From an uncultured virus (IMG/VR IMGVR_UViG_3300031853_000016) (lineage: Duplodnaviria; Heunggongvirae; Uroviricota; Caudoviricetes), in the IMG/VR virus record IMGVR_UViG_3300031853_000016: a stretch of 21,472 nucleotides of DNA; one strand, given 5' to 3'. Positions 1 to 21,472 of this stretch are shown here, piece by piece. The translations under genes and the position numbers were made by a program. Position 1 is the stretch's first letter. The number at the start of each line of letters is the position of its first letter. A model generated the notes under the pieces. The model was not told the DNA's origin. It saw nothing but the letters and a program-made list of their open reading frames with translations, and ran no database searches.

Positions 1-1
1 C

Positions 2-376
2 TTCACGATTGACGTGGAAGAGCAGAAGCAGACTTCGGCAGCTCCCGACATTACTGCAATGATCGAACGTGAAAAGAAAAAGCTCTCACGTATTCGTGAG
101 GCTTACATGGCAGGTATTGACACACTCGAAGAATATCAGCAGAACAAGAAAATCGTACAGTCTCGCATCGATGAGCTGACTGCTGCTATACCTCCTGCTC
201 CTCTGAGCGAGGAAAAAATCAGAGAAACTATTTCGGGAAGGATCCAGGCAGGACTCCAGATACTTGAAGATGAGGACACAAGTGAGACACTGAAGAATAT
301 AACTCTCCGCAGCATAGTCGACAGAATCGTCTATATCAAGCCAAAAGGCATCATCGAGATTTTTTATAAACTGTAA
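2..376 (+). CDS. Large serine recombinase (integrase), C-terminal coiled-coil part; 5'-partial
   Basis: Frame is open from base 2. Motifs LSRIREAYMAGIDTLEEYQQNK and KNITLRSIVDRIVY...IEIFYK are typical of large serine recombinase C-termini. The gene lies next to the lysis cassette. Confidence 0.8.
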   Translation, partial: FTIDVEEQKQTSAAPDITAMIEREKKKLSRIREAYMAGIDTLEEYQQNKKIVQSRIDELTAAIPPAPLSEEKIRETISGRIQAGLQILEDEDTSETLKNITLRSIVDRIVYIKPKGIIEIFYKL

Positions 377-379
377 ATC

Positions 380-421
380 ATATCTTTCTGACATTTGGCG
401 GTCTTAACTCCACAAAGATAT
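380..421. other. Putative attP site of the serine integrase
   Basis: Inverted repeat ATATCTTT(380-387)-c-TG ... CA-c-AAAGATAT(414-421), symmetric about GG at 400-401, starting 4 bp after the integrase stop. Confidence 0.6.
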
Positions 422-423
422 AT

Positions 424-457
424 AAGAAAAAGCCTCCCCTTTTTGTAAGAGGAGGCT
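424..457 (-). terminator. Intrinsic terminator of the late/lysis operon
   Basis: - strand AGCCTCCTCTT-ACAAA-AAGGGGAGGCT followed by TTTTCTT, 7 bp after the endolysin stop. Confidence 0.8.
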
Positions 458-464
458 ACAAGCA

Positions 465-1169
465 TTAATCTATAAGTCCGCTGAATTCGTGGTCGGTTAT
501 GAGAGCATCGTCGAGGTACACCCTCAGGCGGTGCTTTTTTTCTTCCGCAGCTTTCCAGTTGTTGAGTTCCGCTGCCTTTATGATCTCAGGGTAATCCTCA
601 TACGCTTCGTTGAGGTCAACATCGCCTGCAATGCCGGGGACTGTCCCTGTGCTGCATTTCTGCCAGATGCCGTATTTCCCGGAATAAACAGGCTTAGTCA
701 CGCCGTAATGAGCTACCCACACGGCATATCTGTTCCGCACTTCCTCGCTCACGAGATTCCCCAGAGGATAGGCAGACATATAGAGACCTACAAAGTATCC
801 TGCTTTTTCGAGCACGTCGCAGAAAGCTTTTATGATAGCGCTCACCTTTTCTTTTCCGAGAGTGAGTGTGCGCTGTTCCTCGACATCGTAATAGACAGGG
901 TATTCGAGCTGATTGTATTTGAGTATATCGAGGCAAATTGCCGCCTCCTGACGTGCCTCGTCCTCGCTTGTAGCATACGAGTACCAATACGCTCCGCAAG
1001 GGATATTCGCAGCTTTACAGCCGAAATAATTTGCATCGAAGGTCTTGTCCTTCTGGGATGCCACTCTGCCGTAACCTGCACGGAGAATAGCAAACTCTAC
1101 CCCCGAAGCCCTGACAGTCTCCCAGTCGATCGTACCCTGCCACTCTGATACATCAATTCCTTTTTTCAT
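465..1169 (-). CDS. Endolysin, glycoside hydrolase family 25 (muramidase)
   Basis: GIDVSEWQGTIDW, FAILRAGYG, GAYWYSYA, PVYYDVE, VWVAHY and GDVDLN motifs. Follows the holin. Confidence 0.93.
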   Translation of the reverse strand: MKKGIDVSEWQGTIDWETVRASGVEFAILRAGYGRVASQKDKTFDANYFGCKAANIPCGAYWYSYATSEDEARQEAAICLDILKYNQLEYPVYYDVEEQRTLTLGKEKVSAIIKAFCDVLEKAGYFVGLYMSAYPLGNLVSEEVRNRYAVWVAHYGVTKPVYSGKYGIWQKCSTGTVPGIAGDVDLNEAYEDYPEIIKAAELNNWKAAEEKKHRLRVYLDDALITDHEFSGLID

Positions 1170-1548
1170 CGTCCTTTTCCTCCTTTACATTTTTGAGTCG
1201 TTTCAGCAGCGACGCGATCCAGCCTGCCGAATCCGGATTGATCTCCGCGTAGTTTTCGAGTATTGAGATCAGCTCCATGATAACTATATAGCCGAAGACG
1301 AGTATAGCGGTGACTGTACCCGTAACGCCTGCAAGCTCTGCGGCGCTGTAGTAGTGTCCGAGTGCCTTGATGCCTATCTCCAGACCGCAGGCTGTTGCCA
1401 TAACGATAAGCTCGCCGATCTTATTGAGTCCGCCCTTGCGCATCTTGGAGCTGCTGAGCGTACCCGTTATATATCCCTTGATGATACCTGTGATAAAGTC
1501 AGACAGGGCAAGTCCGAGGACTATAGTAAGCATTAGTATGTACTGCAT
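1153..1548 (-). CDS. Holin (Phage_holin_4_1-like)
   Basis: Three hydrophobic segments, DFITG...SSKMRKG..K and ELISILEN motifs, charged C-terminus, AGGAGGAG RBS, overlaps the lysin start. Confidence 0.88.
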   Translation of the reverse strand: MQYILMLTIVLGLALSDFITGIIKGYITGTLSSSKMRKGGLNKIGELIVMATACGLEIGIKALGHYYSAAELAGVTGTVTAILVFGYIVIMELISILENYAEINPDSAGWIASLLKRLKNVKEEKDDEKRN

Positions 1549-1558
1549 TTTCTCCTCC

Positions 1559-2287
1559 TTACGTGCCTGACTGTAAACTTAATATCATCTCATAAAGCTC
1601 CCTGTTGGTGGGTGCGTATGGCTGATAATCTGTAAATCCTGCATCATATGCGGCTTTCGGGATTATCATTGGTTTAAACACCACGTTATCCGCAGCTGTA
1701 TTGACATAGATTCGACAGTAATATGTATCTGTACCGTTTGCTGTAAACTCAAATCTTCCGTTCGTTGCTGTAGTTCCTGTCCACGTACTTGTATTTCTGA
1801 ATAATGTAACGTTAAGGATTGATGAAGATACTCCAGAACCGTCAAGAAGGACATAATCCCCCTGTGGGAGCTGTACTGCATCATTGATTGTAAGTGATAC
1901 AGATGATGAGGGCTTGCTGCCGTTGACAAGGATTGTATTGTCTGCATTCACAGTGAAATCAAGCGTGCTTACCGTCTGAGAAGTAACATTGACATTTATC
2001 CAGTTCTTTTTTCCGTTCATTTGTTCCAGTGCAGTAACGCCTGCCGTACTTGACGCCACTCTTGATTTTTCTGTGTCGGTATAGTCATTGGTGCTCAGCC
2101 CTTTCCCTTCCTCGGCATCGACCTTTTCGGTAAGCATTTCGTCGATCTCGGATTTGGTATATGTATCTCCGCCCACTCCCCCTGCAAAATTATCAATTTT
2201 GTCAAAGTTTTCGTTGAGATCAGCCACATCGACCGCATCATCCGGGCCCGGCTTGATGAGTGAAAGATTAGGTGTCCTTGTTGCCAT
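1559..2287 (-). CDS. Putative tail fibre / receptor-binding minor tail protein
   Basis: N-terminal TPNLSLIKP...DLNENFDKID and KVDAEEGKGLSTNDYT motifs, common in Firmicutes phage fibre proteins. Ser/Thr/Asn-rich beta-like C-terminal half. Last gene before the holin. Confidence 0.6.
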   Translation of the reverse strand: MATRTPNLSLIKPGPDDAVDVADLNENFDKIDNFAGGVGGDTYTKSEIDEMLTEKVDAEEGKGLSTNDYTDTEKSRVASSTAGVTALEQMNGKKNWINVNVTSQTVSTLDFTVNADNTILVNGSKPSSSVSLTINDAVQLPQGDYVLLDGSGVSSSILNVTLFRNTSTWTGTTATNGRFEFTANGTDTYYCRIYVNTAADNVVFKPMIIPKAAYDAGFTDYQPYAPTNRELYEMILSLQSGT

Positions 2288-4217
2288 ACTTTTTTACTTC
2301 CTTCCATGTGTATTTTTTCAGATCGCTCCACTTATAGGACGCAGCTCCTCGCCATGTGCTGAGCAGCCTGAGGTTCATGTCTTTCAATTCTGATTGCAGC
2401 ATATCCATTGTTCTGTCCTGTGGATCGTGGCCTGAGCTGACTGTGCTGCCCATGTATGACGGACGGCACAGACTTGCAGAGAGGTTTCCGAGAGTCATGC
2501 TGATAATGTCGCCTGTTATCTCGTTCTTTTCTACAGCTGTTATCTGCTGCACTGTTGATATATCCAGCTCGGGACAGTATATCGTTCCCCTGTCTCCGTA
2601 GTTGTAGTTCTGGAGGTCAAGGAAATCAGCATATCGAGGATCGTGCATCAGATTAGCGATCTTAAGTTCATATGTCACCTTCGGAGCGCACACCTGATTC
2701 CAGTACGCCATAGCGTCAGCTGCGAGGCGCTCCATTGAGCCCTCGAACCGATCATAGTTGAACTTCATCATTCTGCGCTTAGCGTGATGCACTGCCCATG
2801 CTGATGTGGGAGTATAAGACACCGCGAAGAAATTCCCGAAGTTGTCATAACAGTTCAGATTCGTGCAGAAATCCGTGTAGTCAACCTTCTGGCGTATCTC
2901 GACCATGTCGAGGCTGTACCTGAGATAAAAAGCGTCGTCCTTAGCAAACTGCATACGCTTGCAGACCGAGAAGTAAAAGTTATCCCTGTAGATCTCACCG
3001 CCGAAACGATTTATCATGCAGTTATCCACACCTGCTATAGCGCCCCAAAGCGTAACGTTCTCGTACTCGTCCACTCCTGCGATCTCGTCGCAGTCCGAAT
3101 AGCCCGTGAAGTCGTAAGGTTTATTATAGTAATCAAGCGGATTCCAGGGTACTTTTGCATTAAAAGCCCAGTTGATAAACTGCTGACCTGTACCGCCGTT
3201 GAAGATGCCGTGCTCGATTAGATCATCTGCCATATCTCCTGATATGTGCTTTGCATTGATTTTCATGGAACCACCCGAAGGACCTATATAAGGCTCCTGA
3301 GCATATATGCGGAAGAGCTGACCGTCAATCTTAAGGATATTCTGCACAAGCAGGAACTTCCATTTCCCCCAGTCGTCCAAAGGATGCACAAGCTCTATGT
3401 CCCACCTGTCCTTATCGTGATAGCTGGTACAGCTTATAGGATCCAGAATAGCAAGGCCGTTATGACGGAAACCGTTCTGCGGCTCGGAAATATCGTATAC
3501 CCTGATAACATGGTCACGCTCGAGGGGATCCATTTTGTATCGGGTAACATCAGGCAGCAGCTTATGCCACTGATAACCGTCGTCAGTCAGTCCGTCAACT
3601 CGCCAGACCGAGTCCGGCATAGAGGTAAGCATCGGCGGATCAGCTTCGGCAAGTCCGTCCTCGTGTCCGATGTTCTTATACTCTCCCTCGTCACTGAGGA
3701 AGTATGAAGTGTAGATATCAAGGTCTGCGGCAACAAGGAAGGTGTTCGTTCCTGCTCTGTCACGCGGAACGTCAGCATAGTCGTAGTAGAACTTACTGCC
3801 TGAACCCGAGATCATCAGTCGGAAGTGTGTTGCGTTCGGCATTACCGGAGTTACAGCAATGTCAGCCTCGTCTGTATCATCCGCTACCGTACACGTCAGT
3901 GTTGTCTGACCGAGGAACAGCACATTCTGTCCGTCTCTTGTATAGTACCAGCGCACCGCCTTAGTACCGCCATTCACATCTGTTATCTCTTCGCTGTAAG
4001 CCTGAGTCTGTGAATTGTAAGTGACCTTTGACTGCTGGATATTGCACTTCAGCTTAATCCCTGTTGCAGGCGTTTCCAGCGCTATGAGGTCGGAAAGCAG
4101 ATACGTATTGCTTTCTGTGATCGTCGCTCCGCTGACTCCGTATGTCTCATAGCTCCCTACCGATGCCGAGGCTCTCAGATTCTCCATAGGCGGCGTACTA
4201 TATGTGTGTGTATCCAT
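2268..4217 (-). CDS. Tail tip/hub protein (Tal-like, prophage tail endopeptidase family) with extra N-terminal domain
   Basis: Core begins near VIRVYD...FRHNGLAILDP and includes GQLFRIY, AKHISGD, RFGGEIYRDNF and GDRGTIYCPELDI. Lies downstream of Dit. Confidence 0.75.
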   Translation of the reverse strand: MDTHTYSTPPMENLRASASVGSYETYGVSGATITESNTYLLSDLIALETPATGIKLKCNIQQSKVTYNSQTQAYSEEITDVNGGTKAVRWYYTRDGQNVLFLGQTTLTCTVADDTDEADIAVTPVMPNATHFRLMISGSGSKFYYDYADVPRDRAGTNTFLVAADLDIYTSYFLSDEGEYKNIGHEDGLAEADPPMLTSMPDSVWRVDGLTDDGYQWHKLLPDVTRYKMDPLERDHVIRVYDISEPQNGFRHNGLAILDPISCTSYHDKDRWDIELVHPLDDWGKWKFLLVQNILKIDGQLFRIYAQEPYIGPSGGSMKINAKHISGDMADDLIEHGIFNGGTGQQFINWAFNAKVPWNPLDYYNKPYDFTGYSDCDEIAGVDEYENVTLWGAIAGVDNCMINRFGGEIYRDNFYFSVCKRMQFAKDDAFYLRYSLDMVEIRQKVDYTDFCTNLNCYDNFGNFFAVSYTPTSAWAVHHAKRRMMKFNYDRFEGSMERLAADAMAYWNQVCAPKVTYELKIANLMHDPRYADFLDLQNYNYGDRGTIYCPELDISTVQQITAVEKNEITGDIISMTLGNLSASLCRPSYMGSTVSSGHDPQDRTMDMLQSELKDMNLRLLSTWRGAASYKWSDLKKYTWKEVKKYGNKDT

Positions 4218-4228
4218 ATGCTCACCGC

Positions 4229-5146
4229 CTAATCAACAGCTTTATGCAGTGGGAATCCGGCAGCGAGGATCTCTTCCTGTTGCGTCCTGGACTGGGTTTC
4301 GTTAACGACGAGAACATGCTCGTCCCATGTCGCAATGTTCGGGCGGACTATGTCTCCCGTGTAGTCGCGGTCGATTTTCAGAGATATCCCGGAACCGTTA
4401 TATTTCACGCCCTTGTTCGTCTGTAGTCTTATGACGTTGAGTGCGCTTGCCGTTGTGCCTATTAAGAGCTTGCCATCTCCTGTGCCATCTCTCAGATATG
4501 TACCTGATACGATGCTGTTGTAGAGTGTGGTCATTCTGAACATATGCTCTGAATCGCTTGACACGGTGCTCTTATCTTGCACATCCATATGTAGTCTGCT
4601 ATGCTTGATATCGAATGAACCGTAATTAGACAGAGAACGTGTATATACAAATGACGTATTTGCTATACCATACACGTACGAGCCGAATTGATTAAGCGTT
4701 ACTTTTCTTCCGGGCGTTACAATGAAACTGTAGTTTTCAGCGCTGAATTCCAGCGATATTGTAACGTTGTCAAGTGCAGAATAGTCATTTGTAAAAATTC
4801 GGATAAACTCATGCTGGTTTGTATTCTGTGAATCATGTCTTGCGTTGGTTATTCGCAGATTCGACAGGCTTTGTGCAGCTTCTGAATAGCCGTTGCCGAG
4901 CTGAAAAGCTATTTGAGCTGTGCTGTAAAAGTTCCTCAACTCCCAACCGTTGAAGTCGATGATGCCTTTCATTGCTATGGTTTCTGTGAATCCTTGTGGA
5001 TTGATTTCGTTAAAGTCAACAACTTTATCCTCAGCATCGTCCCATACGATATACGTTGTGGAGCTTATGTTGCAGACTGTGAGAAAATCGTCCCAGTTAC
5101 CGACGATATACGGATCCATCTGTGTTCCTGAGCCTGTAGCAGCCAT
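4229..5146 (-). CDS. Putative tail-associated structural protein
   Basis: 305-aa ORF abutting Dit. N-terminal GSGTQMDPYIV motif (GSGT-x-x-DPY type); beta-rich composition. Confidence 0.6.
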   Translation of the reverse strand: MAATGSGTQMDPYIVGNWDDFLTVCNISSTTYIVWDDAEDKVVDFNEINPQGFTETIAMKGIIDFNGWELRNFYSTAQIAFQLGNGYSEAAQSLSNLRITNARHDSQNTNQHEFIRIFTNDYSALDNVTISLEFSAENYSFIVTPGRKVTLNQFGSYVYGIANTSFVYTRSLSNYGSFDIKHSRLHMDVQDKSTVSSDSEHMFRMTTLYNSIVSGTYLRDGTGDGKLLIGTTASALNVIRLQTNKGVKYNGSGISLKIDRDYTGDIVRPNIATWDEHVLVVNETQSRTQQEEILAAGFPLHKAVD

Positions 5147-5863
5147 TTATAACCACCTCTCTCTCACGTTGCAGACAACGTCAGAAGCGCTGCCGCTGTA
5201 CTTGATGTAGTTCTCCCCTGTTTTCAGCAGTGGGAAATCGTTGTATGTCATGTGCGTTATCGATATTTTCTCGTTATTATCGCCGAGATAGTATGCGACC
5301 TGTACCTCGCAGTCCACTATGATCGTCTTGCCTACCAGCTCGGATGGTACCTTTATCACGAACGACGCTCCGTTAACATCGATGCTGATGTCCCCGGCAC
5401 TCCTCGGCTTAAGCATTATCTCAGGCGCCGCGAATATCGTGCCGCCGTTACGGATTATCTCAAAGTCCTGTGTTATCACCTGCCCTGTCGGATTGACTGC
5501 GTAGGCGAAGGGCTGTGCAACTATACTGAGGACAATTTCTGACATCATCAAAGCAACAGGCTGCGGAGTTATAGGAGAGATGAACACATTCATATACTCG
5601 TGCGGTGCTGTAGATATTATCATCCTTCCGCGGCCGTTCAGAGTCTGATATATCAGTCTCATATTATCCTCAGTCGCATCCGTTATAACACCGTATACAG
5701 GGAACTCGGAGTTGTCATAAGTCTTCAGCTGCTGCATCAGCTTTGATATTGCACCAGATGTTTCCTCGTTTACTATCCTGCTCCAAGTAGGCCGTACAAT
5801 AGGTTTAGTTATCATTATTCCGAGATCATCGGAGGAGATCCCGTTAAAGGTGAAGCTGCTCAT
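5147..5863 (-). CDS. Distal tail protein (Dit)
   Basis: MSSFTFNGISSDDLGI start, AQPFAY, N.GT...P, FPLLKTGENYI and RERWL end. Directly follows the TMP. Confidence 0.85.
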   Translation of the reverse strand: MSSFTFNGISSDDLGIMITKPIVRPTWSRIVNEETSGAISKLMQQLKTYDNSEFPVYGVITDATEDNMRLIYQTLNGRGRMIISTAPHEYMNVFISPITPQPVALMMSEIVLSIVAQPFAYAVNPTGQVITQDFEIIRNGGTIFAAPEIMLKPRSAGDISIDVNGASFVIKVPSELVGKTIIVDCEVQVAYYLGDNNEKISITHMTYNDFPLLKTGENYIKYSGSASDVVCNVRERWL

Positions 5864-8800
5864 TATATCAACCCCATTCCTGCTTCATATACTTTTTCTG
5901 CATTCGCCAGTTCTTCGGCGAGCCTGTAGACATCATATCTGCTTGATACGTTCGCCTTGATGTTGTAATACTTGTTAATTACTGTATGGCCACCGCTCAG
6001 CTCGACAGGAGTATTCTTAGCTCTGCCTGTAAGCGGAGTGATACGGGCGGTTCCGTTATTGATGCTTATGAGTTCGGGACCTGCCTCCGCTACTATTCCC
6101 TGTCCTTCTCTGAGCGTACCGCCTTCTGCATATAAGCCGATGTGCCTGAACACATCTTCAAGCTGTCCGCCTATATATCTGCCTGCGAAGCCGCCGGAGT
6201 TCGATATCATATCAATACTGTCATGTATCTCTGCAATGTACCGTTCAGCTGTGTCTCTGGTCATGGAACCAAGGACTTCACCCATTGATATACCTGTCGC
6301 CTCGCAGAAGTCCATAAGCGCCTGAGTATCAAAACCGTCTATCTGAGACAGCTCATTGACTATTCCTGTGCTGAGGAGCTCGCCTGCACTGATGCCGCCT
6401 TCCTTTGCCTGCCGTGTAATATCGTCAACAGTAGACTTAAAGGTCTTTTTCGCATTTCTGTCTCCGAGCTCAATATTGTTTTCATACTCTTTTTCTGCAC
6501 TTCTTACAGCATCAATAAAGCTCTTTTTCAGATCTTCGGTATTACCTTTAGCATTGAGCAGAGCAGCATATTCCAGGTCTCCGATATGCGAGAGCATCAT
6601 CTGCACGTTATAGTAGTTGTTATTGCACATCTGCTCGACAGCAGATTCATAGTTTTCAACGATAGATTGATTGTCCCTGAACTCTTCCTTCAAGGTTTCT
6701 ATAGCTTTTTCAGTTTCAGCTATGTTCTGCTCAGCTGCGATCAGGCGCTGAAGATCCTCCTGAGTCATAAATCGAGCCCATGCATCATAGTTCGCCGATG
6801 TAAACTCACCGAGCGCCGCAGTACTCTTATGCTCGGCATAGGCATTCTGCACCGCCTTTTGCCTCAGCAGTTCGATGTCGCTTCTGTTCTTAGCCGCATT
6901 ATGCTTCAATTGCTCTAATTCAGCGTTTGCCTGACCGGTTCTCAACAGAGCCTGATCATATACATCGTTATAGGCATTAAGCATTGATTCCGCTCTCTTT
7001 TTCTGAATAACATCATCGATACTTTGCTTAAGTTCACCGTATTTCTGTATCTGACCGTCAATATACTCTATCTCAATACCTGTAGCCTCAGAAAGCTCCC
7101 CGACTATATACTCAACTCTGTCCTCATATCCGCTTTTGACTTTACCGTTAGTGTCTACAAGTGTTCTCAGCTCATCATACAGTATCTTGGTCTGATCGAT
7201 AAGCTGTTTATCCGAAAGGATCTGCTTGTCAGCGTTATCTTTCATATCAGCCATAACCGATATGTTATTGTTGAGCTCGTCAGTCAGCCTGTTGGTCTCG
7301 GCAGCAGCTTCCTCAAACACTTTTTCAAGGTGTGCTTCCTCGATTCTTTTAGATGCTGTTACAAATGCAACAGCTATACCGGGAACGCCCCACGAAATGT
7401 ATTTTATTATTTCGGAAACAACTATAGACAGATCTTTTCCTTTTTCAATGATGTCAGGCAGATTTTTCAACACATACTTAACTGCTTCGGCACCCTTTTT
7501 CAGTACCGGTTCAAGAGCTCTCCCGACCTTCGGGACCTGCTCTGTCGCATACTGGACTACATCACGCAACACAGGCTGCAAGCCTTTGGATAGCTGTATC
7601 TTTGCGCCGTCCACAGCAGATTGGAATTTTGTAATATCACCTGCAAGATTATCCTGCATTGTTTCAGCCATGTTCTGAGCTGCTCCGTCGCAGTTCTTTA
7701 TAGCACCGGAGAGCTTTTCCACATCGGCAGGAGCTGCATTAACAAGAGCCAGGAAGCCTGACATTGCATTCTTGCCGACAAGAGTCTCAGCCTCATTAGC
7801 TTTTTCGGACTCTGTAAGTCCTTCAAATGCATCCCTTGTATCAGCAATGATATCAGCAAAGCTTCTCATCGTTCCGTCAGCGTTCTGCGTCTTGATAGTG
7901 ACGTCGCCTATCTTTTCACCTGATATAGTAAAATCGTTTGTCAGGTTGCTCATGATAGTTCTGAGCGCTGTACCTGCCTGCGATGCCTTGATTCCGCTGT
8001 TTGCCATAAGTCCGATAGCAAGAGCAGTATCTTCGGCAGTGTAGCCTAAAGCACCTGCTATAGGTGCTGCATACTTAAACGTCTCGCCCATCATGCTGAC
8101 ATTAGTATTTGCGTTTGACGACGCTGCCGCAAGCACATCGGCGAAGTGTCCTGCGTCCCCGGCTTTAAGTCCGAAGGCAGTAAGGGCATCGGTAACGATA
8201 TCCGATGTAATACCGAGATCCTCTCCCGAAGCTGCCGCAAGTCCGAGGATACCGTCTATACCGCTGAGCATATCCTCAGTCTTCCAGCCTGCCATTGCCA
8301 TGTAGTTGAAAGCTTCCGCGGACTGTTCTGCTGTGAACTTTGTAGCCGAGCCCATTTCTATAGCTTTCTCTCTCAGCTGGTCTACTTCTTCAGCAGATGC
8401 CTGAGAGATAGCAGCGACCTGACCTATAGCGGCATCGAATGCGGCGCCTGTCCCGATCACGTCCGTAGTCAGTTCCTTAAACTCACGGGCGGCAAAACGT
8501 ATGCCGTCGGTCACAAGGTTGGCAAGCACGCCTTTCATGACAGTAAAACCGCCATTTGATGCACGTTCTGCCTGTACACCTGCCTCCTCGGTCTCTCTGC
8601 CGAGCTCATCTACGTCATCAGCTGCGGAATCGGATGCATGCCCAAGTTCCCAGAGCTTATCATTCGCAGAGGATAACTGATTCTCATACTTTTTTACTTC
8701 AGCTCTTGTGTATTCAATTTCACGCTGAAAGACTCTGTACTGTTCTTCATTGATTGTCTTATCTGCAAGCTGCTGCTTAACTTGTGACTGTGCTTCGAGC

Positions 8801-9027
8801 AGCGTACCAAGCTTTTTTTTGCTTTCTTCAAGGGCAGTGTTTATAAGCTTCTGCTTCTGCTCCCAGAGGACAGCAGAATCACCGCTTGCTCTGATAGTCT
8901 TATCTACTTCTTTCAGCTCGGACTGCGCTCTTTTCGTGGCAGTTTCCATGCCCTTTAATGCGCTGTCCAGTCCGACGGTATCAGCTCCGATCTGTATGGT
9001 CAGGCCTTTTATTATCTTATTTGCCAT
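5863..9027 (-). CDS. Tail tape measure protein (TP901-like core)
   Basis: 1054 aa, helical and Ala-rich. IKGLTIQIGADT start, TKFTAEQSAEAFNYMAMAGW, ANTNVSMMGETFKY, and C-terminal YAEGG...VAEAGPELI. Confidence 0.96.
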   Translation of the reverse strand: MANKIIKGLTIQIGADTVGLDSALKGMETATKRAQSELKEVDKTIRASGDSAVLWEQKQKLINTALEESKKKLGTLLEAQSQVKQQLADKTINEEQYRVFQREIEYTRAEVKKYENQLSSANDKLWELGHASDSAADDVDELGRETEEAGVQAERASNGGFTVMKGVLANLVTDGIRFAAREFKELTTDVIGTGAAFDAAIGQVAAISQASAEEVDQLREKAIEMGSATKFTAEQSAEAFNYMAMAGWKTEDMLSGIDGILGLAAASGEDLGITSDIVTDALTAFGLKAGDAGHFADVLAAASSNANTNVSMMGETFKYAAPIAGALGYTAEDTALAIGLMANSGIKASQAGTALRTIMSNLTNDFTISGEKIGDVTIKTQNADGTMRSFADIIADTRDAFEGLTESEKANEAETLVGKNAMSGFLALVNAAPADVEKLSGAIKNCDGAAQNMAETMQDNLAGDITKFQSAVDGAKIQLSKGLQPVLRDVVQYATEQVPKVGRALEPVLKKGAEAVKYVLKNLPDIIEKGKDLSIVVSEIIKYISWGVPGIAVAFVTASKRIEEAHLEKVFEEAAAETNRLTDELNNNISVMADMKDNADKQILSDKQLIDQTKILYDELRTLVDTNGKVKSGYEDRVEYIVGELSEATGIEIEYIDGQIQKYGELKQSIDDVIQKKRAESMLNAYNDVYDQALLRTGQANAELEQLKHNAAKNRSDIELLRQKAVQNAYAEHKSTAALGEFTSANYDAWARFMTQEDLQRLIAAEQNIAETEKAIETLKEEFRDNQSIVENYESAVEQMCNNNYYNVQMMLSHIGDLEYAALLNAKGNTEDLKKSFIDAVRSAEKEYENNIELGDRNAKKTFKSTVDDITRQAKEGGISAGELLSTGIVNELSQIDGFDTQALMDFCEATGISMGEVLGSMTRDTAERYIAEIHDSIDMISNSGGFAGRYIGGQLEDVFRHIGLYAEGGTLREGQGIVAEAGPELISINNGTARITPLTGRAKNTPVELSGGHTVINKYYNIKANVSSRYDVYRLAEELANAEKVYEAGMGLI

Positions 9028-9289
9028 TTTTACCTCCGAACTTGTTTCTCAGCGCTTCTCTGTCAGGCTCAGTCTGGCTGTAGCAATATGCATTTTCAAG
9101 GTATTCACGTCCTGATTCGCTTTTCTGACAGTTCCATACCACTGCATCGTGGATATATCCGAAGTAGTCAAGGATACCGATGCCGTCTATTTCAACAAAA
9201 GTAAGTCCTGTATAGTCGGATACGACCTTTCTGTAGTAGCTGTTATTCTGATAATGTGCCTTACTTCCTTCCTCAGGATAGTAAGGCAT
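9017..9289 (-). CDS. Tail assembly chaperone, second (gpT-like) segment; probably made as a -1 frameshift fusion
   Basis: Lies immediately before the TMP, has no clear GGAGG RBS of its own, and is reachable by a -1 slip at CCCAAAC. Confidence 0.7.
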   Translation of the reverse strand: MPYYPEEGSKAHYQNNSYYRKVVSDYTGLTFVEIDGIGILDYFGYIHDAVVWNCQKSESGREYLENAYCYSQTEPDREALRNKFGGKNGK

Positions 9290-9558
9290 TATGAGTTTGG
9301 GTTCGTTGACAGTTCATTCTCGATCCATTTCGGGAACTCTGAAGCAAAGCGTTTGAAGTCGTCCATAGTGAAATTATCTTTGATGTAGTCTGGTTCTACT
9401 ACTATGCCCTCATCGTTTCTGCTGCATATATCAGCTATAGCCTTATATACAGCCTCGTCCGTTCTGGCGTTCCTGTATCCGTCATACCACATTCGCACAG
9501 TAGGCTGATGCACAGTAAGACGTGTACCGTTATCAAGTTTCAGATCATATTTTCTCAT
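9289..9558 (-). CDS. Tail assembly chaperone (gpG-like)
   Basis: 89 aa with AAGGAG RBS, between the major tail gene and the TMP, ending ...TNPNS at a slippery site. Confidence 0.72.
   Translation of the reverse strand: MRKYDLKLDNGTRLTVHQPTVRMWYDGYRNARTDEAVYKAIADICSRNDEGIVVEPDYIKDNFTMDDFKRFASEFPKWIENELSTNPNS
9295..9301 (-). promoter_or_regulatory. Programmed -1 ribosomal frameshift heptamer C CCA AAC
   Basis: XXXYYYZ heptamer in the correct phase just before the stop. The -1 frame reads CCC AAA CTC ATA ATG CCT TAC into the next ORF. Confidence 0.8.
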
Positions 9559-9573
9559 ACCATGCTCCTTTAC

Positions 9574-9600
9574 AAAAACAGGGCAGGATCTCTCCTGCCC
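9574..9600 (-). terminator. Intrinsic terminator after the major tail gene and small ORF
   Basis: GGGCAGGA-GAGA-TCCTGCCC perfect 8-bp stem followed by TGTTTTT. Confidence 0.75.
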
Positions 9601-9605
9601 CTCTG

Positions 9606-9773
9606 TTATTTCTTCTCTATCAGCGGAATACCGCGTTTGTTATCGCTTCCCGAAAGCTCGGCGATACGCTCTTTTGAAGGCTTGGCACCGCCTTTTCTCG
9701 GGTAGTTGTCGCCCTCATTATAGTGATAGCCGCCGTCCTGAAGGTCCTCAAACGCTGCTATGACCTTGTACAT
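9606..9773 (-). CDS. Small conserved-type phage protein (55 aa)
   Basis: MYKVIAAFEDLQD...YNEGDNYPR...RIAELSGSDNKRGIPLI, with a GGAGGT RBS inside the end of the major tail gene. The true start is 9773 rather than 9824. Confidence 0.75.
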   Translation of the reverse strand: MYKVIAAFEDLQDGGYHYNEGDNYPRKGGAKPSKERIAELSGSDNKRGIPLIEKK

Positions 9774-9774
9774 A

Positions 9775-10356
9775 TCATGCACCTCCGCTCTGAACAGCAG
9801 CAGCCTCGATGATCTCCTCTTCATAGATCAGAAGTGTGCCGTCTGAATCGAGCTTAGGCTCGAGCTCGAATGTAGGAGTTATGATAGTTTCCTGAGTAGG
9901 TGAGAACGCTGCTTCCCAGCCGGAAGTATTAACGCCTACACCTGTGATACGGATATCGCCGTCTACCTTATCCTTATGAACGCCGCGGATCAGGTAACGC
10001 TTTCCGTTATCATTGTCAATTCCGCCAATCTTAGCAGTACGCTTATTATTAGCCTCTGTGACTCTTGCAGTAGCGATAAGCTTCTGGAGAGTATTGCCGT
10101 TCCAGGTGATATTTCCGTAGCTGATAGCCATATTTTCACCTGTGATCTTGCGCTTCTTAGCCTTGCCATCGTCGGATTCGGCTACATACCAGGTCGTAGT
10201 ATAGTTAACAGTTGCGCCGTTCTTTGTACGGCCTATCATATTAGCTTCGACTTCCAGTGCTTCATCAGTGGGGATAGTTCCCGTAAACTCCACAACGTAG
10301 AAATCCATTGATCCCAGTGGGATCTTATTGAGCTCTTTAGTCTGTGTGTGTCCCAT
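9775..10356 (-). CDS. Major tail protein
   Basis: Start reassigned to MGHTQTKE (GGAGGT RBS, ATG at 10356), 193 aa. IPLGS...IGRTKNGATVNY motif; lies before the chaperones. Confidence 0.8.
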   Translation of the reverse strand: MGHTQTKELNKIPLGSMDFYVVEFTGTIPTDEALEVEANMIGRTKNGATVNYTTTWYVAESDDGKAKKRKITGENMAISYGNITWNGNTLQKLIATARVTEANNKRTAKIGGIDNDNGKRYLIRGVHKDKVDGDIRITGVGVNTSGWEAAFSPTQETIITPTFELEPKLDSDGTLLIYEEEIIEAAAVQSGGA

Positions 10357-10693
10357 TTTGACCTCCTGTTTTCTGAATAGTATTAAACGAATAGGATGTA
10401 AAGTGCATCCCTTCATCTTCAAGATAGGTATCCGCCTGTTTTTCAAGCTCTGTATCGAAAAATAATGCTTCAAGCTGTCTTTCAAGAGAAACATCCTTAT
10501 CCTCGGTATAAAGCTCTACTATAACAGTGGAATCGCGGTAAAGATTGTAATTATCGGCGCCTTTTATTTCCGCACCTGCCTCATGATAGGCAATGAACGG
10601 AAGCTCCTGCGGTTTATTGAATCGAAGGTAAGCTACAGGAAGGCTGAGAGAACAAAGGCGCTGATATATCTCATCGAATTCAAGTTGTATCAT
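10337..10693 (-). CDS. Tail completion/terminator-like protein
   Basis: LPVAY..F...LPFIAY, ADN and VELYTEDKD..LE motifs; synteny. Confidence 0.7.
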   Translation of the reverse strand: MIQLEFDEIYQRLCSLSLPVAYLRFNKPQELPFIAYHEAGAEIKGADNYNLYRDSTVIVELYTEDKDVSLERQLEALFFDTELEKQADTYLEDEGMHFTSYSFNTIQKTGGQNGTHTD

Positions 10694-11088
10694 ATTTCCT
10701 CCAGCAGCTTCAGCACCTTCTGCTGAGCGTGATCGTTAGCAATACTTATGTGAGGGATAGGCCTGGTCCTTGTTATGCCGTTACGTGTAAGATGTCCGTT
10801 TTCAAGTAAGTGAGTAAGCCGGTAATGTCTGCCTTTGACGTGGACTGTAACGGTTATATTACCATTGCTTTTTTCAATGAGATATGTCCAGTTTCTGCGA
10901 TATGCACCTTTGGCAACACCCTTGTCACTGCCTGCATATACAGGCGCAAGGCGTTTTACTTCCTCCAGCGCTTCTTCACCGACAGTTTCTATGCATTCTC
11001 CGACCTTTTCTCTGACTTCGGCAGTATAGCCCTTGCAGTAGTCCATAAGCGTAGTAACAAGCTCATCGGCAGTGATCGTATCATTCAT
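10690..11088 (-). CDS. HK97 gp10-like head-tail/tail completion protein
   Basis: GAYRRNW, YRLTHLLENGH and PHI motifs; synteny. Confidence 0.8.
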   Translation of the reverse strand: MNDTITADELVTTLMDYCKGYTAEVREKVGECIETVGEEALEEVKRLAPVYAGSDKGVAKGAYRRNWTYLIEKSNGNITVTVHVKGRHYRLTHLLENGHLTRNGITRTRPIPHISIANDHAQQKVLKLLEEI

Positions 11089-11420
11089 ATTCTTACTCCT
11101 CCGTTAAGCTGTCTGGCACGGATCACGAACTCCATGTGCTGCTCTTTGAAATCGTCAATGTGCTTGATATCGTAGGTAATGCCCTTGTATACGATGCGGA
11201 GCTCTGATGTGAGCTTGCTTTCAAGGATCCTTGAATACCTTATCTTGAATATCATATCATTCTCAGAATTGACCTGTGCAGCAGCATAGTATTCACGTCC
11301 GCCTGTACCATTGATCTCCGCCCAGGGCCTGAATAAGGTCTGCCATGCTTTCTTGTGATTGCCGATATTATCAGTAGTCTCAGCATAATGCTGTATCTCG
11401 ATCTTTTTCGTATAAGCCAT
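11085..11420 (-). CDS. Head closure protein (SPP1 gp16-like)
   Basis: DNIGN...W...WAEI...GREYYAA, FKIRY and RIVYKGITYDI motifs. Confidence 0.88.
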   Translation of the reverse strand: MAYTKKIEIQHYAETTDNIGNHKKAWQTLFRPWAEINGTGGREYYAAAQVNSENDMIFKIRYSRILESKLTSELRIVYKGITYDIKHIDDFKEQHMEFVIRARQLNGGVRI

Positions 11421-11424
11421 AATA

Positions 11425-11718
11425 TCACCCCAGATGATTTACTGCGTACATACTGAGTATCGTTTTTACTGTAGGTGATACCTGTTTATGCAGACTGAGA
11501 GTATAATCCCTCTGAGTATACATGTCATACACAAGTACGCAGAATGCTGTAGTAAGATCTTCATGCTCGTCTATCTGTGCATCGCCAAGTCCTGTATAGC
11601 CTTTGATATAGGCTTTTGCCGCAGGCATCAGCAGACTGGTTATAATATCATCGCTGTCATCATCGGAAATACCGGTATAGTCTTTGACGATCTCAGATGT
11701 AAGCTCACTTATTTTCAT
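11425..11718 (-). CDS. Head-tail connector (HK97 gp6 / SPP1 gp15-like)
   Basis: VKDY...DDDSDDII...AAKAYIKGYTG and LVYDMYTQR motifs; follows the capsid gene. Confidence 0.88.
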   Translation of the reverse strand: MKISELTSEIVKDYTGISDDDSDDIITSLLMPAAKAYIKGYTGLGDAQIDEHEDLTTAFCVLVYDMYTQRDYTLSLHKQVSPTVKTILSMYAVNHLG

Positions 11719-11742
11719 ACTCTCACCGCCTTTCGGATATTT

Positions 11743-11772
11743 TCAGCGGACAAGCTCTCACCTGTCCGCCGA
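11743..11772 (-). promoter_or_regulatory. Stable hairpin after the capsid gene (mRNA stabiliser or weak terminator)
   Basis: TCGGCGGACAGG-TGAGAG-CTTGTCCGCTGA, 12-bp stem with two G-U pairs and no U-tract. Confidence 0.55.
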
Positions 11773-11777
11773 TATAA

Positions 11778-12935
11778 TTATGATGCCTTGACCTTAAGAA
11801 CAGCAAGCTTCTGCTCGTCTGTGACCTTGCTGTCGAACTCAAACCAACAGTCGATGCCGATTGCGTGCTGAGTGTGATATGCTTCTCTGAGCACCTCAAT
11901 ACCGATATCCTCGCGGAAGTTTACAGAGAGACCGCTGTAGTCACCGTAGAGCACCGCAAGCTTGTTGCCGCCAATCTCGTCCATATTGTCAGAGAGGTAT
12001 ACAGGCTTTCCGAGGAGTCGGTAAGGGAACTCAGATGATACATCAGGCTGAATCAGAGGTCTGTTGTCTCCGTCCTTAAGCTGCTTGATAACTGTGAATG
12101 TTGCAGGAGTCATAGTCCAGCAAGCTTTCTTCTGGTGTGCCTGCTTAACAGCCGACTGGAGTGCGATAAGATCATCAAGACCAATGGTAAGTGCTGTACC
12201 TGTAGTAACAACATTTGTTGTCTTAACTGCGCCCTGTGCAGCACTTGAACCGCTACCCTTAAGGAGCTCTCCCTCGAGGAACTGTGCAGCCTTTTCAGCG
12301 ATCTTGCGGATAACGAACTCTGTAACGTTGACTGCTGCGCTGTTGATAACGCTCTTGCCAACAAGTACGAGAGCGCCTGCAAGATAACCGCCAAGATCTA
12401 CAGAAGCGAATTTACCGCTGTCTGCTGTGAGAGGAGTGAACTCTGTTGCATATCCTACAGTCACATCATGTGTAGAGTTTGCCTTTGTCCACTTCGGGAT
12501 CTTAAGAACGCCTTTTTCGTGGTATACGTCAGCTCCTGCAAGGATAGGACAGATATCAACGACAGCGTCGATGATACGCTTAGCAATAGTAGTCGGGATA
12601 ACTGCACCGTTGTTGTTAGTCCAGTCAACGTTCTGCTCGCCTGCTCTCATCTCGGTGATCTTACCGTTAAGGAAGTCGGTGAAAGCTCTCTCCTCGATCT
12701 GCTCCTGTGTGAGCTTCTCTGTCTGCTGTGCTGCCTGAGGGACGTGGAGCTCAGATATACCTTTAGCTCTCTCTTCCTTCTCGATAGTTGCATCGAGAGA
12801 CTTTATCTCTGCCTCGAGTGCATCAAATGCAGCAGTCTCCTCCTCGTTGAACGCACGCTCCTCAGCCTTTACAGTGTCAAGCATGGACTGAAGCTCTGCT
12901 TTCTTTTTGTTTCTGAGTTCAATAAGCTTTTTCAT
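11778..12935 (-). CDS. Major capsid protein, HK97 family, with N-terminal delta (scaffold) domain
   Basis: Coiled-coil first ~98 aa, then GAVIPTTIAKRII, LKDGDNRPL, RLLGKPVYLSDNM and YGDYS. Confidence 0.95.
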   Translation of the reverse strand: MKKLIELRNKKKAELQSMLDTVKAEERAFNEEETAAFDALEAEIKSLDATIEKEERAKGISELHVPQAAQQTEKLTQEQIEERAFTDFLNGKITEMRAGEQNVDWTNNNGAVIPTTIAKRIIDAVVDICPILAGADVYHEKGVLKIPKWTKANSTHDVTVGYATEFTPLTADSGKFASVDLGGYLAGALVLVGKSVINSAAVNVTEFVIRKIAEKAAQFLEGELLKGSGSSAAQGAVKTTNVVTTGTALTIGLDDLIALQSAVKQAHQKKACWTMTPATFTVIKQLKDGDNRPLIQPDVSSEFPYRLLGKPVYLSDNMDEIGGNKLAVLYGDYSGLSVNFREDIGIEVLREAYHTQHAIGIDCWFEFDSKVTDEQKLAVLKVKAS

Positions 12936-13507
12936 AATTCTTTGATCCTTCTTTCGTAATCAGTGTAATCGGGTTTATTTTCGTATGTGATATACTCAGG
13001 CGGTACATCCATACCGCGCTGTTCCAGGTCGACAGCTTCGCCGGCACGGCACTCCACCGAAGTAGCAGCATAACAAGGGATCTTGTCCTTGATAAGAGAT
13101 ATGTGGTCGAGCATAAGGCTTTTAACGTGCCTTATCGGGAGCTCATCCTCTCCCCTTTTCTCCATTTCGTCCTGTACGTTGTACATTCCGAAGCTCCAGC
13201 CTCTGAGCTTGCCTTTTCGTGCCATTTCAATGACTGTTTCATCGGTGATGAGTACGTCGGCGTGGAGTCCGATAGCGTCCTCTTTCAGCGTCAGAGTGCC
13301 GTCACGGGTACTTGCATAGGCGTGTCCCTGATCGTGATCGAGGGTAACGGTTATATCACCGTTCTTCTTGATAGCCTCCGCAAAAGCCCTCTCCTCGATA
13401 GTTTCAAGGACTTTGCCCCTTGGAGTTATCACAGGCCTGCTCAGCTTGCCGGTGACATTGACGTAGCCGCTTATATGCAGGCCGTCAGCTCTTAGTTCTA
13501 TACGCAT
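12932..13507 (-). CDS. HK97-family prohead protease
   Basis: ISGYVN, ETIEERAF, LDHD, LKEDAIGL and LRGWSFG (catalytic His and Ser contexts). Overlaps the capsid start by ATGA-like coupling. Confidence 0.93.
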   Translation of the reverse strand: MRIELRADGLHISGYVNVTGKLSRPVITPRGKVLETIEERAFAEAIKKNGDITVTLDHDQGHAYASTRDGTLTLKEDAIGLHADVLITDETVIEMARKGKLRGWSFGMYNVQDEMEKRGEDELPIRHVKSLMLDHISLIKDKIPCYAATSVECRAGEAVDLEQRGMDVPPEYITYENKPDYTDYERRIKEL

Positions 13508-13535
13508 TTTATCACTTCCTTTCGTGGTTTGGGTA

Positions 13536-13579
13536 TAAAAAATGCACCTGCAAGGGACGTTTATGTCCTTAGCAAATGC
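13536..13579 (-). terminator. Intrinsic terminator after the inserted 80-aa gene
   Basis: GCATTTGCTAAGGAC-ATAAAC-GTCCCTTGCAGGTGC followed by ATTTTTT. Confidence 0.65.
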
Positions 13580-13588
13580 TTGTAAGCG

Positions 13589-13831
13589 TTATTCAGTTAT
13601 GACAACATTCTCGAACTTCTTGTAAGCGTCGAGATACCATTCCTTCTTGTCGCCGTTGTATGTCAGCTCGTAGTACATACCATCAGGCAGCGAACTTGAC
13701 AGCAAATACTTCCAGTTCTGCAACGCCTTACACTTCCAGACGGTGTATACTTCAAACTCAGGCTTCTGGTCTGACTTGTCAAGGTGCCCTTCGATGTAGT
13801 CTCTGACTATCTGTAAAGCCTTCTCGTCCAT
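13589..13831 (-). CDS. Small phage protein, DUF6275-like (moron-like insertion in the head module)
   Basis: VYTVWKCKALQNWKYLLSS...DGMYYELTYNGDKKEWYLDAYKKFEN. The GGAGGAGGTG RBS places the start at MDEK (13831). Confidence 0.8.
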   Translation of the reverse strand: MDEKALQIVRDYIEGHLDKSDQKPEFEVYTVWKCKALQNWKYLLSSSLPDGMYYELTYNGDKKEWYLDAYKKFENVVITE

Positions 13832-13857
13832 TCTTCTCACCTCCTCCAAATGGGCAT

Positions 13858-13885
13858 AAGAAAACCGCTCACAATGTGAACGGTT
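13858..13885 (-). terminator. Intrinsic terminator closing the toxin-immunity unit
   Basis: AACCGTTCAC-ATT-GTGAGCGGTT followed by TTCTT, 10 bp after the stop of the 78-aa ORF. Confidence 0.75.
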
Positions 13886-13895
13886 AATTTGTTAT

Positions 13896-14132
13896 TTATG
13901 CGTGAATAATGCTATACAAATCATCGATGATAGATACAGCCATATCGCCTCTTTTGCCGATAGATGATGAAGTATCATCGCCAGCCATAAAGTTTTCATA
14001 GCTTTCATCTGTTTCAATGTCAAAACACTTCAAACGAATCTCTTCAACTGCTTTCTTATCGGAATAATCTATTTCAGTTATCCCGAATTCATTTTTCAGA
14101 AATTCAAGCTGTTTTGAATTCAACGTTTTCAT
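13896..14132 (-). CDS. Putative immunity protein for the portal-fused toxin domain
   Basis: 78 aa, acidic, AT-rich. Its ATG directly abuts the portal TAA, and its GGAGGGTG RBS is embedded in the last portal codons (LEGD). Function is inferred from position. Confidence 0.6.
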   Translation of the reverse strand: MKTLNSKQLEFLKNEFGITEIDYSDKKAVEEIRLKCFDIETDESYENFMAGDDTSSSIGKRGDMAVSIIDDLYSIIHA

Positions 14133-15764
14133 TTAATCACCCTCCAAGAGTATAGCCGTGATCATTAGACCGGAAGTTTCATAAACTAATCTGATATTGC
14201 CCTTCTGGACACACTTGCGATTAGGCTTATTTCCAGGATATGTACTTGTTGGATTGCTTAAAACATCTTTTACAGTACCGGAAGATATTCCTCTTTCAAT
14301 CATACGATCAGCAGTATGCGGTATCATTGACTGAATAACAGTTCCGTCTGCTGCTTTTGTACCTTTAATGTCTTTTATAAACTTTTTGCGTTGCTCTGGT
14401 GTTGCTTTTATTATACCACTTTTCTGAGATTTGTCAACACTTTTCCCGGATTTTCCACCTGCTCCGCTGGAAGAACTGCCGCCTGATCCTTTGCTTCCGG
14501 TAAAGTAACCGTGTGCTCCTTTAGTCCAGCTGTCTCCTCTTGCTCTCTCTTCGCCTGTTTTCAGGTTCTTTGTCTGTCCTGTATTCGGTGTGAATACGTC
14601 CATAGTCTCAGGATTGAGGAGAACGTCCTGGAGTCCCAGTTTGACGAAGTTGAAGCCGAGCGGTTCATAGTCCTCTTCACGGCGTATCTCGTCTATCTGA
14701 AGGATATTATTGCGGACAGCGACTTCATAAGCATCGTAGCGCTCCTTCATGCTGCCGCGTGTCAGTTCTTTCGTATCAAATGCCCAGTAATAGCCCTGCT
14801 CCTTCTCTGATTCAAGCAGCAGAACGTTGTCAAGCTCCGTTTCTATCTGATTCAGGAGGGATATGACCGCAGAAATAAACTTCTTGTTGTCGTCCTCGGA
14901 AGCGCCGCCGTCAATGACCGTATGAGGGAAGCCAAACAGCTTGCATATTTCAATACTGTTGGTCTTCTTGTTCTCGTTCATCTGAAGCTCTGCCGCCGTT
15001 GAAGAAATAGCCTCGAAGTCTACACCGTCATTCAGTACGACGATCTTATCACGCTTCTCCTCGTTGTCATAGACCTTCTGATATCCTTCCTTGATAGCAG
15101 CTATTGCCGCATCCGAGAGCCTGTTCTTCGATTTCAGGAAGCCCGGTTTGCATCCGCCGTTGGAGTTCATCATGTTTTCGAGCTTCAGAGCGTTCCATGC
15201 AGCTGATAGTATCGATGATGCTTCCTCTTGCAGCGGAATATTTGTATATCCGTCACGAGTTTTGCGCAGCAGCTTGACGAACTGGAAGTCATAATACGTC
15301 TGTGCGTTTATCTGAACTCGGAAAGCCTTGAATATCGGATCCGTGTTGCAGAGTATACTGACACTGCGGCTGTCCACATAGTGCAGGCTCCTGACGCTCA
15401 GGCTGTCACTGTTGACGTATATCCAGGCTCCGCGGCCGAGATAGTAGTCCTCGACAGCTGCTTTCCACATATCAACAGTGCTCAGTGTATCGCCGGTGCT
15501 GCCGTTCAGCAGCTTTATACGCGGATCATCATATATTTCCGTGACTTCTTCTTCGTCCTTGCGGTAAAGCTTCACAGGAAGCCGTGATATTGTCTCTCCG
15601 ACCTTGTTGATGCAGGCTGATACTGTTGGTATACTGAGAGCAGCTTCACGAGTAAGCTCCCCGGTGATACCGAAGAACGTCAGTATAGATGTCTCTGCAT
15701 TCTGAACAGTATCTGCTCTTATTTCCTGTTTCTTTTTACGTCTGAAAAGTCCTATTGTGACCAC
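14133..15764 (-). CDS. HK97-family portal protein with C-terminal Gly/Ser linker and putative DUF4258-like toxin (RNase) domain
   Basis: Portal motifs AALSIPTVSACINK, ICKLFGFP, FDTKELTRG and DEIRREED occupy ~400 aa. A further ~135 aa contain GSKGSGGSSSSGAGG and PHTADRMIERGISSGTVKDVLSNP...IRLVYE...ITAI. The true start may be ATA at 15755. Confidence 0.9.
   Translation of the reverse strand: MVTIGLFRRKKKQEIRADTVQNAETSILTFFGITGELTREAALSIPTVSACINKVGETISRLPVKLYRKDEEEVTEIYDDPRIKLLNGSTGDTLSTVDMWKAAVEDYYLGRGAWIYVNSDSLSVRSLHYVDSRSVSILCNTDPIFKAFRVQINAQTYYDFQFVKLLRKTRDGYTNIPLQEEASSILSAAWNALKLENMMNSNGGCKPGFLKSKNRLSDAAIAAIKEGYQKVYDNEEKRDKIVVLNDGVDFEAISSTAAELQMNENKKTNSIEICKLFGFPHTVIDGGASEDDNKKFISAVISLLNQIETELDNVLLLESEKEQGYYWAFDTKELTRGSMKERYDAYEVAVRNNILQIDEIRREEDYEPLGFNFVKLGLQDVLLNPETMDVFTPNTGQTKNLKTGEERARGDSWTKGAHGYFTGSKGSGGSSSSGAGGKSGKSVDKSQKSGIIKATPEQRKKFIKDIKGTKAADGTVIQSMIPHTADRMIERGISSGTVKDVLSNPTSTYPGNKPNRKCVQKGNIRLVYETSGLMITAILLEGD
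14410..14437 (-). promoter_or_regulatory. Internal SigA-type promoter inside the portal-toxin linker
   Basis: TTGACA (14437-14432), a 16-nt spacer ending TGG, then TATAAT (14415-14410). Both hexamers are perfect and there is an extended -10 TG. Confidence 0.8.
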
Positions 15765-15770
15765 TTCCTT

Positions 15771-17498
15771 TCAAATTATCTGACATCCAAAGCTCTGCTC
15801 GATGTTGTCCAGTACGTCCACTTGCAGCAGGAACAGCGCATTAATGATCGATACGACCATATCCACCTTGCCAGCTGACTTCTTCTTGTTGACGTACTGA
15901 TTCAGGTTTGTGTCCCTTGTGCATCGGGCATTCTGGAAGTTTATCTCAAGCATATGATTTTTATCGTATCTGAATTTCTGACTGAGTATCCGTTCCCTGA
16001 GGAGCTTTGTAGGACGGTGCAGCACACTGCTGTGCTGTTTGATCTCAACGCACTCGATAGGATCCTCGCTGCTTTCGAGCTTCTGGACTGTGGATATAGC
16101 ATTGTACCGGTCAAAACCCAGCTGAACTATCTCAACTCCATATCTCTCTGGCAGTGACTGTATAAAAGCCTCAACAAAGCCGTAATCAATGACCTCGTCA
16201 CCGCAGGCAAAGCACTCGCCGTCCTCAATAAGCTTCTTATAGTCCACTTTTTCTCGTTCAGACTTCTCTTCAAGCTTTTCAGCCGGGATAAATCCCCAGA
16301 CTTTTACGTATATCAGATCTTCGTCAGCGTCATAAGTGGCTATTGCTACGGACGTATTATCATCGGTCTGCGATAGGTCAAGTCCGATATATACCCGCCT
16401 GCCCCTCCAGAACTCCGCATCCTCAGGAGCTGAGCACAGTCTGACCTTGGTTATTTCAACAAATCCCTCAACACCAAGGCCCTTGTAGAGGATATTCATG
16501 TGCTTGCAGAGAAAGTTCTCACGCTTATTTTCGTAGTCTATAGCCGCCTGACGCTTCTGCCGGAGATCATCCATGATATACTCATGAGCATAGGCTACAG
16601 GATTAGCCTGATATAAAGCAATATCCTCGGTCTTCCATTTGTCTCCCGTCTTGTATTCATCATCAGGCTCGTACAGCAGTGCAAACACCTTACCGCTGCG
16701 AAGCTTGTCGAGGATCTTCTTCGCATTATCTATCTCCTCGATCATAGCATTGTTGTCGTTAGGATACTGAGTTGATATGATGATACCAAGCTTTTCCCTG
16801 AGGACGATCTGAGATGAACGCATAGCTTCTATAGGGTAGTTGTCCATAGCTCCGCACTCGTCCGCAAGGAACATATTCGCAAGCTTACCGTCCATTCTGT
16901 CCTGTGAATAAGCGAGAGGAGTGTACTCCGATTCAGTCAGCTTGCAGCGTATTTCCTTACGCATGAGCTTGAATATCTTTTCGTCAGCCAGACAGGGGCT
17001 TGATTTGATGATCTTCTTTACTGCGATATGCAGCTCGCTTGAAAGCTTCAGATCGGGAGCCACACTGAAAAAACGGCTGAACTGCGGTTCCGTCAGCAGT
17101 CCGATAATAAAAATGACCGCTGAGGTGAACGTCTTGAAGTTCTTTCTCGCGATCTCTAAAAGCCCTGTCTCGTAGTATCTGAGACGGTCAGTACGTCGTT
17201 TCGTACAGAAAAGGGCATATATGAATAAAACTGCGTAGTCTTCAAGGCCCTCATACATGGAATGACCAAGATCGGGATGCATGATGATCTTAAGCAGCTT
17301 CGTTATTTTCTTCCAGTGCTTCTCACAAACGTAAGCATCCTCGCTCTTACCGTCTGCGATCTCGAGCCATTGCACCGCCTGGAGCTTTACATAACGGCCG
17401 ACATAATAATTATCTGGTTCGGCAGCCCAAAGAGCATATTTATAGACTCGACTTTTCTTCACTATGTCAATTGCTGTCAGCTCCTTTTTATTCATCAT
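15771..17498 (-). CDS. terL: Terminase large subunit (Terminase_1, cos-type)
   Basis: Walker A IARKNFKT, Walker B FLADE, IIIST coupling motif, nuclease YIGLDLSQTDD and KVDMVVS. Start at ATG 17498 or 17495, overlapping the TerS stop. Confidence 0.95.
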   Translation of the reverse strand: MMNKKELTAIDIVKKSRVYKYALWAAEPDNYYVGRYVKLQAVQWLEIADGKSEDAYVCEKHWKKITKLLKIIMHPDLGHSMYEGLEDYAVLFIYALFCTKRRTDRLRYYETGLLEIARKNFKTFTSAVIFIIGLLTEPQFSRFFSVAPDLKLSSELHIAVKKIIKSSPCLADEKIFKLMRKEIRCKLTESEYTPLAYSQDRMDGKLANMFLADECGAMDNYPIEAMRSSQIVLREKLGIIISTQYPNDNNAMIEEIDNAKKILDKLRSGKVFALLYEPDDEYKTGDKWKTEDIALYQANPVAYAHEYIMDDLRQKRQAAIDYENKRENFLCKHMNILYKGLGVEGFVEITKVRLCSAPEDAEFWRGRRVYIGLDLSQTDDNTSVAIATYDADEDLIYVKVWGFIPAEKLEEKSEREKVDYKKLIEDGECFACGDEVIDYGFVEAFIQSLPERYGVEIVQLGFDRYNAISTVQKLESSEDPIECVEIKQHSSVLHRPTKLLRERILSQKFRYDKNHMLEINFQNARCTRDTNLNQYVNKKKSAGKVDMVVSIINALFLLQVDVLDNIEQSFGCQII

Positions 17499-17937
17499 CA
17501 CTAAGAATTTTAAGCAGCGGATTCTCGTCCGCGGCTGCCGTCTGAGCGTTGATATTTGCAAGCTTTGCCCTGCTCTGAGGGCTGAGGCTCAGCTCGTTGC
17601 AGTATCTGAAGAAGGCTTTCGTGTAGCTGTCCTTCAGACGCACAAGAGGTCCGGAAAGTCCTTTTTCGTTGATACTCCGCTCGATCTCCTGCATGCGGTC
17701 AATGCATATGCAGCACTCGGTAAGAACATAGACGTCGAGGCTCCCGAGTATGCCCGAAGCTTCAAGGTTCGCGACGATGTACTGAAAAATACTTCTCTGT
17801 GATTCCGTCAGATACTCCGGCGGCTCAATGTCAGATGATGTGCCTTTCAGTAATTCCTCGTTGTTTTTGCGAACTTTTATCTCCTCACTGGTAAAATGCC
17901 CGACTGTTGTTGCAGCAGCTTTAGTTGGCCTTGCCAT
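17488..17937 (-). CDS. terS: Terminase small subunit, P27 family
   Basis: MARPTK start after a GGAGGTG RBS; PPEYL, LDVYVL..CC and ELSLSPQSRAKL motifs. Confidence 0.92.
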   Translation of the reverse strand: MARPTKAAATTVGHFTSEEIKVRKNNEELLKGTSSDIEPPEYLTESQRSIFQYIVANLEASGILGSLDVYVLTECCICIDRMQEIERSINEKGLSGPLVRLKDSYTKAFFRYCNELSLSPQSRAKLANINAQTAAADENPLLKILSDDE

Positions 17938-17989
17938 GTTCTCACCTCCTGATGCAGTTGAAATCCCCATTTTTGGAATATTTTATTTT

Positions 17990-18050
17990 CAGAGGGGGGC
18001 GTCGTTGGACAGCTGCCCTCCCTCTGAGAGCCGCTACCCCCTGGGGGGAG
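17990..18050. other. Probable cos (cohesive end) region
   Basis: GC-rich segment between HNH and terS bounded by G/C runs (- strand CCCCCCAGGGGG...CCAACGACGCCCCCCTC). This is the usual cos location in HNH/P27-TerS phages; the exact cut site was not determined. Confidence 0.55.
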
Positions 18051-18423
18051 TGTTTTTTACAATTTTTAACAGTTTTTCGGCAGGTATCTCGCCGCTTTCC
18101 GCCAGTTCGTGATGTACTCTGCACAGCGTGATAAGGTTTTCATCTTCGAGACGCAGTTCCCAGTTTGTTTTCAGCGACTGAATGTGATGCACTGACAACT
18201 CTTCACTGTTGAATCTGCGAACAGTAAACGGCAGATTCTCAAAACAAGCACGGCAAAGATACATATCTCTTTTCAGAATGTGCTCTCTCTTGCACTTCCA
18301 AGCGTAGGACCAACGAAACAGATCTTCTCTGTTGCCGCGTTCTCCGTATGTATTCTTAGGACGCTTATCACAGCTCTCGCCCTTGCTGTGGACTTTCCCA
18401 CAATAAACACACGCCTTTTTCAT
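18034..18423 (-). CDS. Terminase-associated HNH endonuclease (HK97 gp74-like)
   Basis: CVYCGKVH, RDMYLCRAC, VHHI...ENLITLCRVHH. The AGGAG RBS places the start at MKKAC (18423). Confidence 0.9.
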   Translation of the reverse strand: MKKACVYCGKVHSKGESCDKRPKNTYGERGNREDLFRWSYAWKCKREHILKRDMYLCRACFENLPFTVRRFNSEELSVHHIQSLKTNWELRLEDENLITLCRVHHELAESGEIPAEKLLKIVKNTPPRG

Positions 18424-18438
18424 ACGAATGCTCCTATA

Positions 18439-18474
18439 ACAGAAATACCGCTCCTGCCCGGAACGGTATCCTGT
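18439..18474 (-). terminator. Long hairpin (terminator-like) just upstream of the HNH RBS
   Basis: ACAGGATACCGTTCC-GGGCA-GGAGCGGTATTTCTGT. Confidence 0.45.
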
Positions 18475-18516
18475 GAAAAAAATCAAACGAGGTATGTCCA
18501 ACTACATGAAATCCTG

Positions 18517-18592
18517 TGGTTGCTGAGACTGGACTTGCACCAGTGACCTCAAGGTTATGAGCCTTGCGAGATAGCTGCTTCTCTACTCTGCC
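18517..18592 (-). tRNA. Atypical tRNA-Met(CAT), initiator-like; possibly a pseudo-tRNA
   Basis: 76-nt cloverleaf: D stem GAGA/TCTC, anticodon arm CAAGG-CTCATAA-CCTTG, T arm ACTGG-TGCAAGT-CCAGT, encoded ACCA end. Mismatches at 1:72 and 4:69. Confidence 0.8.
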
Positions 18593-18668
18593 AGGGAACC
18601 CCGACCGTGGGAATGCGACAGTCGGGAAAAAGATGGAAAATAAATGAGAGTGTCGGAATACCATAGAG

Positions 18669-18733
18669 GCAAGGCGGAGAGAACTGCGGCATTGCTACCG
18701 CAGTAAAGCCCTGTGCAACTGCTTTCCGCCTGC
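18669..18733 (-). ncRNA. Structured leader RNA (possible three-way junction with GNRA-capped stem)
   Basis: Outer stem GCAGGCGGA/TCCGCCTTGC encloses AAGC..GCTT and ACTGCGGTA-GCAA-TGCCGCAGT. Confidence 0.45.
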
Positions 18734-18738
18734 TTTCT

Positions 18739-18793
18739 ATACTACCATTTTACTCATGGGAATAGGACATTTCAAGACATTTCGGTACATATT
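18739..18793 (-). promoter_or_regulatory. Late promoter with activator-binding direct repeats
   Basis: GAAATGTC is repeated at 10-bp spacing (+ strand GACATTTC at 18766 and 18776, degenerate copy at 18786) over the activator 3' end. TTGAAA-N17-TAAAAT spans 18775-18747, and a second TGG-TAGTAT -10 lies at 18747-18739. Confidence 0.65.
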
Positions 18794-19200
18794 TTCTGTA
18801 CCGCAGTCTTAACTTTTGCTTTCACAGTGTTAGGATGATAGTTCATTATCTCAGCAGTCTGCTCAATAGTCAGGAAGTTAAGATACCTGTGAATCAGCAC
18901 AGCTTCGAGATCATCATCGTGCAGCATCGATATCGCATCCTGTATCTCAGCTGATACCTTGACCGCTTCGGCTTTCTGACATTCTGCCTTCTCTTCCATT
19001 TCCGCAAGCTTCATCAGAGCGCTCTCAGTGCCGTTTTTTGACGTGCCGCTCTTACCGGTATCATTACCCTCTGAATATCTCACAAGCCCTGTAGCGCGTT
19101 CCCTGCACTGCGATACGAGCATATCGAGCGCCTTTGCTTTTTTGTCTGCGTAAAAGGCACGGTTCAGCCAGTGCCTGAGATCAAGTTCTTTCTCTGTCAT
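18772..19200 (-). CDS. Late transcriptional activator, ArpU/RinA-like (sigma region 4-like HTH)
   Basis: 142 aa with C-terminal VLIHRYLNFLTIEQTAEIMNYHPNTV helix-turn-helix. Last protein gene before the packaging module. Confidence 0.8.
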   Translation of the reverse strand: MTEKELDLRHWLNRAFYADKKAKALDMLVSQCRERATGLVRYSEGNDTGKSGTSKNGTESALMKLAEMEEKAECQKAEAVKVSAEIQDAISMLHDDDLEAVLIHRYLNFLTIEQTAEIMNYHPNTVKAKVKTAVQKICTEMS

Positions 19201-19373
19201 ATCTCCACCACCTCATAGATTTTCTCATTCATGCCGCACTTGCGGATGTACTTAAGTGCGTCCTTGCGGTCGTGGAACACTCGCACCCGGAACAGCGTCT
19301 TGTGTATGTACGTGCCGTTGTATGCGTTTCGGATCGCATACTTTCTGTCTTTCAAGTACTCGTCCCATATCAT
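19197..19373 (-). CDS. Hypothetical protein (58 aa, MIWDEYLKDRKY...EVVEI), not in the ORF track
   Basis: GGAAGGGGTG RBS; ATGA overlaps with both neighbours. Confidence 0.65.
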   Translation of the reverse strand: MIWDEYLKDRKYAIRNAYNGTYIHKTLFRVRVFHDRKDALKYIRKCGMNEKIYEVVEI

Positions 19374-19471
19374 GAATCGTCACCCCTTCCTGCAAAAAAA
19401 GCAGCCGTAAAGTAGCCCATCCAATAGCAGACCATTGCACACAGTCCGCCGAGAATTATTCTAAGCAGCAT
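19370..19471 (-). CDS. Small membrane protein (33 aa, MLLRIILGGLCAMVCYWMGYFTAAFFAGRGDDS), not in the ORF track
   Basis: GGAGGTG RBS, a single hydrophobic stretch, translationally coupled on both sides. Confidence 0.6.
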   Translation of the reverse strand: MLLRIILGGLCAMVCYWMGYFTAAFFAGRGDDS

Positions 19472-19593
19472 CAGTATTCACCTCCGAGGATCATATCAGC
19501 AGATAAATGCTGCATATTCCAGAAGGTATCCGAAAAAGTCCGATAATAGTCCACATCAAGTAAAATCAAAATTAAATCACGTACTGTTTTCAT
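19471..19593 (-). CDS. Hypothetical protein (40 aa, MKTVRDLILILLDVDYY...GGEY), not in the ORF track
   Basis: GAGGAGG RBS; TGATG overlap with the next ORF. Confidence 0.5.
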   Translation of the reverse strand: MKTVRDLILILLDVDYYRTFSDTFWNMQHLSADMILGGEY

Positions 19594-19605
19594 GATTCAG
19601 CCTCC

Positions 19606-19952
19606 TCAATTATCAGCTCTGACTATAATAGCCTTGTGCCAGTGCTGTGCATAATCCTCTTTGCTCCTCTTGAACTCCTCTTCAAGTTCGGGAACTGTGT
19701 CCGCAAAATCGGAAAGATAGTCCCATAGATCTTCCTCGAATTCTGTCTTATCATCATAGATCTGTTCATCGTTCCACGGTACCTCATGATCAAGTACCTC
19801 TCCAATTCCGCAGCGTACATCCGTGCAGTATGTCCAGCACCATTCTGAGGCTGCTGCTTCCTGGCCTCCATAACAACAATAGGCAGTTCAGGATTTTCGG
19901 TTATCAGTTTTCTCAGCTCCGCGCTATCTTTGATTATGTTCAGATTATCCAT
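19606..19952 (-). pseudogene. Phage hypothetical protein with an apparent 1-nt deletion frameshift
   Basis: After LPIVVM the alternative frame reads GQEAAASEWCWTYCTDVRCGIGEVLD...HWHKAIIVRADN to TGA at 19606, just before the next RBS. The span is 347 nt, one short of a multiple of three. Confidence 0.65.
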
Positions 19953-19956
19953 GGCT

Positions 19957-20217
19957 TTACTCCTTCCCCACGATCTCCGTTATCTTATCATACAGCTCAT
20001 TAGCCTTGTTGGTCTGCTCATAATGTGCAAAGAGCGCCTTCCGCAGTATCGGCCTCAGCTTGCAGAGCAGCTGCTTCATTTCCTCATTAGTTTTCATGAG
20101 CTGTCCCTTTTCCTTGATGAGTCTGTCAGCTTCGCTCATCAGTATTTTATTTTCCTCTGACAGTTCATTGATTCTCTTTTCCTGAGCTGCCATATACAGC
20201 ATATCTGTGTCAGTCAT
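19957..20217 (-). CDS. Hypothetical coiled-coil protein
   Basis: GGAGGTG RBS; packs tightly with neighbours. Confidence 0.65.
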   Translation of the reverse strand: MTDTDMLYMAAQEKRINELSEENKILMSEADRLIKEKGQLMKTNEEMKQLLCKLRPILRKALFAHYEQTNKANELYDKITEIVGKE

Positions 20218-20509
20218 TCTCTCTCACCTCCTCACTAAGGCTGCCTTTGCCGCAATAAAAATTCGGCTTGACCTCAGCAAACTGCAATGTCTTATTTTCT
20301 ATGTAGCACATAGGGCAGTCGTGACGGTTAAGTTTCACGCAGTCCTTACAGCGGACGATCTCTACTCCTCTGTTTTTCTTTGTCAGCTTATCACGCTCTT
20401 TTTCGAGCACTCTGACGCTGCCTATAAGCTCTGCAATTCGCTTGCTGTAATCTGTGATAAGCTGTAGATTACTGTCAAGCAGTTGTTCAACTTCCTGTAA
20501 ACGTGTCAT
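20210..20509 (-). CDS. Hypothetical protein with coiled coil and Cys-rich C-terminus
   Basis: GGAGG RBS; VEIVRCKDC...C..C...FYC motif frequent in Firmicutes phage early ORFs. Confidence 0.7.
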   Translation of the reverse strand: MTRLQEVEQLLDSNLQLITDYSKRIAELIGSVRVLEKERDKLTKKNRGVEIVRCKDCVKLNRHDCPMCYIENKTLQFAEVKPNFYCGKGSLSEEVREND

Positions 20510-20520
20510 TTATATTCCTC

Positions 20521-20709
20521 CTACTCATACCAGCCGTCGATATCGTCAACGGCTGGGTTAATCATTTCTCTTCGTTCTTGTTCGTTTTCGTAGCCTGCAA
20601 GCTTAATGTACCGTAGATCTGATATATTGACTTGCATACCCTTTGAGAGCAGCTTCTCAGCGTTCGCCCTCAGAGCTTCGGCCGTGTCCCTGTCAGTCAG
20701 TCTCTCCAT
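20521..20709 (-). CDS. Hypothetical protein
   Basis: GGAGGG RBS; MERLT...KLAGYE motif typical of small phage ORFs. Confidence 0.65.
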   Translation of the reverse strand: MERLTDRDTAEALRANAEKLLSKGMQVNISDLRYIKLAGYENEQERREMINPAVDDIDGWYE

Positions 20710-20887
20710 TTATCAGGCCCTCCGCAGCATCTGCATGGATCCACTTATAATCGCAGCCGTGGAAGCTGTCACCGTCCTGATAAGCATTGCAGAGCGTAAG
20801 TCTTGCGCAGCTCTTGCAGTCCTGAGCTGATGAGCCGAGCCTCTGAATAGTCTCAACTGCTTTTCTGATGATCTCCGTATCATTCAT
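20693..20887 (-). CDS. Hypothetical Cys-containing protein
   Basis: GGAGG RBS; CKSC...C...C pattern; overlaps both neighbours. Confidence 0.6.
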   Translation of the reverse strand: MNDTEIIRKAVETIQRLGSSAQDCKSCARLTLCNAYQDGDSFHGCDYKWIHADAAEGLINGETD

Positions 20888-21122
20888 AGCTTCCTCCTAT
20901 CTGATCTTGCATCGCTTTCGTTCCGACTTTCGCTGTCTCTCCTGTGAGATACTTACACTGGACTATTGCAAGCCTGCGGAAGAAGAAAGTCTTTATAATC
21001 AGGTCAGCTCCGAAGTCACCGCTTGCCCCGATTCTTTCGACTATGCATCCTCTGAATCTGAGCTTTCTTGCACAATGTTCTTCGTACTTATCACCCTTGC
21101 GCTTTGTGTTTTTCTTCCTCAT
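20880..21122 (-). pseudogene. Mrr-like (PD-(D/E)xK) restriction endonuclease domain, apparently C-terminally truncated
   Basis: GDKYEEHCA...GASGDFGADLI...IVQCKY...KVGTKAMQ. The ORF ends before the usual second half of the Mrr_cat domain. Confidence 0.6.
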
Positions 21123-21472
21123 TTGTAATCCTCAAACTTTCTGCAAGATTTGAATATAATTTTGTTATTGCACCATCGTTGAAGTCGCTTGATTGTTTGT
21201 GGTGCATTTAGTTTATTGTAAATCATCACATACGGATCATACCCCAAATCACGCAGAGTATATATGCGGTATAAATCCTGTTCCAGTGTGCTATTGTAGT
21301 TTGTCAGACAGTACACCATTCCGATATTCGATTTACGTCTGAATTCCTTTGCAAAATTCGTGAATTTACTTTCAAGATCGTCCTCGGGGTTGTCCCATGC
21401 AAAGTGTAATGTTCGCAGGCGCATTTTATTGATATCAGCTATATCGTCATTATTCAACAATCTGATATCAAG
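21119..21472 (-). CDS. C-terminal part of a phage radical-SAM-like/hypothetical protein; 5'-partial
   Basis: Open from the window end: LDIRLL...LHFAWD...VYCLTNY...DLYRIYTLRDLGYDPYVMIY...LQRWCN. No CxxxCxxC is visible in the window, so the family call is tentative. Confidence 0.55.
   Translation of the reverse strand, partial: LDIRLLNNDDIADINKMRLRTLHFAWDNPEDDLESKFTNFAKEFRRKSNIGMVYCLTNYNSTLEQDLYRIYTLRDLGYDPYVMIYNKLNAPQTIKRLQRWCNNKIIFKSCRKFEDYK

Follow-up and report, generated by a model that had tools for sequence, protein, structure and literature searches.

The window analysed here is a 21,472-nucleotide stretch of DNA from an uncultured member of the Caudoviricetes (IMG/VR record IMGVR_UViG_3300031853_000016), a rumen Ruminococcus phage. 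On its minus strand one open frame passes from an HK97-type portal through GEERARGDSWTKGAHGYFTGSKGSGG and a Gly/Ser stretch into a domain containing H-T-A-D-R-M-I-E-R-G-I-S, and the segment from 14133 to 14552 corresponds exactly to residues 405-543 (Table 1). The core matches Pfam Phage_portal (PF04860) at residues 46-365 with an E-value of 5e-45 (154.4 bits against a cut-off of 39.1) and NCBIfam portal_HK97 (TIGR01537) with 151.1 bits against a cut-off of 112, and the best PDB match of the AF2 model of the portal is the HK97 portal itself (8fql_A, E 5.6e-17). The gene order also fits a portal, with TerL upstream and the S78 protease and capsid protein genes downstream. Residues 1-32 are disordered in the AF2 model, and pLDDT falls below 50 over residues 408-451, the onset of disorder being residue 408. 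A preliminary description of this DNA, made from the letters alone, had noted that no MuF gene is evident, and we likewise find no match in the portal (Pfam, E≤1) or in the 25 other ORFs of the window (E≤1e-3) using Pfam profiles PF04233 and PF06152, profiles for MuF3 and MuF4 being absent from Pfam.

Table 1. Coordinates of the portal-tip gene, its neighbours and the predicted signals within the window.
Feature	Coordinates	Strand	Basis
One 543-aa ORF encoding portal core, linker and toxin-like tip	14133..15764	-	TAA stop
HK97-type portal core, aa 1-407	14544..15764	-	Pfam, TIGR01537, AF2 model
N-terminal E-I-R-A motif, aa 14-17, candidate prohead-protease site	15714..15725	-	
E405-E-R-A408, candidate prohead-protease motif at the exact core/linker boundary	14541..14552	-	
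Gly/Ser-rich disordered linker, aa 408-442, mosaic among homologues	14439..14543	-	pLDDT; alternative linker modules
Basic tip, aa 443-543 (101 aa), pI 9.8; BECR-fold, DUF4258/Ntox49-like predicted RNase	14136..14438	-	
Junction peptide V-D-K-S-Q-K-S-G-I-I, predicted extended -10 promoter at the DNA level	14410..14437	-	Consensus and conservation
Codon of His483, predicted catalytic histidine in the first core helix	14316..14318	-	56-sequence alignment
Acidic 78-aa candidate immunity protein, pI 4.4	13896..14132	-	Co-variation, relatives, complex model
Terminator-like hairpin (AACCG...CGGTT) with T-rich tail, 3' cassette boundary	13861..13885	-	
S78 prohead protease, proposed to release the tip	12932..13507	-	Pfam PF04586, E 1e-25
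HK97-fold major capsid protein	11778..12935	-	Pfam PF05065 at 110-381

The only Pfam family to appear for the tip at E≤1 is DUF4258 (PF14076), which aligns at residues 483-523 with an E-value of 1.4e-4 and 22.6 bits, under the 25-bit cut-off. Sibling tips pass that cut-off (P0027 at 26.0, P0142 at 29.5, P0147 at 29.8 and P0153 at 29.2 bits), and by these profile scores the tip is DUF4258-related and not a certified DUF4258 member. No PBECR family appears for it in Pfam at E≤1, PHROGs assigns it to no family (best E 0.083), NCBIfam returns nothing, a PDB sequence search gives nothing below E 1.4, and there is no match at E≤1e-3 among the phages of GenBank (50,697 records). The AF2 model of the tip (pLDDT 90.2, pTM 0.79) has three helices followed by four strands, and in a structure search against 48,161 chains all of ranks 1-32 except rank 9 are BECR-type toxins with Z-scores of 4.0 to 6.4, a range that the search tool calls common; they include the colicin E5 RNase domain (6.4), RelE1 (6.3), YafQ (6.1), CdiA-CT (6.0) and colicin D (5.3). 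Foldseek finds no PDB match at E≤0.001; its top match is CdiA-CT (5i4q_A, probability 0.99), and the other weak top matches are also BECR toxins. Residues H483, R487 and R491 (columns H41, R45 and R49) are at least 90% conserved in an alignment of 56 sequences, and T536 is invariant in 8/8 sequences, giving the pattern of a His in a helix and a C-terminal Thr that is common to PBECR domains. The conserved residues of Ntox49 are listed as H and [KR] (PMC3482391), and DUF4258 is counted among the type II toxin-antitoxin toxin families, with its own activity listed as unknown (PMC11980606). From the model and the structure search we confidently predict a BECR/RelE-like RNase fold for the tip, and profiles and alignment show a DUF4258-type motif in it, which agrees with the earlier assignment of this domain to a DUF4258-like BECR nuclease fold; the tip is presumably an active RNase and toxic.

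Comparison of 121 portal homologues with core identities of at least 71% reveals 16 clusters of tips, two further tips without the junction motif, and ten short or tipless forms. There are thus at least 18 tip classes, and the reading frame is kept across all of them. Pfam names some of these tips as Ntox50, ADPrib_exo_Tox or Gln_amidase, and more weakly RadC/JAB, so that ART, deamidase and JAB types are represented. Cores that are 94-96% identical to this portal bear other tips (P0010, P0013 and P0015), and the same tip is found on a core that is only 43% identical (P0009). Other carriers bear members of the tip family as well: of 34 proteins scanned, 11 are PF06381 portals and 2 are S78 proteases. 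Some of the tips, such as the JAB-like and metallopeptidase-like ones, are not obvious toxins.

The class of the tip and the class of the first downstream ORF correspond almost one-to-one in 35 distinct loci, although these loci are related to one another and the counts are not independent events. The present tip class is paired with the 78-aa family in 4/4 loci, and the tipless portals have no real downstream ORF in 4/4. Orphan or stand-alone cassettes are present at four places (L007 7024-7604, L014 6172-6803, L027 6303-6815 and L001 1463-2215), and the stand-alone forms retain the linker and an E-L-R-G motif; a scan of viral contigs with P0142 yielded no locus. A conserved carrier, varied tips, a co-varying downstream gene and orphan cassettes are among the hallmarks of polymorphic toxins sensu Zhang et al. 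2012, and this family has all four. The tip is therefore far from invariant among its homologues, and the expectation of the preliminary description that the core would be conserved while tip and downstream gene vary together is borne out.

The downstream gene begins with an ATG directly after the TAA of the portal gene and has a GGAGGG Shine-Dalgarno sequence 7 nt upstream. Its product has 33 relatives but no informative name: PHROGs offers only the unnamed phrog_7261 (E 2e-4), NCBIfam nothing, and the ESM Atlas unnamed clusters. Co-modelling of the tip and the 78-aa protein gives an ipSAE of 0.67 over three runs, whereas the best control reaches 0.01; agreement on contacts between the runs is at least 89%, and the partner pLDDT is at least 85. 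The same ipSAE mark is reached by 116 of 157 solved complexes and by 2 of 215 mismatched pairs, a calibration that is only rough with custom alignments. The predicted contacts include tip residues 39-45 and 91-99, and the conserved His/Arg site lies within the interface. One PF06381 portal bears a distant version of the tip, and the gene after it encodes a remote homologue of the 78-aa product (hhalign probability 93.9%, E 1.6e-7). The 78-aa family is present in 3 of 161 genomes of the host genus, one of them being a remnant, and the host chromosomes give no hint of orphan immunity islands. Co-variation with the tip, the relatives, the complex model and the distant pair together support the earlier suggestion that ORF 13896-14132 behaves as a cognate inhibitor, which in the model is predicted to bind over the His/Arg site of the tip.

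All of the variable linkers among the portal homologues begin immediately after a G-E-x-R-A sequence, and the second motif, E-I-R-A, falls within the disordered region at residues 1-32 and is found at the same N-terminal position in distant portals. All four E-x-R-A motifs of the capsid protein are in its N-terminal delta domain (aa 25-98), and the S78 protease itself contains five E-x-R-[AGS] motifs. The motif was chosen after inspecting the sequences. Of the 23 proteins of the window, only three (portal, S78 protease and capsid protein) contain E-x-R-[AGS], with 11 occurrences in total. At distant loci there are 9.5 occurrences per 1000 aa among capsid proteins and 13.3 among proteases, compared with 0 for TerL and 0.94 for the remaining proteins. 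The prohead proteases of HK97 and phi12 have a basic P1 residue, at K103/S104 (PMC10275583) and R128/L129 (PMC8569155), respectively. The distribution of the motif suggests that the S78 prohead protease probably cuts after Arg407 in E-x-R-A, but the motif may instead be structural because tipless portals also keep G-E-E-R-A.

The start of the tip coding region contains a putative promoter with TTGACA, a 16-nt spacer including TGn, and TATAAT, matching all 12 consensus bases plus the TG, with a predicted transcript start near 14403. For this tip there is no start codon with a ribosome-binding site after the promoter, so that only the inhibitor would be translated from such a transcript; one other tip class has a Shine-Dalgarno sequence and an ATG there, and could be made as a free tip. 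Beyond the inhibitor gene is a hairpin with a folding energy of −13.2 kcal/mol (z −3.55), which recurs after immunity genes of unrelated classes and shows compensatory changes in 4 of 10 pairs among 17 copies. The perfect promoter and the hairpin are 577 nt apart, and each is conserved and the only such site in the window, where shuffled sequences give 0.01 perfect promoters. The cassette thus appears to be flanked, in the manner of a moron, by its own promoter and terminator. Against this, one contig from an RNA library runs across the hairpin. A search of positions 13400-14700 against Rfam gave nothing at E≤1. The hairpin was also considered as an integron attC site and rejected, since by eye the flank after CGGTT does not fit GTTRRRY, which we take to be the attC core.

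We consider it probable that these elements constitute a portal-borne polymorphic effector cassette in which toxin and inhibitor can be exchanged as a unit. The portal, a flexible linker and a small BECR RNase-type toxin would be translated as one chain, and the acidic 78-aa inhibitor encoded by the next gene would cap the His/Arg site of the toxin and protect the producing cell. Solved structures of HK97-like portals establish that the C-terminus faces the capsid interior, and up to 12 tips could therefore be built into each head. Cleavage after Arg407 by the S78 protease would free a 136-aa fragment of linker and tip, and this fragment could leave with the DNA at infection, as has been proposed for the MuF toxins and shown for T4 internal proteins; in this way we infer packaging, cleavage and delivery into cells. 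The cassette, comprising tip and inhibitor, would have the coding-embedded promoter as its 5' edge and the terminator hairpin as its 3' edge, and because these edges are conserved it could be swapped by recombination there. It could also be transcribed alone, either in lysogens or straight after DNA entry, and so supply the inhibitor.

A more specific proposal, which we put forward tentatively and regard as possible rather than probable, is that the cassette is a dual-use unit. Late in infection the toxin would be loaded into the capsid as the end of a portal or of a short leader and freed at the Arg-Ala bond of E-x-R-A, and in lysogens or after entry the antidote would be made alone from its insulated promoter. 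Cells that destroy the incoming genome by restriction or CRISPR, or neighbours free of the prophage, would stay poisoned, with lysogens and productive infections being rescued, and the conserved edges would let cassettes pass between portals of two unrelated families, prohead proteases and leader peptides. If this is correct, the virion delivers a poison whose antidote is encoded on the DNA that it injects.

The cassette might instead act inside the cell that carries it, as a toxin-antitoxin, abortive-infection or exclusion moron that is never delivered, the in-frame join to the portal being a by-product of the site of insertion. The consensus promoter and terminator would suit such a module, as would the stand-alone cassettes, the tip class that could be translated freely and the place of DUF4258 among type II toxin families (PMC11980606). 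We nonetheless think it rather unlikely, since the promoter-derived transcript of the present cassette would yield the inhibitor and no tip, and since fusion has occurred repeatedly to three carriers of the capsid interior (two portal families and the prohead protease), with the frame kept across at least 18 tip classes and the linker and E-L-R-G retained even where the cassette stands alone.

What we read as a promoter could also be conserved as a peptide, serving as a protease or packaging signal, or as a region of homology for recombination, with the promoter match as a side effect. The peptide [VIL]-D-K...[GDA]-I-I is indeed conserved among the homologues, and a conserved junction ahead of the variable part is typical of polymorphic toxins, VENN in CdiA being an example. 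The promoter itself is predicted from DNA letters, through a consensus match and its conservation, the RNA data being contigs from three metatranscriptome runs that are silent on start, strand and level. In one of the contig sets (X12) depth is greater over 13662-14309 than upstream of it, but contig depth of this kind is no basis for ranking genes. However, the promoter is kept at synonymous sites in 41 junctions. The GAC codon is used in 41/41 against a background of 0.49, ATA in 39/41 against 0.36, and at another codon the third base is fixed as T in 41/41 against 0.26 even though the amino acid varies among seven residues. Synonymous sites outside the hexamers vary freely (TCT in 14, TCC in 16 and TCG in three for Ser; ATT in 14 and ATA in 27 for the last Ile), and the spacer changes in sequence and is constant in length. 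In another portal family (L082 and L089) the -35 hexamer is read in a different frame, encoding L-T and not x-D-K, yet the promoter is still perfect. We judge the peptide or homology reading unlikely; the site would more plausibly be used as a promoter.

It is very unlikely that the tip remains on the portal with a structural or packaging role in the head, such as nucleic-acid binding or DNA retention, with its nuclease chemistry lost or irrelevant. Many portals do bear C-terminal extensions within the capsid, the tip is basic, and it is dispensable for assembly, as tipless relatives exist. Such a role would nevertheless leave unexplained why the tips comprise at least 18 unrelated folds (ART, deamidase and JAB among them), why catalytic-type His and Arg residues are conserved, and why a co-varying gene encodes an inhibitor predicted to cap them.

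That portal and toxin are separate genes joined by an assembly or frame error is hardly conceivable, as the same fusion occurs in eight distinct proteins and in-frame tips in more than 100 portal homologues, and positions 13640-14619 are recovered, with a single substitution and free of indels, in one contig of an independent DNA run (X3, record 18, depth 123); a relative (L014) whose portal is split by a stop codon, elsewhere in the gene, is all that could be said for it. The X3 contig includes the downstream ORF, continues through tip and linker into the portal core and has no stop near 14540, confirming the continuous 543-aa frame of the preliminary description. Parts of the stretch occur in 20 listed runs, 13 of which contain at least half of its sampled words, and no slippery heptamer was seen by eye at the core/linker boundary.

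The proposed mode of action recalls that of several known systems. In T4, the internal proteins and Alt travel as prohead cargo: an N-terminal peptide targets them, the head protease trims them after Glu within a short motif, and they are ejected together with the DNA. The portal tips would likewise be assembled into the prohead, trimmed at a short motif and expelled along with the DNA, but their carrier is a portal or short leader, the proposed cut is after Arg in E-x-R, and the protease is of family S78. In CdiA-CT/CdiI and Rhs-CT a conserved junction precedes a variable toxin and its immunity gene, and displaced orphan cassettes keep the junction. All of these features have counterparts here, but those toxins are delivered from the cell surface, not by a virion, and their junction is described as a peptide motif.

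The closest parallel is with the MuF polymorphic toxins (PMC3482391; PMC5576092; Bxa and Apk2, PMC11699363), which also have a carrier in the head interior, variable C-terminal toxins followed by small immunity genes, and a position in the head-morphogenesis module. DUF4258, listed as a MuF-toxin tip by Jamet et al. 2017 (PMC5576092, Tables S4 and S7), Ntox50, ART and Tox-PL1/Gln_amidase tips occur in both systems, and in both delivery with the DNA is a hypothesis. They differ in that the carrier here is the essential 12-copy portal, whereas 1-2 copies of MuF per capsid are cited for SPP1 gp7, and in that the portions of the MuF accounts compared here mention no embedded consensus promoter or terminator edge. 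At the junction of the MuF2-DUF4258 gene in the cultured phage phiNIH1.1 a consensus promoter is lacking, and only 10-of-12 promoter-like matches occur, at background frequency; the embedded promoter is thus not a general feature of phage-head toxins. The portal-tip gene is not a member of the MuF family, but probably works like one.

Fusions of PBECR RNase domains to MuF and portal domains have been reported (Iyer et al. 2017, PMC5512222, which also names T4 internal proteins and Alt as capsid-targeted cargo), and PBECR, 2H, Nudix, ART and InPase domains are described as fused to portal or MuF (PMC5512222; Iyer et al. 2022, PMC9503650). The PBECR-portal fusions are, however, a one-line architectural note, the text of which, Fig. 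5A and supplements aside, describes no polymorphic family, immunity gene, junction motif, promoter or terminator, and the present tip matches DUF4258 and no PBECR family at E≤1. With MuF polymorphic toxins already described and portal-PBECR fusions briefly mentioned before, the novelty of this locus is smaller than the first reading of it had hoped.

Two further comparisons concern the predicted promoter. The morons of lambdoid and HK97-like phages (PMC3594210) are likewise independent transcription units with promoter and terminator inside a late operon, but here the promoter is inside a coding sequence and the first frame is the C-terminal part of an essential structural protein. In the type VI secretion genes vasX/tsiV2, tseL and vgrG-3 of V. 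cholerae the immunity gene has its own promoter, located within the preceding toxin frame, and is transcribed separately from the main operon (PMC3857813), so that cells are immune while the weapon is off. That system is not a phage head, and its promoters were shown by reporter fusions, whereas ours is predicted from consensus and conservation.

According to PMC11699363, phage-head polymorphic toxins still lack a known biological role; this family offers a tractable case, with a 12-copy portal as carrier, a proposed release site of four residues, and an antidote promoter that can be mutated synonymously without change to the protein. Delivery of toxin with the DNA, punishment of genome-degrading cells and protection of lysogens all become testable. 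The family is common, and its tips offer a store of uncharacterised domains (toxin, JAB-like and peptidase) together with their paired inhibitors. In addition, the synonymous-site signal for a promoter within a structural gene illustrates overlapping codes cleanly.

A complete genome nearly identical to this phage (G001) encodes a CI-like repressor, and neither PF00589 nor PF07508 was found in it as an integrase; lysogeny of this particular phage is thus not established. Among the 50,697 GenBank phage records there is no DNA match and all portal matches have less than 40% identity, and no cultured phage in that set carries this system. The tip was not found in four host genomes carrying related prophages. 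The host genus is a major group of rumen fibre degraders, and 32 of its 161 species genomes carry this portal type. A relative (L005) sits as a prophage within a 335-kb contig from a cultured R. flavefaciens strain and is the nearest usable material.

The portal gene of the window is a single open frame whose product matches Phage_portal in Pfam at residues 46-365 (E 5e-45) and portal_HK97 in NCBIfam, with a further match to DUF4258 at residues 483-523 (E 1.4e-4) that at 22.6 bits falls under the 25-bit cut-off. When the full-length chain is modelled with AF2 (35-row alignment, mean pLDDT 70), the core (residues 1-407) has the HK97 portal 8fql_A as its best PDB match (E 5.6e-17), residues 1-32 and 408-451 are disordered, and the C-terminal domain is folded; we refer to residues 408-442 as the linker and to residues 443-543 as the tip. 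The preliminary description had proposed that the segment at 14133-14552, corresponding to residues 405-543, fuses a putative RNase toxin to the portal. That this fusion is real and in frame is confirmed by a contig from an independent DNA run, which at a depth of about 123 spans 13640-14619 with one substitution and no indels. Of the 20 listed runs with some of the stretch, 13 contain at least half of the window's sampled words, and the same portal-tip fusion occurs in eight distinct database proteins. Elsewhere among the relatives, one portal frame is broken by a stop into ORFs of 260 and 300 aa, and one portal match holds a TAG codon; these interruptions may reflect sequencing error, decay or recoding.

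The 101-aa tip, which is basic (pI 9.8), has 83 relatives at E<=1e-3 among 1.84 billion representative proteins searched, and in nearly all of them the match is C-terminal; G468, H483, R487 and R491 are kept in at least 90% of the 56 aligned relatives. The model built from this 56-sequence alignment (AF2, pLDDT 90.2, pTM 0.79) places three helices ahead of an antiparallel sheet of four strands. Foldseek returned nothing at E<=0.001 for this model, its best matches being CdiA-CT of E. coli NC101 (probability 0.99), HigB, RelE, YafQ and colicin D. Alignment against 48,161 chains placed the colicin E5 RNase domain first (Z 6.4, rmsd 2.4, 68 aligned), with RelE1 (Z 6.3), YafQ (6.1), CdiA-CT (6.0), ParE, YoeB, BrnT and colicin D among the other top chains, and BECR-type toxins fill ranks 1-32 except rank 9; it is the coherence of this list that supports a BECR assignment, the Z-scores themselves being only moderate. 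Together with sibling tips that exceed the DUF4258 cut-off (26.0 to 29.8 bits), these ranks agree with the earlier proposal of a BECR-fold, DUF4258-type domain. A 2026 preprint assigns DUF4258 to the colicin-like BECR branch, overlapping Ntox49 (10.64898/2026.08.28.747851), and Zhang et al. (PMC3482391) include Ntox49 among predicted BECR RNases, with H and [KR] conserved and MuF as one of its carriers.

The portal core is conserved while the tip varies, the pattern for which the preliminary description had suggested looking. Searching with residues 1-430 gave 2027 matches, of which we examined the best 120 (at least 71% identical) together with P0009, a portal 43% identical overall that was recovered through the tip search. 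All 121 portals are collinear as far as F-T-P-N-T-G-Q-T-K-N-L-x-T-G-E-x-R-A, beyond which they consist of a mosaic Gly/Ser linker, a junction peptide and a tip. The junction peptide is of the type [VIL]-D-K-S-x-K-S-G-I-I in 108 of the 121, ten portals are tipless or truncated soon after the core, and two tips are truncated. The 106 tips of at least 40 aa cluster into 16 classes (26, 13, 13, 11, 10, 10, 6, 6, 3 and 2 members, and six singletons), the window tip belonging to the class of 11; two further tips lack the junction motif, one with an H-E-L-G-H motif (P0082) and one JAB-like (P0104). Four classes are named by Pfam, namely Ntox50 (E 9e-18), ADP-ribosyltransferase (9e-22), Gln_amidase/Tox-PL1 (1e-12) and DUF4258, and there is a weak match to RadC-like JAB. 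An H-x-H-P...S-x-x-D motif typical of JAB/MPN peptidases is seen in several tip classes and H-E-L-G-H in one (P0010, P0043, P0047, P0104; L017, L020, L027), and rather than toxins, such tips may be enzymes for anti-defence or processing.

Recombination of tips between cores is evident from these comparisons. Three portals (P0010, P0013 and P0015) have cores 94-96% identical to that of the window and different tips, and P0009 carries a window-type tip (49% identity) on a core only 43% identical. Contigs of co-occurring variants, from both DNA and RNA runs, part from the window sequence at 14562-14563, slightly 5' of where core and linker meet. The tip family also uses other carriers from inside the capsid: among 34 longer tip relatives scanned, the carriers are PF04860 portals (three), PF06381 portals (11, two of them with a NUDIX domain between portal and tip) and S78 prohead proteases (two). 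Distant tip relatives in other phage lineages are preceded by a glycine tag of the D-G-G-P-G-S-G type that replaces the junction (alignment A2).

The preliminary description also raised the possibility that the downstream gene varies together with the tip, and this is what we observe. Related loci from genomes, IMG/VR and metagenomes include 49 with a portal ORF, representing 35 distinct combinations. The first downstream ORF belongs to the 78-aa partner family after all four window-type tips, to one 64-aa family after five of six Ntox50 tips (the sixth being a divergent Ntox50 with another partner), to a zinc-ribbon-like 79-80-aa family after all five tips of a third class, to one family in all six cases where the tip is one of three related short ones, and to its own family after three of four tips of a fifth class, where the fourth ORF looks spurious; the four tipless portals have no downstream ORF or an implausible one. 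Judged by this pairing, the downstream gene is the cognate partner of the tip. In the window its ATG immediately follows the portal TAA stop, with GGAGGG 7 nt upstream, and its product is acidic (pI 4.4), has 33 relatives of 76-118 aa, and matched no named family in searches that included NCBIfam and the ESM Atlas. Models of the tip with the partner gave an ipSAE of 0.67 in three runs, compared with 0.01 for the best control, with at least 89% contact agreement and partner pLDDT of at least 85; the mark used for this score is reached by 116 of 157 solved complexes and two of 215 mismatched pairs, and is only rough here, own alignments having been used. The models support binding, and the contacts, among them tip residues 39-45 (with His483 and Arg487) and 91-99, predict that the partner caps the conserved His/Arg site. 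Homology at L090, a locus with a PF06381 portal and NUDIX domain, provides independent evolutionary support for the proposed pairing: the gene after a distant tip homologue there encodes a distant homologue of the partner (hhalign probability 93.9%, E 1.6e-7).

The codons of the junction peptide contain a perfect consensus promoter match (12/12), with TTGACA, a 16-nt spacer containing TG, and TATAAT, which a consensus scan finds once in the 21.5-kb window (shuffles 0.01). Across 532 kb of loci we counted 52 distinct perfect sites, versus about 0.2 expected assuming uniform base composition, 48 of them on the gene strand and 51 with the TG; for 41 the frame is that of an x-D-K junction, and for four more that of x-D-N variants. 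The peptide pattern alone identified 42 junctions, of which 41 were kept and one, a chance match inside an immunity gene, was dropped. In all 41 the first codon ends in TT (background GTT 0.29 of Val codons), the Asp codon is GAC (0.49), and codon 7 ends in T whether it encodes S, T, N, D, G, P or L (0.26); codon 8 is GGT, GAT or GCT in 40 (GGT 0.26 of Gly codons) and the first Ile codon is ATA in 39 (0.36). Positions outside the hexamers and TG drift (Ser TCT 14, TCC 16, TCG 3, TCA 1; last Ile ATT 14, ATA 27), and the spacer is constant in length and variable in sequence. Because synonymous sites are split in this way into constrained and free, the pattern points to selection on a DNA signal rather than on the peptide, although the junctions share descent and the counts are not independent. 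Two loci with another portal family (L082 and L089) read the -35 in a different frame (L-T) and have a 17-nt spacer, and the promoter is again perfect; at L091, L093 and L094 an I-D-K-S...D-I-I junction precedes a tip class also present in the examined family. No ribosome-binding site with start codon follows the promoter for the window tip, so the junction transcript would yield the partner only. In one JAB-like class, GGAGG and an in-frame ATG lie downstream of the junction promoter, and a free form of this tip may also be made.

The other edge of the cassette is a hairpin with a T-rich tail, 11 nt past the partner stop (-13.2 kcal/mol, z -3.55), and the window has no second AACCG...CGGTTTT site. 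Identical hairpin edges, with the tail TTCTTATACC, occur after partner genes of unrelated classes. We found 46 distinct copies on the gene strand, 31 with a junction promoter 480-1200 nt upstream; 45 of 49 distinct cassettes have a downstream ORF, and by a strict rule the hairpin lies within 90 nt after the ORF in 24. Four of the ten pairs show compensatory double changes in 17 aligned copies, and the gene-strand RNA folds better than its complement owing to G-U pairs. The promoter and terminator positions thus delimit the window cassette. A terminator-like hairpin with a TTCTTATG tail is also seen in the MuF2-DUF4258 phage phiNIH1.1, after the small ORF behind the toxin gene, and the terminator edge may thus be more widespread than the promoter edge.

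Coordinates of features in the window and in related loci (L- and G-handles; G001, also L077, is a complete genome near-identical to the window)
Feature	Locus	Coordinates	Strand	Remark
HNH endonuclease gene	window	18034-18501		adjoins terS
Portal-tip ORF	window	14133-15764	-	543 aa
Candidate portal N-terminal cleavage motif	window	15714-15725		residues 14-17
Candidate junction promoter	window	14437..14410	-	codons for V-D-K-S-Q-K-S-G-I-I
Partner gene	window	13896-14132	-	78 aa
Terminator-like hairpin	window	13885..13863		10 bp
Cassette	window	14437 to 13861		577 nt
DUF6275 gene	window	13589-13849		E 3e-29; between cassette and protease
Protease and capsid genes	window	11778-13507		
CI-like repressor gene	L077	13675-14487	+	HTH_3 + Peptidase_S24
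Region with repressor and replication genes	L077	3480-15126		
Portal frame with one stop	L014	3860-5545		
Portal match with one TAG	G008:C23	7289-8491		
Glycine tag before tip relative	L090	around 3900-4283		
Hairpin in phiNIH1.1	L095	2058-2084		
Displaced cassette	L007	7024-7604		
Displaced cassette	L014	6172-6803		
Displaced cassette	L027	6303-6815		
Second cassette	L001	1463-2215		window-type tip and partner
Second-cassette remnant	L004	2005-2205		decayed
terS-terL cargo site	L002	2859		
terS-terL cargo site	L003	1534		
terS-terL cargo site	L007	1588		
terS-terL cargo site	L014	1182		
terS-terL cargo site	L020	1507		
terS-terL cargo site	L026	1504		

A candidate site for release of the tip lies at the end of the portal core. 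The window's 23 proteins contain the motif E-x-R-[AGS] 11 times, always in capsid-interior proteins: four times in the delta domain of the capsid protein (residues 25-98, the last at 95-98), five times in the protease, and twice in the portal, near the N-terminus and at residues 405-408; the other 20 proteins contain none, versus about 3.7 expected from summed per-protein shuffles. Because the motif was chosen after viewing these sequences, it was tested on more distant loci, with portals mostly 36-66% identical and one closer locus (L069) included. There it occurs at 9.5 per 1000 aa in capsid proteins (68/7124 residues, nearly all in the first ~120), 13.3 in proteases (42/3150), 2.4 in portals (17/7157), 0 in TerL (0/10102) and 0.94 in other proteins (12/12812). 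The motif looks like the cleavage code of the S78 prohead protease in this phage group; the mature capsid protein should then start at site 95-98, and the N-terminal portal motif suggests trimming there. Basic P1 residues are reported at the HK97 maturation site (K103/S104; PMC10275583) and in phi12 and its satellite (R128/L129 and K87/Q88; PMC8569155). At the end of the core the x varies (E, V, D, Q, I), with E and R constant among homologues, predicted disorder begins at residue 408, and a putative cut after Arg407 would yield a 136-aa, 14.2-kDa fragment. Tipless portals also retain the motif, so release at this site stays putative.

Computation shows the fused architecture with its toxin-like BECR domain, the cognate partner, polymorphic and orphan cassettes, conservation of the promoter and terminator at the cassette edges, and the boundary motif, and the earlier reading of a portal-borne toxin system is supported as far as sequence analysis reaches. 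In HK97-like portals the C-terminal crown points into the capsid, and it is within the procapsid that prohead proteases are active. We propose that twelve tips would be built into each head together with the portal, freed by the prohead protease, and exit with the DNA to cut host RNA. The partner would protect the producing cell, and the junction promoter would supply it in lysogens and at once upon DNA entry.

The nearest known system is that of the MuF polymorphic toxins, which follow the same logic and share part of the tip repertoire; for MuF2 proteins of streptococcal phages, DUF4258 has been tabulated as a putative RNase tip (PMC5576092, supplement Tables S4 and S7), and the role of MuF toxins is still termed unknown (PMC11699363). 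In the available text of that literature the portal appears only as a neighbouring gene, whereas here it is the carrier. In the simplest PBECR architectures, according to Iyer et al. 2017 (PMC5512222), the domain is joined to MuF or portal, and 2H, Nudix and ART fusions to portal are reported (Iyer et al. 2022, PMC9503650), so the bare portal-fusion architecture is already in print. We found no description, in open-access literature and preprints, of a polymorphic portal-borne family with immunity genes or of a coding-embedded promoter at a polymorphic-toxin junction. The internal promoters of V. cholerae T6SS immunity genes (PMC3857813) and phage morons (PMC3594210) are functional analogues of the junction promoter; the cultured phage phiNIH1.1, unlike the window family, has no consensus promoter at its junction. 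Phage-head polymorphic toxins are known; this family bears them on the portal and has an unreported cassette design with embedded candidate promoter, terminator and protease motif, a design that makes the function of phage-head toxins experimentally approachable.

The window covers the late region of a siphovirus-type phage, and its genes, read on the minus strand, follow the order HNH endonuclease, TerS, TerL, portal, small ORF, DUF6275, S78 prohead protease, HK97-fold capsid protein, connector and tail genes, holin and GH25 lysin. An HNH endonuclease beside terS is a known pairing in cos-type HK97-like phages. At the DUF6275 position relatives have DUF6275, a different 77-82-aa ORF, or nothing. 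G001 is 32,745 bp with terminal repeats and encodes a CI-like repressor, replication protein O, SSB, and ERCC4-type and PDDEXK nucleases; no tyrosine or large serine recombinase/integrase was detected in it. A 335-kb contig from a cultured R. flavefaciens strain contains a relative. Of 161 species genomes from the host genus, 32 carry the portal type, in frames that stay open for 403 to 628 aa; the records that bear a name come from ruminants and belong to Ruminococcus flavefaciens and Ruminococcus sp.

Cassettes are also found away from the portal. Three displaced copies retain the linker end and junction, and a second cassette lies between terS and terL in many relatives, with a leader of ~27 aa in place of the portal ahead of the same linker, junction, tip and partner. 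At L001 the second cassette is of the window type and the portal bears another tip, and in the L004 remnant the leader is fused to the end of the partner gene. The terS and terL genes of the window overlap, which leaves this second cargo site empty there.

Follow-up and report, generated by a model that had tools for sequence, protein, structure and literature searches.

How can a toxin that is fused to the portal reach a target cell, when the portal never leaves the virion and the toxin therefore requires a release step? The question is raised by a 21,472-nucleotide stretch of viral DNA (the window), the head module of an HK97-like phage of about 32.7 kb from a rumen Ruminococcus, in which a portal gene continues into a predicted RNase domain. 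G001, the nearest record, has a genome of 32,745 bp bearing terminal repeats, and a nucleotide search of the phage collection gave no close relative. In our reading, to which we assign a probability of about 0.5, the S78 prohead protease of this phage cuts after the arginine of E-x-R when a small residue follows, and thereby frees the portal-borne toxin in the head for delivery. The features on which this reading is built are listed in Table 1.

Table 1. Features of the head module, with positions in the window
Feature	Position	Strand	Remarks
Major capsid protein, HK97 fold, 385 aa	11778..12935	-	N-terminal scaffold (delta) domain
Capsid EMRA, predicted maturation cut between R97 and A98	12642-12653	-	scaffold/mature boundary
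Capsid EERA motifs	12852-12863, 12765-12776, 12684-12695	-	scaffold domain
S78 prohead protease, 191 aa	12932..13507	-	PF04586, E 1.1e-25
Protease motifs ELRA, EERA, ECRA, EQRG	13487-13498, 13385-13396, 13043-13054, 13013-13024	-	
DUF6275 gene	13589..13849	-	PF19791, E 2.8e-29; between immunity candidate and protease
Acidic ORF, 78 aa, candidate immunity protein	13896..14132	-	abuts portal stop
Portal-toxin fusion gene, 543 aa, GTG start	14133..15764	-	HK97-type core, about residues 1-404
C-terminal toxin domain, T455-D543	14136..14402	-	BECR/RelE-like RNase fold (predicted)
Gly/Ser-rich linker, R409-A454	14403..14540	-	AF2 low-confidence stretch, ~42 residues
Pre-toxin motif VDKS	14427-14438	-	inside portal-toxin linker
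Junction motif E405-E-R-A408, predicted cut between R407 and A408	14541..14552	-	core/extension boundary
Portal N-terminal motif E14-I-R-A17, candidate trimming site	15714..15725	-	portal

The carrier matches the portal family PF04860 with 154.4 bits (cut-off 39.1, E 5.2e-45), and residues 46-365 span profile positions 1-321 of 321. Portals of 387-404 aa in related phages stop at about residue 410 of the window portal, and the homologue alignment keeps at least 90% conservation through the junction alanine, followed by 10-40% directly after it. Of the 105 portal homologues, 98 continue past the junction motif for another 68-291 aa. When 49 extensions were scanned, six matched DUF4258, seven Ntox50 and two ADP-ribosyltransferases, while 34 gave no match. 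A conserved carrier thus bears variable C-terminal toxin domains, the architecture of a polymorphic toxin system.

The toxin domain of the window protein is modelled by AF2 with a mean pLDDT of 93.1. Its best Foldseek match is the CdiA-CT of E. coli NC101 (5i4q_A; E 0.027, probability 0.99, TM 0.54), and HigB, RelE, YoeB and colicin E5/D come next, with sequence identities to the BECR structural matches of only 10-22%. DUF4258 reaches 22.6 bits on this domain, below the 25-bit cut-off that the homologues P0013 (26.9 bits) and P0014 (25.8 bits) exceed. The 78-aa ORF downstream carries 17 D+E versus 9 K+R and has no Pfam match. Its homologues (74-94% identity) accompany the same toxin type in 5/5 other loci carrying it, after a portal-fused toxin in L011 and after a stand-alone toxin in L004/L020, L030 and L019; toxins of other types have different small ORFs downstream. 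The fold and this co-travelling small acidic ORF support the designation of the domain as a toxin well. The neighbouring DUF6275 gene also occurs in the related loci L005, L011, L033 and L035.

The conservation of the tetrapeptide at the core/extension boundary was one of the checks proposed in the preliminary description. E-x-R-A is found in 97 of the 98 extension-bearing portals, related sequences that are not independent observations, and the single exception has EERG. The query used to collect the 105 homologues spanned the junction, which biases this sample toward sharing it; among loci retrieved by motif-free patterns, the motif is present in 20/20 extension-bearing portals. Over all 102 matches with E-x-R at the junction, four short portals included, the P2 residue is E in 76, V in 20, I in 3, Q in 2 and S in 1, with E, R and A fixed. 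The portals of L014 and L015 (66% identity) have no extension and no junction motif, implying that the motif is tied to the cargo and not to the portal core.

The second E-x-R-A of the portal lies near the N-terminus; it is kept in close relatives and appears in some distant ones as ETRA (L042), EQRA (L037) and EIRA (L014). The AF2 pLDDT is below 50 for residues 1-33, 409-416 and 418-450, so both portal motifs appear to border flexible segments, although low pLDDT is not proof of disorder. Trimming of portals is known from lambda (B to B*) and Mu (H to H*), and we found no mention of portal cleavage in the T5 literature available.

The same tetrapeptide recurs in the proteins that the phage would process during head maturation. 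The protease, encoded between the portal and capsid genes, matches PF04586 with 91.1 bits against a cut-off of 21, and HK97 gp4 belongs to the same family; His58 and Ser105 (in GWSFG) are invariant in the S78 alignment, and we take them to be the catalytic pair. The capsid protein matches PF05065 over residues 110-381 (143.6 bits, E 1e-41), and its N-terminal region aligns with the scaffold domains of HK97 and phi12. All nine hexapeptides named in the preliminary description were recovered at residue level in the proteins to which they had been assigned: AEERAF 24, KEERAK 53, IEERAF 80 and TEMRAG 94 in the capsid, with none in residues 98-385; IELRAD 3, IEERAF 37 and VECRAG 151 in the protease; and QEIRAD 13 and GEERAR 404 as the two portal sites.

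Taking 33 minus-strand ORFs of the window as genes (6888 aa), we count nine E-x-R-A in total. All nine fall within the capsid, protease and portal (1119 aa) and none in the remaining 30 ORFs (5769 aa), versus about 2.1 in total expected from composition. In 20000 shuffles of the residues within each segment of the head proteins, the mean count was 0.37 and the highest 5; this test counts eight of the nine sites because the split at residue 97 breaks one. Permuted or substituted control motifs have head/other counts as follows: E.KA 0/1, D.RA 0/0, AR.E 0/1, R.EA 0/1, E.AR 2/1 and ER.A 0/2. The number of E-x-R-A sites in the head proteins is far above chance. Distant relatives give head/other counts of 7/1 (L001), 11/0 (L014), 4/0 (L037), 6/0 (L038) and 6/0 (L042); the enrichment is absent in LL-Ku (L003), L041 and L046, and the head proteins of HK97, the S78 prototype, contain no E-x-R-A.

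Such an excess could also arise if the motif were kept for reasons other than proteolysis, as a helix-friendly element of the coiled-coil scaffold and, at the portal, as no more than the end of the conserved carrier sequence, a recombination boundary like the VENN of CdiA, the match with the capsid being coincidental. The E-x-R-A sites are indeed not independent of the helical composition of the scaffold domain, with its many E, R and A residues; E-x-R without a fixed next residue occurs widely (16 within head proteins and 21 outside them), E-x-RAF is conserved as a longer block in the scaffold, where two such sites may be kept for structure, and one protease site seems structural as well. Polymorphic toxins are also described as recombining at conserved junctions (PMC3482391). 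However, the composition-keeping shuffles within proteins never match the observed count, the P2 residue varies between fixed P3, P1 and P1' residues, and the motif returns after three unrelated carriers, namely the portal, a ~25-aa leader and a copied protease tail. Moreover, a better candidate for the recombination junction lies nearer the toxin: [VIL]DK[SATDV], present in 91 of the 98 extension-bearing homologues, beyond which the toxin domains diverge. We therefore regard a non-proteolytic origin of the motif as unlikely, and return to proteolysis.

Not every E-x-R-A is a credible cut site. The preliminary description held that head maturation releases the toxin inside the capsid, and this is supported in part: the motif common to the capsid and the junction speaks for it, as does its conservation among the extension-bearing homologues. 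Cleavage at all nine sites was rejected. The position of IEERAF in the protease is occupied by PGAF or KGAF in distant S78 proteases, which makes it doubtful as a cut and probably structural. In some relatives, DEIRAI and DEVRAT of the portal core lie within a conserved helix, and E-x-R-A alone thus does not define a cut. Nor can Glu at P3 be a universal rule, given the HER[A/T]G of the L. delbrueckii phages and the absence of any such motif in HK97.

Among 28 linked capsids, E-x-R-A is present at the scaffold/mature boundary in 21 and E-x-R-[A/S/G] in 24, the latter persisting in relatives down to 27-44% identity; E-x-R-x is seen in 74 of 123 full-length-like representatives (28-54% identity). 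The capsid cuts have been mapped between K103 and S104 in HK97 (PMC10275583) and between R128 and L129 in phi12 (PMC8569155), and all mapped cuts that we compared are after Lys or Arg. Alignment places R97 of the window in column 153, phi12 R128 in 152 and HK97 K103 in 156, so that the predicted cut lies one column from that of phi12 and three from that of HK97. Both mapped cuts come after a basic residue shortly ahead of the N-arm, as would the predicted one, and HK97 and phi12 likewise have the gene order portal, protease, capsid, the capsid protein bearing a scaffold domain at its N-terminus. The phages differ in that the phi12 protease is of ClpP type and not S78, and in that the portals of HK97 and phi12 have no cargo. 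The closest characterised phages, LL-Ku and Ld17 of L. delbrueckii, have H-E-R-A/T-G at the boundary, without Glu at P3. The mature capsid N-terminus of LL-Ku, c5 or Ld17 was not found in the literature; the LL-Ku record mentions only a 'posttranslational modification'.

The analysis establishes how the motif is distributed and conserved, the polymorphic toxin architecture, the fold and the predicted disorder of the linker; we infer that the motif is a protease site, that the junction is cut there, and that the freed piece is ejected and acts as a toxin. The S78 protease would recognise Glu-x-Arg followed by Ala, Gly or Ser and cut after the arginine, at the capsid boundary, at the inner scaffold sites, at the disordered N-terminus of the portal, at the portal junction, and in its own segment connecting catalytic domain and C-terminal tail. 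This last segment holds ECRA and EQRG, both kept in the Ruminococcus relatives, and in HK97 the protease tail is a capsid-targeting signal. With the fusion present in twelve copies, the toxin would come to lie on the portal's inner (crown) side, where the encapsidated protease would clip off a basic fragment of 136 aa, consisting of the linker and the BECR/RelE-like RNase domain, during prohead maturation. The freed fragment would stay in the head, presumably exit together with the DNA, and act on cells without the candidate 78-aa immunity protein, whose gene lies immediately downstream. Because the junction motif is the same as that at the predicted capsid cut, the head protease is probably the enzyme that frees the toxin. 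We found no experimental cleavage data for the window phage or its close relatives in the literature.

The toxin might instead stay unreleased, either tethered to the portal or active in the producing cell before assembly, for instance in host shut-off or as an addiction-type module restrained by the 78-aa protein, and delivery would then not involve the junction motif. With so long and flexible a linker, a tethered domain could fold and act, toxin-antitoxin pairs, too, typically have an adjoining immunity-like gene, and the present analysis yielded no sign of cleavage or ejection. A toxin fixed to the portal crown, however, cannot reach a target cell, and twelve domains of 15 kDa, each held by its tether, would lie where the DNA channel opens. 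Delivery systems such as the MuF toxins (PMC5576092) are resembled both by the polymorphic C-termini, with their matching downstream genes, and by the stand-alone cassettes in the packaging operon, and the sharing of one motif between the capsid boundary and the junction would be left unexplained. We thus find a permanently attached or intracellular toxin quite improbable.

Even if the extension is released, the cut may be elsewhere or made by another enzyme: at a second E-L-R, which most homologues carry a few residues downstream, in the Gly/Ser-rich linker, at VDKS, or by a host protease. In 72 of the 98 homologues the first E-x-R is followed by another within 10 residues, the linker is long and predicted to be flexible, and host proteases process some phage head proteins, as in 80alpha (PMC8569155). 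Nevertheless, the window protein has a single E-E-R-A ahead of the linker, the first motif is more conserved than the second, and a protease gene of the phage itself lies between those for portal and capsid. Release at another site or by another enzyme therefore seems very unlikely to us, and we retain the S78 protease acting at the junction as the preferred explanation.

Toxins of this kind are not confined to portals. Related phages carry stand-alone toxin genes between terS and terL, composed of a leader of about 25 aa, E-[ILM]-R-[A/G] and the same linker types as in the portal fusions. Cassettes of leader, E-x-R-[A/G], linker and VDK are found in L004, L009, L021, L025, L026, L030, L031, L032 and L034, and P0110-P0120 are further stand-alone toxins of the same architecture. 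Sharing the pre-toxin region with the portal fusions, these stand-alone cassettes fit a polymorphic toxin system. The leader of L034 is a copy of the C-terminal tail of the protease (hmmsearch E 1.1e-10); the protease-tail HMM gave no significant match to the other stand-alone leaders (E 1.9-6.9 in 3567 ORFs). Any toxin cassette, made up of linker, VDKS and toxin, could be attached to any of several carriers that target the capsid, i.e. the portal C-terminus, a short leader or a copied protease tail, through E-x-R and a small residue, and the enzyme that digests the scaffold would also free a changeable toxin payload for injection. We propose such modular cargo loading in the HK97-like phages of gut and rumen only tentatively, and lean against it at present. 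It would amount to a general rule, readable from sequence, for the proteins that a phage packs and delivers.

The closest known counterparts are the polymorphic MuF toxins that temperate phages carry (Zhang et al. 2012, PMC3482391; Jamet et al. 2017, PMC5576092). Both systems have variable C-terminal toxins on a conserved head protein in the packaging/head module, overlapping families (Ntox50, ADP-ribosyltransferases and BECR RNases), candidate immunity genes downstream and a predicted delivery with DNA. Unlike the MuF toxins, the carrier in the window is the portal, the phage is of HK97-like type and has both a prohead protease and a scaffold fused to the capsid protein, and a conserved protease-type motif marks the fusion junction; the available text of Jamet et al. 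(PMC5576092) contains no mention of cleavage. Pfam detects no MuF domain in the portal-toxin protein or in the two ORFs between portal and protease, and we reject membership in the MuF family for want of a MuF domain (PF04233/PF06152 or MuF3/4) as carrier, although the system would function in the manner of a MuF toxin. Portal domains fused to PBECR, 2H and InPase effector domains were described by Iyer et al. 2017 (PMC5512222), also with predicted injection into the host. Their account, as far as available, deals with architectures, and mentions neither a release step or junction motif nor a polymorphic family with immunity genes or stand-alone versions on leaders.

Release by a maturation protease has parallels in phages with other enzymes. 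The protease motifs of T4 and phiKZ end in Glu. In T4, the capsid targeting sequence carried by internal proteins and by Alt is cut by gp21 (PMC3012670), and the ejection proteins of SPN3US and phiKZ are cut by their prohead proteases (PMC10052503); as proposed here, cargo loaded into the prohead is trimmed at a consensus common to capsid and scaffold and then ejected. These proteases are of the S77/S80 type, in contrast to S78 in the window, with different motifs, and their cargo consists of anti-defence or takeover proteins on a leader peptide, whereas the window has a putative polymorphic toxin on a portal.

The locus would thus represent a variant form of toxin delivery by phage heads, beside the MuF toxins and the T4 internal proteins. 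How toxins fixed to structural head proteins are released is not addressed in the available parts of the literature that we found, and the sequence suggests a testable step, namely cleavage of a defined tetrapeptide by the maturation protease. If so, capsid maturation would be linked to inter-bacterial competition in the rumen and gut, the motif may serve to predict packaged cargo from sequence, and the arrangement would suggest, as a design taken from nature, how proteins might be loaded into HK97-like capsids.

On its minus strand the window encodes packaging and head genes of a phage, and the nearest viral genome record, 32,745 bp long with terminal repeats, is rated 100% complete. Ruminococcus genomes and rumen viromes are the sources of the related loci. 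Among named phages, Flavonifractor phage Castelnaud and the Lactobacillus delbrueckii phages Ld17, LL-Ku and c5 are closest, with a capsid identity of about 40%. Since the portals of these phages (387-404 residues) end at the equivalent of residue 410, the window portal bears an extension of about 135 aa. Some related loci, as well as Faecalibacterium and Lactobacillus phages, carry homologues of the DUF6275 gene. Upstream of the small terminase gene, an ORF at 18034-18501 with Cys pairs and an HH motif resembles an HNH endonuclease; such enzymes commonly adjoin terminases in cos-type phages.

Coordinates of the head-module genes in the window and of stand-alone polymorphic toxin genes in related loci
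Feature	Location	Coordinates	Strand	Remarks
Large terminase	window	15771-17561	-	packaging/head module
Portal, 543 aa	window	14133-15764	-	PF04860, E 5.2e-45, residues 46-365
78-aa ORF	window	13896-14132	-	no family
DUF6275 gene	window	13589-13849	-	between immunity candidate and protease
S78 prohead protease	window	12932-13507	-	PF04586
HK97-type capsid protein	window	11778-12935	-	PF05065, residues 110-381
Stand-alone toxin	L004	3130-3882
Stand-alone toxin	L009	1776-2372
Stand-alone toxin	L009	4446-5213
Stand-alone toxin	L025	4348-4974
Stand-alone toxin	L030	2460-3212

The toxin domain of the extension (residues 455-543) is predicted to fold with a mean pLDDT of 93.1. In structural comparison the CdiA-CT RNase of E. 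coli NC101 ranks first (probability 0.99, E 0.027, TM 0.54), ahead of HigB, RelE, YoeB and colicins E5 and D. Among 49 homologues scanned, the extensions match DUF4258 (6), Ntox50 (7) and ADP-ribosyltransferase families (2), with no match in 34, and 91 of the 98 extension-bearing homologues have a [VIL]DK[SATDV] motif directly ahead of the part that varies. Homologues of the acidic 78-aa ORF (74-94% identity) lie directly downstream of this toxin type at every occurrence, fused or free. The architecture is that of polymorphic toxin systems; here the portal serves as carrier and the 78-aa ORF as candidate immunity gene.

The preliminary description had proposed that E-x-R-A marks prohead protease sites, one of which frees the toxin inside the capsid. 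Every hexapeptide on which it drew is present at the residue it gave, and 14541-14552 indeed encodes portal E405-E-R-A408. Overall composition predicts about 2.1 occurrences in the 33 ORFs of the window (6888 aa). There are nine, all in the capsid, protease and portal proteins (1119 aa); the other 30 ORFs (5769 aa) contain none. In 20000 shuffles of each head-protein segment the mean was 0.37 and the count never exceeded 5; each of six control motifs, permuted or substituted, matched 0-2 times in the head proteins. The pattern in the head proteins is real, with the nine sites not to be read as independent of one another, since the scaffold domain is repetitive, helical and rich in E, R and A. 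Several distant relatives are likewise enriched (head/other counts of 7/1, 11/0, 4/0, 6/0 and 6/0), and LL-Ku (1/1) and two further loci, L041 (0/0) and L046 (1/0), are not. A non-proteolytic structural or recombination motif seems unlikely to us.

At the capsid boundary, about 12 residues ahead of the conserved NGAVIP in 28 distinct aligned capsids from linked loci, 21 carry E-x-R-A and 24 carry E-x-R-[A/S/G]; the others have HER[T/A]G (Ld17, LL-Ku), QLRAD (L016) and QRDTA (L046). In a wider survey of 150 representatives, from which 27 were discarded for length, the boundary region contains E-x-R-x in 74 of the 123 capsids of full-length size and E-x-R-A in 45. The cuts mapped experimentally are reported at R128-L129 in phi12 (PMC8569155) and at K103-S104 in HK97 (PMC10275583), and the phi12 authors describe Lys/Arg at P1 as the sole feature common to the cuts in the capsid protein and Ccm (PMC8569155). 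Window R97 falls in alignment column 153, phi12 R128 in 152 and HK97 K103 in 156. Because of this column match and the basic P1, the cut predicted after Arg is correctly placed with the right chemistry. We hold cleavage of the capsid at this boundary to be probable, with two points that call for caution. The phi12 protease is of ClpP type, whereas that of the window is S78; HK97 shares the S78 protease, but its head proteins lack any E-x-R-A. It appears very unlikely to us that the toxin is released elsewhere or by a different enzyme.

Portal residues 380-543, used as a query, matched 105 proteins, almost all of them portals; this sample is biased because the query itself contained the junction. 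Ninety-eight of them continue for at least 60 residues past the conserved TPNTG, and eight residues after it 97 have E-x-R-A and one has EERG. Across the 102 matches with E-x-R there, which take in four short portals, Glu, Arg and Ala are fixed, while the residue between Glu and Arg is E in 76, V in 20, I in 3, Q in 2 and S in 1. In 87 distinct contexts the commonest residue reaches at least 90% up to the junction Ala and 10-40% from the next residue onward. The motif is also present in 20 of 20 distinct extension-bearing portals from loci retrieved by peptide patterns elsewhere in the protein. It is missing from the portals of L014 and L015 (66% identity) and from P0106, P0108 and P0109, none of which has an extension. 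The four short portals (L036 and P0103-P0105; 83% identity), which have three distinct tails between them, stop three or four residues past GEERA, as would fit a loss of the cargo, and P0102 keeps the motif followed by a 30-residue remnant. The junction motif accompanies the extension, not the portal core. In the AF2 model it borders a segment of low confidence (409-416 and 418-450; pLDDT <50), after which the confident toxin domain begins. A toxin that stays tethered to the portal, or acts in the producer cell, is quite unlikely in our estimate.

Between junction and VDKS (P0005-P0109; window residues 409-442), the linkers include at least six recurrent types, each with a short basic-Gly-aromatic element: GRFASGG, GKMNGS, GQFNGS, GRWAATGG, GYFTGS or GRHILIGD.

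Related phages also carry free toxin genes within the packaging operon, some with immunity-like ORFs after them. These genes either share 8-14 nt with the end of the small-terminase gene or lie between the terminase and portal genes. In order, their products comprise a leader (about 25 residues), E-[I/L/M]-R-[A/G], a linker of types that also occur in the portal fusions (for example ...WLEIR-ARHWIKGDHGYFAGS... versus ...TGEER-ARGDSWTKGAHGYFTGS... in the window), the VDK motif and a variable toxin; eleven such homologues share their first 60 residues and diverge thereafter. The leader of one (L034, 179-757) copies the C-terminal 25 residues of the prohead protease (hmmsearch E 1.1e-10), followed by EER-G and a linker, and may have been taken over from the protease as a signal for capsid targeting. 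The other leaders resemble the protease tail weakly in hmmsearch, without significance (E 1.9-6.9). The HK97 protease tail directs the protease into the prohead. If targeting operates likewise here, the stand-alone toxins would be cargo that combines a capsid-targeting leader with a release site, a logic like that of the T4 internal proteins (PMC3012670).

Near the portal N-terminus, the motif at E14-A17 falls within residues 1-33, for which AF2 gives pLDDT <50, and is kept in close relatives and some distant ones (ETRA in L042, EQRA in L037, EIRA in L014). Protease ECRA (152-155) and EQRG (162-165), between catalytic domain and tail, are kept in the Ruminococcus group. Protease IEERAF (37-42) was discounted as a likely cut, as it aligns with PGAF/KGAF of distant S78 proteases. 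In phage Castelnaud the portal and protease ORFs are open upstream of their annotated starts (3144-3203 and 4330-4389), with E-Q-R-A and E-I-R-A among the additional residues; the true starts may lie further upstream than annotated. The protease ORF at L009 7503-8465 is longer by about 125 unrelated residues and is not followed by a capsid gene, and this contig may be rearranged or chimeric.

Delivery of polymorphic toxins via the phage head is described for the MuF family (PMC3482391, PMC5576092), portal fusions to effector domains are listed by Iyer et al. (PMC5512222), and protease trimming of head cargo is classical in T4 and giant phages (PMC3012670, PMC10052503). In open-access papers and bioRxiv, no description was found of a polymorphic portal-toxin family or of a prohead-protease site at such a junction. 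We propose, with a probability of about 0.5, that the S78 protease co-assembles in the prohead and cleaves after the Arg of E-x-R plus a small residue. It would thereby cut off and fragment the capsid scaffold domain, separate its own catalytic domain from its tail, trim the portal N-terminus and part the portal from its cargo between R407 and A408. The predicted 136-aa fragment is basic (22 K+R versus 11 D+E). It would remain in the head and then exit with the DNA, an ejection step that we hold more tentatively than the whole, and prophage-carrying cells would be protected by the 78-aa protein.
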